The notes beneath the pieces are model-generated. The model ran no database searches and had not been told where the DNA came from. It saw only the letters and a list, made by a program, of their open reading frames with translations. From positions 1 to 64,000 of the forward strand of contig JALGPX010000063.1 in the NCBI GenBank assembly GCA_023515795.1: a stretch of DNA of 64,000 nucleotides, in the 5' to 3' direction. This DNA is from Amoeboaphelidium occidentale. Its lineage: Eukaryota. Below, piece after piece: positions 1-64,000 of this stretch. Position numbers and translations under genes: made by a program. Each line of letters starts with the position of its first letter. Position 1 is the first letter of the stretch.

Positions 1-779
1 ATATCAGAAGTTGCAGTAATGATGTTATCACTTGATTCTTGAAACCCATTTAAACTTCAAATTTCAGATTCATTGCGATCATTTGTATGATCTCCGGCAG
101 TAGGTTCAAAAGGCACATCATTGCCAAAAAAAGTTGTGTCTGCAAGCTTCAAAATGATGACATACCTAAAAAATCTATTCAAATCCAATTTTCTACCTCA
201 ACTAGAGAGAATTCTCTTCAAAGCCATGGGGACTTGTCTGTTTGAANGTTGAATGAATTGGTGAGAAGACTTGAGGAAAAAGCCAAAAGAATTCTATTTT
301 CCAGAGAGGAGGATAATGATGAATAAATTGCAATTTCAACTCGTGAATGCACTCTTTGTACCTTTAAACTTCATAAGCGCCTTAAAGTAGAAAAATACGG
401 TATACGTGTAGTTATTCCTGAGAAGACGTTCCATGACACTTTTTCAGTTGATAATTTTGTGGCGATTACGGTAAAGTATCTGGACGGTGTCATTAAAATA
501 CTATATGTTGAAGAAGACGCCATAGAACGAAATATCAGAAGTTGCAGTAATGATGTTATCACTTGATTCTTGAAACCCATTTAAACTTCAAATTTCAGAT
601 TCATTGCAATCATTTGTATGATCTCCGGCAGTAGGTTCAAAAGGCACATCATTGCCAAAAAAAAGTTGTGTCTGCAAGCTTCAAAATGATGACATACCTA
701 AAAAATCTATTCAAATCCAATTTTCTACCTCAACTAGAGAGAATTCTCTTCAAAGCCATGGGGACTTGTCTGTTTGAAC
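1..779. repeat. Near-identical duplication (1-247 vs 532-779) ending at a single N; probable haplotype/assembly overlap
   Basis: The same ~247 nt occurs twice with only a couple of differences; N at 248. Confidence 0.8.
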
Positions 780-3700
780 TTCATAAGTGAGACACCCAAA
801 TGAATATACATCAAACATCTTGCAGTTTATCTTGCTATAATTCTTAGCTATAAAACTCGTGAAAGCTTCTGGAGAGGCATAGTGCACTGAAAGCCCTCTC
901 AGGCTCATTATGTGAAAACTCTTCGCGGCAATGATAGATTCCGAAAGAACTTGAGTAATGCCAAAGTATGTGATAAAGCAGGTTGGAATCCCATTAGAAA
1001 CTTGAACTAAAACGTTCTGAGGTTTCAAATCTCAATGTGCCAATTAATGTGAATGCATCACGTTCAGTCCTTGTGATATTTCCTTTAAGACTTTCAAAGA
1101 GATTGTTCTTGGACATTTTCTGCTCCTTAGCCACTCGCTTAAAGAACCATCAGGATAATATTCCAGTATAATCGAACAAGGTTTCTCGGTATAGGCGAGT
1201 ATACGACAAAAGTTTGGAAATGGTAACAGCATGATCATGATACCAGCTTCTTTATAAAATGCTTCTCTTCCTGCCTCATTCTTGATGAAGACGGTCTTCT
1301 GGATAACCGTTTTCGCAATCTTATTTTGTAAAGCTGGGTCCATAACGTTAGCAAGGTATAATTCTCCGCCTCCACCAACTGCAATCTTCTTGGTTAACGC
1401 AAGTGCAGATGTTTCAATCAAATAGGCAGCATGTTTTGAAATACCAACAACAGTATTAATCACTGTTTCTAAATCGGTAGTTAAATAAGAAACTTCTTGA
1501 GCATGTGGCAAGATTCTTTCATTCTGTTTCATAATGGCTTTTGAAGAACGGTAAAAGAAAGCAATGACCGCCACCGCAACAAGTAACACTATAGCAATGA
1601 TGCCACCGAATAAAAGTGAAGTTCCTAACATTTCTGAGCTTGCAATTATTAATTTCGATACTACCTTGGTTCTAACTCCTCGTCTTGTGGTTGTTGCAGT
1701 TCATATTGAACTCTTAGTCTCAATATTTAACGGAAGGCTAGGAGAATACATCAAGACTGAAAACTCTTCACTGCCAGCAAAAACAGATCCATTGTAGCAA
1801 ACAACAGATGTAACAGGTTTTGTGAGGCCAAAGTACGCATCCTCGTGGCGGCCTGTCTGCGTGTTCCATCGCCGGATTGTTAAATCGGATCCGGCTGAAA
1901 ACAATGTACCTTCACACACAGATAGGGAATTCACGGGACCCAAATGTCCAGTGCAGTTGCAGAGTATCTTTTGAAGACGAAGATTGCTCTTCTCTGTTCA
2001 AGAGACCATTTGATAATGCTTTTGTCGTTTGATGCAGAGTACAGAATCGACCCTGCAACCAGAAGAGAATTAACCTGAGAAGTGTTATCTTCCAAAGCAA
2101 AGAGATTCTGAAACGACGTTGCACTATAGGCAAAGATTAACCCAGCTCTTGAACCAGCAAAAACAATATCATCACTAGCAGCGATGCTATCAAGTGGCAA
2201 AGAAAAATGAATACTTCTTGATAAAGCGGTAGAGTTCAGTCGGGTATAATAACGATCTCATTCTCATTTTTAACTGTAAATAAATGGAAAATACTTAGAG
2301 CCATGCTTGTTATAGGGAGAGACCCAGCATCGAATATAACAACTGAGCTCGACGAGACGAACGAATTGAACCCATAAACCATCCCATCCAGTCCAGTAGA
2401 GTATAAAACTCCATCAAAATGGGCTATGGATGTCACAGTACTCATATGGCTGCTTACAGACTTGATTAAATAGCCATTATTTATGCCGAATAAGTTTGTC
2501 AAACCTTGTCTTGTTCCAACAAATAGAGTGCCACTCGCTGCTGCCAACGCCGTAACAGAACCATTACGGTTCTCGTACGAAAATGAAACTTTCCTAGATA
2601 AAATGTTCCACTTTTTGACTGAACCATCCAGACTAGATGAAAAGAGAACATTTGAGTCATCTAAGCAAAGCGACATGACAGCGTCTTGATGACCTTGAAA
2701 GGTATCCAAAACACTGAGACTTATCAAATCCCTTCCTCTTATCATTCCGTCATGATTCCTGAATAAACACGAGAAGCAGTTGCCACTATTGCAATGCAAA
2801 TAAGAGTTTCTAGAAAGGTAAAAAAATCAATACATAACAATAAAACCTGTTTGTCTTGCCAACTCTTCACCCGTTGAGAGTGATACAATGCGCATACTTT
2901 CACTTCCCAAAACTATAACATCGTTGTATATGTAGAGGGCTATTATACTCGTGGGATCTAAAAGGTTAAGTTCGGAGTTACACTTACAGCCATACAAATC
3001 TATCAGTTTTGCTTTTTCTTTATCCTAAACTCTCATGGTAGAATCTATAGAGCCAGAATAAAGCACATTTTCTTTGGTTTGAATTGTGCGCACTGATCCG
3101 GCATGTCCAATGTATTCTTTGTCGAAAGATCCTGTTGTAATGTTCCATCTTTTCATGGTACAATCGGAAGAGCCAGAGTACATAAATTTTTCATCAAGAG
3201 CCAACGCAACAACAGATCTTGAATGGCCTACAAAGTAAGGATGCAGTATTTCAATTCGGATACCGTAGTAAATGTTCAGGTCAGTGAAATTTATCAAACA
3301 TCGGCGCCTTATTGCGGAGTCAGAGCTTCCTGTAAAGAGATTATCATCAAGGACAATCATACAGTTAACATCACCGGAATGTTAAGAAATGACTTCCAAG
3401 GGAAAAATGGCATTTTGTGATTTGTCTTGGGCCCATAATGCTTGGTTATCACCACCAGCAATGACAAGGTTTTTCCAAACAACAACCGATCTTAGACTGC
3501 TTTTGCGACCAGAATATGTAAACAACTTTGAAGAAGTGTTTACATCCCATTTTATCACAGTGGCATCAATAGATCCTGAGTATAGACTTCCTTTCTCGAA
3601 AGCGAAGCACCAAATTCTGTTGCTGTGAAAACTTGGGAATACATTTTCAATCATTCCGGAGTCAATATTCCATTTAAGTATGCTATCCTGAAGACCAGCA

Positions 3701-4489
3701 GAATAAAGGTAATTTTCGAAAATAGAAATAATATGCACTGCAGCCGTGTGGCCTTCATAAACACGGATTTTTTGCCCATTAGCTTCATTCCAACAGATTA
3801 TTTTGCTATCAGCTGAGCCAGAAAATAGCATTCTTTCCCAAAGTATTACAGCATTGACAGAATTTGTGTGTCCCATATAGCTCAATTGCAAAGTTTCGGT
3901 AAAAATAGAATACTTTTCCAACTGAGAGACAATCCCTAGTTTTCCAACGTAAAAGTTATCACCATTGACTATAATTGCGTACGCAGCAGCTTTTACATCT
4001 AAATATCAATAAGCAAACTTCTTTGGAGTTACCGACTGTTTGATCAACCCTACCAGATATCATGTCGACAATCCTCACGATGCCATCAGAACGGCATACA
4101 AACAGATTATTGTCAGATAACTGGATGCTCTTCGGAAAAGTATTTGTGGCTTGAAGCCAGATTCTCCTCAGTATTGAGCCACAGATCAAGTCCCAGACTA
4201 TGACCATGTCGTCCCCTCCTGAAGTTATCATTGTAGACCTGTTAAAAACCAATATAGTTTCAACCTTGCCTAAATGTGCAATAAATCTTCTCTGAAAACT
4301 CCCTGTTTCAATGTCGACTTGGACCACATCGTTTGAAGATGTTATCAGCAGTGATCGATTGTACAGTGCTATGTCTACGACAGCAGTTGCTGTTCGGTCA
4401 AACATAAAGCTCTTCTCATGCCGAAGTGTTGAAACCAGTAATTTTAAGGTTATTACTATCAGTGAGGATACCAACATTCTGTTGATCAT
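750..4489 (-). pseudogene. Pseudogenised receptor-like kinase: signal peptide, multi-WD40 ectodomain, single TM, TKL-like kinase
   Basis: Signal-like MINRMLVSSLIVITL; many GH...W[DN] WD40 repeats; TM LLFGGIIAIVLLVAVAVIAFF; kinase motifs GGGGE, H*DLKPQN, DVYSFG. In-frame stops at ~3382, 3025, 1701, 1044 and 1032; frameshifts near 2200-2240 and ~1950; 34-nt intron 3999-4032. Confidence 0.8.
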
Positions 4490-4594
4490 GTAAGAATGTG
4501 TTTGACAAGAAAACCATGGTCGCAGGAGACTAACTGAAACTAACCAAACTGGGTTAAAAGCGAGAATCTTCACATACTCACATCTTGTTTTTAT

Positions 4595-6956
4595 TCATTC
4601 GAGTAACTGAATTCTGTTTGAAAAACCCTTCCCGTAGTAAGCTTCGTGTTCTGATTTTGAAATGACAAAGCAATTTTCTGGAGGCTTTTCTTCATCAAAG
4701 TTTCCTTCATAGCATCTCATGATCATAAATACCAACTTGGTTGCTTGCATATTTTTTTCAAAGGTCTCAAGGGCCCTTTTATATTCCTCGTCAATGATTT
4801 CATTTGTGATGACCTGCGGGTTTTCGAATCCCTTTTGAGTGACTCGGTATGAAGGGCTACTAAAATCTTCTTGCTGTCTGTCGTTTCAAGTGACAGATAC
4901 TTTTCGGATTGAAATCGGCCGCGCTTAAGAATTTTTCAGGAATAATGATACCCTTTAGAATATTCTTCGACCTGAGGAAGTTTGACTTCAATGTCCCAAT
5001 CTTTCGGAACGGAAGTTTTGGCACCCTTAAACAAATATCTCAGAAGATCCGTATCATAACCAAGACATTTATACAACGACAAACGTAACAGCACATAGTT
5101 TGTGTTGAACAGTTTCCAATTTTTCCACCAATAATCTTCATCGAACAGCAGATCACTCCAAACTCTCTAAAATCGTGATACAATTTGAGCTTCTAATATG
5201 CAACGCAAGAAGAAATAGGGAATGACCACCTTATCATCCGCTTTTTTTAGAGTTCCCGTTTTTTCGATTTTTGAGAATTCCAACCTGTGCTCATTATAGA
5301 TTACCCATTCTTCGATAGAAATATCAAGCAAAGTAGTCGCAATCAGAGGCGCTAGATGAAATTCGTTTGGTCGATACCTGTGATGTAAATCTCTAGAAAC
5401 TTTCTTCTGAACATCATCAAAATAAGAAGGGATGTCACGGTTGGATTCTTTCAACGCACCATACAAAAGTTCTAGAGCACGAGGATGACCACCAGTATCA
5501 GAAATCAACATTCGCATTTCAGGATTATTCTCAATCATTTCAGCAATATGGGCATACTTGGATGAAAGTATCTTCACCGAAGATTCAAGAGACAGATACG
5601 GCAAGGGAACAACCAAATAAGGATGATCAATTACCTCAAAAGAATCGTTCAACGGCCTTATAACTCTGCCCGCAACAATTGGTACAAACAAACACAGTGA
5701 TGCACGGCTTAAAGAGCATACACACTCAATCAGCTCGTCTAATAGCTCCGGGTGGCTATGATACATCCTGCTAACTGAGTCGATCCCCAAAACCACAAAT
5801 TTAGTATGTTTGCTAAGTTCATGCAGAAGTAACGACAAAGATATATAGTAATCTTTCTTGTCACGAAAAAATGAACGAAAAAATGATATTCATCTTGAAA
5901 CTGAAACATCATGCGAAGCGCTGCTAATCTCTCCGTATGTTTGCCCTCATCTTCGGATAATACTATACAATCATCAGTGAAGGTGATGTTAATAAATATG
6001 GCATCATCCACAACTTATTTAAATTTTTCATCATAATCACCTTTCGATACGTGATTCTTGAATCCTGACAATAGCTCCTGAAAAAATCTTGATGATACAA
6101 AGCCTAGACCAGCCGCTACCAACGGCACCTTATGGAGACTCTTGTCTGTTTTGCCCTGACTCCAAGCATGAAACCGTTCTTGTGTTTATTTAGCTAAAAT
6201 CTCAATAGATTGCTCCCTGTCAGAAAATACAAAATCATGGTCTTCTGTTCCAACCATTACCCTNNNNNNNNNNNNNNNNNNNNNTTATGGAGACTCTTGT
6301 CTGTTTTGCCCTGACTCCAAGCATGAAACCGTTCTTGTGTTGATTTAGCTAAAATCTCAATAGATTGCTCCCTGTCAGAAAATACAAAATCATGGTCTTC
6401 TGTTCCAACCATTACCCTCGCAAGTTTCTGTTTCATTTTAATAGCCTTCTTCCCAAACTTTTCATCAAAAGAAAACCTCTTGTTCTTGTCCATCTTTATC
6501 CTATCTAATAAATTAAAGTTAATTCGTTGAGATAAATGCTTTAGGGATACATTTTGAAGGAATGCGATTTGCGCGCAAAGGATACTCTGGATTTAATCCG
6601 TACCAGTGTTTTGTTTTCTGGTTGTAAAAAGCCCGCGAGAGTATTTCGTGAGGACTTGGATCATTTCTCCATCCGGGCTAGTAAAGCTTTAAGTCCCTAC
6701 GACGTATGTTCAACTTGAACTGGTCAAATATTGCTTGTTTAAAATCTTTGACGTAATAGCAATTATCTGAAGAAACTCTTTTCACAGGCAAATTATCACA
6801 TTTAACCCAAAATCCATTTGGGATATCACTAATAGCCGTATAAGTATTTTTAAACAGCCGATCAAATAGATTATTGGAAGGAGCTCCATAAGGAACTACA
6901 ACAGTAAAAGTATTAGATCGTTCTTTTTTATTCTTGCTCAATGGATGCTTTGACAT
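4595..6956 (-). pseudogene. Crinkler (CRN)-like effector pseudogene: Ubl-like header, P-loop NTPase and REase-like C-terminus
   Basis: Header FWVKCD...VKDFKQAI...LKLY; degenerate Walker A region KVPLVAAGLGFVSSRFF; DTGGHPRALELL; WWKNWKLFN; C-terminal YYGKGFSNR. Several stops and frameshifts plus an N gap. Confidence 0.65.
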
Positions 6957-7302
6957 TCTTAATTCTAGAAGAAGGTTCATGCAGAAAAAATAGTGGAACA
7001 GATGAGTCATAATAGGCGCATTGCGGATCATTATCCAGCTCGCGGATCATGATCTCAAGGCAATGGTCATCTAGATAAAAATGTTGAGAGGATGTTGCTT
7101 CAGAGAACACGGTGTATTCAGTACGATCTTTGTTAATCAATAGACATGAAACTCATTTAATAGCGCTGATCATTCCATCAATCAGCTGTAAGAAACGCAA
7201 CACAGTGTTGATCAATGCGATGTGAGACTCTGGCGAAATCATTGGGCGGATTTCTTTGTTGGGAATCATCCAATCATTGAATGCCACACGGTTTTCTTCA
7301 AT

Positions 7303-8499
7303 ATGACCTCGAGCGTGCAAACGGATATCGATTCAACAGCTTCGCCACAGACCCTGTCTGTAGTCACTATCGTGTATCATCCGAAAGATGATTTGGCTAA
7401 TGCGAAAGAAGAAGAGTTTGATTTGGTTTTCGGTGACAAGATATCTGTTAGTGCTTTGGAGAGAGTTTTCAAGTTGAGATTTGTGGAGGAATGCGATATT
7501 GAAGGAAGGAATGAGATCGGCATTCCATTTGACGCATCCACTGGTGATAGTAGAAATTCTTTACAATTGGCTGAAGATGGCAAATTTCACATTACTGGTG
7601 AACCACAAATTGATGTTAGTCAGCACCAGCCGCAAAGTAAGTTTCATTGATCTTGCACTAATTTCTGTGCTGAATTGGTAGATCCTGATAATATTACTCT
7701 TATGATGAGCAAGATGATGTCAATGTATGAAACATTGTTAAAGATTCAGCACAGAAATCAAGTTGAGTATATTCGTAATGCGTTCCCTTTACTTGAATCT
7801 TCGACGCAAAAAGAATCCGCGAGGGGAAAGATCAACTTGGTATCATACTATAATTACAATCCTGGCAATCCGTCTAAGCTCCCTTCCAGATTAAAATGCA
7901 TGATTTCTGGTTGTTACTTCAGCGCTAAATATGTGACGATGGCTCACATATTCCAGAAACTTTGGGCAAGCAGAATCGATATGGTTGGCTTGGATGATGT
8001 GAATCATGTTCGCAACTTGTTGCTTCTGTTTCGACCTATTGAAGTTCACTTTGACCGTGGTGATTTGATCTTTATGTGGGACGAACAAACCAAACAACAT
8101 ACCTGCCGTATATTGAATCCTAGGATTAAAACTTTATCGATTGACGACGAAGGTAATCTCTATGAGCGACGTGTGGAGTACTAATATTTTATAGCTGATA
8201 ATCTCTGTGGACCAGCTGTTGCTGATAAAACGGGGATGACATTTGGTGATTTGGAAGGAAAAGTCCTGGATACTAATAACTCAAATCATATGCCATACAA
8301 GCGTTGTTTGGCTTTTCATGCTCAGATTGCAACAACTGCTGCTGCTAGTAAAAAATGGGTAAATCTGGACGATTATCCTATAAGCCCTTCTGCATGGAGT
8401 GATCTTGAAGATGAGAAGAAGGAAATTATTTTAAACTGGCTGGGTAACGGAGGGTTTGAAGGTTTAGGTGAAGTCGATGATTTAAATGAGAGTTTTTGA
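7303..8499 (+). CDS. HNH endonuclease (HNH_2-like), Crinkler-type effector; 3 exons
   Basis: CMISG...AHIF...VNHVRNLLLL...IEVHFDRG and PYKRCLAFHA motifs; introns 7637-7681 and 8153-8194 restore one open frame. Confidence 0.75.
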
Positions 8500-8840
8500 A
8501 GTTACAATATGGTCATGTTAAGATAAAATTGAAGCCGAAGAATATATGCTAACATGATAATACGAGCGAAATCATTGCTTTTTATTTTAAATTCTTCCAA
8601 TAATAAAGTATCCTTCTATATACGAATAAACTAAATATATCATTCGCTTCAACAAACAGCCTCACGATAACTGGAGCAGTCCTTGCAGGTTTACAACCGC
8701 CTGGCTTATAATGTTAAATAGATCGCTATGTTTTTTACCCTTAGTCGTTGTTCAATATGTTATCAAAAGCGAGAATGTCTTCTAAATTCTTTATTTACAA
8801 GAAGCACAGTTTGGAATCCAGGGAAAGGACATGTAGTTCT

Positions 8841-9758
8841 TCATCGGTGTAATGGTGTTCCAAAATCTTCCTTGTAGGGAAGATGAATTGTTTCAGCGTA
8901 CGGGCTTGGGCGCTGGGCTCTTCGAGTACAGCAACAATGTAAGCAGTAATATATCATGTGTAAAACGCTGGGCATAATCAGAATTAATCCAATAATAATT
9001 GGCACAAGAGGTCCAAACGGTAACGCTGAATTAAATTTTGTACGAAGATAAGGATCATTTGAACTTCTGAATTCTAGTAATACTTTTCCATATTGTTGGC
9101 TGGAACCTCTAAATTTATAGGGTAAGTATGACCATTCTGCATAACAGCCCGCTTTCTTTAAATCACTATCTTTTAGCTTTGCTTTGCCATTTTCAATTTG
9201 AATGAGTATACACACTGCCTCTAATTCAAACGAAAGGACGCATTTCTCTAAACCATTCCAAAGCCCATTTTTCTGATTACATATTGTTTCACATTTTAAC
9301 CTGCAACTTGTACACTCAGGATCACATCCTAAACAAGACACGGTTAGAGTTTCAAGTTTGCGCAATGGAATATCCCCAACTTCGTCATACGTGTTCCAAT
9401 TGTAGGTAACCATAGTTTCCTTTCCTGCACTTATTTCAAGTTGAAACGATGAATTAAGTTCGTTCAACCTAATCACTTGTTCGTATCTTAACGGCTCGTA
9501 ATCATCAGGGTTTTCTGCTTCTGCGACTGTGGTCTCAATTTCCAACCTATTCACAGTAATTGGTCCTATTGCCCTGAATTCGTCTCTAAACTTTGTGTTC
9601 CAATCGTTTGTTATTGTAGCATACTGTTCCTCGCGCTGCAACACAACGATAGTGAGAGTTATCAATGCTAAACCCATAAAAAGGGTGCCAAGAGAGAACT
9701 TTTTGAACTTTGGGCTTATTAAGATATCTGCACGAGCGCAAACACCACAATTTACCAT
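8841..9758 (-). CDS. Uncharacterised protein with two TM helices flanking a Cys-rich loop
   Basis: 305-aa ORF; hydrophobic N- and C-terminal helices; Cys-rich middle; CLHCCC cluster after TM2. Confidence 0.6.
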   Translation of the reverse strand: MVNCGVCARADILISPKFKKFSLGTLFMGLALITLTIVVLQREEQYATITNDWNTKFRDEFRAIGPITVNRLEIETTVAEAENPDDYEPLRYEQVIRLNELNSSFQLEISAGKETMVTYNWNTYDEVGDIPLRKLETLTVSCLGCDPECTSCRLKCETICNQKNGLWNGLEKCVLSFELEAVCILIQIENGKAKLKDSDLKKAGCYAEWSYLPYKFRGSSQQYGKVLLEFRSSNDPYLRTKFNSALPFGPLVPIIIGLILIMPSVLHMIYYCLHCCCTRRAQRPSPYAETIHLPYKEDFGTPLHR

Positions 9759-9967
9759 TTGGAAATGGCGCGAAAGCTAAAAATATCAAACCTAGGATGA
9801 CTGAGTTTATACCTTGTGATTGTGTTAGAATTATCCTATATTATTCTAAATGTGCGTATTGTTCTTGTCTTCAATATCATACAAACAGGCGGTAATCTTA
9901 ATTTTGGATGCTATCTTCCCGAAGATAAGCACCCAATAAAGAACTGTTACTAAAGAATAATTTTTTA

Positions 9968-10084
9968 TTAGATTTTGAATAGCTGCTTTATCCAGCACTC
10001 ATCATGCTCAAAACGTATCTTTTTCTCTGCTGCTACACCTTCTGGCCACACAATATCAAGAGTATTTATCATTACAGGGTATCG
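9968..10084 (-). pseudogene. Detached C-terminal fragment of a CRN-type kinase
   Basis: Reads RYPVMINTLDIVWPEGVAAEKKIRFEHDECWIKQLFKI*, matching the YP..N..I.WP.GV..HD tail expected for the neighbouring kinase family. Confidence 0.55.
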
Positions 10085-10322
10085 TGGAGAAGAAGGATGG
10101 CTTCACGATTGATAATGAAGACATTGGCCGCGACATTGATCTATTGGCTGATCAAGTGAGACCGTTGCACGATAGCCCGTTGACAACCGTTGCTAAGATG
10201 TGTTTGATTGAGTCGATTGACGAGTGTAAGACAAGAGGTCCGTTACACTTATTGAGAAGCGATAGTTGATCTATTCTTGATTAATAAACTCCACTTTCCA
10301 GATACTACCGAACCGTACATCC

Positions 10323-11561
10323 TTAGAGACAAGGATATATCATTTTTGGGTATTCAGCAATATCATGCTTTCCAGCCCAGTCAAAATCAATAATACGTAA
10401 TCTTTTGTCGGCCTCTGTTATCAAAACATTGCAAGACCTCAAGTCTCCGTGAACGTAACCCATTTCGCGAGTTTGACTTAAAAATTCTCTTGCTTGCTGA
10501 TACAACGACTCATCTTCAAAATCGTAGTCTTCTATCGATCTCGCGAAGAAATATTCTGTAACAACTATCAAACGATTATTATCGAATTGCTGGCAATCTA
10601 ATAATCTGGCTGCGAATCCTTTCGAGTAACAAAACTTGTGCATTTCAACATTGTACGTGGAAGTAAACTTCAAAACAACAATTGTGCCTGACCTTGTTCC
10701 CTTTGCAGCATATACTTTCCGACTAAACGTTGCGGCGTACTCAAGTGGTTCCGTTTCGCCATCTTTGATCTTGAAATCCGTGACAAAAGGATATGCAGAA
10801 GCAACAGGCCGATAAATACTAGAGCTCATGCAGTGAAGATACAACTTGATAGATTTGACTAGTCTTGCTATTCTGAAAAATTCCTCCTCTTCTGGCTTCT
10901 TCAACAATGAAACACTTGAATTCACAAAAGGAGCAACAATGATATCTTTATCAGTATTCACGATGCCACTTACACTGAAATAACAGCCTTCCAAGTCCAA
11001 TAATAGACATAGATACTGCAAGTTTGCCATGTAGATATCTTCAAAGCTTTTCCAATAGCAAGCAATGTTCCGCATGTATGGGTCAGAAAATCCTTTTCCG
11101 CGCTCACCTTTTATGTCCAAACAGCAGTACAATGGAAGTTTTCCATGTCTTAAACTTCCTTTGGTTGGATAACCGCCATAAAGATCAGAACTTTCCAGAG
11201 GATGTCCGGAATACTCTTCAAATGCGCTTGTGAAATCTTTAAATCTTGCACGCTCCCCTGTATAATTACCTCCCATCAAATCACAAATATTCTTGACAAA
11301 TAGACAATCCTTCTGATCAATTTCAACAGAGTCAATGTTCTTGTTGAACTCAAGAATCTCTTTGCAAAGAATTGTTATAGGCGGTTTCCTGGGTTCCTCT
11401 TCACACCTTCCACAAGTAATGTTATCAAGGTGACCGCTTCTTGAAAGTTTAGACCAAGAATATTCTTGCCTTGTACCAGCAAAGTACGACGGATCTTGTA
11501 GTATTCTAGCCGAAATCGCAAAGATGTTCTCAGAGACTTCAGAGTTCGTGATATTCTTCAC
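10323..11561 (-). pseudogene. Degenerate Crinkler-like REase + kinase protein, truncated at both ends
   Basis: DIKGERGKGFSDPY (REase-like); VVLKF, HGDLRSCNV, IIDFDWAG, EYP. Normal C-terminus missing and no clean start. Confidence 0.6.
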
Positions 11562-12013
11562 AATCAGGGCCTCTCTGCATTTACCTCCTAACCATTCTCC
11601 CGTTTTCGTGTCAAAAAAGCTTATCTGAGTGAATGACCAGGCCTTACCGGAGTACCATTCCCGGTAATGTAAATTCTGATATATGCCCGGGAGACGTGTT
11701 GAAACAACATAATGATCAGAGCTTCTTTGAATTTATCAACATTGTGACAGTTCTTAGTCGGAACAGCTTTCTCAGACCAATTCTCGTACTTTGCCGATAA
11801 CTTTTCAGGTAAAGTTATGAACCTCCTATGTTTTCATGTTAAGCCTCTACTGGCACAGAACTTGAATGTTCACATAAGTCCAGATGCTCGTTGCTCCTCT
11901 TCCTGCTTTAAGACCAACGGATTTAAAGCTTTACAGTTGCTGAGTAATAATAAATTTCTTTCAAATACAACAACACGATTTATTTCCATCATTTAGAATC
12001 TTTCGTGTGAAAT

Positions 12014-13243
12014 CTAATTCTCGTCAAGAGGATTATTGGACCATCGCCAACGTTCGTTGAAGTAATAAGTAACAAAATTAAGAATCCCGCCGGCGGACAC
12101 AGTATACGCAGCAACAATATAAAATGCTCCTGCAACATTTTCTGAATTTGCAACCAAAATAGCCAACATCAGTACAGCAGTAGGAAACCATTGAACAAAG
12201 AAAACAGATATGTGGGAGATTAATTTCTGAGTAGTTCTTCTAGGATTTCCGCCAGAGACACTTGTGCCAGTCACAGACATGTTGGCTTTGATGGGCGAGT
12301 GCGAGGAGAATCGTGAAGTGTTGGATGTCGTGGAGTTCTCCGATAGAACATCACCAACATCGCCAATTCTAGAGAGTATTATTGAAGATTCTCTTTGAAC
12401 CTTTTCCAAATTCCTTTGGGAAGTTCGCCTTGCGACCAGTACACTCACATAAAAGTAAACAATAGATACCAGAACCAGCAAGTACAAAACTATGACCATG
12501 AGTAAGTAAACATATCCAGGAACGTTCACATTTGTAGAACCATTACTAAAATACGTAATAGAAGACTGACACCAATACTTCATCGGACCAAATGCGCCAA
12601 TTGGAATGCCAACCAAGATGGGAACCAAAGCCATGCAAAAGCTCAAAAAGAGATACTTGAAATCATTGCTATTCGTGACTTCCAGCTCTAAACCACACAA
12701 TTTGATCTTTGACACGCCGTAATTCAGAGTCCTATCGTTGCATACCACAAAGTAAACGTACAGGGCCAAGCCAAAGACTAAATAGAATCGCAAGCCACCA
12801 AGAAAGAAGATCGTAGCGCCTACAGCAGTGCAAGACATATCATCCATAAGAATAGACCCTCCATTCACGTAAACGCTTGCGCCACTTCTTGCTGGAGCCT
12901 CAACCATTTCGCTCAAGCCTGCCATGTATGACGCTGTTGATAAGCCATACGCGGAATTAGCAATAACAAATACACAAAAGAGAATGTCTATACACGCAAA
13001 GTAAATAGGAAAACGCAGGTTGATATTCGAAAACAGCTTATGCTTCCACGCTTTATAGAGAACAAGAAGTGAGCAAAGTATCGATAGTGATGCAATAATC
13101 AAAGATCCATAGCTGATTATAAAGAACGCGGCTAATTCTTGTTCAGTAGACACATTGTACGCGGCCACAGGTTCCGATATAACTGGTGGGACTCTTACGG
13201 GAGGTTGCGTCCTTTGGTTCCTATTCCGTTCTCTGTTCGACAT
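12014..13243 (-). CDS. 7TM GPCR-like receptor (Git3/cAMP-receptor-like)
   Basis: About seven hydrophobic helices; LRFPIY in loop 1, Cys before TM3, FGPMKYWC in ECL2, GGILNF in TM7. Confidence 0.7.
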   Translation of the reverse strand: MSNRERNRNQRTQPPVRVPPVISEPVAAYNVSTEQELAAFFIISYGSLIIASLSILCSLLVLYKAWKHKLFSNINLRFPIYFACIDILFCVFVIANSAYGLSTASYMAGLSEMVEAPARSGASVYVNGGSILMDDMSCTAVGATIFFLGGLRFYLVFGLALYVYFVVCNDRTLNYGVSKIKLCGLELEVTNSNDFKYLFLSFCMALVPILVGIPIGAFGPMKYWCQSSITYFSNGSTNVNVPGYVYLLMVIVLYLLVLVSIVYFYVSVLVARRTSQRNLEKVQRESSIILSRIGDVGDVLSENSTTSNTSRFSSHSPIKANMSVTGTSVSGGNPRRTTQKLISHISVFFVQWFPTAVLMLAILVANSENVAGAFYIVAAYTVSAGGILNFVTYYFNERWRWSNNPLDEN

Positions 13244-13304
13244 TTGAAGTCACTATAGAAAAATGCTTTAAGCCCCTTTTTGGCCACACTCGTTATTCTG
13301 TCAA

Positions 13305-13784
13305 ATGTCAACGCAGAACTCGCCATCTGTTCGAAGACCATCATTCTCATCATCGCAGGCTTCTTTAGCATCAACAACGAGTGCCACCAGAAAGCAAAGA
13401 CCATCCTTGGCTCTGTTTAAGAAGCAATCATCTTTTGATTTAATGATTCCTAATATTTCAACCTGTTACATACTTGACCCTGTTACAAGTGACAAAATGA
13501 ACAAGTCCATTATGAGTAGCAGTTACTTTATCAAATGCACGTCGAATGATGCATCCATCGGTCTGTTTAGGATACAAGAACACATACAGAAACGGTCAGT
13601 TTCGGTATCAAATGAACGCGCAAAGTTGGCTATGGTCCAGCCGCAGTTAGAAATAGACAGTGGAAATGTTAAGGATGTTCTGGAGAGCATAAATCAGTGG
13701 AAGGAAACTGTTCCGGAAACACTGCAAGCAACAGTTACAAACTCAAACAAAATTATTAGTCTTCTAAAGGACTTAAAGAAATAG
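13305..13784 (+). CDS. BORCS8: BORC subunit 8 (MEF2BNB)-like
   Basis: NDASIGLFRIQEHIQK resembles the conserved NEPS.GL.R.QEH motif; coiled-coil. Confidence 0.6.
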   Translation: MSTQNSPSVRRPSFSSSQASLASTTSATRKQRPSLALFKKQSSFDLMIPNISTCYILDPVTSDKMNKSIMSSSYFIKCTSNDASIGLFRIQEHIQKRSVSVSNERAKLAMVQPQLEIDSGNVKDVLESINQWKETVPETLQATVTNSNKIISLLKDLKK

Positions 13785-13799
13785 ATTCATTCGAGTTAA

Positions 13800-14987
13800 T
13801 TATTGATCTGGCTTCTTTCTCTTCTTTACCATGCTAGTAAGATCATTAACAACTACATTCGCAGGAGGGTTTGCAGCAGCAGAGACAGTTGGTGTTTCCT
13901 TGGATTTAGTTTGATCTGTTAAGCCTGAGAATGTGAAACTGAACCCGATACCTTCTTCGCCTTCTTGAACTTCCTGTTCCTTATGCCCACCCAAACCTTC
14001 AAATAAAGGTACTTCATTGATTATTCCTTTGTTTGCATTCTTCTTGATCATCTCTTCCAACTCTTTGATCTTGTCATTGACTTCCGGTAATAATGTTTCA
14101 AAGTCTTCCAATTCTTCTTTGATTTGCTTCTCAGTTAACTTCAGACCTGTATTAACTGCAGCGCTAAGTTTACCCTTTCCTTTCAAATCAACTGGAGCTG
14201 CATTCTCATCAGCTTTCAAATTCTTCAACATTTCAAATCTCTGCGATAAACATGAAACAGCAGAACGCATTGAGTCCAAAGCTTCCTGATACTGTACATT
14301 GTTCTCGTAAGCAACACATAGCAAAGTCAAACACTCAGCCAATTCACGAGAGTATGGCTCGACACGTTCCTGTTTCAATCGCAATGCTTCCTTTAAATCT
14401 TCAATTGCTTCGCTAAACTTTTCTTCTTCCATTTCCAGTGTCGCAATCTGAACCAGTGTATCAGCCAACTTACTATGCGCGCCAAACTTCTCAAAGATCA
14501 AACGGGCAGTCTCCAAACATTCCCAAGCTGTTTCAAAGTCTGTTTCCTGCTCAGCTTCCGCGCCTTCCTTAATTTCAACACCTTCAGCGGCAGGTGCATC
14601 ATTAGAAGGTTCAGCATCTTCTTCATCGTTACCAGCCTCTTCTTCAACTTGGTCTTCATTTGCGCCAAACACTTGGTTAGACTCAATTGCATTGAAACAA
14701 AGCGCTTGACCATAAAGAAACCAAATGTCTCCCATTTCCGGATGAAGAGAATCACCGCTGAAATGAGCAGTAGCTTTTTCTGCTAATTGGGACAGCGTTT
14801 CAACAGCATCTTCGTACTTCTTCAACGCCAAATTCTTCTGAGCTCCTTGATATAACTGTAACAGGTCTTCTGGAAGGGAAAGACCTCCAGTAGTTGACTG
14901 GGATGGTTCAGTGGAATCGTTTGTAATTGTCTGAGGGACTTCCTTTTGTTGTTGTTGCTGTTGTTGTTCCTGTAATCCGGTTGTCAT
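13800..14987 (-). CDS. NASP: NASP/Sim3/Hif1 histone chaperone (SHNi-TPR)
   Basis: Acid-interrupted TPR; DFETAWECLETARLIF; C-terminal VNDLTSMVKKRKK. Confidence 0.8.
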   Translation of the reverse strand: MTTGLQEQQQQQQQKEVPQTITNDSTEPSQSTTGGLSLPEDLLQLYQGAQKNLALKKYEDAVETLSQLAEKATAHFSGDSLHPEMGDIWFLYGQALCFNAIESNQVFGANEDQVEEEAGNDEEDAEPSNDAPAAEGVEIKEGAEAEQETDFETAWECLETARLIFEKFGAHSKLADTLVQIATLEMEEEKFSEAIEDLKEALRLKQERVEPYSRELAECLTLLCVAYENNVQYQEALDSMRSAVSCLSQRFEMLKNLKADENAAPVDLKGKGKLSAAVNTGLKLTEKQIKEELEDFETLLPEVNDKIKELEEMIKKNANKGIINEVPLFEGLGGHKEQEVQEGEEGIGFSFTFSGLTDQTKSKETPTVSAAANPPANVVVNDLTSMVKKRKKPDQ

Positions 14988-15067
14988 GAATGTGCAAAAA
15001 AAGCTTCAAGCAAGCGAGCGAGAGTCACAAAAAGACAGTTTATTAGTGCAAGCCCTTCACAAGATCC

Positions 15068-15257
15068 TTATGGGTTCAAGACAGGATTATCAGTAAACTT
15101 AACATCAACATCTACAAAAGAACAATAAGAGTCTTTCAGTAGTGGGTAAGTTACCTGCAACTGGTTTGATCTCAGCTTCGTTATGCAATTTCTGTTTTGC
15201 TGCCATAGAGACACTGATCATTGCCATCATAGTGATTAATACTTTCATCATCATCAT
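15068..15257 (-). CDS. Small secreted peptide 1 (48 aa, 2 exons)
   Basis: MMMMKVLITMMAMISVSMAAKQKLHNEAEIKPVA|DVDVKFTDNPVLNP*; intron 15112-15154; downstream AATAAA. Confidence 0.55.
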
Positions 15258-15305
15258 TGTCGTTGTCTTTGGGTTTCGGTTGTACCTAGAGATAAGATAA
15301 TTCCT

Positions 15306-15710
15306 TTCAATAGTCGGAATGTTACAAAGGATTCCTGATTGACTGTCACAGAACAATGTTCAAACAAGACTGGATTGGCCATCATCAGCCGGTAAGTGGA
15401 AGTTTTGGAAAGTTCCACAAGGAAATGTCAAAACGAAAAGTTCAGTTTATTGAGAAATCAAGTTGATCAAAAGCAAAAGATGCCTTCTATCTGAACTTAA
15501 AGACCTTNTTCAATAGTCGGAATGTTACAAAGGATTCCTGATTGACTGTCACAGAACAATGTTCAAACAAGACTGGATTGGCCATCATCAGCCGGTAAGC
15601 GGAACTTGTGGAAAGTTCCACAAGAAAATGTCAAAACGAAAAGTTCAGTTTATTGAGAAATCAAGTTGATCAAAAGCAAAAGATGCCTTCTATCTGAACT
15701 TAAAGACCTT
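15306..15710. repeat. N-junction duplication (15306-15507 vs 15509-15710), probable assembly/haplotype artefact
   Basis: Near-identical tandem copies separated by a single N. Confidence 0.75.
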
Positions 15711-15936
15711 GTCTTTGCGGCAAATCAAAGAACATTGGGCCGCCACGAGCAGCACCAGCAGCAACATTGGGTCTGGCATGAGCTCCTCTTTGTTGAACAG
15801 GTGCTTCAAAGTCAGTCAAAGTATTGTTTCATAAGTTACGTAGATTTGGATCAGCAACACCAGTGTGTTGTGGTTCATTTGGCTTTGCTGCCATCGCAAC
15901 GGATGCAACACATAGAACAATAGCAAATAATTTCAT
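15700..15936 (-). CDS. Small secreted peptide 2 (66 aa, 2 coding exons)
   Basis: MKLFAIVLCVASVAMAAKPNEPQHTGVADPNL|PPVQQRGAHARPNVAAGAARGGPMFFDLPQRQGL*; intron 15804-15839; probable 5'UTR intron 15937-15984. Confidence 0.6.
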
Positions 15937-16092
15937 CTAATTGAGTTGAATAGATTAGACCTACTGTAACATAAGGAAGCTTACCGTTGAGTTTTAGATT
16001 GGTTCAAATTGGAGGATGAAAGTTTGATGTTTGATCTCGAAGGTTCGGCGCAAAACTAGAGCCGTCACAAAAAGAGTTTCTTTATTCAACGC

Positions 16093-16242
16093 TTAGAATT
16101 TCACACGTGGTTGCTTATAATCAGCAAAACCAGCTCCGTGAGGCTTTACAAACACATCACCACCTTTTCCATGTTCTTTCGCAACAGCAACAGCACAGTA
16201 GGATACGCTAACCAAAGATAATAAAACGATTAATAATTTCAT
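16093..16242 (-). CDS. Small secreted peptide 3 (49 aa)
   Basis: MKLLIVLLSLVSVSYCAVAVAKEHGKGGDVFVKPHGAGFADYKQPRVKF*; AATAAA just downstream. Confidence 0.6.
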   Translation of the reverse strand: MKLLIVLLSLVSVSYCAVAVAKEHGKGGDVFVKPHGAGFADYKQPRVKF

Positions 16243-16341
16243 TGATAATCAACACAGTAATAGTCCAAAAGTATCACTGTGAGAAGGATATAGTAGGATC
16301 ACTGCTGAATGACTTTGATAATTACGATTGGCTCCAATTTC

Positions 16342-16679
16342 TTGCTTTCCTTTAGAACATTCTAATGGTAGCGCAACGATTATGAAGAAAGGGTTATAAC
16401 GCGGACGCTGATACTTTAAAACGTCGGAACCCAGAAAAGATGAAACAATTGTTCATTTTTTCATTTTTACTCTTTGCAGTCATGGAAGAATACGACGAGA
16501 TTGTTACTGNTTGCTTTACTTTAGAACATTCTAATGGTAGCGCAACGATTATGAAGAAAGGGTTGTAACGCGGACGCTGATACTTTCAAACTTCGGAACC
16601 CAGAAAAGATGAAACAATTGTTCATTTTTTCATTTTTACTCTTTGCAGTCATGGAAGAATACGACGAGATTGTTACTGC
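16342..16679. repeat. N-junction duplication (16342-16509 vs 16511-16679), probable artefact
   Basis: Near-identical copies separated by N at 16510. Confidence 0.75.
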
Positions 16680-17532
16680 TATTCCAGTTTTTTATAATGC
16701 AAAGGCAGAATATAATGCGCCTAACCCGAATTCTGCATCAGATACTGTTGCTATGAATGAGGACACACTCGGTGCACCCGCTCCATCAGAAGCTGAAAAG
16801 CAAAGGAACGAACTATTCGTTATTCAATTCCCATATCACGACTTATCATCATCTCCATTCACCCAACACGACCAGCTCACAGTAAAACACAAAATCGCTT
16901 CAAGGACGAGTGAATTGCTGGTGCCTTTGGATGTGAACTCTGTGATTTATGATACGCCAAAAGGTGCATTGTATGGATTGTCCTTGAATGGTGGTTTTAT
17001 TAATGATGGTGACCCAGAAGATGAGAGTGCTGAACCAAGTATGATGAATTCTGTTACCATGGAAGGAAAGCAATGCCTTGCCGGTACATCGCAAAGTGGA
17101 ACGTATTTTATTGCATCGGTTTATCACGGTCAATTACACTTGACGCCTTTGGATGGTGTTATGCGATTTCAGCATTCGTTTTCGCATGTCGACAAGGTTG
17201 ATGCCACAGAAAAGACCATAAATGAACACGATGATGATAGTGAGAATGAAGTCGCGAAGCCAGAAAGCGCTGCACCAAAGGCAAAGCAAGTCGTGCAAAA
17301 GAAGGAACAGCAATCTGTTGAGAATATCACAGGATCATATCAAATGCGTATGGCAGTGAAGAGGAAAGTTGAAGAAGAAGCGTTTGTTAATTATCAAATA
17401 TACAAGCCAAAAACTGAAGAAGATAAGCAAATGTTATTATGTAAAAGCATGGAAGAGTACGTTACCCTTCCTGTTAAGGGCTTAGAGGGTTACTGGGATT
17501 ATGTAGCTCAAAGTGAAATAGTAAATCGCTAA
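16651..17532 (+). CDS. RPC37: RNA polymerase III subunit RPC5/Rpc37 (Sin_N)
   Basis: DEIV..IPVF, LFVIQFP and GQLHLTPLDGVMRF..SFSHVD motifs; start could be 16609. Confidence 0.75.
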   Translation: MEEYDEIVTAIPVFYNAKAEYNAPNPNSASDTVAMNEDTLGAPAPSEAEKQRNELFVIQFPYHDLSSSPFTQHDQLTVKHKIASRTSELLVPLDVNSVIYDTPKGALYGLSLNGGFINDGDPEDESAEPSMMNSVTMEGKQCLAGTSQSGTYFIASVYHGQLHLTPLDGVMRFQHSFSHVDKVDATEKTINEHDDDSENEVAKPESAAPKAKQVVQKKEQQSVENITGSYQMRMAVKRKVEEEAFVNYQIYKPKTEEDKQMLLCKSMEEYVTLPVKGLEGYWDYVAQSEIVNR

Positions 17533-17547
17533 TCAATAGATTTCCAA

Positions 17548-17936
17548 TTATCGTTCAACTTGAAGATTATACAAAAAGGATGTTTGAGTTATAATCTGTT
17601 CCCTTGAGAATCCATTGTATCCTTGTTGAGACTTAATTTTGAGCACGCCATTGATATCACTAAAGACTATTTTTATGGCGCTAAACTTGATGTATTGCTT
17701 CTTGCGATCTAAAAATAGAGGAACCCGATTCATTGAGCATGAACCAAACTACTTTTGTTAGTATCGTTACAAGTAATGAGGATTTGCGATCTTTTGGCTT
17801 CAAGCTCTGATGAATTGAAAAACATTGGCGGTAAGAGTGTAAAGGTAATGCTCCTGTTACAGTCGTTAATCTTTAGATCGTTAATCAACCCCATGATCAA
17901 GATCTTTTCCGTCTTCCTTCCGTAAGAGGTTATCAT
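17548..17936 (-). CDS. Probable spliced hypothetical protein, possibly OB-fold (Stn1/RPA2-like); boundaries uncertain
   Basis: Adjacent minus-strand ORFs with beta-strand-like pattern KILIMGLI...ITFTL...ILITC; upstream exons unresolved. Confidence 0.25.
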
Positions 17937-18538
17937 AATGGAACCGTTACGTCTAGTATGATCTCTTCTGACCCTGTTTCAGAACCAGTTGTTGTTATTG
18001 CTTGTCATTCATTCAGTTATTTGAACAGAGTTTCTCCCAATAATACACGTGATGATGAAAGGTACAAGGCTCGAAAGTGGATGCCAATTCCAATACCACC
18101 AGTCCAGACAAGAAAGAAACGGAACTTGCTAGCTTTTGAAACAAGATCAAAAGGCATTAAAGGATCGAAAGATGTTCAAAGACGTGTTCGCGCAAAAAGC
18201 CAAAGCAGCCCAGATTCACAAAGCTTACAAACCTCTAGGGCAAGAGGAGTAAGAATGAGTTCAAGATCATTCTAAGTATTCTGTTTACCGCAAAACTTAA
18301 ACTTCATTACTAATGGCATATGTTGTCCTCTCTTCTACCATCTAATTTAGCCTGTCAAAGCAATAAATTCACTTCTCAGAAGCCTTTTAAACTCATGCTG
18401 CATAATATGAAACTTGCCAGAGCTATTTCTAGCTGGATGACCTCATCGTGACCGAACCGCCAGGTCCGCGTCCTCTATCGGCCCCTAGATTTTTTCTTAC
18501 CAAAATCGGCCGATATCAATTCATCGAGAGTCACTAAA

Positions 18539-19815
18539 ATGCCTGACGGAGACGGTCCTCCTAAAGACGAAAAGAGCACATTACAAATGCAAGCGGGTCA
18601 GCATCATGGGCAGCAGCAACAGGAAGAAGGTGCGATGAGCTCGAGCATACATGGTCAAGGCGTAAGCAATCGATTTGCTGATCAACAGACATCTGATTAC
18701 TTCACCTACACACCAGTTCCTGTTCTTGCTCATCCTTCTTCGTATATGGTCACTGCGTATAACTCATATACTCCATCCTACTTTACTGCGATTCCAGTGG
18801 CTTCCATGGCGAACTTTCGTCCTTATAGCCAGCAACCTGGAATGATACCTGGTGTGCCTGCAGAATGGAATCACTATCATCCTCCTGGCTTCTACTATAT
18901 GCCTAATGGTTTGGTGTCCACTTCTGCTAGTCCTATACTTGTTATGCCCAATGAGCCCCAGCACCAAGTGCAAGTGCCAACTACAGAGAATTCTGATACT
19001 GATTCGGTTCGTCAATATCACGAAAGATTACATTCATTGTACTCTAATTACAATTTGCTTTCTAAACAGTCTAGCTCTACAAGTGGTTCTGTTCCAAGTA
19101 TGCAATCATCTGGTCCAAATTCTATAAGCAGTTTTGTGAAGGACGAAAGGAATGTTTACTTACAGGGCTTACCGCCTGATACTACTGAAGAAAGCCTAGC
19201 TGGCTTTATACCTGAAGGATTACGGGAGAAGTTGGTCTCCTCCAAGATTATATACAATCAGGATATCAAGTCTCATAGTTTAGGTCAGACAGAATTAGTC
19301 AACAACACTCAATGCAAGGGTTATGCCTTTCTGCTGTTCTCAGATTCTGCTTCTGCTTCGGCATTTATTAATCATATTAATACGGCAAATATACCAACAG
19401 AGTCCAATATGGCGGTAAAACAGAAAATTCACGCAAGCATTGCCAAAGAAAGTTTCAGCTCAAGATTAAGAGAGCTAGGCGCTGGCAAGGAAAGCAACTT
19501 GTATTTTGCGAATATTCCTCCTCATTTCGCAGAGAATGATCTTGTTGAAGTGGTTGAAAAGAAGCTTCAGATTTCTGGTGCAGTCGAGAGCTCCAAGATA
19601 TTGCGGAGTTCTGACGGCAAGAGTAGATGTGTTGGCTTTATTCGTTTCAAGACACCTCAGTATGCAGCCTTGTGCTTGAATGAAATGAACGGTTTTTTGA
19701 TCGAAGGGTAAGAATCTGCTTTTTTCTTTAATGCTTTAGAGCCATGTTACCTTTGCAAGTAAGGTATGCTGATAACAAGCAGCAGAAAGACTTGAAATTG
19801 TCGCGACAGCGGTAA
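18539..19815 (+). CDS. Two-RRM RNA-binding protein (RBMS/MSSP/Spo5-like)
   Basis: NVYLQGLP, CKGYAFLLF, SNLYFANIP, SRCVGFIRF, LQVRYAD; intron 19708-19739; a possible further intron 19812-19883 would extend the CDS to 19923. Confidence 0.75.
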
Positions 19816-19949
19816 TGATACTACAACTAATTTAACTATTGATTTATTGCTGCTCGGGTATTGATAATTTTGCGGCATCGTAGAAAAAGAATGAAAATAA
19901 CTGGCCCTTCGCTACAGGATTAGTTCAAATAAAACCAAATCTTACTTAA

Positions 19950-20071
19950 AAGAGCGTTACACGAATCGCATGATTTCTCGGCTACGCTGGTGGAGACTGT
20001 ACAAGTAAATATGCGAACATACTCACCTGTCTTTAACCACCAATTAAATTTTGCAGTTAGCTGACGAAACA
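19950..20071 (-). ncRNA. Putative Fanzor omega-RNA scaffold, copy A
   Basis: ACAGGUGAGUAUG-UUCG-CAUAUUUACUUGU hairpin closed by UGGUGG/CCACCA; second AGCGU/ACGCU hairpin. Confidence 0.6.
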
Positions 20072-20182
20072 TCATGCACGAGTCTTCCTGGAGAACGCAA
20101 GCGGTCTTTTACCACCATTTGCATTCAANATAACTGGCCCTTCGCTACAGGATTAGTTCAAATAAAACCAAATCTTACTTAG

Positions 20183-20304
20183 AAGAGCGTTACACGAATC
20201 GCGCGATTTCTCGGCTACGCTGGTGGCGACTGTACAAGTAACTATGCAGGCATAATCACCTGTCTTTAACCACCAATTAAATTTTGCAGTTAGCTGACGA
20301 AACA
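20183..20304 (-). ncRNA. Putative Fanzor omega-RNA scaffold, copy B
   Basis: Directly 3' of the Fanzor stop; ACAGGUGAUUAUG-CCUG-CAUAGUUACUUGU hairpin closed by UGGUGG/CCACCA; second hairpin 20186-20221. Confidence 0.6.
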
Positions 20305-20495
20305 TCATGCACGATTCTTCCTGGAGAACGCAAGCGGTCTTTTACCTTCATTTGCATTCAAATCCAAGAAAACGTGTCTGATATTTCGTGCAGCGTTAAT
20401 GTCCCTGTTCCAAACAGTTAAGCAATCTGAATTGCAGACTTTAACGCCCAAAACTTTGTCTGTTTCAACTCATGTAAACAGAAGGAACAGAACTT
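20305..20495 (-). pseudogene. Fanzor/TnpB nuclease C-terminal remnant (Zn finger + RuvC-III)
   Basis: KFCSFCLHELKQTKFW / GVKVCNSDCLTVWNRDINAARNIRHVFLDLNANEGKRPLAFSRKNRA*, with one 1-nt frameshift. Confidence 0.8.
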
Positions 20496-20708
20496 GCAGG
20501 ATTTCTTTGAGCTAGATATACCCCCTTTAAGAAAGCGCATTCGCACTCCAGCTCGCAGCATGTAGACGCTTGAGCTGGAGCTCTGCGCGATAAAAACAAG
20601 ATATAAATTCCAAAGAGACTATTTGGTGAACCCCTGCAACTTGGTATGCTTTAAGTTCTTGTTTGGAACGCTATCTGTTAAGAACTCGCAACTACGTGTC
20701 TATTGCTC

Positions 20709-21683
20709 TTAGTTCAGATCGTCAAAACTCTTATCAATGTATTTCAGCCATTTTCTGTGCTCATAGTCGTCTTCTTCATCACTTGATACTATAATTTTGC
20801 GCTTTGATGAGGAAGGCTGATAGTCTTCAGCAGTTTGCTTTCGCGGTCTCTTTTCATCCGACTTGTTATTGAGGTTGAGCCTAAAATAATTGTAATAATA
20901 TTCCCTGAGAGCGTCCTCGGATTTGCCCATCTGAGTTGCAAAATCTGTCCAGTCGATTTTACTGTCTTCTTCGTTAGCATACGTAGAATAGTAAATTTCT
21001 TCAAATTTCTTTTGATTTAGCTTTCCCTTCTTTGGCGAAGTACGTTTTTTCTTAGTCTTGGAGCCTTCTTTATTACTTGATGAGCCTGAATGATCGTCTG
21101 ATACGATTTCAATTACTTCGACCCGATTATCTTTTGTAGAGGTATCCGTTCCTGCCAATTTAAAGTATCTAGCCATTTTATCAATAATGTCTTGAGTAGC
21201 ATCTTTAAGTATCTCATGTTCTGCACGATCTTGGAGAGCTTCGTAACAAGCCATGCATTTATCCAAATAACTTTTGAGTTTCATAATATCATCCATTCTC
21301 ACGCTTATGTGGTCTTTAGGACTTGATTCTTTGTCGCTGGAGTGGTGGTTTGGACGTATGGGCTCTGGTGTAACTGATTGCTTCAATAGCAAAGCATTGC
21401 TTTCCTTGATATTATCATCAACTCTGTCCTTCTTAGAGACACCATCAAGTTTCGATGAGATATTATCCACCTTTCTCTCTATTGATCGAAGCATGTGTGC
21501 TAGTGTATCTATCTGAGTAAGTTTCCTCAAGTCCTTCTTTACATCAACGATCTGCTGATGTGATGGAGAATGATGATCTAAAGTTGTGACCATCCTGACC
21601 ATTCTTGTGACAAAGTCTTCAGGTGTGTTCCTACTTCTTTTGAAGTATTCCAGAGTATCAGGATCTGTTATTGAGATGTTCAT
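20709..21683 (-). CDS. Hypothetical nuclear protein with coiled-coils and a C-terminal Myb/SANT-like HTH
   Basis: IDWTDFATQMGKSEDALREYYYNY resembles a Myb-like helix-turn-helix; basic NLS-like tract; likely start MNISIT. Confidence 0.55.
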   Translation of the reverse strand: MNISITDPDTLEYFKRSRNTPEDFVTRMVRMVTTLDHHSPSHQQIVDVKKDLRKLTQIDTLAHMLRSIERKVDNISSKLDGVSKKDRVDDNIKESNALLLKQSVTPEPIRPNHHSSDKESSPKDHISVRMDDIMKLKSYLDKCMACYEALQDRAEHEILKDATQDIIDKMARYFKLAGTDTSTKDNRVEVIEIVSDDHSGSSSNKEGSKTKKKRTSPKKGKLNQKKFEEIYYSTYANEEDSKIDWTDFATQMGKSEDALREYYYNYFRLNLNNKSDEKRPRKQTAEDYQPSSSKRKIIVSSDEEDDYEHRKWLKYIDKSFDDLN

Positions 21684-21724
21684 TGAGTTGAAACGTTCTT
21701 TGCAAGATACAAATTTTCTCAAAG

Positions 21725-23983
21725 ATGTCTTCACTGATTTCCAACTTCTTTTCAAAGGTCATTTCTACTGCGACACTTCCGTACACTTTAAAAGAGAAAT
21801 TGTTTTCTAATGAGCACTTTACTGTTTCCTCTGGAGTGAAAAAGCAGGACGGTTCTTCCGTGAGTGTTGTGCAGGTTCAGGGCCAAGAAAGATTGAAGCA
21901 GAACTTGATTAAAAGACTCAAGTCTATGAGATATCATTACATTCTAAAGCATTTGGATACTGTGCAGCTAAGCGAAAATGAAGTCTATTTGGTTTGTGAG
22001 CCTTTTAAAGTTCTTCAATCTCAGCTCGATGGATTCAGCGGTGATGGTGAATTTGTGCTTTACGGAATATTTTGTGTGTGCGACGCATTAGCCTTCTTAA
22101 ATTCAAAAGGAATATTTTACTTGCGCACGGCTGATGATGGGATTGCGGTGACAGAAAGTCTGGACTGGAAATTGTTCTCGTTTGAGCTTACGATGGATTC
22201 AGCGACGGTTTCGAATGATTTTTCTATGAAGGAGGAGATTCTGGGCAGTTTAAGACGACTTCATTCTTCCCTTTCCACAGATGGAGACTTGGCTAAAGCT
22301 GATGCGTTCCTGTGTGGCCAGTGGATAAAGAATGTTCTGAGAGTTACGCGATGTGACAATGCTTTGAGTTCGCTTTCGCAGTTGGTAGATCGAACACTGC
22401 TTATACAGAATGCTTCAATGAGGTCAACCACTTCACAATTTCTCGGATCATTAAAGGAGTTGTTGGGTTCTAATCCTTACTTCCAAATCTCTAGCGTATT
22501 GAATGAATTGAGCATCAAGGAAGATCAAGAGAAGATTTTGTTCTTCAAAACATTACCTGGTCTGTTACCAAACTTACGGAAAGAATTTAAAAGGCACAAA
22601 GTTTTACCTGCATTGATAAATGCATTGGAATATGGTACTGCAGGATTCAAAGTTGTCTCAATTATTCTGAAGCTAGCACAAGAAGTTATATCTGAAGATG
22701 ATAAACACTCTAAAGAAGAGGTTGTGCGAATAATTCTGAAGATGTTTACAAATCAAGATAAATCAATAAGGCTTATGTTGCTGGAGAGTCTACCAATGTA
22801 TATACAGTTTCTGTCAAAAGATAATGTGAACGAATTGTTTGTTCCATATTCGGCTGGCTTCTCTGATCAAATACCCCAAATACGAGAAGCTTCACTTAGA
22901 GCAGTTCCTTTACTTGCTCCTCTAATAGGAGATCGTTTATTTAACCAGGATTTGTTGCGTCATCTGGCTAGATTGCATGCAGACCCTGAAGCGAGTATCA
23001 GGACAAATACAACGATTTGCTTGGCTAAAGTATCACAGCATATTCAAACAAGTCAGCGTGCAAAAGTTTTATTGACAGCATTCGGTAATGCATCAAGAGA
23101 CGGGTTTCCACCTGGGAGACAGGCAGCATTGAATGCCATAATTTCTACTATTGACTGTTACTGTCCATCCTATATTCTCGCAAATCAGAAATCAACCAGC
23201 ACTGAATCTAGTTCTACTATGTCTAGTTTGCTCAATAGCATCACAGGGTCAAAAGAAGGTGTTACTAATGGTGATGAACTTGTAAAAATTGCTGCAATCG
23301 CTGCCAGTCGTTGCATTGATGATGAAAATTCAGTCAGAGAATTGGCGTTTAAGTTGCTTGATATATGTACAGCGAGACTGAGGAAAGTTGCAGAGTTTTT
23401 AACTGCAGTTGAGAAAGAAAGAGCCTTTAAAGAAGCAGAGAAGAATGTTGGAAACATGTCGGTCAGCCAACCTTCTCCAAGCCCAAACATTTCCAGCAAG
23501 CCGATTTCGCCTCAGTCTTCTGTTTCCTACTCGGCACCAATTCAACCAACAGTTACTTCTCCACCAATGGCTTCTATAAAACCTGCAGTCAATAACAACG
23601 CGATTTCTGGATCTGGAAATGGTTGGGATGATGGATGGGATTCACTCGGGCAGAGTGATCAAAAAGCACCTGCATTTAATTTATCTACTACAACAAATGC
23701 TGCACAGAACACCAATAGCTTGAAGCTTTCCAGCGCAGCTCCTGTTAAGATCAACCAAGATTTGATAAATCAATTGGGTGGATGGGATGACTTTAATACA
23801 ACTCAACCAGCACCAGCACCAGCACAAACTCCAGCCACTTTCACAATAACAAGTAACGCATTCAATACGCAGAACGATAGTCAAAAGAACGATATAGAAA
23901 GAAAGAAGGAGGAGCGAAAAGCAAAAATTGAAGCGTTGAAACAACAACGCAGAATGAATCGAAACGAGGACAGTTTGATATGA
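21725..23983 (+). CDS. SCYL1: SCY1-like pseudokinase with HEAT repeats (Cex1/SCYL1)
   Basis: N-terminal kinase-like domain lacking catalytic motifs; IRTNTTICLAK; acidic Trp-containing tail (GWDDGW). Confidence 0.8.
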   Translation: MSSLISNFFSKVISTATLPYTLKEKLFSNEHFTVSSGVKKQDGSSVSVVQVQGQERLKQNLIKRLKSMRYHYILKHLDTVQLSENEVYLVCEPFKVLQSQLDGFSGDGEFVLYGIFCVCDALAFLNSKGIFYLRTADDGIAVTESLDWKLFSFELTMDSATVSNDFSMKEEILGSLRRLHSSLSTDGDLAKADAFLCGQWIKNVLRVTRCDNALSSLSQLVDRTLLIQNASMRSTTSQFLGSLKELLGSNPYFQISSVLNELSIKEDQEKILFFKTLPGLLPNLRKEFKRHKVLPALINALEYGTAGFKVVSIILKLAQEVISEDDKHSKEEVVRIILKMFTNQDKSIRLMLLESLPMYIQFLSKDNVNELFVPYSAGFSDQIPQIREASLRAVPLLAPLIGDRLFNQDLLRHLARLHADPEASIRTNTTICLAKVSQHIQTSQRAKVLLTAFGNASRDGFPPGRQAALNAIISTIDCYCPSYILANQKSTSTESSSTMSSLLNSITGSKEGVTNGDELVKIAAIAASRCIDDENSVRELAFKLLDICTARLRKVAEFLTAVEKERAFKEAEKNVGNMSVSQPSPSPNISSKPISPQSSVSYSAPIQPTVTSPPMASIKPAVNNNAISGSGNGWDDGWDSLGQSDQKAPAFNLSTTTNAAQNTNSLKLSSAAPVKINQDLINQLGGWDDFNTTQPAPAPAQTPATFTITSNAFNTQNDSQKNDIERKKEERKAKIEALKQQRRMNRNEDSLI

Positions 23984-24006
23984 TTTTCTTTCAAACACCT
24001 GAATAA

Positions 24007-25275
24007 ATGTTATCAAAAGATGAATTATTAATTATAAAAGTGGCACTTATTACAAGGCTCTGTACATTTGCATTGGGATTCTTGACGACTTTAATAGTGC
24101 CTGACTTTGATTATTCTGGTCGACTGAGTTTACATGAAACAGAAAACTATGGAGCGATTGACTCCGCTCTTAAGCATTTACTGATTATGTTCCTTCGGTG
24201 GGATGCGATTTACTTTCTGGATATTTCTCAAAACGGTTACAGCCTGGAACAGGAGCATGCATTCTTCCCGTTGCTTCCTCTGCTTGTCAAAGCCGTGGTT
24301 TCGATAATCCCGCCGTTTGCCTCTTCGAAGCTTATGCATTTATTAATTGGCGTGGTTATATCAAATACTTGCTTTGTTTTTGCTGCATTAACGCTCTACA
24401 GGCTCACATCTTTGGTATTGAATAACAAGACTTTGGCCCGAACAGCTGCGATTCTATTTTGCATTCAGCCTTGCGGAATTTTCATGTCTTCAATGTAAGT
24501 GTATCACAGAGCCCCTGCTAATTGGAAGGTATACGGAATCTTTATTTTCACTGTTGAGCTTTTCGGGTATGTTCATGTTTCATCGACGATCAGACTTCAT
24601 TGCTGCTTTACTTTTTGGCGCGTCTTCATTAGCAAGATCTAATGGTATCATATATGCAGGCTTCTTTTGGTATCCAGTTCTTGTTGATATCATTAACGGC
24701 AATACCAGAGGCTGCTACATTCTCTCAAAAATCTTCAAGGCCCTGATACTTTCTTTAATATCAGTCTCGGGATACTTTTTGTTTCAACTCTACGGTTACT
24801 ATTCTTTCTGTTCTTTAGAGCATGATATTCCGAGGCCTTGGTGCGAGAGCCGATTTCCGATGGTCTACTCTTTCGTGCAAGCACATTATTGGTATGCGAT
24901 TGTTTCCGGTAATTAATCTGTAGGAATAATGGCTTTTTAAAATACTATGAGTTGAAGCAAATCCCAATGTTCTTATTGGCAGCTCCAATGATTGTACTTT
25001 CATTTTATGCTCTTAAAGATGGATACCGATCGATACCCGTTCAGAATCATCAATTTCCTTATTTAATCTATACAACATTCTTACTGATCTATGCTGTTCT
25101 GTTTATGCATATTCAAGTTATAACCCGATTCTTTTCCTCTGTGCCTTTGATATTCTGTTACGGGGCAAAGATTGTTATCAAAGGAGGAACTTCTTCAGCG
25201 ATTCTCTTAAATTACTTCTTGTGGTATAACTTGATCAACACAATGCTATTCTCTGCATTCTATCCTCCAGCTTGA
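24007..25275 (+). CDS. GPI18: GPI mannosyltransferase II; 3 exons
   Basis: RWDAIYF, EQEHAFFPLLP, MYTES, RSNG, YSFVQAHYWNNGFLKYY; introns 24495-24528 and 24892-24923. Confidence 0.9.
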
Positions 25276-25436
25276 TTACAAATTTAGCTTTTGCGAGGTT
25301 GAAATTGAAACCGCGATCTTGCTCCAAACAACCTTGGAAGCCCCACAGTTCTACGTGATCATATCGATGAGGCTATCGCACATAAATACGTGTCAATTTC
25401 ATATTTTCCGCCCGTTAAATAATTACTCCGATTGAA

Positions 25437-26321
25437 ATGAAGGGCTTCTTTCCTAGTCCTGTCCTCTTGACAAGACCATCATCGTTGCTCAGTTTGGTTC
25501 CGATGCCACAAGGGAAGAATGCTCTGGAAAAGGTTTCAGCAAGATTCTATGCAAAGCCCACAAGATCAGTTCGTCAAGCAGCCCTGCCTTCAATATCAAT
25601 GAACTTTCCGAAAGATCGCGCTGAACCTGATGCTTTGATCCCTTACTACAAACCTCTCCCTATACGTCCGGAATTTGAAAGCGACAGAGATCAACTCTCT
25701 TTGAATGATTTGAAAGCTATCGCTATACAGACGGAGTTTCATCACACGCCTGCCACGACTTCTGATAAGTTTGCCTTCAACTTGGTTAAACTGTTACGCA
25801 AACCATCAGATCTATTCTTCTCCCACCGCTACATACACAGAGCACTTTTGCTTGAGACCGTTGCAGCTATCCCCGGTCAAGTTGCCGCTCTGTTGAAACA
25901 CTTGAAACAACTCCGTAATCTGGATGAGAAAGATGATCCGATCATTCAGCATTTGGTGCATGAAGCAGAGAATGAAAGGATGCATTTGGTTTGTTTCAGA
26001 GAGCTTGCTGCTCCAACTTTAATGGACAGACTCGTTGTCTCTTCTGTTCAATTGATATTTTTCAACTCCTATTTCTTTTTGTACCTCTTTGCACCGAAAG
26101 TAGCTCATCGAATGGTTGGATACCTTGAAGAGGAGGCGATTATCAGTTACACGCGATTTATCAATGAAATACAGGAGGGAAACATTCAAAATGTTCCAGC
26201 GCCAAAGATGGCTATTGAATATTGGAACTTGAAACACGATGCAAAGTTGCTTGAAGTTGTGTATGCTGTTCGTGCCGACGAAGCGAAACACAGAGATGTT
26301 AACCATCACTTGGCTCAATGA
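25437..26321 (+). CDS. AOX: Mitochondrial alternative oxidase
   Basis: LETVAAIPG, EAENERMHL, HRMVGYLEEEA, RADEAKHRDVNH di-iron motifs. Confidence 0.95.
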   Translation: MKGFFPSPVLLTRPSSLLSLVPMPQGKNALEKVSARFYAKPTRSVRQAALPSISMNFPKDRAEPDALIPYYKPLPIRPEFESDRDQLSLNDLKAIAIQTEFHHTPATTSDKFAFNLVKLLRKPSDLFFSHRYIHRALLLETVAAIPGQVAALLKHLKQLRNLDEKDDPIIQHLVHEAENERMHLVCFRELAAPTLMDRLVVSSVQLIFFNSYFFLYLFAPKVAHRMVGYLEEEAIISYTRFINEIQEGNIQNVPAPKMAIEYWNLKHDAKLLEVVYAVRADEAKHRDVNHHLAQ

Positions 26322-26356
26322 AATACAAATAAATGAATATTTTTATTGAACTTTAG

Positions 26357-26818
26357 TTATTCATCATCTTCATTTTCACGATCGCCGTTATCATTCTCTT
26401 GATAATCAGCCATGTCGTCAACACTTGAAACAGGCTCGTAATAGATGTTCAAGCGACGAACTTGCTCCTTAGAGAATGACGTGTCAATTTTGATAATAGG
26501 AATGTCTTTAAAAGAGTCGAGCATGTGAATCCAGGCAGGAGCTTGAGCAAGATTTTGGATCAACAGAATAAAGATCGGGATGATGAAACCATGCTGGTCA
26601 TAAGTACCACACATCATGTGAAATCTCAACAGAGAATGTAAACTCGGAGTGTCGAGAATATAATTCTCAAATTGCCTGCGCGTTTCCTTCAATGTTTCAT
26701 CAACATAGGAGCAAGGTAGTGGGATCAATCGAACCAAACTCAAGTCAGGGACTCTCATAATTTGACTGTTCCCGTTTAGGAGAGGAACACGTGCCGTAGG
26801 GCTATCATCCAAGTTCAT
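26357..26818 (-). CDS. Hypothetical protein
   Basis: ORF filling the intergenic gap; acidic tail; no recognised motif. Confidence 0.4.
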   Translation of the reverse strand: MNLDDSPTARVPLLNGNSQIMRVPDLSLVRLIPLPCSYVDETLKETRRQFENYILDTPSLHSLLRFHMMCGTYDQHGFIIPIFILLIQNLAQAPAWIHMLDSFKDIPIIKIDTSFSKEQVRRLNIYYEPVSSVDDMADYQENDNGDRENEDDE

Positions 26819-26929
26819 TTTGTTTATTAGTAAAAATGATATCATCAAACAACTCATACTGTGACTCAATTGCCACGTAACAATGCTGAATTGTTTGATC
26901 TTGTGACTAGGTTTACTCAAAAATAGAAA

Positions 26930-29900
26930 TTAACTGCCAAGTGCGTTATCAGGAAGATTGACAGCACTCATTGCGCCCGTAATATCTTCTACGTCGTGGT
27001 CCCAAAGAAATACTTCTAAAGTTTGACCAATAGATTCAACTGTGATCGGTTTCGACAGAATATCATCGAAACAAGCCATATTCTCATTGGAGGAAACATC
27101 ATTAAAATCAATATCATTAGCAGTAACACCGATTATAGGGGTGTTTCGGTTGATATTGTCAACGCTCTTTATCATTCTTGCAGCAGTGAAACCAGAGATG
27201 ATAGGCATTTGAACATCCATGAAAATAATATCAAATCTAACTTGCCCCATCGCGCACCTTATAGCCTCCGCTCCATTTTTAACCAAAACACACTGACATT
27301 TGAATTTTCTTGTAAGAATATGACACAACACTCTGGATGCTAATGGATTATCATCTGCGACAAGCGCCGAGTACTCCTCATCTAAATGCAAATCATCAGG
27401 CGTCATTTCAGCAACACTCGGCTTTCTGGTTATTTGTGGTGAATCATACTTTGATATAATTTCCTCGTTTTCATGATAGTATTCGTCTGGAAGTATTCTT
27501 AGTCTCGTATTATCAGACAGGTTGTTAAGATTTGCTTTACCAGAAGAATGTTGCTCTTCTTGATCAATACTGGACGATGAACCATCTTGTCGTAGCTGAG
27601 ATTCTGCATCTGAATGGTTCCTCATGAATATGCCACTAGACTTCATAAATGCAGGACTTGGAAGGGAATTGCGTCGTTCATCACCAAAGTGTCCAGGAGG
27701 CATTTGATATAGTGGAATCGATGGGTAATCTTGTGATGTTTGAGATCTTCCAATTGTAAATAGTTCCAGCTCCTTCGATATCGGTGAAGTCATTCTACTT
27801 CTTGGGGCAGGTGGAACACTGCGATGTCTTGTTTTAGAGCCTGGCCCAGAGAAACTCTCGCTTGATGCATTGGTCATAGAATCCCGGCTAACGTTTGAGC
27901 TACTCGGAAACACGGGGATTCCTTCGGATTTCAACTTTCGCACAACATCGTTATTAGCCTTTTCCAACATCGCTAAATTCTTGTACGCAAAAGAACCAAA
28001 GTCTGTTTGAGTGCTTTGGCATGTGTCTACGGCAAGAGAGTCATTATCTGACGCTGATGGAAGATGAGATTTGCTATTTCGAGCCGAATTAGTACGGCTT
28101 CTTTGCGTTGAAAGTGAATTCTCAGATGATTGAAGATCTTCATCATTCATAAAACCTGCAGCATTTTGGTCCCTTGACAAAGTAGAATGAGGAGTATCAT
28201 TCTTAAACTCAATGTTACTATCAATGTTACTAGGCCCTGATAATTCTAATCCTCGGCTATCAAAATATTTGGTGTCGTCAACTTTCTCGGTATGAGGAAT
28301 AAAAGAGGCATCTTCGTACGGCAATGTCTCCCAATTGATGTTCTCAAACCATGGATGGCGCTTAACGTCTTCAGCACCGCCTCCACCGCAGCCAAGTCGC
28401 TCACCTATTTCAACTGTAAGTAATCTTTCAATAATATCCCTCGCAAAAACCGACAAAGGAATATCCTCGTAAAATTCCAAATTGTGGGCTAGTATGTTTT
28501 CGAATACATGCATTGGTGTTTCTGCGTGGAATGGAGGAAACCCATGAAGAAACTCGTATACAATAACTCCAAGAGACCACTAAAGAGATAAAAAAGAACG
28601 CTAAACACTTACCCAGTCAACAGAATAATCTTGAGCTATTCCAAGTATGCTTTCAGGAGCTAGATAGTCAGGGGTCCCAACAAAGTCGCTAGGCCCGCTT
28701 TCCTCTATGGCTTTTGATCCGAGTATTGAATTTTTGCTATCATTCCCAAGCAAGGATGAAGAAATAGAGACAACTGAACTTTTCCTACTAAGAGGACCAA
28801 TTACAGGAGATCTGTAATCCTCCCCAAGTAAAGATTGTGCTAAGTTAGCCGAGGGTGAATTGGTTACATTTCCATACAGCAGTGGAGCAATACCAGAAGA
28901 AGATTTCAGAGAGTTCATTTTCCCCTTCAAACTGGATGAAGAAGATTGTGTTGCAAGAGTAGCACCTGGCGACGGCGACGGCGGGCCAAAATCGATTGGT
29001 TCAATGAAGTTTGCTAGAGGAGACCCTCCTAAACTCTGAGCATTTGTCTTTCCTGGCTGTAAGCTGTTGATATTATCTTTCGTAGTATTACGGGCAGAAA
29101 ATTTTGGCTTGTTTCGAACATCCTGCGTTCTTGCTCTTCTTCCGAGAAATCCAACTCTTGACAATCCAAAGTCAGTCAATTTAATGTGACCTTTCTTGTC
29201 TATCAGTAAATTGTCCGGCTTCAAGTCGCGATGAGTAATTCCTCGAGAATGGAGATACTCCAACGCAAGAACAACTTCTGCAACGTACTGCCTTGCCCAA
29301 TCTTCATCCAAGCTGCCAATAGATTTTAAGAGCGCACTGCAGTCACCTCCGTTCAAGTATTCCATGACCAAGTACAGATATTCTCTACTTTGGAATGAAA
29401 AGAACAGTTTTACCACAAATGGCGAATCTATCAGCCCAAGAATTAGTTGTTCTGCCTTTACATTCATGACTTGATTTTTGTTGACCATATCTGTTTTCCG
29501 CAGCACTTTTATGGCATAGTAATCGCCAGTTAGCTTTTTCTTTGCCAAATAGACAGACCCAAAAGCCCCTTTGGAAATCGGCTTGAGTATTTCGAAATCT
29601 TTTATGGACGGCGCCGTTCTACTCAAAGAGATAGATGCTCCAGAAGCTTGAGACGATATACTTGTAGCGCGTTGTCTAGCAAAATCTTGATTCCCAACAC
29701 TTAGAAGTTTAGAATTCATATTAAAAACAGAAGGAGAGCTTAAAGGTGTAGGTATTGTCTCGATTTCCATTGTTTTCAGAAATTTTGCGGATGATACAGT
29801 CTTATTTGGAAGCGTTTTGAACAGGTTTGTATCGATTTGCAAAGGCTTGGTTGGATCAATGTTTAAAGATTTATCCAAATCGAATTCTTCTTGTAGTGTC

Positions 29901-32900
29901 TCTTCAAACTCTGGCAATAACTTTGACATTTTGATGAAATTGTTCAGCTTCTCACGTATAAGATGCTGTATTGTAACAGTAACTGGAACAAGGGAGGCAT
30001 CTGGTAGAGACTCCTCAGCAGGACATTGCCAGACTTGGAGCTGATCAAGAATATTTCTGGACATTTCATCCTGTTCTTCATTAGGAGATTTCAAAGCAGC
30101 AGCCAGTTCGACGCCCTCCAACAAATACAACAGCAAATCTCTAGTTTTGATCAACCGTTCAGTCTGCTCATTTTGATCATCCGTAGATATCGGAGCGCTC
30201 TGAGTCTTTTCGATATCTTCAGATAAAGTCTCAAGCTTTTGCTCGATCGCTGTTTGCAATTCCTTTAATTCGTCATCGCAGTTACGAATGTCCATATCTG
30301 ATCTGTGGATGGAAGCACAAATATCTGAATGAATCTCGAATTTCAGCGGCAGAATCATTCTTTCGCATATTCTACACAAAACCGGTTGAGTGCTATCAGC
30401 TGCTGTCGAAGGAGGTATCAGTGGAGAGGACTGTAAAGTATTATCCGCAGGAGTCATAACTACCGGCCTTGTCACCCACATAGAATGCGATAACGTATTA
30501 CCGGAAAAAACAGGAATACCTTTTCCCTCCATTGAGATAATCGATCCATCTGGTCTTACACAACGGTAATGTATTTCGACGGAATTATTTGGTTCCGAAA
30601 CAATTCGTCTGTTTGCTTCCTCCCAAACCTCCAAATCTCTGCTATCGACAACAAGAGAACCATTGGTTCCCACTAGAGCATTTGGTTCGTACCCAAATAC
30701 AGCGATACATGCAGGAGATATGTAACGAATAATCCCATCAAGACCCCATTCCATCAATACATTCTCATTTTGACCCGGTGAAACTTGCTGCTTCCATTCG
30801 GTTCTCGAAGACCCGTCAAGATTCTTGATAGACTTTGAGCTTTCAAGCGGAACTGTACTGACTCCTTTAACACTTTTTAAGTCTTCTCTCAATGATAGCT
30901 CGTCTGGAATTCCAGTTGCTGTGGTCAAATCTTCATCTGAATCTCTAGTTTGCTCGTCTAAAAGGCCAACGCTCCATTGCAGGTTTGATGAAGATTTGCT
31001 AAGTGCCTTTTTGCTGCTTAGTGATTTAACAATCTTTGGTGCCGTAGGCTTCTTTGGCGCTATTGATTTTTGTTTGTGATAATCTTTAGCATCAAACTCT
31101 AGAAACTCTACAAGTCTTGCTATGTTGCTGAAGCTGAGCAAAATCTTGGCAATATAAATACTCAAATCAAAACTAATTGTGTTTCGGTTTTTCTTTGAGG
31201 ATTTAGGACTGTATGCTTCCTTCTGCACTTTCTGAAGCTTTGAAACAATGTTGATGCAGACCTGTCTATCCATTAAATGAGTCAAATCTAAATCAGATAT
31301 TTCTTGGCATATTTGTAGAAGGTTCTCCAGTTGGCTTTTTACCGTTGTGATATTCTCCTCTTTCTTATTATTCTTTATGTAATTCGCAAAACTTTCGTTT
31401 AAACTCAGCAGAATGGATTCGATTTCTTCGTCACAATACGCTTTGGCCCCCTTCAGTTCGTTGCGAAGCTCTGAAAATCCTTTTAGGTATTCTGATAAAT
31501 CTCCATCTGATAAAGACCGGACGGCGGGAGCGTTTCCACTATCAATACTGTCGTTGTTAATACTTGCCGAAACACTGCTCCCAGATAAAGGACTGACAAG
31601 ATGCTTTCCAATGGGAGACCCTGACTTTGAAGTTGACACAAACAGACTTGGCTTATGAGAAAGCCTTTTCCGTGGGCTAGTACTATCACCGCTAGTCGCA
31701 CCAGCATCCACTTCAATAAACTCGGCAGAAGTTGATACTGAATGCCTTCGCCTTTGATTTTGGGCTGGTAATGCTAAATCCAAAGCAGATGTTCGAGAAT
31801 ATTCTGCCAGTTGCTGTTTCTGCAGATCTTTTGCAGTGACGGACCGTTTCATTGACCAGGATTGTCTGCTTTTAGTAGGAACTGCTACAGCAGAAGGGCT
31901 GGTTGATGCTTGTGACACGTTTTGTGATGAAGGAGATCCAATACTAGTTGGTGTGCTTGTAACAGAAACATTATTTGAAGACGGTACAGGCGATGATGAA
32001 TGTGATCTGTTTCTTGATTTCTTTAATCCAGAGAATATCTTTGGTTTAAACAATCTAAAAACAGGTGGCGTTTTCTCATTCTTGGAGACATGCTCTTCGT
32101 GCAAGCTCAAAGTAGTTTGACTGTCACTGTTATTCCCGTCAGAAACTGAAGAGTTGTCATTTACATCTTCAGTGCTGACATTCATTCTCAACTTGCTTCC
32201 TTGGCCAACTTCATGCGAATTACTAATTCTTCTAGAAATAGCTCCCTCCGAAAATGATGCTTTCCGCGTGGATGATTCTGATCCACTAGACACTGGTGTT
32301 TCAGTTACAGCACCTGCAGAATGATTAGCATGCAAAACATCACGCGATGCTATTTCATTCAAAGTCGATAGGGCATCGCCATCCGTGCTACTTCTACTTA
32401 GTCGTCTGGAAGAATAGCTTGATCTCCTCTGAACAGAAATTGGAATAGATCGAACTCTGCCATCAAGAGACACTGAACTGTATGATTCGTCTGTAATTGT
32501 AGAAGATATAGAGTCAGACTTTTGCCTTGTAGGAGATATTTTAGATCCAGATGGTGAAGTGAAGTGTGTTTTAGTTCCCGTAGACTTCGGTCCCTCTTCC
32601 GTTCCTTCGTCCATACTCGAAGAATGTTGCCGAGCTAACGACCTACTCGCAGTAATGCTCTTATCAGAATTGGAAAGTACTGATACTTGGCTTTTGTTCT
32701 CAGACGAAGCATCACTCATTTCATCAGCGGATTTCTTTAGTCGAACGGTTCGCTGAGCAGCAGACGATACATTCTTTAACGACCTTGAATTAAGTAAACT
32801 AGTTCCACTTTTACTCTTCCGCAGAACTTCCGTGGAATCTTTCCTCATAGTTTTTGCATTCAAAGATGAGCTATCAGATCCAGCAGAAGCAAGATCTTTG

Positions 32901-33151
32901 TCCCCATCAATTTCCGCTTTAGAACCCTGAGCGCTTGAGTCTGACGAATAATCGGTTACATTCCTTGTGATTCCTGCCTTGTGATGTTCATCGGCATGCT
33001 CCAACGGTACTGCGTATTCCAGGGGCTTGTCTTTAGTGTATGGCTCAGACATGGTGCGATGAACTGATCCAGCTCCTCTTAATCGTGCTCCCAAGCGCCT
33101 CTTAGTTGGAGTCTCCTCATCTAAATTCTCATGGTCTCCTTCGTGTTCCAT
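26930..33151 (-). CDS. RIM15: Rim15/Cek1 (Greatwall-like) kinase with PAS, AGC kinase with insert, and REC domain
   Basis: [39 protein letters not shown]; intron 28580-28612 gives DWWSLG; C-terminal receiver FDIIFMD. Confidence 0.9.
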
Positions 33152-33579
33152 TTGTAAGTTTTGAAGTTGAACTTGTTGGAATCAATTTTGACAACCGCTC
33201 AGGACTAAGCCACCACAAATGCTGTTGTTTCAACTCGCTAAGGAAAAGAAAATCAAAAAAGCAAACATGTTTCTATGATTTAGCAGGTACAAATGAGACA
33301 TCTCCGTTTTTGGAAGGATTTATTGAAATTGCAAGTTATGTCGGGAGTTATAAGAGCTGTTTCAAGAGCGCTAACTAACGCGAGAGCTCAAGAACTACGA
33401 AGATTCTAGAATATGGCTAACAGCGTAATAATCAATGAAATATTTAGCGTTCCGTTCTAGATTCTACATCTGTATCGTTTGTTTGCAATTTCGATGATAA
33501 GAGGTTCAGGTGGAGGCCTGACTATAAATAACTTGGCGGCATCAGTGATTGCAACAGATACAAATGTTTTGAGATACTG

Positions 33580-36347
33580 ATGCTGATACCAACGAAACAC
33601 TATATGATACCATTACTCTTAGGATCGTTGCTATTGCCGCAGGGTAATGCAGCTGTTACAAGTAGCACTCGTTCTTTGGCGACCACAAAGTCACAACAGA
33701 CTTCTAGTGATACGACGAGTGGATCTAATGTGTTCTCAGGTGAGGGAGCAGTTATTGGGTTTGTCGTGCTGGGCTTCGGGATATTGGCTACAGTATTGGT
33801 GATCATTCTCGGATATCAATTGTACAAAACGTATTATGATAAGGCTTCCAGAGGTCCCACACAGAATCAACCTGCTGCTCAAAAGGCACGTTCTGCTTCA
33901 AAACTTAAAGCAAGCTCTGGTAATTTACATCGAGCCATGTCAAATGAGCTTAACCCTATTGCGTCTGCGTCATCAAAGACTTTACCCAGGAAGGATGAGG
34001 CATCTGGCGATGAAAGGAAAGGATCAAAGACGCCTGAAAAGTCAAGAAGACATCAAAGAAGAAAATCAGATGTAGAACAAGGTACTGAAAAGAAGGATAC
34101 AACTTCAAATCATGGTAAAGAGTCCAGAAGAACATCTGGCTCGAAAAAAGGAAATAATGATGAGCACAATGGCTCAGCGTCTAATAAGCACGAAAAGAAA
34201 AGTAAATACGAAGACTCTGCAAACGTAGCGGAGACAGATGAAGATCGATCTAGAAGAAAGAAGAAAGAAAAGAAGACACGAGCAAGGCGCAGTTTGTCGT
34301 CGCCCATTAAACCTCAGCGTGGAAGGGGTGAAACTGTGGTTTTAGAACATAAGGATTTTGAAGGTCCAAAGGGTGATCATTCGGGCGGCATTAAGATCGA
34401 TAAGACACTTGTTCTGATTCCAGGGGTCAAGGAAGAAGTTCTTATTGGCCGTCCGAAAACACCAGGCGTTCAAGCGGCCTTGAAACGATCTTCTTCACAA
34501 GTTGTTCACCATTCACCTAGTCAAGCATCTTCTGGAGCACCATTGCTACATAATGGAGCAGTATCTCCTCCTCTCAGTAGGAATAATAGCCAGATGCCAG
34601 GATCTACAAGAGATGTACAAGAGAATTTACGAAGGGCTGATACGGGGCACTCAAGTCAAAATAGCGATAGACAAGGGCTGAGGTCTTCACGAAGTATAGA
34701 AAGAGATCATGTAAATACGCGCCATAATGGTAGTCCTTCAAGTATAACTCCTCATCAGAGCTCATCATTTGGTGGAAAAAGAAGTAAAAGTGGTGATATT
34801 CGATCAAGTCCAAGTTACGAGATTCAGCAAGCAAGCTACGTCAATTATGGACCGGTACCGCCTATCCCGCAAGTATATACACAGCCAGGGGCTTTTAATA
34901 ATGTTGTTCAACCAACACTGAGCGCACTAAAGCCTTATCCCTCAGTTGAATCACATAGAGCTGATGCCGAAATCAGTGGTCACTATCAAACGAGGCCTTC
35001 GCCGTTCGAGTCTGGCTTATCAAGTGCAGAAACTACAAGAAACCCTTACGTGAATAATTATCCGAATAATGCTATACCTGTTAGATCATCGTCGCCTTCG
35101 AGCTCCGCGCATCCAATTGCACCATTTACTACCCTACGAGAAGAAAAGCCAAATGTGTTTTCGCCAGTTCATGGGAGTGCTGCAAGTGCAGAATCTACTA
35201 ATAACGAATTCAGAAGAAAATCAAGTGGTGCAAGGATTCAGTTTAGAAGTTCTGTTCAGAGTGCAGCAGGAAGTAACGCACGGAGACCAACTGTGATAAG
35301 CGCTTGGACCAAAGTCGAAGCGACAATGATAAATGGTCAAAATGCGGTGGCACTCCCTGCATTTTTGAGTATAGATCTCAGCAAGTTTAATGTTGATCAT
35401 GTAATTGCTAAAGGCGGGACTTCTTTTGTTGCGAGCGGTTCGCTTCCGACTCAGGGTCTTCCAGATAGTGTATTATCCAGGGCGGGAGGTGAACAAAAAG
35501 TCGCAGTTAAAGTTATGAGAAGTAATTTTCTGTTTTTCTTGGAGTTAACTTTGTTTAGAGCCAGAAGACGTGAGCGATAGCGATTTCCTTAGTGCCTTCA
35601 GGCAAGAAGTTTCTATTCTTTACGGACTGGAGCAAAATCCGAATATTGTGAAACTCATAGCATATTCAGAAGAACCATTAGCGATAATAACAAAGCTGTA
35701 TCCTTCTGATTTGAAACAAGAATTAGCAAACCAAAACGATGGAAAATGGAATCAAATAGGTATCAAGAAGAAGATTGGGATAGATATTTGCCGCGGAATT
35801 CAAGCGCTACACGATCGTGGAATAATCCATAATGGTGAGATTACTATTTCTGTGTGGCTTTAATGATGTAGATTTGAAAACGGCTAATATCCTCATTGAC
35901 TACGAAAACACTGACAAGTTTAAGCAGAATCCAACAGCGATATTATCAGATTTCGGCCTAGCGGGAATACTCGACTCTTTTGCTGAGCTTAAGGCAAGAG
36001 AAAAGAATCCTCTTGTCGGCATTTCACTTCAGTACGCTGCACCTGAAGTTATAAAAGCGTTCGATTCGCCAGCAATCACTGTTGATGACTTGGGGTCCCC
36101 AGAATCTGATGTTTACTCCTTTGGAATGGTATTTTACGAAATAATTTGTAGAACTCCACCCTTTTCACACGTTGAAAATACTGATGTCTTGAAAAATAAG
36201 ATATTAAAAGGAGAGAGGCCATGGTTTACTGTCGCTGTCAGAGAACAGCTCCCAGAAATGATATCAGTTATCGAGAATTGTTGGAGAAAAGATCCTTCTG
36301 ATAGATACTCTTCATTCACATCAATAATTCGATCTTTGTCCGGTTAA
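33580..36347 (+). CDS. Receptor-like kinase: signal peptide, tiny Ser/Thr ectodomain, TM, long disordered region, TKL-like kinase
   Basis: VAVK, HN|DLKTAN, DFGL, YAAPE, SDVYSFG; introns 35522-35558 and 35835-35871. Confidence 0.8.
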
Positions 36348-36411
36348 TAGGGATTTCTTAGCCAACAGTCACGAAATAGAGCATATTGATATTTTTATTG
36401 ATTTTCGATTT

Positions 36412-37068
36412 TTAGATTAAATTAAGTAGCATAACTGCAATTAGAAATGCCAAAGTAGAAACTGAGGGAAGATTAAGAGCTGCCTTACTGACAACTGGAG
36501 GAGGTTGAGTGGTGTTTCCATTGTTTGTGCCTTCATCAACGTTATTGTTTGTGCCATCATCATTGTTGTTGTTATTATTGTTGTTGGTATCATCATCATC
36601 GATTGTAACTCCTTGATCAAACTCAGAACCCTTGAACTTCATTCCAAAGTAACCACTTCTTGAAGTGAAATCAGCAGATCTGAATTCCAACTGATAGTAC
36701 TTGCTAGACTTTAAACCTTTTCCTTTGAAATCTTTTGCTGCATCAACCCACCAGCAGCTGCATTTCTGAGCAATCATAGAGAATGAACCCAAAAGTTTCA
36801 TATCAACTTTGAATTTATCGTTGACTAGAACAACATCAACTAGCGGACCCTCCTCTGCCAACTTCTTGTATTTTAACTGTGCACCATTAGGGATCTTATC
36901 ATCATAAAGAATAGTAATGCCACCAAATGGGGTCTCTGTGGTTTCAGCAAAATTATTTCCAACTTTTAACCATTGAATAGGAGCATCATCCTTGTTTGTA
37001 GCAACACTCGTGCTAACATTAGCAGAAACAGCAGATAAAGCCAAAGCGAAGATAGAAGCCAAGATCAT
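36412..37068 (-). CDS. Secreted, probably GPI-anchored surface protein
   Basis: Signal MILASIFALALSAVSA; Asn/Asp-rich linker; hydrophobic C-terminal tail. Confidence 0.7.
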   Translation of the reverse strand: MILASIFALALSAVSANVSTSVATNKDDAPIQWLKVGNNFAETTETPFGGITILYDDKIPNGAQLKYKKLAEEGPLVDVVLVNDKFKVDMKLLGSFSMIAQKCSCWWVDAAKDFKGKGLKSSKYYQLEFRSADFTSRSGYFGMKFKGSEFDQGVTIDDDDTNNNNNNNNDDGTNNNVDEGTNNGNTTQPPPVVSKAALNLPSVSTLAFLIAVMLLNLI

Positions 37069-37328
37069 CTTGATATTGAATAAGAAATAGAAATTGGGGC
37101 GCTCCTTATATATCCCAAACCTTGCGCATATTTTGGCATCACAAGCAGCATGACTGCCAATCATATCGTGTTGCTATGCCAATTAGTTACACCTATTCTT
37201 AAACTGTGATACTAAACGCCGTGCATAGCGTCAGTGATCTGAAAATGGCATAGTTTGTACCACACTGACGTAGCCAGAAGCATCAAACTCAATCTCATCG
37301 TCAATTTTTCTTTTTTCAAAGGTCGAGC

Positions 37329-38029
37329 ATGACATCCACTGTACCAACAACAGAAGAACCAACCAAGGAGAAGGAAACCGTCGCAAAAGAAGAAACCGCA
37401 GAAGCTGCAGGGGTGAGTCGACCTATTCCATTTGTTAATTAACTTCCATAGGAGGACGAGGCCGTCGAAGAAAGCGTCGATGTCCACTTTGAGCCTGTGA
37501 TTAAGTTGGAAAAGGAAGTGGAAGTCAAGACACACGAAGAAGAAGAAGCTGTCGTATTTAAAATGTAACTAACTTAGCTCACATGTTTCTTATTTGTAGG
37601 AGAGCCAAAATGTTCAGAAGAGTTGATGATGAATGGAAGGAGCGTGGTACCGGTGATGTGCGCTTTCTGCAGCACTTGAAGTCAAAGAAGGTCCGATTAG
37701 TTATGCGCCGAGACCAGACACACAAAGTCTGCGCTAATCATTATTTGACCTCTGAAATCGTATTAACGCCAAATGTCGGTTCTGATCGTTCGTGGGTTTA
37801 CAAATGCTCAGCAGAATTCTCTGAAGGCGAAGCACGGGAAGAAACTTTGGCCATCAGATTCGCAAACTCTGAGAACGCTCAGAAGTTCAAGGCCAAGTTC
37901 GAAGAAGGACAGGGAATTAATAAGGAAGTTTCAGAGGGAAAAGAAGGCAAATTGATGGAAGCACTTGTAACAGCTGATGGTAAAAAGGAAGATACCAAAG
38001 AAGGTTCCTCTTCCTCTGAAGCCAAATAA
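37329..38029 (+). CDS. YRB1: Ran-binding protein 1
   Basis: [30 protein letters not shown]; introns 37413-37451 and 37565-37599. Confidence 0.9.
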
Positions 38030-38086
38030 GTGGTAATAAAATGAGCATCTTTTGATTTTGTAATAATTCTACTAAGAAGAATCTTG

Positions 38087-39223
38087 ATGAAACTTATATC
38101 TAAAAACATTGACAAGAATGCTAACGGAGTAGTGAAGTTATGCCCAGAGGATTCGGAAGACATGTGGCACATTTATAATTTGCTAAGACATGGCGATAAT
38201 ATCAAGGCTACTACAGTTAGGCGAATACAATCGGAATCAGCTACAGGTTCAGTGGATTCGCATCGTGTTAAGTTGACGCTTACGGTCGCAGTTGAGGATG
38301 TTTTCTTTGATACTCAGGCTGGCGCATTGAGAATTAATGGAAGAGTAACGGAAGAGAATCAGCATGTTAAGATGGGAAGTTATCACACGATAGATTTAGA
38401 AGAGAACAGGAATGTACAAATTATTAAACAGGAATGGGATTCTCTTGATTTGAGTCGACTTAGGGATGCATGCGATGTTGCAAAAAAGGCTGAAGTTGCT
38501 GCTGTGGTAATGGAAGAAGGATTATCAAATGTTTGCTTGTTAACGGAGAATATGACGATTGTTCGCCAGAGAATTGAAGTGAATATTCCAAAGAAGCGTA
38601 AAGGATCCACCAATAGCACCGATAAAGCAATGGAGAAGTTCTATGATCAGACTTATCAGGCTCTTCTGAAGAATGTTGACTTTGGTGTTGTTAAGGTTAT
38701 GTTGATTGCGTCGCCTGGTTTCTACAAGGAAAAGTTTCTAGAGTTTATACTAAGAGAGGCGCAGAAGAATGAGAATAAGATGATACTTTCTAATCGGGAT
38801 AAGTTCCTGTTGGTTAATTGCTCATCTGGTCACAAGGCATCGTTAGATGAGGCATTAAAGGATGAGAGAGTACAGAAGCGATTATCTGAAACAAAGTACG
38901 CACAAGAGATAAGAGCTTTGGAAGAATTCTTTAGTGTTCTGAACGATAATCCTGATAAGGCGTTTTATGGTTTGAAACATGTTCAGAAAGCTAATGAGCT
39001 CGGTGCTATCAAAACTCTTCTTTTGACTGATAAGTTATTCAAGTCTATTGATGTTCCTACAAGAAAAAAGTATATTGAAATTGTTGAAACAGTGAAGCAA
39101 TTGGGTGGAAATGTATTTATATTCTCCAGCCTTCATGTCTCTGGAGAACAACTTGATCAATTCACAGGTTGCGCGGCTGTTCTGAAGTTTCCGTGTCCTC
39201 AAATCGAAGACGAAATAGACTGA
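38087..39223 (+). CDS. DOM34: Pelota/Dom34 ribosome rescue factor
   Basis: EDMWHIYNL, SYHTIDLE, IASPGF, FSSLHVSGEQL. Confidence 0.95.
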   Translation: MKLISKNIDKNANGVVKLCPEDSEDMWHIYNLLRHGDNIKATTVRRIQSESATGSVDSHRVKLTLTVAVEDVFFDTQAGALRINGRVTEENQHVKMGSYHTIDLEENRNVQIIKQEWDSLDLSRLRDACDVAKKAEVAAVVMEEGLSNVCLLTENMTIVRQRIEVNIPKKRKGSTNSTDKAMEKFYDQTYQALLKNVDFGVVKVMLIASPGFYKEKFLEFILREAQKNENKMILSNRDKFLLVNCSSGHKASLDEALKDERVQKRLSETKYAQEIRALEEFFSVLNDNPDKAFYGLKHVQKANELGAIKTLLLTDKLFKSIDVPTRKKYIEIVETVKQLGGNVFIFSSLHVSGEQLDQFTGCAAVLKFPCPQIEDEID

Positions 39224-39568
39224 CAAGCTGAATAGAAAGTATAATGTTTGATCATAAAAGTTGGGTTTTCATGTCGTACTTCATAAACATTTTTATGACG
39301 ATCTCAAACACGCTTTTCAACAATAACTTGGCCGCACTAATAAACACCAATGCACAATTGCATGCAATTTCCCTAATGCCAAGACATTTTGACACGTTTC
39401 AAGCTTGCGACGCTAACTGAAATCGAATCAGGGCGCGGTAAATTATTGTGAAACGAAGTGTCGATCACCATGATTCTAATTGGTGCAACCATGTCAAATT
39501 AGGTTTGACACGCCACATGTTTCAGATTTTTTTAGATTTCCTAACCATCAATATCAATTTACCTCGTA

Positions 39569-40213
39569 ATGAGACTCAGTTTATTATTAAACAACGAAGC
39601 CGACTATATTGAAAACAATCATGAAACAAGGAGCGCAATTGAAACATCTGCATGTTCGTCACCTCTGAGCATACTAGCTAATGTAGCTATGCCTAAGGGA
39701 CTTCAGCAGGATAATGGTGAATCAGAAGGATTGTTACCTATTCCAAACTCCAAACAGGTGTCTATCGGTAATGAAACATCAGAAACACGACAAGTCTCAA
39801 AAGAACAACAAGATCCAGTCAAGCTTCCGTCGTTTCAAGCACTCACATCTTTTCGGCCAAGATTATATTGTGGTACAAAGCGTGGCTTGTCAGATATAGA
39901 AGAACATGAAAAAGGAATTCGAAACTCACTCTCAGCTTCATCTTCTCGATCAGCTTCTGCAGATTCAAGAGTTTCTTCATCTATTCAACGAAAACCTGAT
40001 GTCACAAACGACAACAATAAGTTCAAATGTCCACACATAAACTGTCCAGCATCATTCAAGAACGAAAGCCATTTGAAAAGGCATTACTTGAAACACACTG
40101 GATACAAACCACATGCTTGCCCTTATGTTGGCTGCATCAAACGATGCTCTAGAAGGGACAATTTAATCCAGCATATTCGAAATGTTCACCAAAAACATCG
40201 AGGTAGTCATTGA
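39569..40213 (+). CDS. Two-C2H2 zinc-finger transcription factor (Nrg1-like)
   Basis: C..C...HLKRH...HTG.KP..CP..GC...SRRDN..QH. Confidence 0.75.
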   Translation: MRLSLLLNNEADYIENNHETRSAIETSACSSPLSILANVAMPKGLQQDNGESEGLLPIPNSKQVSIGNETSETRQVSKEQQDPVKLPSFQALTSFRPRLYCGTKRGLSDIEEHEKGIRNSLSASSSRSASADSRVSSSIQRKPDVTNDNNKFKCPHINCPASFKNESHLKRHYLKHTGYKPHACPYVGCIKRCSRRDNLIQHIRNVHQKHRGSH

Positions 40214-40239
40214 TAATATAAGAAAAATATTAGAACCAA

Positions 40240-41818
40240 TTATTCTTCAGTACTAGAAAGCTCCGCTGCTCTTGAAATGAAATTTTGTAGAATATTCTTT
40301 CCTTTTGTTAAATTCCTATACCTTATCCTTTCGTTAGGCAAATGTGCATTATCAGATGCTTGTCCAAGTGGAATATGAACAACAGGAGCTTGAAAGTACT
40401 TTTCCAGAAATGACACTACAGGATTTGATCCTCCTTCCCTAACAAACCAAGGCTCTGTTCCCCATTCATCCTTGACAACATTAGCAGCTAATTTGTAGTA
40501 CTTGTCATTCAGATCAGCTAGCCACCAGTCTGAAGCATGTGTCTGTTCAATAGTCAATTCATTAGTGGTATTCATTTTGCGGTAACATTCTAGGAGATGC
40601 GATTTGAAACAATCAAATACATGTTCAACTGTTTGATCAGGCACAATTCTCATACTTACAACAGCAGTACATTCTCTGGAAATCACACCAGAAGCAGGAT
40701 TACTACCGGTAATGGAGTGAATAGTCAGTGTCGGCCGAGCCCATCTTGAAATCAGTTTATCAGCATCAAAATTCAATTGGGTTGCCAACTTCACAATGTA
40801 ATCCTTTTCTTTTTGACTTACTGGTCTCACTTGTGAATCGAATCCAGGAATTCCAACAGAACTCGAATTCACAATTTGTCCCATTAAGTTTACCATCTGT
40901 TTCAGTGGTTCATCAACACCTCCACCAAAAACACCAGAATGTACATCAGATTTCAAGGAATTACTTGTGATTCTCAAACGACAATGCACAACTCCCCGCA
41001 TACCATACGTCAAAGTCGGACTCTGATCAGTTATCCAATAAGAATTACTCAACAAAATCAAATCAACTTTACCAATTTCTTCCCGATACTTGTTTACACA
41101 TTCAATGAACCCTAAAGAACCTGATTCTTCTTCGCCTTCAACCAGAAATTTAACATTACACTGCAACTTCTTGTTATGATTTTCAAAACAAGTATTAGTT
41201 GTTGTATCATGCAATTCACTGACTGCATACAAGGCTGCCAATACTGGACCCTTATTATCAGACACACCCCTTCCATAATAATAACCATCTTCACCAACCA
41301 TCTTAAAAGGAGAATATTTCCAAAATCTTGCATTAACATCCTGAACATCATAGTGTCCATAAAACAAAATATTCAACGGAGGAGCAGTTTTAGTAGAAGT
41401 AGATTCAAAGGATGCATACACTATTGGATTCCGATCTTCTGCTCCTGCAAACATTTCAGTTATTGCACCAACTTCAGTAAAGAGATTCTTTAAATACTTT
41501 GCTGCCTTTCTACAACTTTCTCTATGCTGAGCAGAATTACTTATAGACGGAAAAGAAACAAATTCTTCCAAACTTTTGAGCAACGGTTCCACAACAACGT
41601 AATCTTCTTCGCCGCCTTCTCCTTCCTCTTCAACTAATGCATTAACAGAACCATAAGACTTTAAAAACAGCCTATTATTCAGTGAAGCAGTCGTAGTCCT
41701 TGTATGAGTTCTTGTCCTCAATGCATTAGGTACATGCCATAGTTTAATACTACAATCACTAGCCCCACTAACCAAATAATCCCCACAATGCTTCAACACC
41801 ATAACTGCTACATTGTCA

Positions 41819-41853
<35 letters not shown>

Positions 41854-43557
41854 TGGATGATGATGATGATGATGATCATTCATTACTTGCACACACTCAA
41901 AGTGCCTATTCCATGCACGAATTGTCCCATCAGCAGAAGCAGAAAATACCAACTGTTCCATACCACACAACGACAGAACATCATCTGTATGCCCCATCAG
42001 AGTCCTGATACACTGAAACATTTCCAAATCATAAACTTTAATTTCCCCACCCTGACAAGCACAATACAATAAACCATCCTTAACAAGTAAACCAAGAATA
42101 CTTCCACCAGAAGAACCAGAAGAAGATGACGTCACATCTAATTGCTTCACCAAAACAGGTCTATAACAATTTCCATCAGAATCAAAAGACCAAATCTTTA
42201 CTGTACCATCCCCACTCCCACTAAACAAACACAATCCTCCATCTCTGGACAAATACCCACTCGTTAAACAATAAATGAATCCATAGTGACAATTCCTAAT
42301 AACACAATCATTCATTACACAATAGGAAGATTCTACTTCTTCCTGTTCCTGTTCCTTTAATTCAAAGAAACGACTCTTTTCCTTTCGCTTTATAATTTCC
42401 TGTTTCATTTTGTCTTTACATAATTCTCCCTTTCTTGATAAATTAAACCACTGAAGATTTGTACTTTTACTTCCAATAAAAAGAATCAAATCTTTTGTTG
42501 TTGTTGTTGTAGAAGAAGAAGATGAAGAAGAGAAATGTTCCATTAAATTTAGAGATAAAACATTTCCTGAATTTGATTGTAAATGAATTGAATATGAAAA
42601 CACAACAACAACAACAACTTCTTCTTCTTCTGATGAATCTTCTTCTGATGATGAATCTTCTTTAAGAGAAAAAGAAATTTCAAAACAATTTACAATTCCT
42701 CCTTCCAATCCAGCAAACAACAACAATTTTAATTCATCATTATCATTATCATTATCATTAGAAGTAGATGATGAGTCATCACTTTCATAAACAATCAACG
42801 ACAATATTGCGCCACCATTTCTTCCTTTTCCATTAATACTCTTTAACAATTCAAAAGTCTTTTTATTCCAAATGTGAATATTTCCATTCTGAGTTCCTCC
42901 AAATAATAATTCCTTCTTTTCAAAAGAGGANCTTCTTCTGATGAATCTTCTTTAAGAGAAAAAGAAATTTCAAAACAATTTACAATTCCTCCTTCCAATC
43001 CAGCAAACAACAACAATTTTAATTCATTATCATCATTATCATTATCATTATCATTATCATTATCATTAGAAGAAGATGATGAGTCATCACTTTCATAAAC
43101 AATCAACGACAATATTGCGCCACCATTTCTTCCTTTTCCATTAATACTCTTTAACAATTCAAAAGTCTTNTGATGAATCTTCTTTAAGAGAAAAAGAAAT
43201 TTCAAAACAATTTACAATTCCTCCTTCCAATCCAGCAAACAACAACAATTTTAATTCATCATTATCATTATCATTATCATTAGAAGTAGATGATGAGTCA
43301 TCACTTTCATAAACAATCAACGACAATATTGCGCCACCATTTCTTCCTTTTCCATTAATACTCTTTAACAATTCAAAAGTCTTTTTATTCCAAATGTGAA
43401 TATTTCCATTCTGAGTTCCTCCAAATAATAATTCCTTCTTTTCAAAAGAGGATAAACTTAAAACTGTTGATTTTGGATTTGTTAGTGTGTGAGTGCAGAA
43501 GCAGTTTAATGGAGGGACGATTGAAGCAGAAGCAGCAACAGAAGGGCTTTTTATCAT
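40240..43557 (-). CDS. DUG2: Dug2-like WD40 + M20 peptidase protein; 5' part triplicated by assembly
   Basis: WD40 repeats then FYGHYDV, GRGVSDNKGP, EGEEESGS, REGGS, DNAHLPNER; likely start MIKSPS at 43557. Confidence 0.8.
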
Positions 43558-44070
43558 ATTGATTTTAATAAGAGATTTGCTTTTTGAATTGTTGTTGAAG
43601 AAAAAAAAAGTAGTTGTTGTTGTTGTTGTTGTTTTAGTTGTTGTTGCAATCATGATTGGGATTGCGCACTTGATTCAAGCCTCTTTAATTATTTTATAAT
43701 TTACCACCCCTCCCGAAACATCAACTGAATCGTATACAGTTTTATATCTGCATCAAAGTATGTCCAGAATCTATCTTCTTGTCTCTTGTCTATTTCTGAT
43801 NACAGAAGGGCTTTTTATCATATTGATTTTAATAAGAGATTTGCTTTTTGAATTGTTGTTGAAGAAAAAAAGTAGTTGTTGTTGTTGTTGTTGTTGTTGT
43901 TTTAGTTGTTGTTGCAATCATGATTGGGATTGCGCGCTTGATTCAAGCCTCTTTAATTATTTTATAATTTACCACCCCTCCCGAAACATCAGCTGAATCG
44001 TATACAGTTTTATATCTGCATCAAAGTATGTCCAGAATCTATCTTCTTGTCTCTTGTCTATTTCTGATGA
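42640..44070. repeat. Multiple N-junction duplications with differing microsatellite lengths (haplotype collapse failure)
   Basis: Segments repeated 2-3 times around Ns at 42931, 43170 and 43801; (TCATTA)n and (GTT)n lengths differ between copies. Confidence 0.75.
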
Positions 44071-44646
44071 TTGGATCTTGATTGCAATTGTTTCATATGG
44101 TTCTGCTGCTACTAGTAAATATTGGTAATTCTTGTCTGGTGTTTCTATGCGTTGTTCATATGCGCTCATGAATCTTACCAAGGGTTTCTGTCCTTCTGCG
44201 ATTTGTGGGTAATGGATTTGTACTAATAAACCTAATTGGTTCAGTATAGGATCTTTAATCTTGATGATTTTGAATCCAGGTCTGCCAATTTTTACAAATG
44301 ATTTCAATTGGGTTGTCGTTGTTGTTGTTGTTGTTGTTGCTGTTATAGATGAGGAAGGACCGTGCTGTTGGTGCTGTTGATCCCTTGCTGCTCTTCGCTT
44401 CAAATTGTCCTGATGCTTCTTTCCCTGTGTATGCGATAGATATGATCCTTCATTGGAGTGTAGCGTAAGGCATAGTTTACACTCATACGATCCCAAATGG
44501 TTCTTCATAAAGTACGGATCCTTTGCTAAATCAATGACTTCCAGTGCCAATAGTCGCTGTCTCTCTCTGCGGCTGATTTCCTGGTCCTGAAAGGAAGCAA
44601 CACCTCCGGAGCCGGGTTTAGATCCTTCTCTATTCTGAAAGTCCAT
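43969..44646 (-). CDS. SF3A2: Splicing factor 3A subunit 2 (Prp11/SAP62)
   Basis: MDFQNR, DPYFMKNHLGSYECKLCLTLH, RFMSAYEQ, AAEPYETI. Confidence 0.95.
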   Translation of the reverse strand: MDFQNREGSKPGSGGVASFQDQEISRRERQRLLALEVIDLAKDPYFMKNHLGSYECKLCLTLHSNEGSYLSHTQGKKHQDNLKRRAARDQQHQQHGPSSSITATTTTTTTTTQLKSFVKIGRPGFKIIKIKDPILNQLGLLVQIHYPQIAEGQKPLVRFMSAYEQRIETPDKNYQYLLVAAEPYETIAIKIQSSEIDKRQEDRFWTYFDADIKLYTIQLMFREGW

Positions 44647-44685
44647 TTCTTTATTTCGAGTTGAAAAAGAAAAGATTGAGTGGTG

Positions 44686-45041
44686 ATGCAAAAGTCAAAT
44701 CTGCAGAGACAAGTTTTGCAGTTTTACAGGGAATGCTTAAAGCAGATACAACAGGGAAAGCAAAAAGTAACAATTATTATTATCTGCGTCTAGGGATTGC
44801 TGATTATTTTTTAAAGGAGTATCAGGGAAATTGGTATGCTTTTGTTAGGGATCAGTTTGAAAGGAATCGACATATATCACGTGTTAATATTACAGAAATA
44901 GAGTACATGTTACGCTTAGGAAGGAAGTCGTTTGATCAGATGAAATCAGATTCATGCAAGAATGTTAGGCCAAAGAGGCAGCTAACAGGAATATGGAAAT
45001 CGCACATGGAACGGCAGGGGAATGCTGCTAAGAAGATTTAG
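44686..45041 (+). CDS. SDHAF1: LYR-motif succinate dehydrogenase assembly factor 1 (Sdh6)-like; 2 exons
   Basis: Exon 1 MQKSNLQRQVLQFYRECLK; intron 44767-44816; exon 2 FVRDQFERN...IEYMLRLGRK. Confidence 0.7.
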
Positions 45042-45309
45042 TTGATTTTTCTAATAAATTCAAAGATAAAGTTTTCCTATCTCGCTCGCTCGGTCTTGTG
45101 CTTGTTGGTTGGTTTGACAAGATTCCCAGCTTGCGATTGTTTCAAGATCCTTTTGGGAACCTTTTCGCAACAACTTCAGAAGAAGCACTCTTTCATACAC
45201 ACACACACACAACTATATCCGTTGTCGCCTTGCAAAAGAGATCTATCGTTTCGTTAAAGTTGAACAAGAACCGGAATCCCATAGTCTATTTACAGAGATC
45301 TTTCCAAAG

Positions 45310-47774
45310 ATGAAACACAGTCAAAGCGGATTGTTACAACAAGGACAACAACAAGAAGGACTACTAAGAGACAGAGAACCACTCACTCTTCCATTGTCTC
45401 AACAATCGAACAGCAATAACAGCAGCAGTAGTAGTGCTCAAAGACATCAACAGAGTCCATTACTGCTGCACCATCAGTTGCCTATATTGGATTACGAAGT
45501 TACAAATTGGTCATCGTACTCTGCTCAGTACCATCCGAAACACATCAGAGAGAACAAACCGACTGATCAAGGCTCTCGCTGGTCTTCCGGCTCCAATAAT
45601 CAGAATCAGTACATTCTGTTGGAACTATCGAAGCCTGCCATTGTTCACACTATAACGTTTGGCAAGTATCACAAGGTGCATGTGTGTAATCTGAAAGAGT
45701 TCAAAGTTTATGGTGGAATGAATAAGAGTAAGCTCACGGAATTACTACATTCAGGTATGTGTATCATGCTATTGAATAGTGTTGATCTAAACTCTATGGT
45801 TTTATTTCCTGTGTAGGCTTGCGAAATGATAATGAGATGGAGACATTCCCACTAAAGTTTCAGACTTCTCAAGGTATCACTTTTCCATGCAAATACATCA
45901 AGATTGTTCCACTGATGGCATGGGGTGCAAACTTCAACTTCTCTATCTGGTTCGTTGAATTGCGTGGACTTAACGCACAGGATACTATATCACACGCAGT
46001 ATCTCAGTATACTAATTGGGCTGAACGAGAATCATTGCGTCTGTGTCTGAAGCATTTGAGGCAAAGGAATCTAATGATACCGTTTGAAATGATTCAAAAA
46101 GAAACTGGCATAAAACTCGAAGATGATATGCTGACAGATCTACACAGAAAGCTTGTTCAAGATGGAGACTTTGCTGGTGTAGAGGCAATACTTCGTAAAG
46201 CGTGTGAATCTGGTATGTTTGCTGAGTATATTAGAGAATCTCCTTATAAGCCGCAATGGACAAGAATTTTTGCAAAAGACGACAATGGAGACTCACCAAC
46301 TATGAGAGGTGGCCATCAAATGACTATTGATCTTGAGAATCGCCTCATTTATCTTATTGGCGGCTGGGATGGAACAAAGGATTTGAGTGACTTTTGGGTT
46401 TTCGACTGCGCTAACGAAAAATGGCATTGTCTTAGTCAAGACACTTCTAAAGACGGTGGGCCCGGTCCAAGAAGCTGTCACAAGATTTGCTTTGATCAAA
46501 CATCAAGAAGAATTTATCTTCTTGGAAAGTATATCGATTTACAGTCACGAGCTAATGTAGCAGCTGATTCCGACTTTTACAGTTACAATTGCATCACCAA
46601 CAAATGGTCAAAGTTGTCTGATAATACGTTTCTTGAAGGTGGTCCAGAACTAATCTATGATCATCAAATGTGCATTGACACAGCAAGAAGAATGATGTAT
46701 GTATTTGGTGGCAAAATCATTCCAAATCCAGCTGTCGGAACTAATGTTGTTCAAGGCAATTCGCCTGAGACTAGTTACTCTGGTCTTTACTCTTACGATT
46801 TAACAACTGGCCAATGGAAACTGCTTCGCAATGACCAGACTTCTCCGTCTTCTCCAAACGGAACCCAATCTGGCGGTGTTCAACTGAAATCAAGAATTGG
46901 CCACTCAATGTTGTTCCATCCGATATCTAGGTTGATGTATATCTTTGCTGGCCAAAGACTGAAGGACTATCTTTCTGACTATTACGTTTATGATGTTGAT
47001 CGCCAAGTTGTAATTGAAATGAATCGGGACTCTTCAAAGAATGGTGGTCCAGATGCTGGGTTCACTCAAAGAGCTACTATTGATCCAGAAGCAAATGAGT
47101 TCTATGTCTTTTCTGGCTTGATGCGTGAAAAAGGTTCTTCTACGGAAACAGTCAAGAACAGTTTCTGGGTTTATTCAATAACCAAAGATAAATGGACCAA
47201 AATTTATCAAAACGACAACACTGGCCATGATTATTGGAAGTCTATGGAAAACCTAGAACCTTGCCCAAGGTTTGCGCATCAGCTAATTTACGATGAGAAA
47301 ACTAAAACACAGTATCTGTTTGGTGGAAATCCAGGAGAAGCTAGTAATACCGGAGCAAGATTAGATGATTTTTGGAAATTGAAGTTAAACAGAGATTCAG
47401 AGTCTGACATTTTGAGAAAATGCTTATTTTTGGTGCGCCGCGAAAGGTTTAGAGAGATGTGTTCAAACATGAAAGGAGATGATCCTTCAATGAGTGGAAC
47501 AAGTAATTCCGATTCATTGGCTGCTCTGAAGTACTTGCAAGTTGACATTTCTGGTGTTGTTAATCATCATAATGAAGAAGAAAGCAAAGAATTCAGGGCG
47601 ATAACTGGTTTCTTGTTTGAAAAGAAAGGTAAAATGCTATGATTCTGTTTCTTAATGTTCTTAGAATACGAGGATGTTTTCACTAAGAGGACCGAAGTTT
47701 ATGAGAAGCTTTTGGAGTTCTTCCCAGAATCCATGAAACAACCGAAGAATAACCTCATTGACTTGATCCAATGA
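45310..47774 (+). CDS. MKLN1: Muskelin (discoidin, LisH, kelch; CTLH complex)
   Basis: SRWSS, ITFGKYHKVHVCNLKEFKVYGG, RGGHQM, PCPRFAHQ, RLDDFW; introns near 45755-45817 and 47629-47663. Confidence 0.9.
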
Positions 47775-47845
47775 GTTGAAAAGAACATGACTTAGACGTG
47801 GTTTTGTGTTTCATTAAAGTTTCATTATCTCGCAATATGAATGTT

Positions 47846-48841
47846 TTATTGAAGCTCTGCTGGAGTTTCGTGTTTTTGTATGATACTCTTCTCCCATGCA
47901 GCAAGAAAATCTTCCTTAATCGCTCCATTTCCATCCAGCAGGTTTGCATGCTTTTTCGCATGGATGAGCATGTTGTCTTTTCTTGAGAAACGCTTGGAGC
48001 AATCTATATCATAAGAATCTGCAAGTGCATAATTACCTGGATCTACACATTCAAAAGGTCTTGAACCATTGTGACTCCTCTCATGTCGTTTTCTGTGAGC
48101 ATCTGATGGAAAGGAACCTTCACAGTCTTCATATCTGCAAACATACTTTCGCCTGTTATTTTCCTTAACGACTGGTGGCTGTTCCTTTTTTAAACTAGAG
48201 CTGAATCTTCTTCGCCGTGTTTCATCCGAGCATCTGTCCTTGGCTGCAATTTGATCTTGAAATTCGGTTACAACAACGCTGTCAGACTTCGATTTGATTC
48301 TTTCCTGAATTATGGTTCTCAGATTAGCATATTTCGATGGTACTTCCTTTATCTTCTCTGTATCTGTCGACCCGATTCTGATTATCTCCGATCTTCCCGT
48401 AGTAGTTTCACTCCTGATTTGCGTTTGAACAGGTTTGCATACATCTGAAATTGCAGTACCTGTAGAGAATACAGGGCCTAGATCTTGATGAGTTGAAGCA
48501 TTCTTGACCTCACTTGATATTCCATTCTTCCTCTTTCGAGTTGCTGTAATTGAATTGGCGTTTCGTTTGCGATATTCTCCTGGAGCAAATCGGTACTGTT
48601 TCGGTTGAACCATCTGATAAGGATAACTGCTGGTATAAAATTGGTTATTCGGAGATCTGAATGAATGTGAGCTGTTTAAACTCTCCAAACTCCCATATTG
48701 TGATACTGACACAGAGGTTGCGATTGAAGCAAATGCGGTCAACAGTGATGCAGCAGACATGGCAAGTTCATCCTGATGAGCAACTACTGTATTTTGACAT
48801 AATCGATCGTCTGCATTGTTAAGTAAACTCTTGATATCCAT
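47846..48841 (-). CDS. Two-C2H2 zinc-finger transcription factor (Nrg1-like)
   Basis: C2H2 pair ending FSRKDNMLIH; in-frame 33-nt intron 48004-48036 restores the finger spacing. Confidence 0.75.
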   Translation of the reverse strand: MDIKSLLNNADDRLCQNTVVAHQDELAMSAASLLTAFASIATSVSVSQYGSLESLNSSHSFRSPNNQFYTSSYPYQMVQPKQYRFAPGEYRKRNANSITATRKRKNGISSEVKNASTHQDLGPVFSTGTAISDVCKPVQTQIRSETTTGRSEIIRIGSTDTEKIKEVPSKYANLRTIIQERIKSKSDSVVVTEFQDQIAAKDRCSDETRRRRFSSSLKKEQPPVVKENNRRKYVCRYEDCEGSFPSDAHRKRHERSHNGSRPFECVDPGNYALADSYDIDCSKRFSRKDNMLIHAKKHANLLDGNGAIKEDFLAAWEKSIIQKHETPAELQ

Positions 48842-49590
48842 TTTGTAACAGTAAAAGTATAATCAGTATGGTGTTTCCGTAAGGAGCAGGTATTGAGCCG
48901 AGTCGAGAATGGGGCTTCTTTAAAAATAAGGATGCACTGCGCCACTCAAAAGACGATAGTTAGAAACGAAATGTATTGCTCTTGCGGCCTTATCTAGTGT
49001 CTCTAATTCGGTTGCCATGACAACTGACTACCTTACGATACTTTAAGCACGTAAGGCATTTCAACACGAGCTAAACGCAATAGGTTGTTCTGCTACACGC
49101 GAAGAAGACATTCTTACTACTACAGCATCTACGCGTTAGGATTCAAAATGACAGATTGCGAAAGAAAGTTATGTAGGCTCGATTTTGCCACGGAATCCAT
49201 TGATAAGAATAGCGTGGCACCCAACCGATACGTTGCTCTCAGACTAGTTTGACGGTCTGAAAAGGATAGATAACCTTTGCAGATGCTTTTTTAAGCCTTG
49301 TATTTATAAGCGTTAAGAAAAGAAAATTTGGTTGGATCTGCAGCGGTTGAAATCACATTGAGGTTCAATTTGCGTCAGAACCTGGTGATATTATTCTGAT
49401 TTTAATACGAAACTGCTCAATTTGACTTCATGTGAGTTCGTCTTCCTCTCGTAAAAGCTACAGCGTCTTCTTTTGAGTTTTTGTTACTCACCTTGAAGCT
49501 TGCCTCTCAAGTTCCTTTTTTTCTTTGCAGAGATTCAGTGAAAGGTAAACCATTATCCTTCTCGTGAAAAACCAAACCTTCTTTTTAAAG

Positions 49591-49925
49591 ATGCACTACT
49601 GGAACGAAGAAGAGCGCAAAGAAAAGCATGAACGTTTTACGACGGTCCCTATGGATCCTCGTTACCCAAATACCAACCAAGCAAAGCGTTGTTATGCCAA
49701 TTATATCGATTTTTACAAGTGTGCAAAGTCAAAGGGCGAGGATGCTCCTGTCTGCCAGGAGTTTAAGTTTGCTTTTAAGGAAATCTGCCCTCCATTCTGG
49801 ACTGACGGTAGGATTTGATGGAACTGAGAGAGAGATTTGCTAACGACTTTGTAGCATGGGACGAACAGAGAGCTGCAGGAAGACATCCGGTAAGGGATAT
49901 CAACGAAGTTGAACCAAAGTTCTAA
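49591..49925 (+). CDS. COX12: Cytochrome c oxidase subunit 6B
   Basis: DPRYPNTNQAKRCY.NY.DF.KC, ICP..W|..WDEQR; intron ~49808-49854. Confidence 0.9.
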
Positions 49926-50006
49926 TTGGCCTAATAAAGAGAATGTCTGAGTTCATGATGAGGGTTATTTAGTATGCGAATTTATTCAAATGCTTTTCCT
50001 TGTGCT

Positions 50007-52031
50007 TTACTGACATTCCGCAGGAACAGTGAAGTCTTCCATACCACCGCTTCTTGCCTTCTGACCTAGACCACGCTTAGCGAAACCCTTCCACAATTCA
50101 CACTTGTTTGCGCTATTGTAGTTGACTTCATCAGCCTGAAGAATCGCATCACGAGCATCAACAAAAGAAGGTCTGCAAGGCTGCAATTTCATACCATCAA
50201 CGATCAATTTCATAGCCATGATGTTACCAGCTGGAACGCTATCAGTGTCTTTGCCCTTGGCTTCAATGTTGTACCAATCCTTTGAAAAGCCGTGCTTATC
50301 GACCAAGTTCCAGTAAACCTCGTACAAAATAACAGCCCAAACTTCACCTTTAGCATGGACACCATAGTAATCAAACTTCTTGATGAATGCATAAGTAGAT
50401 GGATTGACTTTCATATCAGTGGAGTAGACGTACTTTCTGATACCCTTCTTGTTGTTCATGGAATAAGCACCCATAGACTTGATAGTTTTGCGGTCATCCG
50501 TAGACTTCATTCTCAGAATGGTAGCAAAAAAATCACCCCATCCTTCACCCATACCGCCAGCTTCTCCCCATCCCAAACAACCAGAGTTTGCAGGGCCACC
50601 AGTCAATCTGGTTGAGATTCCATGTCCATACTCGTGAATGATAATACCACTTTCCAAATCACCGTCTCTTCTTGGAGTACTTTGATCCCAAATGTACATT
50701 CTCATTCTTCCGTTCTGACCGTCAGGAGGAGTTGCAAAGTTGGCATTGTTCAAACCAGAACCATCTTGTGCATTGGCAATGACTTGATCGTTTCCTTTAC
50801 CACCACGACCGAAATTGTTCTTTTGGAAGTTACCAGACTTTTCATCAAAACCGTACTTGTAAAACAAATCGTGAATAACATTGTTCCAATAGAATAAATT
50901 TGTGACAGCAGCTTCAACGTAGTCCTTTGGATCCTTCTTGAAATCAATATCAAAGTCAAAGTTCAAAGATTTTCCACCATCTGGTTGCATTGGTTGAGTC
51001 TCTGTCAAACGACCGCCCCAGTTAGCTTGAGCTTCAACGTTGTTTCCAGAAGTAACAGTGAATTGCTTCTTACCATCAGAATGCCAGCCTTCAGGAGATG
51101 CTTCCTTATCAGCAGGATTAATAACAATTTGACGATCACCGTCTTCAGGATCGTTAACACCCAAAGGATAAACATTGTACTTGGAGCGAAGACCCTTATC
51201 ATCTTCTTCCTTCTCATCGTAATAATCAGTAACCCAGTCCAAAATTTGCAAGACCTTTCCAGAAACAGAATCAATATGTGCATGATACCAGTTCTCTTCC
51301 ATTTCAGCTTGAACATCCCAAACTTCTTCAAGTTTGAAACCACCTTGACCATCCTCGACTTGCAAGAAGTTCATTTCAACACGAGCTTGGCGGTTGACAG
51401 TGAATGGAACATTTGTTACAGTGACACGAGGCTCTTCGTTAAGACTATTAACAGTTTCTTCAATAGCCATTTCACTCTTGTCAACATTCAAGCCCAAATA
51501 CTTTGCCAAAGATTCAACAGCTTCTGAAGGCGTGATTCTCTTTTCATACAAAGATGCACCAAAGCCACGAACATCTTCAGGCTTTCTCTGATAGAAAGAA
51601 GAACCATAACTGACAACGCGACCATTCTTGTCAATGTTAACGTTCGCATCACCATTCTCAACTTCGATACCATCAATTCTTTGCTTGAAGTAAATGTGAT
51701 GAACGCCATTACTTTCGGTTTTGTAGCTATTCATGATCACATATTCCTGTTCAGAAATTTGCAACTTTTCCATCAAGAACTTCTGAGCGATAGTGACAGG
51801 ATCTTCTTGTGATTCTTCAGACAGATACGCAAACTTGATCTGATCATTATCAGAGATGAAGTTGTTGTACTCTTGCTGTTGAAAACGTAAGAAGCGATTT
51901 GGACGACCTGATAAGCTCTTCGAAATACCAGACTCGTACTTTGGTGTGATCTCTGGTGCGAAGAGGGGTTTGTGAATGCGATTAGTAGATGCTAATGCGA
52001 TAACGCTGAGCAATAGAAATAGTTTTTTCAT
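50007..52031 (-). CDS. Fungalysin (M36) secreted metallopeptidase
   Basis: Signal peptide, FTP propeptide, NNANFATPPDG, HEYGH, GEGWGD, FAKRGLG. Confidence 0.95.
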   Translation of the reverse strand: MKKLFLLLSVIALASTNRIHKPLFAPEITPKYESGISKSLSGRPNRFLRFQQQEYNNFISDNDQIKFAYLSEESQEDPVTIAQKFLMEKLQISEQEYVIMNSYKTESNGVHHIYFKQRIDGIEVENGDANVNIDKNGRVVSYGSSFYQRKPEDVRGFGASLYEKRITPSEAVESLAKYLGLNVDKSEMAIEETVNSLNEEPRVTVTNVPFTVNRQARVEMNFLQVEDGQGGFKLEEVWDVQAEMEENWYHAHIDSVSGKVLQILDWVTDYYDEKEEDDKGLRSKYNVYPLGVNDPEDGDRQIVINPADKEASPEGWHSDGKKQFTVTSGNNVEAQANWGGRLTETQPMQPDGGKSLNFDFDIDFKKDPKDYVEAAVTNLFYWNNVIHDLFYKYGFDEKSGNFQKNNFGRGGKGNDQVIANAQDGSGLNNANFATPPDGQNGRMRMYIWDQSTPRRDGDLESGIIIHEYGHGISTRLTGGPANSGCLGWGEAGGMGEGWGDFFATILRMKSTDDRKTIKSMGAYSMNNKKGIRKYVYSTDMKVNPSTYAFIKKFDYYGVHAKGEVWAVILYEVYWNLVDKHGFSKDWYNIEAKGKDTDSVPAGNIMAMKLIVDGMKLQPCRPSFVDARDAILQADEVNYNSANKCELWKGFAKRGLGQKARSGGMEDFTVPAECQ

Positions 52032-52197
52032 ATGATCTTTCGAAATAGGTACGATATCTGGAATGCAATTTATATTGTGCGCCTAGCAACAGAGCCTCCA
52101 ATCAGACTTATGGTCAGGTGATGAAAAACAGCAAAACGCGATTTTCGACCAATAGGACCACGTGAAACCAGTTCTATTTGAAATCGATTACTATCTT

Positions 52198-54189
52198 CTA
52201 AGAGAACGACTTTAGGAAATTGGATGGGCACCAGCCCTCTTTCACAATCTTCCATGTGCCAAAATCAGCATCAGCCTCAGCTTCTTTCTCAAATAATAGT
52301 AACAACCCAAACCACCATCCAGAAGTATCTTTCTTGACAATCTTTATCAAATCGCCTTGTTTGAAAGCCAATTCTCCTAACCCTGGTGCGCTATACTCAA
52401 ACATTGCAGTGTAAATTGAATGTCTAGGAACATCTGTCTCTGCTGAAAAGTTTCGAGTTCTTTTTATCGAAGATAGAGTCTCCGCTGATTTAGCCCTCTC
52501 TAATGTCTTGTTAGGACTTCCATTTGTATATCTGCGCGCAATTTTCGGAGGAGAATCAGGTATTTCTGCATCATCAGAATTGTTGTCCTGTTCCTTTTCA
52601 TCTTCTTTTCCAAGAGTTTTGAATGCAGCATCAAGTTTAGTTAAAATCTCTTCTGCAAAACTATCTTTCTCAACAGTAGCGGGTAAATCAGCCAAAGATT
52701 TGGTTTCTTTGATGACTTCGTGATCTGCGTCTTCATCCTCTTCATCCTCATTGAAAGTCTCCAACAACTTGCTTTTCTTTTTTGAGAACTTTGTTCGTTT
52801 CATCAATGTTCTCATAGATGTAGCTCTTGTCAAAGTAGCTTCAGGCTGAGGAGGCAATTCTCGAAACTCCAGTAGCGTATGAGAACTTGATGCTAAACTC
52901 GGAATGTTTACGTTTTCGGTTGGATTCAAAGGTATTAAAGTATTCGGAATTGTGTCACCAGTGTGTTTCTCTAATACTCTTTTAAATAAGTTGGATTCTG
53001 GTGAGTCGTTTTTACCGGACGCTGAGGGAACTGAGTCAAAATACTCTTCAATAAGTTTCAGTTGCAATTCTTGCCTCCACAGTAAACAAAGATCATCAAA
53101 ATCTTTCGAATTGCCAAAATCCTGAATAGTGATATTTTCATCAATGAACATGGAGTACTGCCTCTCTATGCTGAGACGATCAAGACTATTAATTGATGAA
53201 AACGGTAAAGAAGCATCAAATCTGGAGAAGGACACAAAGAGCGGATAAACTTGAGCCAATTCCGCATTTATCATGGAAGAAGTCTCAGAGAATCGATCTT
53301 CGCTGAGACGACTCACGCATTCCTTCTTCAAGTTCATTTGAGATACATTAAATAACGGAATTTGATGAGAATAACCGTCTGATCGAGCCAATGTCATCTT
53401 CTTCCTAGTAAAGCACCAAGCAACGTGATAATTTTTGATAAAATCGTACTGCATTCCGTGCCATAAAACTTGAAACTGCTCTTCTTCTATAAAGACAGAG
53501 TCAACTCTTTTAGATGTCCAAGTTTCGTGCAATTCTTGAAACTGCTCCGCTCCAAAGTTCCAACCAGACAAAAACATGATCGAAATGCCGTTCGTGAGAA
53601 TATCTTTGTACTGAATGCAGAGACAATAGGAAGGGACATTCGAGCTGTCGTAAAGTGAAGCTTCTTTTTGTGAGGCGTAATCCTGTCCGTAGTCACAAGC
53701 TTTCAAATCGCTTGCGCTTTCAAAATGAGTTAATTCAGTTTCCACGAATTCCGCATGTTCCTCTGCGTGAACAGAGAAAGGGGACTGCAATTCCACCAAC
53801 TTTAAATCAAAAATATCTTCAAACTCAATACAAAACTTCCTATTCCTTCCATTCGAGTTCAGAGTCTGTAAAATTGTAATGTTCCCTTCATAAATGAACC
53901 ACAAAGTCTCCATTCCCTGGGCCAAAAGTAAAGCTGATTTCCCCTTCCATTTGGCGTCCTTATTCAGTTGGTCCAGAAGCGCTTGCTGGTAAACATCGCG
54001 CCACATGTACGATGGCTGTCTCTCCAGTGTCTTCTTCTGTGGGACACTTTGCTTCTTCAAAGCCCCGTAAATCGAAAGCTTTCTACCCTGTAGCATACAA
54101 AATTCAATAGGTAGAAACCCTTTACATGAACAATTAAGGCTTCTGATCAATGTGGCGCAGCTCGGTTTCAACTTCCTGAAAGTTTTCAA
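52198..54189 (-). CDS. Protein with C-terminal SH3 domain; N-terminus uncertain
   Basis: YTAMFEY...ELAFKQGDLI...SGWW...GWCPSNF. Confidence 0.7.
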   Translation of the reverse strand: MKTFRKLKPSCATLIRSLNCSCKGFLPIEFCMLQGRKLSIYGALKKQSVPQKKTLERQPSYMWRDVYQQALLDQLNKDAKWKGKSALLLAQGMETLWFIYEGNITILQTLNSNGRNRKFCIEFEDIFDLKLVELQSPFSVHAEEHAEFVETELTHFESASDLKACDYGQDYASQKEASLYDSSNVPSYCLCIQYKDILTNGISIMFLSGWNFGAEQFQELHETWTSKRVDSVFIEEEQFQVLWHGMQYDFIKNYHVAWCFTRKKMTLARSDGYSHQIPLFNVSQMNLKKECVSRLSEDRFSETSSMINAELAQVYPLFVSFSRFDASLPFSSINSLDRLSIERQYSMFIDENITIQDFGNSKDFDDLCLLWRQELQLKLIEEYFDSVPSASGKNDSPESNLFKRVLEKHTGDTIPNTLIPLNPTENVNIPSLASSSHTLLEFRELPPQPEATLTRATSMRTLMKRTKFSKKKSKLLETFNEDEEDEDADHEVIKETKSLADLPATVEKDSFAEEILTKLDAAFKTLGKEDEKEQDNNSDDAEIPDSPPKIARRYTNGSPNKTLERAKSAETLSSIKRTRNFSAETDVPRHSIYTAMFEYSAPGLGELAFKQGDLIKIVKKDTSGWWFGLLLLFEKEAEADADFGTWKIVKEGWCPSNFLKSFS

Positions 54190-54230
54190 ACGAAGCTCTT
54201 GAGTAAAACCATACGAAATAGCGCAACGGT

Positions 54231-54683
54231 CTATTTAGTGAATATGCGCCTTCGATATTCATTATCGAACGAGAACGGCGTGTATGAACTCTTGTGTTCT
54301 CTGCCTGTCTTTGAGTCTGTCCATGTTGAAACGATTTCGTGCGTGTTCACGAAAGCCTCATAATGCTTGTAAGCAAACGATTCTCCAGCGACAAACAAAC
54401 TTGTTTTAGAGTCCAGAACACTATCCGATAGTAATGATAAAGAAATGTTTGAGTACCGAAAAGATAAGCTAGAAGATGAAGGACTCGGTGAGCAAATAGC
54501 ACCAAGATCGCTAGATTTGATTGTAGATTCGGTTCTTGAAGTAACTGGCAACGAATTCAGTCTGACTAGTGGTACAGCTGGAATCTTCTTTGCTTTAGGT
54601 GTCCGTCGATCTTTAGCAATCTTCTTTGGAATAGTTTGCGCAGTATCAGGCGGATTTGATCGCGTTCTTGTTGAGACTGCCAT
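54231..54683 (-). CDS. Hypothetical basic/Ser-rich protein
   Basis: ORF, likely start MAVSTRTR; no recognised domain. Confidence 0.35.
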   Translation of the reverse strand: MAVSTRTRSNPPDTAQTIPKKIAKDRRTPKAKKIPAVPLVRLNSLPVTSRTESTIKSSDLGAICSPSPSSSSLSFRYSNISLSLLSDSVLDSKTSLFVAGESFAYKHYEAFVNTHEIVSTWTDSKTGREHKSSYTPFSFDNEYRRRIFTK

Positions 54684-55054
54684 GATGCGATGATAAGCGA
54701 CCTTGAGAATTGAGACAAAGATTGCGCCTATAATTAGTATGTAACTCTGCACAGCCAATGATAACAGAATTAAATACTCGTAATTGCTCATTAATACTAG
54801 AAGTGTATCTGATTGTCGAAACTATTCTCAACTCCTTGAATTGCGTGCTTTGGGCATCAAGTCAGGTGATCACAGAATCCACGATCAGATTTAAATTGAA
54901 TCTAGTCATTAAAAAGTTAAACTATGGAAAGATCTGTAAAGGAGCTGAAACTGAACCTTAAGCGACATACAAAACAGCAACCGAAGATCGTCGGTCATCC
55001 TCGCGCTGATCCAAAAAATTTTCGTTCACAAAACATTTTTATACCGTCTATCCA

Positions 55055-56069
55055 ATGGTATGCATTTAATGGAACAACGCGTCTAATTCTCTGTTATAGT
55101 CTGGAAAAGGAAAAGTCGCACCTGCACCAAAAACTGCTGCTACCACAAAGAAGGCTCCTGCAAAGAAGGAAAACCCTTTGATCGAGAAGACTCCAAGAAA
55201 CTACGGAATTGGCAATGACATTCAACCAAAGCGCGACTTGTCTCGTTTTGTTAAATGGCCAAAGTACGTTCAGTTGCAGCGTCAGAAGACAATCTTGAAG
55301 ATGCGTTTGAAGGTTCCTCCATCCATCAACCAGTTCTCTCGTGTCTTGGACAAGAACACATCATCTCAATTGTTCAAATTGGTTGATAAGTACCGTCCAG
55401 AAACCAAGGTCGAGAAGAAGCAAAGATTGGCTACCGCTGCTGCACAGAAGGCTGAAGGAAAGGAAGTCGAGAAGGGACCAAAGCCTGTTGTCGTTAAGTA
55501 CGGTATCAACCACATTACCGCTTTAATCGAGAAGAAGAAGCCATCTTTGGTTATCATTGCTAACGATGTTGATCCTATTGAGGTAATTTTTGTTGATTGC
55601 TTTTTATATGGTCACGGTTCCTGTTCATTGCCTTGAGCATGATAGGATTTGCTTTAAGTCCGTGACTTTTCATTTTACTTAGTCGCCGTTATCGGTGGCA
55701 ATGACCCTTGCAATCAGATTCTGTCCCTCTCTCTGAGAAACACTAATTAATTGTTTGTAGTTGGTTGTTTGGTTGCCAGCTCTTTGCCGCAAGATGGGAG
55801 TCCCATACTGCATTGTCAAGGGAAAGGCAAAGTTGGGTCAGTTCGTCCACAAGAAGACTGCTACTGCATTGGCTCTAGTTGATGTTAAGCCAGAAGACAA
55901 GCAAGCTTTGGCTGCTTTGGTTTCCGCTGTTAAGGTAAACTACAACGACAAGTACGAAGAAGTTAGAAAGACTTGGGGTGGTGGTGTTAAGGGATTCAAA
56001 TCTCAGCAAAACGAAATCAAGCAAGAAAAGGCTAGGGCTAAGGCTGCTCTTCAAGTCAAGAAAGCTTAA
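55055..56069 (+). CDS. RPL8: 60S ribosomal protein eL8 (L7a/L8); 3 exons
   Basis: [35 protein letters not shown]; introns 55058-55099 and 55583-55760. Confidence 0.95.
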
Positions 56070-56123
56070 ATAGATCCTGAATAACAGAAACAGGAATAAA
56101 GGGGATTTTCGTATTGTTTCTAT

Positions 56124-57593
<1,470 letters not shown>

Positions 57594-57845
57594 CTAAGCC
57601 AGTTTACACAACCAGATTTCCCATTTCCGATTAGATCTGTGATCATCTGAGTGCATCCTAAATTTACTGATCATCTGTCACCGATTGAGGTGATCAAACT
57701 AACATTGATTGAGACCAGCCAATTGGAACAGTTGATTTGTTTGATATCAAGTTTGCGATAATCTCACCAAAATGCATAAAAGGCCAGAGGTCTCAGCTGC
57801 ATTTTTATCATCAAAAAGAATCTAATAATAACAACAATAATCAAA

Positions 57846-58118
57846 ATGAAATACTTCGCTGCTATCTTCGCTACTCTCTTGTCTATTGCTTCTGTTGCTC
57901 AAGCTGCTCCTGTTGAACTTGAAAAGCGTCAAATAATGGCCGGTGGAATGGGAAATATTGTTGTCCCTGCAGGTTTGGGCGCTGGAACCGTGTTTTACGA
58001 TGCTGGCCTTCCATTCATTGTTGGCCCAGGTGGCATGCCTCTTCCATATGCTGATGTCATTGCAAATCCTTTGGGCTTTGGTTTCGACGCTGGTTTCTCT
58101 CCAGTTTTCTTGTATTAA
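57846..58118 (+). CDS. Small secreted Gly/Pro-rich pre-pro-peptide with Kex2 site
   Basis: Signal peptide, APVELEKR, then 62-aa hydrophobic mature region; GCT/GTT-rich codons like the RPL8 gene. Confidence 0.7.
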   Translation: MKYFAAIFATLLSIASVAQAAPVELEKRQIMAGGMGNIVVPAGLGAGTVFYDAGLPFIVGPGGMPLPYADVIANPLGFGFDAGFSPVFLY

Positions 58119-58555
58119 ATGTACGCACAGTAGATAATTTATAAAATAAACGGTTATTGAACTATTTATGTTGTTCAAACGCTTCTTCGACCTCTACAAA
58201 GCATACAGTCTATCTCATGGTAGCAGGCGCGTTCATAGAAAAAAATCGCCTCAATTCTCAAAAGTTAGTCGGTAACAATGCGATTTACCGCATCTAGTAG
58301 ACAAGTTTCATATCACTTTGAATTCAATGTGCATGTGAATTATGTCGAATCCCATGAAAACTTGCTTATCTGATTGTTTCAAAACTTGAAACTTTCCATA
58401 TCTTATTCAAGCCTTCGTGCTGTAACAATTTTTACATCTTTCATACAGCATGACTCTTGTTAGGATAGATTGTATCAAAGGTTCCAGATCGGAATCAATC
58501 AATGATTCGATCTATCAGTATGATAATCAATTGGCTGGCGTAATGTTTCTGTGAA

Positions 58556-59401
58556 ATGAGGCTCCTCGATGGGCTGATTATAATGCTACTGTTGCGGAAT
58601 GAATGTGCGTATGGAGCAGCTACTGGAAAGAAGCTGGATCTCTCACACGGTCGCCCAACTATAAAAACCAACTTGAAACACGCCGTGATAAACTCTGTCG
58701 AGATACACAAGAGGCAAGACGATGCAGAGATTGAAGCAGAAGATGAGGAAAGGAAAGCTGTCAAAGAAGATGTTGAAGCAAGGCTCGACACGATAACGGA
58801 TGAAGAGAAAGATGGCGACGATGAACAAGGAGAATCTATCGGTGAAGATTTCTGCCTTGGCAAGCCATTTGAAGCTCATGATGGAACACAACAAACAGAA
58901 GGTTCATGCTCTACTACAATACACGGTATTATACCCTCTGTGGACAAGATGGTTTCAACTTTGATCATCGATCCGGAGAATGGAGCAGTGTTGGCACCAG
59001 ACACAACGATTTCTATCACTGTGCGTACAAATAATCTGGAGTTGGCTCATTTCTCTAATCCGGAGGACAAGTATCTAGTTAGGCCACAGAGCGTTAACGA
59101 TGAAGGATTTTTGAGAGGACATCAACACGTTGTTGTTCAACAATTAAATGATGATGATCTTCCGTTGGACCCTCAGGTGTTTGCTTTCTTCAAAGGATTA
59201 GATCAAGTTCCGGATGAAAATAACGATCTCATAACAACTATAGATGATGGGTTACCTGAAGGAGAATATCGATTGTGTACAATCTCTGGAGCTTTGACAC
59301 ATCAACCTCTGTTAATGCCAGTTGCTCAAAGGGGACCTCAAGACGACTGCATACGTTTTTCAGTACAAGAAGAAGTTGGATATGATGATTATGAGGAATA
59401 A
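58556..59401 (+). CDS. Secreted protein of an uncharacterised fungal family
   Basis: Signal peptide, KR site; DGTQ..GSCS, GHQHVVVQ, FAFFKG, GLPEGEYRLCT, HQP.LMPVAQRGPQDDC resemble a recurrent fungal hypothetical family (from memory, not searched). Confidence 0.65.
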   Translation: MRLLDGLIIMLLLRNECAYGAATGKKLDLSHGRPTIKTNLKHAVINSVEIHKRQDDAEIEAEDEERKAVKEDVEARLDTITDEEKDGDDEQGESIGEDFCLGKPFEAHDGTQQTEGSCSTTIHGIIPSVDKMVSTLIIDPENGAVLAPDTTISITVRTNNLELAHFSNPEDKYLVRPQSVNDEGFLRGHQHVVVQQLNDDDLPLDPQVFAFFKGLDQVPDENNDLITTIDDGLPEGEYRLCTISGALTHQPLLMPVAQRGPQDDCIRFSVQEEVGYDDYEE

Positions 59402-59450
59402 CACAAAAAAAGACGACTGTGAATGAATTTGACAAATAGAACATGTTTTA

Positions 59451-62400
59451 TCACATTATTACGCAACCATCTCCATTTTCAGTTGCTGCTTCAGCCTTTC
59501 GATTATCCGGATGCAGTCTGTTTCTTGATATTGTACTGAATGTAACTATTTCACCAGGTGATAAGGAATTAAGTGTTTTTGCTGCTCTCCTCTCAAACTC
59601 CTCTTCTGTTATTCTGGTCTCGCCCTTATTGGTGACACCTTCAAAGGTAAGAATATGGCTGTTTGCTTTTAATAGAATGTCTCCATTTCTTAGTTCCCCG
59701 TCTAAAATTTGAAGCACAACATCCAAGCCTGTGCTCTCTTCGTCGCTTGTTTTGGCTCTAGTTCCAAGTTCTCCGATATACTTCTTTGATACCACCCTGA
59801 GGTCAAACACTTCCAGAGAATATGCCATATCTTCAGATTTTGTATTCTTTGCGATAGGAATTGTTGGGTCTGGTACAACCTCGACTTCAAACTGAAAATA
59901 AGGTATTTCAGTGCTTCTTGATATTGCTTCAACAGGTATTTCTCCTATTTCTGCTTCCCCTTCTCCATTATTTTCTGGTTCTAGCGCTTCAACAAATTCA
60001 CGATCTGAAGGGTCAACAACCCTTGCGGTCAACTCTCGGTACAAAAACTTTGACGTTGCTGCATAATTGAGTGCTTTTCCTGAATGGCTTGATACAAATG
60101 TGAAAGCTAGAAGCACGTATTGTCCTTCTTCGTCCTTTGTTTGGTAAATTTTTGGAAATGGTTTCAATAGTTCAGCTAATATGTTGTAAATCTCATGCGG
60201 TTTCTGCTGTTTGATCTTTCGGCCATTTACTTCCAGCAGAACATCTCCAATATGAGGAGCTTCTCCTTGACATTCGCCTTCTAATGGAGTGGAAACTTTG
60301 GAAACTTTTGCCTGGAACATCTTTATAGCTTCATTCTTTTCTGATATGAATTCCATTCCAATCTTTTTGATGATGTTGGATTCTGTATTCCAGTCTGAAG
60401 GTCCGAAACGTTTAGTTTTGATGGAGAAAACTTTGAATACGTTCTCAGTTACTTGTGTTAATTGACGATCAAAGAACGATGAATCCTTTTTCAGATATCC
60501 ACTTGCCACCTTAGATGATTCCAGTAATACATGAGAAAGATTCTTGGTCAACTCAGATGTTATGCCGGATGTTTTCTGCACAACTTCTGTTACTTTTTCT
60601 AGCATTGACACGCTCTGAACATCGGCTTCGACGTCTTTAACTTTTGGCTCATCTTTCTTCGTCTCGGCCTGTAAGCTTTTCGATCTTTGATAAACGATAG
60701 GCTGGAAGCTATCAACCTGTTTAGGCTTCTCCTCGGAAACAGGAATTTTAGCAGTCTTAACAACATCTGGTTCTTTCTCCTTCTCTTTCTCCTTCTCTTC
60801 GGTCTTCACGGTAGCGGATACAGTAGGTGGTACTTTATCAACCGGTTTTGCGTTAGTTTTTGTTTCTGTTTCCGCTTTCTTTTCTTCCACCTTTGCTCTA
60901 GAGGCCTCGAGTTTGCTAGGTAATCCTTTTGGCGCTGCTTCAGGCTTAGGAGTTGTTTCTTCTCGCTTTGAAGGGCTAGTAGAAGCTGAAACGTTTGTGA
61001 TAGGCTTGATATCTTCAGACTTACTAATTTCTTTGCTTGCGGGATTCGGAGAGGCAAAGTTTGAATGGTCTTTGATGGGTTCTGGTTTTTGTGGTTTTGT
61101 TGCAGCAGCGTCTTTCTCAGATTTTACAACATCTTTCGGAGCATCCGCTTTTGAATCTTTCACATGTGAAATATGAGGCTGTTGTTCTACAGAAACTCGC
61201 TTTGTCTCTTCTACTTGGATCTTCTGTGTAATACTCGGTTTTTGCTCCGCCTGTTTTGGTGGTTCTACTTTCGAACTTGGTGCTTTTGGCTCTTCTTTTG
61301 GGATTTCGACAGACTTTGTGTTCTCTGACCTCGCTAGTTTTGATGGGAGGCCAACAGATGGTTTCTGCTGCTGTTGAGAAGATTGTAATTCAGAAGGAGC
61401 ATCTTGTGTACGTCCTGGTTCTTTTTTGGGTGTGATAATAGGAGCAGGATTCTCTGATACGCGTTTCATTGCGTGGGGTTTACAATAAAACTCTCCGTTC
61501 CAAATATTGTAAGTTGCCATTGAGAGAATCTTGTTGCAGTCTTTGCACCGTAAACAACTAAAGAATTATAAGTTGAGGTTTGAATATATACTTTGCATGA
61601 AGAATCTTCTTTTCCACGAAAATTTTCTCTGTAGGATATACTAGTTTCTCACATATAGCACATGTCTCTGTAGGTTTCTGCCCATATTGCTAAAGAAAAG
61701 TTGGTTATACATGAAAGGTATTGAACTTACTCGCATTGTTTTCGATCGAGCAAGACCGCCTGGCCTTGAATCCAAAGAAGTAGAGCTTGCCGATGGCTTC
61801 AACTCAGATGGCCCATCTTCCTTTTTTAATGGTGCAGTAGTCAAAGGGAGCTCATACGGTCGTTCTTGTTTGACAGGTTCAACATCCACGTCGCTTTCTT
61901 GAACCTTTGTTTCCATTATCTTTTCTTTCGCGGAAGTTGGAGCGAGTTCCTTGACAACATCTTTAGATGTATTCTGTGAAGATATCTCTCGTATCGACGG
62001 TTGCTCTTCTTTTGTAGCCTGTAACTTCTCTTGTGACAATTGCTTCTGCAATGCCAATGTGTCCTGAACCGCGACAACATCCTGTTCGATGATCGGCTCC
62101 TCCTTTTTCGTTTCTCTATATCTGTACGACATCTTGGAGGCGCTGGTGACAGAACGCTTAAGTCCAGTCGCACCTGCAGTTGGTGCCTTATCCTCAACTC
62201 CAGACATGTTCACCTGATTGAAGTGTGGTTTGCAGTAGAACTTATCATCCAAAGTTGCAAAAGTAGCCAGCTCCAAAAGCTTATTGCAATATGAACATCT
62301 TAAGCACGATTTGTGCAATACTTTGCCTTTGATCATCAACTTTTCCACTGGATACACCGTTTCATTGCAAATGGCGCATGATTCCGTTGGCTTTGCACCA

Positions 62401-62504
62401 ATTATCTTCTTTGCAGGTTTCGAAGATACCTGAATGTCAATTCATTGTATATCATGCTATCTTACATTTGCCTGTTCCTGTGATGCTACGTCTTGTGAGG
62501 ACAT
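59451..62504 (-). CDS. Multi-exon protein with two LIM domains, PDZ-like segments and C-terminal CaaX
   Basis: CAIC..TVYP.EK...HKSCLRC..C...FYCKPH twice after splicing; GDVLLEVNG and LRNGDILLKAN; ends CVIM*. Confidence 0.75.
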
Positions 62505-62839
62505 GGTGATATTTATAACAAAAATTGTGACATGCTGAAACTTTAAATTTGGAACCAAGAGCAATTATACGTAAGATATGACTACAAGAGCGAGAATGTG
62601 CAATGATTAAAAGCTACATGTGAGAGACTTTAGAAGATATTGCATCACTCGATAATTTCAATTGTTTTGGGGTGTGTGAAGCTATCGAAACAATTGGCAT
62701 GAGACCGTCGTGCTACTGCCCCACAATATAAGATGCGGTTAGCCTACCTCTGAAACCCCCTGGTAAACTTTCATCGGCATCCTACACTTACCGTATCATT
62801 TGTGCTAGAGTCTTGCCCTTTTTCAGTTTTTGTTTAAGG

Positions 62840-64000
62840 ATGGTGGCGTGGATCAAATTCCTTATGAAGAATAGACGCGCAGTCTCGTACACTTTTGGAG
62901 CTGCTTCCTTTATGCTTTTTCTTTTCACGTTACACTCTCTTTATAGATATGAGCAGAGTTCAAAGATTGATGAGCCACCGAGAAAGGTAAATCTATGATC
63001 TTCTGTTCCTGAACGATTAGGTGGAGTACAATTACTCGGATTATCGAACTTCCCCGTGGATATCACATGAAACATTCAAACTTCTCAGTAAGCCGATGTC
63101 ATTGCCAGTCAAAGTCGTGTGGTCAATGGATCCCGAAGTAAATTCAGGTGTCTTCAATCCAAGCATTCTTCATATGCCCGACACATCTCCATATCAGTTC
63201 TTTGCTGTCGGTAGAATGAAGGGAGTGTACAAATACAAAGATCCCGACTGGCTGGAGGCTGACATTGTTCAGGCTGGAATTTTGGGTTGTTTTATGAATC
63301 TCGTGGCTGTTGAAGATTACTATGAATTTCACTGTGTTCATGAACCCCGCATATTTGAGTATGAGCCGGCACCGCGTGATATTCTTCTCGCGAAGGTTGA
63401 TGCGCACTTAAAAGATGTAGAGCACCGAGATGTTGGATATTATTCTCTTAATCAAGGACCTGAGGATGGTCGCATTTTCTGGAACTATGATGGCGGTATT
63501 CTGATGGTTTATGGGATGAACTCTTTTCTTCCTGGTAAACATAGGACGCCTTTCTTGACAGATGCTAGAAACTTCTTCCCTGAGCTAAGGGAGATCTGGA
63601 ATGGCAGCGGTATTCCAGAGCCTGCATGGCTATTCGACCAAAACGAGCTTGGTATTCAAACTGAAGAATTGAATTCTATCGAGAAAAATTGGTCGCCATT
63701 AGTCACAAGTGATAAGCTGTATCTGCAAGCGAAAGTTCAGAATAGGTTGCTATACGAGATTGGAATCGATTCTGAGTCCCAAGCTACACTTGCAAAAGCA
63801 GATGTCGACAAGACCGCCCTTGTAGATTGCATGAACACTTTATTTAATGATATTTCTAATAAGAATAAGCAAGAAGTTCATCAAGCATCTAATCTATTGA
63901 GACTGAAGCTTTGTTACACCCGTAATTGCGATAAAGCTGAGAAAGTTGAGGAAATTTACTTCCAGGTTATACACGTGAAGAGTTTCAACACGTGGTTATA
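62840..64000 (+). CDS. Type II membrane protein, beta-mannosyltransferase (BMT/GT91)- or GH130-like; runs off the window
   Basis: N-terminal TM; intron ~62987-63020; FNPSI, GPEDGRIFW and IEKNWSPL motifs. Confidence 0.55.

Follow-up and report, generated by a model that had tools for sequence, protein, structure and literature searches.

Within the 64,000-nt stretch of Amoeboaphelidium occidentale DNA analyzed here (the window; contig JALGPX010000063.1, positions 1 to 64,000), the minus strand carries the C-terminal remnant of a gene for Fanzor1, an RNA-guided DNA cutter, and, 3' of its stop codon, a structured tail that ends at a TTAT direct repeat (Table 1). When a duplicated 232-nt part is collapsed, the order is left end, about 64 Fanzor codons with a frameshift, and tail. 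Other copies of the element have one extra base at the frameshift site. The C-terminal zinc finger and RD motif are present at the locus, and the RuvC DPG and E residues and the 600-700 aa length are absent. The match of the remnant to Pfam Cas12f1-like_TNB (E 1e-3) was under the cut-off.

Among 1.84 billion representatives, 97 relatives of the remnant fragment were found. The best of these, P0001 (93% identical), and a member of its cluster, P0099 (KAI3657174.1), are annotated from A. occidentale. P0099 is annotated at 325 aa and has the RuvC triad DPG/E/RD. Its final 16 residues, as annotated, are translated from the same tail region, and the tail is in this way linked to a copy that bears Fanzor. 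The sequence-only reading of this DNA had proposed looking for the tail at Fanzor ends elsewhere, and P0099 is such a case within the species. The annotated C-terminus of P0099 is a wrongly called exon that crosses the omega region.

Solved structures were searched with a profile built from 18 sequences, P0099 and 17 of its long relatives. The best matches were SpuFz1 (E 2.7e-21), PpFz1 (6.5e-14) and GtFz1 (2.9e-11), with the next at 3.3e-5, so the protein is a Fanzor1, nearer to that group than to TnpB or Fanzor2; a Fanzor2/IS607 identity was rejected because the Fanzor1 structures were matched first. P0004 alone gave no match to solved structures. No full-length cognate Fanzor was found: relatives of 570-2000 aa were at best 34-50% identical to P0099, and those of 178-569 aa at best 40-53%. 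A word-indexed search with a 53-aa fragment (0 of 2 candidates), a search of viral contigs with P0099 (0 of 4 stretches) and an exact 21-nt pattern search of viral and metagenome contigs (0 matches) were negative. A. occidentale has several further Fanzor1 families; several of its other Fanzor1 proteins (P0104, P0105, P0113, P0026) contain internal repeats and look mis-assembled. Contigs from prokaryotic MAGs named as Nitrosocosmicus, Gallionella and Acidobacteriota (L089-L092) also gave Fanzor1-like matches; they are possibly eukaryotic or viral contigs in those bins.

Table 1. Features of the Fanzor1 element and its tail, in window coordinates. A and B are the two assembled copies of the 3' 232 nt.
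Feature	Position	Strand	Remarks
Non-autonomous Fanzor1 ("ghost"-type) element, as assembled	19897..20593	-	About 465 bp (20130-20593) after collapsing the 232-nt overlap
TTAT, left end	20590..20593	-	Shared base extends it to TTTAT; predicted target-adjacent motif, putative TAM
TTAT, right end	19897..19900 (also 20130-20133 in B)	-	Direct repeat bounding the element
Left-end hairpin	20535..20588	.	Stable on both strands (z -3.1, -3.2); perfect 9-bp arms 20546-20554 and 20572-20580
Fanzor1 C-terminal remnant	20305..20496	-	About 64 codons, with zinc finger and WNRD motif; frameshift near 20444-20448; stop 20305-20307
Predicted omega-RNA scaffold, copy B	20130..20310	-	181 nt; starts shortly ahead of the stop codon and ends with the terminal TTAT; placed by analogy to PMC10432273 and PMC10711439
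Predicted first stem-loop	20293..20310	-	7 bp, one bulge, over the stop codon; in the MFE of B; longer competing pairing in A
Predicted closing stem UAACUG/CAGUUA, 5' strand	20287..20292	-	Partner 20131-20136 takes in TTA of the terminal repeat; probability about 0.36 (B), about 0.7 (A)
Outer stem UGGUGG/CCACCA	20221..20275	-	Pair kept by 4 of 5 variants; the fifth probably compensated in one contig
13-bp hairpin	20234..20263 (B), 20001-20030 (A)	-	Family majority: pair 20255/20242 is U.U, loop CUUG
AGCGU/ACGCU hairpin	20186..20221	-	Alternative fold, excludes the 3' domain
Predicted 3' domain	20137..20188	-	GCUCUUC/GAAGGGC stem bearing a second hairpin (20153-20171); 3 variants keep and 6 break pairs
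Copy A	19897..20128	-	The 3' 232 nt of the element read a second time; probably contig-end overlap with another family variant or haplotype
Scaffold joint, single N	20129..20129	.	Between A and B
Predicted guide segment	19876..19896	-	Host flank beyond the right end; putative

The ends of the element were mapped over 19500-21000 with contigs of four public sequencing runs (X1-X4). Contigs with mutually unlike flanks ended at 20594/20595 (at least 16 in X1, 17 in X2, 6 in X3 and 21 in X4), and contigs also ended at 19893-19896 (at least 5, 6, 7 and 5, respectively). Depth in X1 was about 104 in the flanks and in the thousands within the element, a measure that does not equal copy number. In one X4 contig the two flanks are only 149 letters apart, close to the 156 that an empty site should have, and this is an empty allele. 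In a third allele, seen in X2 and X4, 3,782 unrelated letters begin after the same TTAT and 20594-20652 are missing; this is a different insertion at the same site, perhaps by another element with the same target. Of the features of Spu-1-type ghosts, multiple copies, both ends, a retained omega region and the lack of an intact Fanzor ORF were found, and terminal inverted repeats were not. The predicted guide has no second match within the window. At the left end (20520-20594), X1 depth rose to about 53,000, which exceeds the depth over the remainder of the element several-fold, and loose contig ends were seen at 20509 and 20558; the left-end hairpin is probably common to other short element families.

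The 13-bp hairpin that the sequence-only reading had described on the minus strand, 3' of the Fanzor stop, reads as quoted in both copies and was predicted with pair probabilities of 0.98-1.00. It needs its G-U pairs and is a fold of the minus strand only. A scan of both strands of the 64 kb for hairpins of at least 13 bp (G-U allowed, loop 3-8) returned copies A and B alone, besides a simple-repeat tract near 41850. The outer stem UGGUGG/CCACCA, which had been read as closing the hairpin, indeed encloses it with a pair probability of 0.65-1.00. The GAC/GUC closure claimed with it needs the A and C of the hairpin's first two pairs and had a probability of 0.00 in both copies.

The 178-nt tail from stop codon to element end had minus-strand z-scores of -3.74 (B) and -3.31 (A), as compared to +0.19 (B) and -0.77 (A) on the plus strand (60 shuffles each). 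Versions of about 200 nt gave -3.82 (B) and -3.30 (A), and 2 of 146 background strand-windows (300 to 57,300) reached z -3.3. The Fanzor coding remnant (20310-20480, minus strand) had a z-score of -3.67, versus -1.18 on the plus strand; being as strongly folded as the tail, it leaves the 5' boundary of the scaffold uncertain, and its fold may be the reason that ghosts retain the remnant.

The second claimed hairpin, AGCGU/ACGCU, formed with a probability of about 0.7 in copy A and was nearly absent in copy B (0.02), where it was outcompeted by the GCUCUUC/GAAGGGC stem (0.97-0.99). It had also been said to vary in its loop only, and family variants at 20186 and 20188 lie outside the loop. The first stem-loop and closing stem were predicted in copy B, both with competing folds, and no variation occurred within them. 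A search of Rfam with the tail gave three matches, each with E above 2 and under the gathering score.

Copies A and B form a direct repeat of 232 nt (94.8% identity, 12 mismatches in 232) placed exactly head-to-tail with one N between them; a repeat search gave it as 233 nt at 94% identity (B 20127-20359, A 19894-20126). All nine N gaps of the window are straddled by direct repeats of 105-287 nt, seven of them exactly head-to-tail, and A and B are therefore probably one locus assembled twice, that is, a contig-end overlap joined by the scaffolder. Alternatively, the 3' half of the element might be truly duplicated in tandem, which would give two scaffolds with different guides. In favor of this, the 5.2% divergence of A and B exceeds most other gap overlaps (0.4-2.4%, 1-5 mismatches) and A-type letters are present in run X1 at depth 261. 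The mismatch excess would fit a contig that ran through the repeat family with the letters of another member, or two haplotypes. As the joint is a single N, the start of copy B coincides with the element end, a point at which a repeat branches, and every other N gap of the window shows the same pattern, we regard the tandem duplication as quite improbable; no contig bridges the joint among the X1 contigs listed, which is a weak argument against it. The other gaps with a near-identical straddling repeat are at 247, 6264, 15508, 16510, 42931, 43170, 43801 and 56272, and further "tandem duplications" described in this window are likely to be overlap artefacts as well.

The comparison of A and B had been read as built-in covariation, with a U-G pair in B swapped to G-U in A and the loop changed from CCUG to UUCG. 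The letters are as stated, but they do not amount to covariation. In a test of the two sequences, 267 of 500 shuffles equalled the observed covariation. Family variation was then read on a single-copy reference in runs X1, X4, X6 and X8, with 40 of 48 variant rows used. On the RNA strand, U was found at 20242 at depths of 2802/2961 (X1), 678/707 (X4), 375/375 (X6) and 13/13 (X8), and X2 and X3 have U there too. G at 20255 was seen at 261/5545 in X1 (one contig) and at zero in X4, X6 and X8, and two X4 contigs have U.C at 20255/20242. P0099 has Ile and Tyr over these sites, from which U follows for 20255 and either U or C for 20242; the corresponding residues are Ile/stop in B and Ser/Tyr in A. 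The family majority and the Fanzor-bearing copy are thus unpaired at this position, and A (G-U) and B (U-G) are each one change away from them: the paired differences are two separate single changes. The claim of covariation fails for this reason, and A and B are probably one locus rather than two. A double change between near-identical copies across an assembly gap seemed compensatory until the family revealed an unpaired position, which calls for caution with comparisons of this kind. The majority loop is CUUG, with variants CCUG, CUCG, UUUG and UUCG; UUCG was rejected as a selected tetraloop, being a minority variant closed by G-C, where cUUCGg is the usual form (PMC10401711). The G of copy B at 20242 and at 20227 is not clearly present in X1 contigs; contigs drop rare variants, so its absence does not mark an error.

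A total of 44 unphased variants (40 rows and 4 from run mapping, none dropped) was classed against the named helices, a test of low power. In the whole model 11 variants keep a pair, 11 break one and 22 are unpaired, with 13.9 breaks expected (p = 0.20). For the hairpin and outer stem, 6 keep and 4 break (p = 0.13). The 18 variants classed as occurring in at least two runs or copies included 3 breaks versus 5.3 expected (p = 0.16), and the 3' domain had 6 breaks versus 4.5 expected. Pair-breaking changes were not significantly depleted in any test (p from 0.13 to 0.5). A common change at 20186 (173/635 in X6), which counts in favor of structure, replaces a U-G pair of the 3' stem by C-G but breaks the AGCGU/ACGCU hairpin.

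The sequence-only reading had concluded that the RNA is under structural selection although its gene is dead. That an omega-RNA was kept by purifying selection on structure after gene death, with the double change between A and B compensatory, is in our view doubtful, although several observations are compatible with it. None of the nine A/B differences breaks a modelled helix, and five are in loops; in the hairpin and outer stem, six variants were found in at least two runs, of which four are unpaired, two keep a pair and none breaks one, and the outer stem has four pair-keeping changes in all. One single X4 contig probably carries a true G-C to A-U double change, 20270 with 20226, as judged from unphased depth sums (35.3 = 20.8 + 14.5), and the majority CUUG loop closed by G-C (gCUUGc) is a stable tetraloop treated in PMC10401711. 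Against this, the same X4 contig opens 20257/20240 as well, the 13-bp stem is broken by three single-contig variants, all tests were non-significant (p 0.13-0.49), and the key pair is U.U in the majority. Two thirds of the possible changes on either side of a U.U make a pair, so two pair-making changes should be unremarkable. The sequence-only reading had missed that the locus is one member of a multi-copy mobile element with fixed ends. Recent copying of the element suffices to explain an intact fold beside a dead gene, and is most simply why the fold is intact at this locus.

The tail was also compared with 92 distant Fanzor-like loci (31-80% identity over short stretches). No convincing nucleotide match was found among them, the best (E 0.04) being an A/T-rich 21-mer off the gene end. 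A two-sequence covariance model matched 0 of the 92 loci with filters on; with filters off, 30 loci yielded 22 matches (E 0.79-9.7), none of them full-length behind a Fanzor stop.

The best reading of the tail is the omega-RNA scaffold of a "ghost" Fanzor1 element, which we consider likely. Of the original proposal of a putative omega-RNA, the position, the strand-specific fold and the presence of the same tail on a Fanzor1 copy with catalytic residues hold up; the built-in covariation does not, and selection on the structure gains no significant support from the family variation. The tail lies where omega-RNAs lie, on the gene's strand from the stop at 20305-20307 to the end at 20130/19897, with a multi-stem fold on that strand. 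Taken together, we are fairly confident that this region forms the right end of a short, non-autonomous Fanzor1 element present in multiple copies, with a likely omega-RNA scaffold, and that A and B are probably one locus assembled twice that differs by single changes. Instead, the hairpins might act at the DNA level and mark the right end for a transposase of the single-strand kind (Helitron2- or HUH-type), or they might be a passive, decayed scaffold, with the ghosts making no guide RNA. Several observations would suit this. No inverted pair joins the element's two ends, that is, no terminal inverted repeats were found; the left-end hairpin is strand-symmetric; deletion variants in the family have lost parts of the hairpin domain; and depth is several-fold higher over the last 60 nt than over the hairpin core, so many copies retain the tip alone. 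A 5' terminal hairpin, as in Helitron2, is present, and asymmetric inverted repeats of at least 8 nt were not found in the Helitron2 positions (0-2 bp from the 5' end, 20-30 bp from the 3' end). The right-end fold, however, depends on G-U pairs and is confined to the strand on which the Fanzor gene lies, its 180 nt reach from the stop codon to the element end, as is the case for omega-RNAs, and ghost omega-RNAs of SpuFz1 were functional (PMC10432273). We therefore hold DNA-level signals or a decayed scaffold to be unlikely.

If the omega-RNA reading is right, every step beyond the fold would follow by analogy to characterized Fanzor1 systems. A minus-strand transcript would run through the tail into the flank, possibly by read-through from the gene ending at 20709, and would be trimmed to a scaffold of about 180 nt with a flank-derived guide of about 15-20 nt. 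The scaffold would consist of the 7-bp first stem-loop, the closing stem using the terminal TTAT, and the internal hairpins. An intact Fanzor1 acting in trans could then cut empty alleles beside a TTAT-type motif, and such cutting would favor retention of the insertion. A wider and rather speculative picture is a TIR-less Fanzor1 family in TTAT sites, moved by another transposase, in which ghosts scattered over the aphelid genome would each make a scaffold of about 180 nt with its own guide, and a few intact Fanzor1 copies would police this genome-wide set of sites in trans. No transposase was found for the aphelid element.

The nearest precedent is Fanzor1 of Spizellomyces punctatus (Spu-1), in which ghost loci with functional omega-RNAs are described (PMC10432273). 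As in the Spu-1 ghosts presented there, the aphelid element is short and multi-copy (~550 nt there, ~465 here), has no intact Fanzor gene, keeps the region from stop to right end, and has a short conserved motif ahead of its left end. In the same account the inverted repeats of Spu-1 measure 30 nt and its scaffold 75 nt, whereas here no TIRs and a predicted scaffold of ~180 nt were found, and the last ~64 Fanzor codons are retained in the aphelid element, unlike Spu-1. The Spu-1 RNAs were sequenced and assayed, as stated there, and the aphelid scaffold is known from sequence alone.

The predicted RNA is similar in architecture to the 150-nt omega-RNA of Guillardia theta GtFz1, which is long and multi-stem, with a 7-bp first stem-loop, overlap with the coding end and a T/A-rich motif (PMC11423790, PMC10432273); the 7-bp stem here is predicted and has a competing fold. 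A 7-bp SL1 is conserved in the three Fz1 structures described in PMC11423790, and the solved Fanzor1 complexes contain RNAs of 75-150 nt, shorter than the ~180 nt predicted for the aphelid. As in SfAV and related Fanzor1 reRNAs, the target-site repeat is predicted inside the terminal scaffold stem (PMC10711439), and the repeat is of the 4-bp TTAN type (PMC3627910); these elements have 13-bp terminal inverted repeats and the aphelid element has none. The absence of TIRs, an AT-rich direct repeat and many copies are shared with MCi-5 (Mucor) and CMe-1A with TE-N2_CMe (Cyanidioschyzon), as are short derivatives with a common 5' end and unclassified transposition (PMC3627910). The MCi-5 repeat given there is ATTTAT versus TTAT here, the hosts are different, and the likeness is one of described features. 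Extra RNA copies are reported in Chlamydomonas (PMC10530073).

Ghost omega-RNA loci and aphelid Fanzors in published tables are thus already known. Amoeboaphelidium proteins occur at least 38 times in the supplementary tables of PMC10432273 and 112 times, P0099 included, in those of PMC10711439, and are absent from two supplementary files of PMC10530073. Among the papers listed by the literature searches, no main-text description of the element or its RNA was found. As it stands, the locus is a further ghost omega-RNA locus with a structured, probably genuine scaffold. If confirmed, it would extend the known Fanzor1 scaffolds by a long one with multiple stems and a predicted motif of the TTAT type, found in the sister group of fungi, and its polymorphic site, with filled, empty and differently filled alleles, would suit tests of guide-driven ghost retention in the native host.

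Elsewhere in the window, 32 nt of an RRM gene (19708-19739), bounded by GT..AG, are missing from one X3 contig but not from X1, X2 or X4; they are probably an intron, which hints at X3 being an RNA run. A stretch of broken ORFs contains an HNH_2 endonuclease domain (E 1e-9, 7651-8184, plus strand) and a weak kinase-like ORF (10323-11732, minus strand). Adjacent ORFs on the minus strand at 26930-33181 encode PAS, protein kinase and response-regulator domains, an architecture like that of Rim15.

What the first reader, a model, noticed from the sequence alone, without database searches (positions are those of the whole stretch)
20305..20526. Cryptic Fanzor (eukaryotic RNA-guided nuclease) non-autonomous element missed by the ORF track
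Seen: the minus strand encodes KFCSFC...FW/GVKVCNSDCLTVWNRDINAARNIRHVFLDLNANEGKRPLAFSR*, i.e. CxxC...CxxxC then NRDxNAAxNI, with one frameshift; everything upstream is missing. Established: this is the zinc finger plus RuvC-III signature of TnpB/Fanzor, and the WNRD...RP..F.R tail is Fanzor1-like. Inference: a ~350-bp (after collapsing the duplication) guide-donor derivative. It implies a present or past full-length Fanzor system in this basal-fungal lineage, possibly an undescribed family.
Basis: partly seen in the sequence, partly recalled or inferred. Interest (0 to 1): 0.9.

Follow-up and report, generated by a model that had tools for sequence, protein, structure and literature searches.

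The report
Mini Fanzor transposon without inverted repeats
This is a 456-base jumping element, present at many sites and absent from this spot in a related strain, that keeps only the tail of a Fanzor RNA-guided nuclease gene plus a likely guide-RNA scaffold; Fanzors were already catalogued in its likely host, an alga-parasitic relative of fungi, but its ends lack inverted repeats and the enzyme that moves it is unknown.

Summary
Real, and largely as read. The minus strand holds the last ~62 codons of a Fanzor1 gene (zinc finger plus RuvC-III) with a one-base frameshift. Contigs of four public runs define the element: 19901-20589, 456 bp once a 233-bp scaffolding duplicate is collapsed, flanked on both sides by TTAT (coding strand), without terminal inverted repeats. 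At least 16 contigs with long unrelated flanks end at one terminus in one run, and another run holds the exact empty site with a single TTAT. The 171 bases after the stop fold strongly as RNA (z -3.5 and -3.9), a likely omega-RNA scaffold. A 325-aa protein of the same family from Amoeboaphelidium occidentale keeps the D-E-D triad and folds like SpuFz1 (E 3e-15). The lineage claim is not new: that protein is a listed Fanzor hit (Yoon 2023), sister families are labelled FZ1 (Saito 2023), and gene-less 'ghost' loci are known. Not found in my searches: this element, or its mix of no inverted repeats and a fixed 4-base repeat. No full-length copy or transposase was recovered; a Crypton-like recombinase is my best guess (about 40%).

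The parts
19897..19900 (-). TTAT direct repeat at the right end (one copy remains at the empty site)
   Evidence: an X2 contig follows the window to 19900 and goes on with sequence matching window 20594 onward; 12 of 14 (X2) and 11 of 13 (X4) flank contigs in the rows shown keep all four bases
19901..20071 (-). right end and predicted omega-RNA scaffold, 171 nt (left-hand assembled copy)
   Evidence: z -3.85, 0 of 200 shuffles; -57.1 kcal/mol on the coding strand against -36.0 on the other
19894..20359 (.). 233-bp tandem duplicate around a single N (20129), 94% identical; likely scaffolding artefact
   Evidence: all 9 N sites of the window sit at the edge of a 105-290 bp duplicate, 6 of 9 as exact end-to-start overlaps
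20134..20304 (-). second assembled copy of the predicted omega-RNA scaffold
   Evidence: z -3.49, 0 of 200 shuffles; a 6-bp closing stem uses the last three element bases and three of the four TTAT bases
20305..20495 (-). Fanzor1 gene remnant: CxxC...CxxxC zinc finger, NRD (RuvC-III), C-terminal tail, stop; one base missing near 20444; no RuvC-I or II
   Evidence: table 4: the extra base is carried by contigs of all 4 runs
20496..20589 (-). left end, 94 nt, with a G+C-rich hairpin (10-bp stem 20581-20572 / 20554-20545) starting 8 nt inside the end
   Evidence: DNA fold z -2.78, 1 of 200 shuffles
20590..20593 (-). TTAT direct repeat at the left end; with the next base (TTTAT) the predicted target-adjacent motif
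   Evidence: table 7: loose ends pile up behind 20594 (X1 16, X2 11, X3 5, X4 17 contigs) and 20595 (X2 6, X3 1, X4 4)
19877..19896 (-). host flank that would serve as this copy's guide
   Evidence: inference from the omega-RNA model (PMC10711439 passages); sequence

Best explanation
This is a 456-bp, multi-copy, insertion-polymorphic deletion derivative of a Fanzor1 element that has lost its nuclease and likely survives as a guide-RNA donor moved in trans, most likely by a Crypton-like tyrosine recombinase crossing over at TTAT. Shown: a 94-bp hairpin-bearing left end is joined to the last ~62 codons of Fanzor1 and a 171-bp structured right end; TTAT stands on both sides, once at the empty site; there are no terminal inverted repeats; the remnant cannot make a nuclease (RuvC-I and II are gone). 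Inferred: read-through of the right end would give an omega-RNA whose scaffold takes in the TTAT repeat and whose guide is the next 15-20 host bases; a full-length Fanzor1 of this family, supplied in trans, would cut empty alleles beside TTTAT and repair from the filled allele would restore the element (homing). New sites need a transposase: Crypton-like recombinase about 40%, HUH single-strand type about 30%, DDE type with degenerate ends about 25%.
For: Fanzor1: profile of hits to PDB gives SpuFz1 1.6e-33, GtFz1 9e-25, PpFz1 9e-23, Fanzor2 5e-9, TnpB 0.03; same-family P0107 (325 aa) has DPG, E and NRD, its model (pLDDT 89) matches Fanzor1 chains in ranks 1-7, best E 3.2e-15, TM 0.62; it groups with P0121 (SH-aLRT 97, quick tree), labelled FZ1 in PMC10432273. 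Mobility: sharp ends and many flanks in 4 of 4 runs laid; exact empty site in X2; an X4 contig bridges the locus with only 149 letters between. RNA; 5 of the 9 differences between the two assembled copies in this region are unpaired in the two-sequence fold and the other 4 keep a pair. Ends: best in-register match 15 of 40, no end-to-end inverted repeat among 20 pairs; Cryptons are described as lacking TIRs and having 4- or 6-bp terminal direct repeats (PMC3212892) and Crypton-Fanzor links are reported.
Against: No full-length protein of this family was found: best identity to P0107 was 50% among 570-2000 aa proteins (24 hits) and 53% among 178-569 aa proteins (12 hits); P0107 itself is half a gene with a 25-codon gap, so the family may be dead. 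No transposase was seen. No expression data. The one apparent G.U/U.G swap is not clean covariation: most depth reads T at both positions. The two copies fold to different global structures. The inverted arms typical of tyrosine-recombinase sites are absent. The only near relative seen with a transposase (L004, 33% identical to the alignment's first row) has a DDE transposase and 25-bp inverted repeats.
Confidence: 0.6

Rival explanations
1. Same element, but moved as single-stranded DNA by an HUH transposase (Helitron, Replitron or IS200/IS605-like); TTAT is then partly or wholly the element's own end and not a duplicated target.
For: No TIR; G+C-rich hairpin 8 nt inside one end; oriented, asymmetric target. 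Shifted by one base the element reads 5'-TC and sits between A and T, two Helitron marks. Replitrons have short terminal direct repeats. Fanzor1 rides Helitron2 in Chlamydomonas.
Against: No CTRR 3' end in that register; the last 100 bases of the right end do not fold as DNA (z 0.02); no Rep gene seen.
Confidence: 0.3
2. Same element, moved by a cut-and-paste DDE transposase that makes a 4-bp target duplication and tolerates degenerate ends.
For: TTAT duplications flank the Fanzor1 elements HAgv-1 and PUgv-1; L004 pairs a related Fanzor1 with a DDE_3 transposase; MCi-5 has no TIR, an ATTTAT repeat and a Harbinger transposase.
Against: HAgv-1 and PUgv-1 have 13-bp TIRs; here only the terminal base pair is complementary.
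Confidence: 0.25
3. A selfish mini-element whose Fanzor tail and RNA fold are inert baggage kept only because they lie next to the right end; no guide is made or used today.
For: Frameshift in about half of the depth in X1 (2236 of 4573 carry the extra base); no intact parent found; no expression shown; covariation weak.
Against: Strand-specific fold in both assembled copies; ghost RNAs of SpuFz1 work with the protein in trans (PMC10432273).
Confidence: 0.35
4. Chance motif or assembly artefact.
For: An N and a 233-bp duplicate lie inside the element; the two halves may come from different copies (94% identity is the lowest of the nine).
Against: E down to 1e-21; both junctions are carried by long X1 contigs without a difference (9.2 kb to 19923, 22 kb from 20567); exact empty site.
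Confidence: 0.02

Closest known systems
Ghost Spu-1 loci of Spizellomyces punctatus (PMC10432273, passages)
   Same: Multi-copy, gene-less derivative of a Fanzor1 element that keeps the ends and the omega-RNA region; about 550 nt against 456; no transposase found there either
   Different: Spu-1 has 30-nt inverted repeats, a TA site and a 75-90 nt RNA; this one has no inverted repeats, a 4-base TTAT repeat, about 170 nt after the stop, and keeps ~62 Fanzor codons
A. occidentale FZ1 proteins (PMC10432273 supplement 3; PMC10711439 Table S2)
   Same: Same clade; KAI3657174.1 is the same family as the remnant
   Different: Listed as protein rows only; I saw no ends, target or RNA described, and KAI3657174 is absent from the PMC10432273 table
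MCi-5, MCi-2, MDe-4/5/6/12, CMe-1A, PCa-2, CRe-1 to 3 (PMC3627910, section 12 and file 1)
   Same: Fanzor1 elements without TIRs; MCi-5 has an ATTTAT repeat; MCi-2A carries a partial Crypton recombinase
   Different: None is listed with a 4-bp repeat; most have the TSD marked not available, none, or 11-12 bp
HAgv-1 / PUgv-1 / SFav-1 insect-virus Fanzor1 elements
   Same: 4-bp TTAT or TTAN duplication; transposase unknown
   Different: 13-bp TIRs, full-length gene of about 2 kb
Crypton (PMC3212892, passages)
   Same: No TIR, 4-bp terminal direct repeat
   Different: No recombinase gene seen; no inverted arms round the repeat

Membership tests
Fanzor1 | C-terminal zinc finger followed by RuvC-III NRD | tested here: met
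Fanzor1 | DPG motif and rearranged RuvC-II glutamate | tested here: met
   in same-family P0107 (D95, E253, D289); absent from the window copy by deletion
Fanzor1 | closer to Fanzor1 than to Fanzor2 or TnpB | tested here: met
   sister proteins labelled FZ1
Fanzor1 | omega-RNA expressed over the right end | not tested
Fanzor1 | RNA-guided cleavage next to a TAM | not testable with these tools
   needs a full-length protein and a bench assay
non-autonomous mobile element | many copies with sharp common ends and an empty site | tested here: met
MITE / DDE cut-and-paste | terminal inverted repeats | tested here: not met
Crypton | no TIR, 4-6 bp terminal direct repeat | tested here: met
   definition
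Crypton | parent encodes a tyrosine recombinase | not testable with these tools
   no genome held; no parent locus found
Helitron | 5'-TC, CTRR-3', insertion between A and T, 3' hairpin | tested here: inconclusive
   5'-TC and A^T fit in a one-base shifted register; CTRR and a 3' DNA hairpin do not

The most novel reading that the evidence does not exclude
Aphelids carry a Fanzor1 transposon class that has kept or re-evolved the bacterial IS200/IS605 logic in a nucleus: no inverted repeats, a hairpin left end, a fixed TTTAT target that doubles as the nuclease's TAM, and an undescribed recombinase or HUH transposase; its active mini-copies form a strain-variable guide library that cuts empty alleles.
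Probability: 0.2. Interest if true: 0.75.

Novelty: new member of a known kind. Interest (0 to 1): 0.4.

Why it matters
Whether Fanzors help their transposons spread by cutting empty alleles is still open (PMC10432273 discussion). Here a filled and an exactly empty allele of one locus exist in related strains, which gives a concrete predicted TAM (TTTAT), guide and scaffold to test. The ends do not fit a standard cut-and-paste element, so finding the parent could name a new Fanzor-transposase pairing. As a remnant of an already catalogued Fanzor1 clade it is otherwise ordinary.

Tried and rejected
No genome was held, so no genome-wide search for the parent. Rfam: 0 matches at E<=1 in 19700-21000. 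The 54-aa piece alone found no Fanzor in PDB (1 chance hit) and 1 protein in the word-indexed search. No other copy in the window. The 3782 extra letters in X2 and X4 first looked like a full-length element at the same site; one search shows X2 is empty there, so they lie further right. The G.U/U.G swap was dropped as covariation. Summed contig depth was not used as copy number. Earlier-findings look-ups returned nothing. The careful tree did not finish; the quick one is cited. Paper searches with no useful result: (0 papers).

Full report
Observation. The window is gene-dense eukaryotic DNA read by the standard code (an eL8 ribosomal protein scores best on fungal entries). The finding lies between two convergent genes: an RRM gene whose likely last exon stops at 19813-19815 and an ORF of no confident family ending at 20712. 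Pfam PF07282 hits weakly (E 9e-4, under cut-off). An index-free search of 1.84 billion proteins gave 104 hits at E<=0.001, many of them the C-termini of 640-750 aa proteins; 18 of the 20 hits I scanned match PF07282 at E<0.001. A profile of 18 relatives picks out only the two pieces among 2611 window peptides.

Family. The best hit, P0002 (88% identical), is named Amoeboaphelidium occidentale; its cluster also holds P0106 (54 aa) and P0107 (KAI3657174.1, 325 aa). The window's host is therefore likely this aphelid or a close relative; I did not establish it otherwise. P0107 is the C-terminal half of a Fanzor with DPG, the rearranged glutamate, the zinc finger and NRD. A profile of 26 hits finds SpuFz1 (1.6e-33), GtFz1 and PpFz1 far ahead of Fanzor2 (5e-9) and TnpB (0.03). 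The AlphaFold model of P0107 (pLDDT 89) ranks Fanzor1 chains first to seventh (best E 3.2e-15). In a quick tree of 39 proteins P0107 groups with P0007, P0136 and P0121 (SH-aLRT 97) inside a 26-row clade (99). Seven longer A. occidentale gene models are 34-44% identical to P0107, so the species has several Fanzor1 families; none of them is this family's full-length gene.

The duplicate. 19894-20126 and 20127-20359 are 94% identical around one N. All 9 N sites of the window border a 105-290 bp duplicate, 6 as exact end-to-start overlaps, so this is most likely a scaffolding overlap. It has the lowest identity of the nine, as expected if the two contig ends ran into different copies of a repeat.

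The element. Contigs of four coded runs (4 of the 24 listed; X1 may be the window's own source and is not independent) show flat depth in the flanks and a repeat between about 19896 and 20594. Loose ends with long unrelated flanks pile up behind 20594 (16, 11, 5, 17 contigs) and before 19895-19897; 120 further rows were not shown. In the narrower, 12 of 14 X2 and 11 of 13 X4 flank contigs in the rows shown keep ATAA at 19897-19900 (9 rows hidden), and the neighbouring A is common but not fixed. An 8.7-kb X2 contig follows the window to 19900 and continues with sequence matching window 20594 onward: an exact empty site with one ATAA. An X4 contig bridges the locus with 149 letters between. The element is thus 19901-20589, 456 bp collapsed: 94 bp left end, 191 bp gene remnant, 171 bp right end, flanked by TTAT on the coding strand within a preferred T-TTAT-T. 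The empty site cannot tell a duplicated target from a terminal repeat. There are no terminal inverted repeats. The frameshift is not family-wide: an extra base after 20444 is carried by 2236 of 4573 depth in X1, 316 of 394 in X2, 273 of 273 in X3 and 334 of 718 in X4, which gives the FWAVK of P0002, P0106 and P0107. An X1 contig skips 308 letters (233 + 75), matching the 25-codon gap at the end of P0107, so that longer copy is damaged too.

RNA. The right end folds as RNA far better than shuffles (z -3.85 and -3.49, 0 of 200) and about 20 kcal/mol better on the coding strand than on the other. In one copy a 6-bp stem closes the structure with three of the TTAT bases, in line with the report that Fanzor1 scaffolds take in the target duplication (PMC10711439); the other copy's best fold differs. 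Of 9 differences between the copies, 5 are unpaired and 4 keep a pair, but the one two-sided change is probably two separate changes from a U.U majority. Rfam has no match. The left end has a DNA hairpin (z -2.78); the last 100 bases of the right end have none.

Mechanism. Shown: no nuclease or transposase can be made from this copy; it has many insertion sites and is polymorphic. Inferred: it is moved in trans, and its right end would yield an omega-RNA with a guide from the host flank, directing a full-length Fanzor1 to empty alleles beside TTTAT, so that repair restores it. Ghost RNAs of SpuFz1 work in this way with the protein (PMC10432273), and TAMs often match the insertion site (PMC10530073). 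Homing cannot make new sites, so a transposase is needed. No TIR plus a 4-bp direct repeat is the description of Cryptons (PMC3212892), my first choice at about 40%; HUH (30%) and DDE (25%) remain. Against the whole model: no intact parent was found, and the only relative seen with a transposase, L004 on a contig with a VLTF3 gene, has a DDE_3 enzyme and 25-bp inverted repeats.

What is known. Full-text searches for Fanzor with Amoeboaphelidium gave 0 papers, but supplements hold the proteins: 84 mentions of 'occidentale' in PMC10711439's file (25 rows seen), KAI3657174.1 among them; 38 mentions of the genus in PMC10432273's table, 17 of 19 rows seen labelled FZ1, including P0120, P0121, P0129 and P0132, but not KAI3657174; none in PMC10530073's two files. 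TIR-less Fanzor1 elements and TTAT duplications are each listed in PMC3627910, but not together. What I saw: PMC3627910 passages, section 12, supplement 1 whole and a search of 12 of 14 files; PMC10711439, PMC10432273 and PMC10530073 passages and supplement search rows; PMC3212892, PMC10288648 and PMC11423790 passages; other papers as listings only.

Verdict. A real, recently mobile, ghost-type Fanzor1 derivative in a lineage whose Fanzors are catalogued but unstudied. New member of a known kind, with unusual ends and a testable filled/empty allele pair. Interest 0.4.

Noticed in passing
window 20651-20654 (runs X2 and X4): Contigs of X2 and X4 carry 3782 letters between 19900 and 20653; X2 is empty at the Fanzor site, so a separate insert of about 3.7 kb likely lies near 20652, where the window reads TTAA. 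Two independent inserts in one short intergenic spacer.
   Followed up: partly
window 20526-20594: Summed contig depth is several times higher over the left end than over the rest of the element, and 5 X1 contigs with long loose ends join at 20558: a hint, not a count, that other elements, perhaps the parent, share this left end.
   Followed up: no
window 19896-19900 and 20590-20594: On the plus strand the preferred target reads AATAAA, 85 bp after the RRM gene's stop. It resembles the canonical poly(A) signal (recalled knowledge); targeting it would steer inserts to gene ends. Speculative.
   Followed up: no
window N sites 247, 6264, 15508, 16510, 20129, 42931, 43170, 43801, 56272: Every N borders a near-identical duplicate: tandem repeats at gaps in this assembly are suspect, and the internally repeated A. 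occidentale Fanzor gene models probably have the same cause.
   Followed up: yes
L004 4578-7915: Apparently complete 3.3-kb element with a DDE_3 transposase, a ~700-aa Fanzor1 and 25-bp inverted repeats (80%), on a contig with a VLTF3 gene, likely a giant virus.
   Followed up: partly
alignment A2: Most full-length members of this clade begin with a short Cys/His motif (C..CG...H.R.S...CP) that may bind zinc; function unknown.
   Followed up: no
P0134: A 1356-aa protein joins XPG nuclease domains to a Fanzor-like C-terminus.
   Followed up: no
P0107 and P0128: Two different Fanzor1 families have close locus tags (000298 and 000295) and the same longest-contig length, so they may be neighbours or nested.
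   Followed up: no
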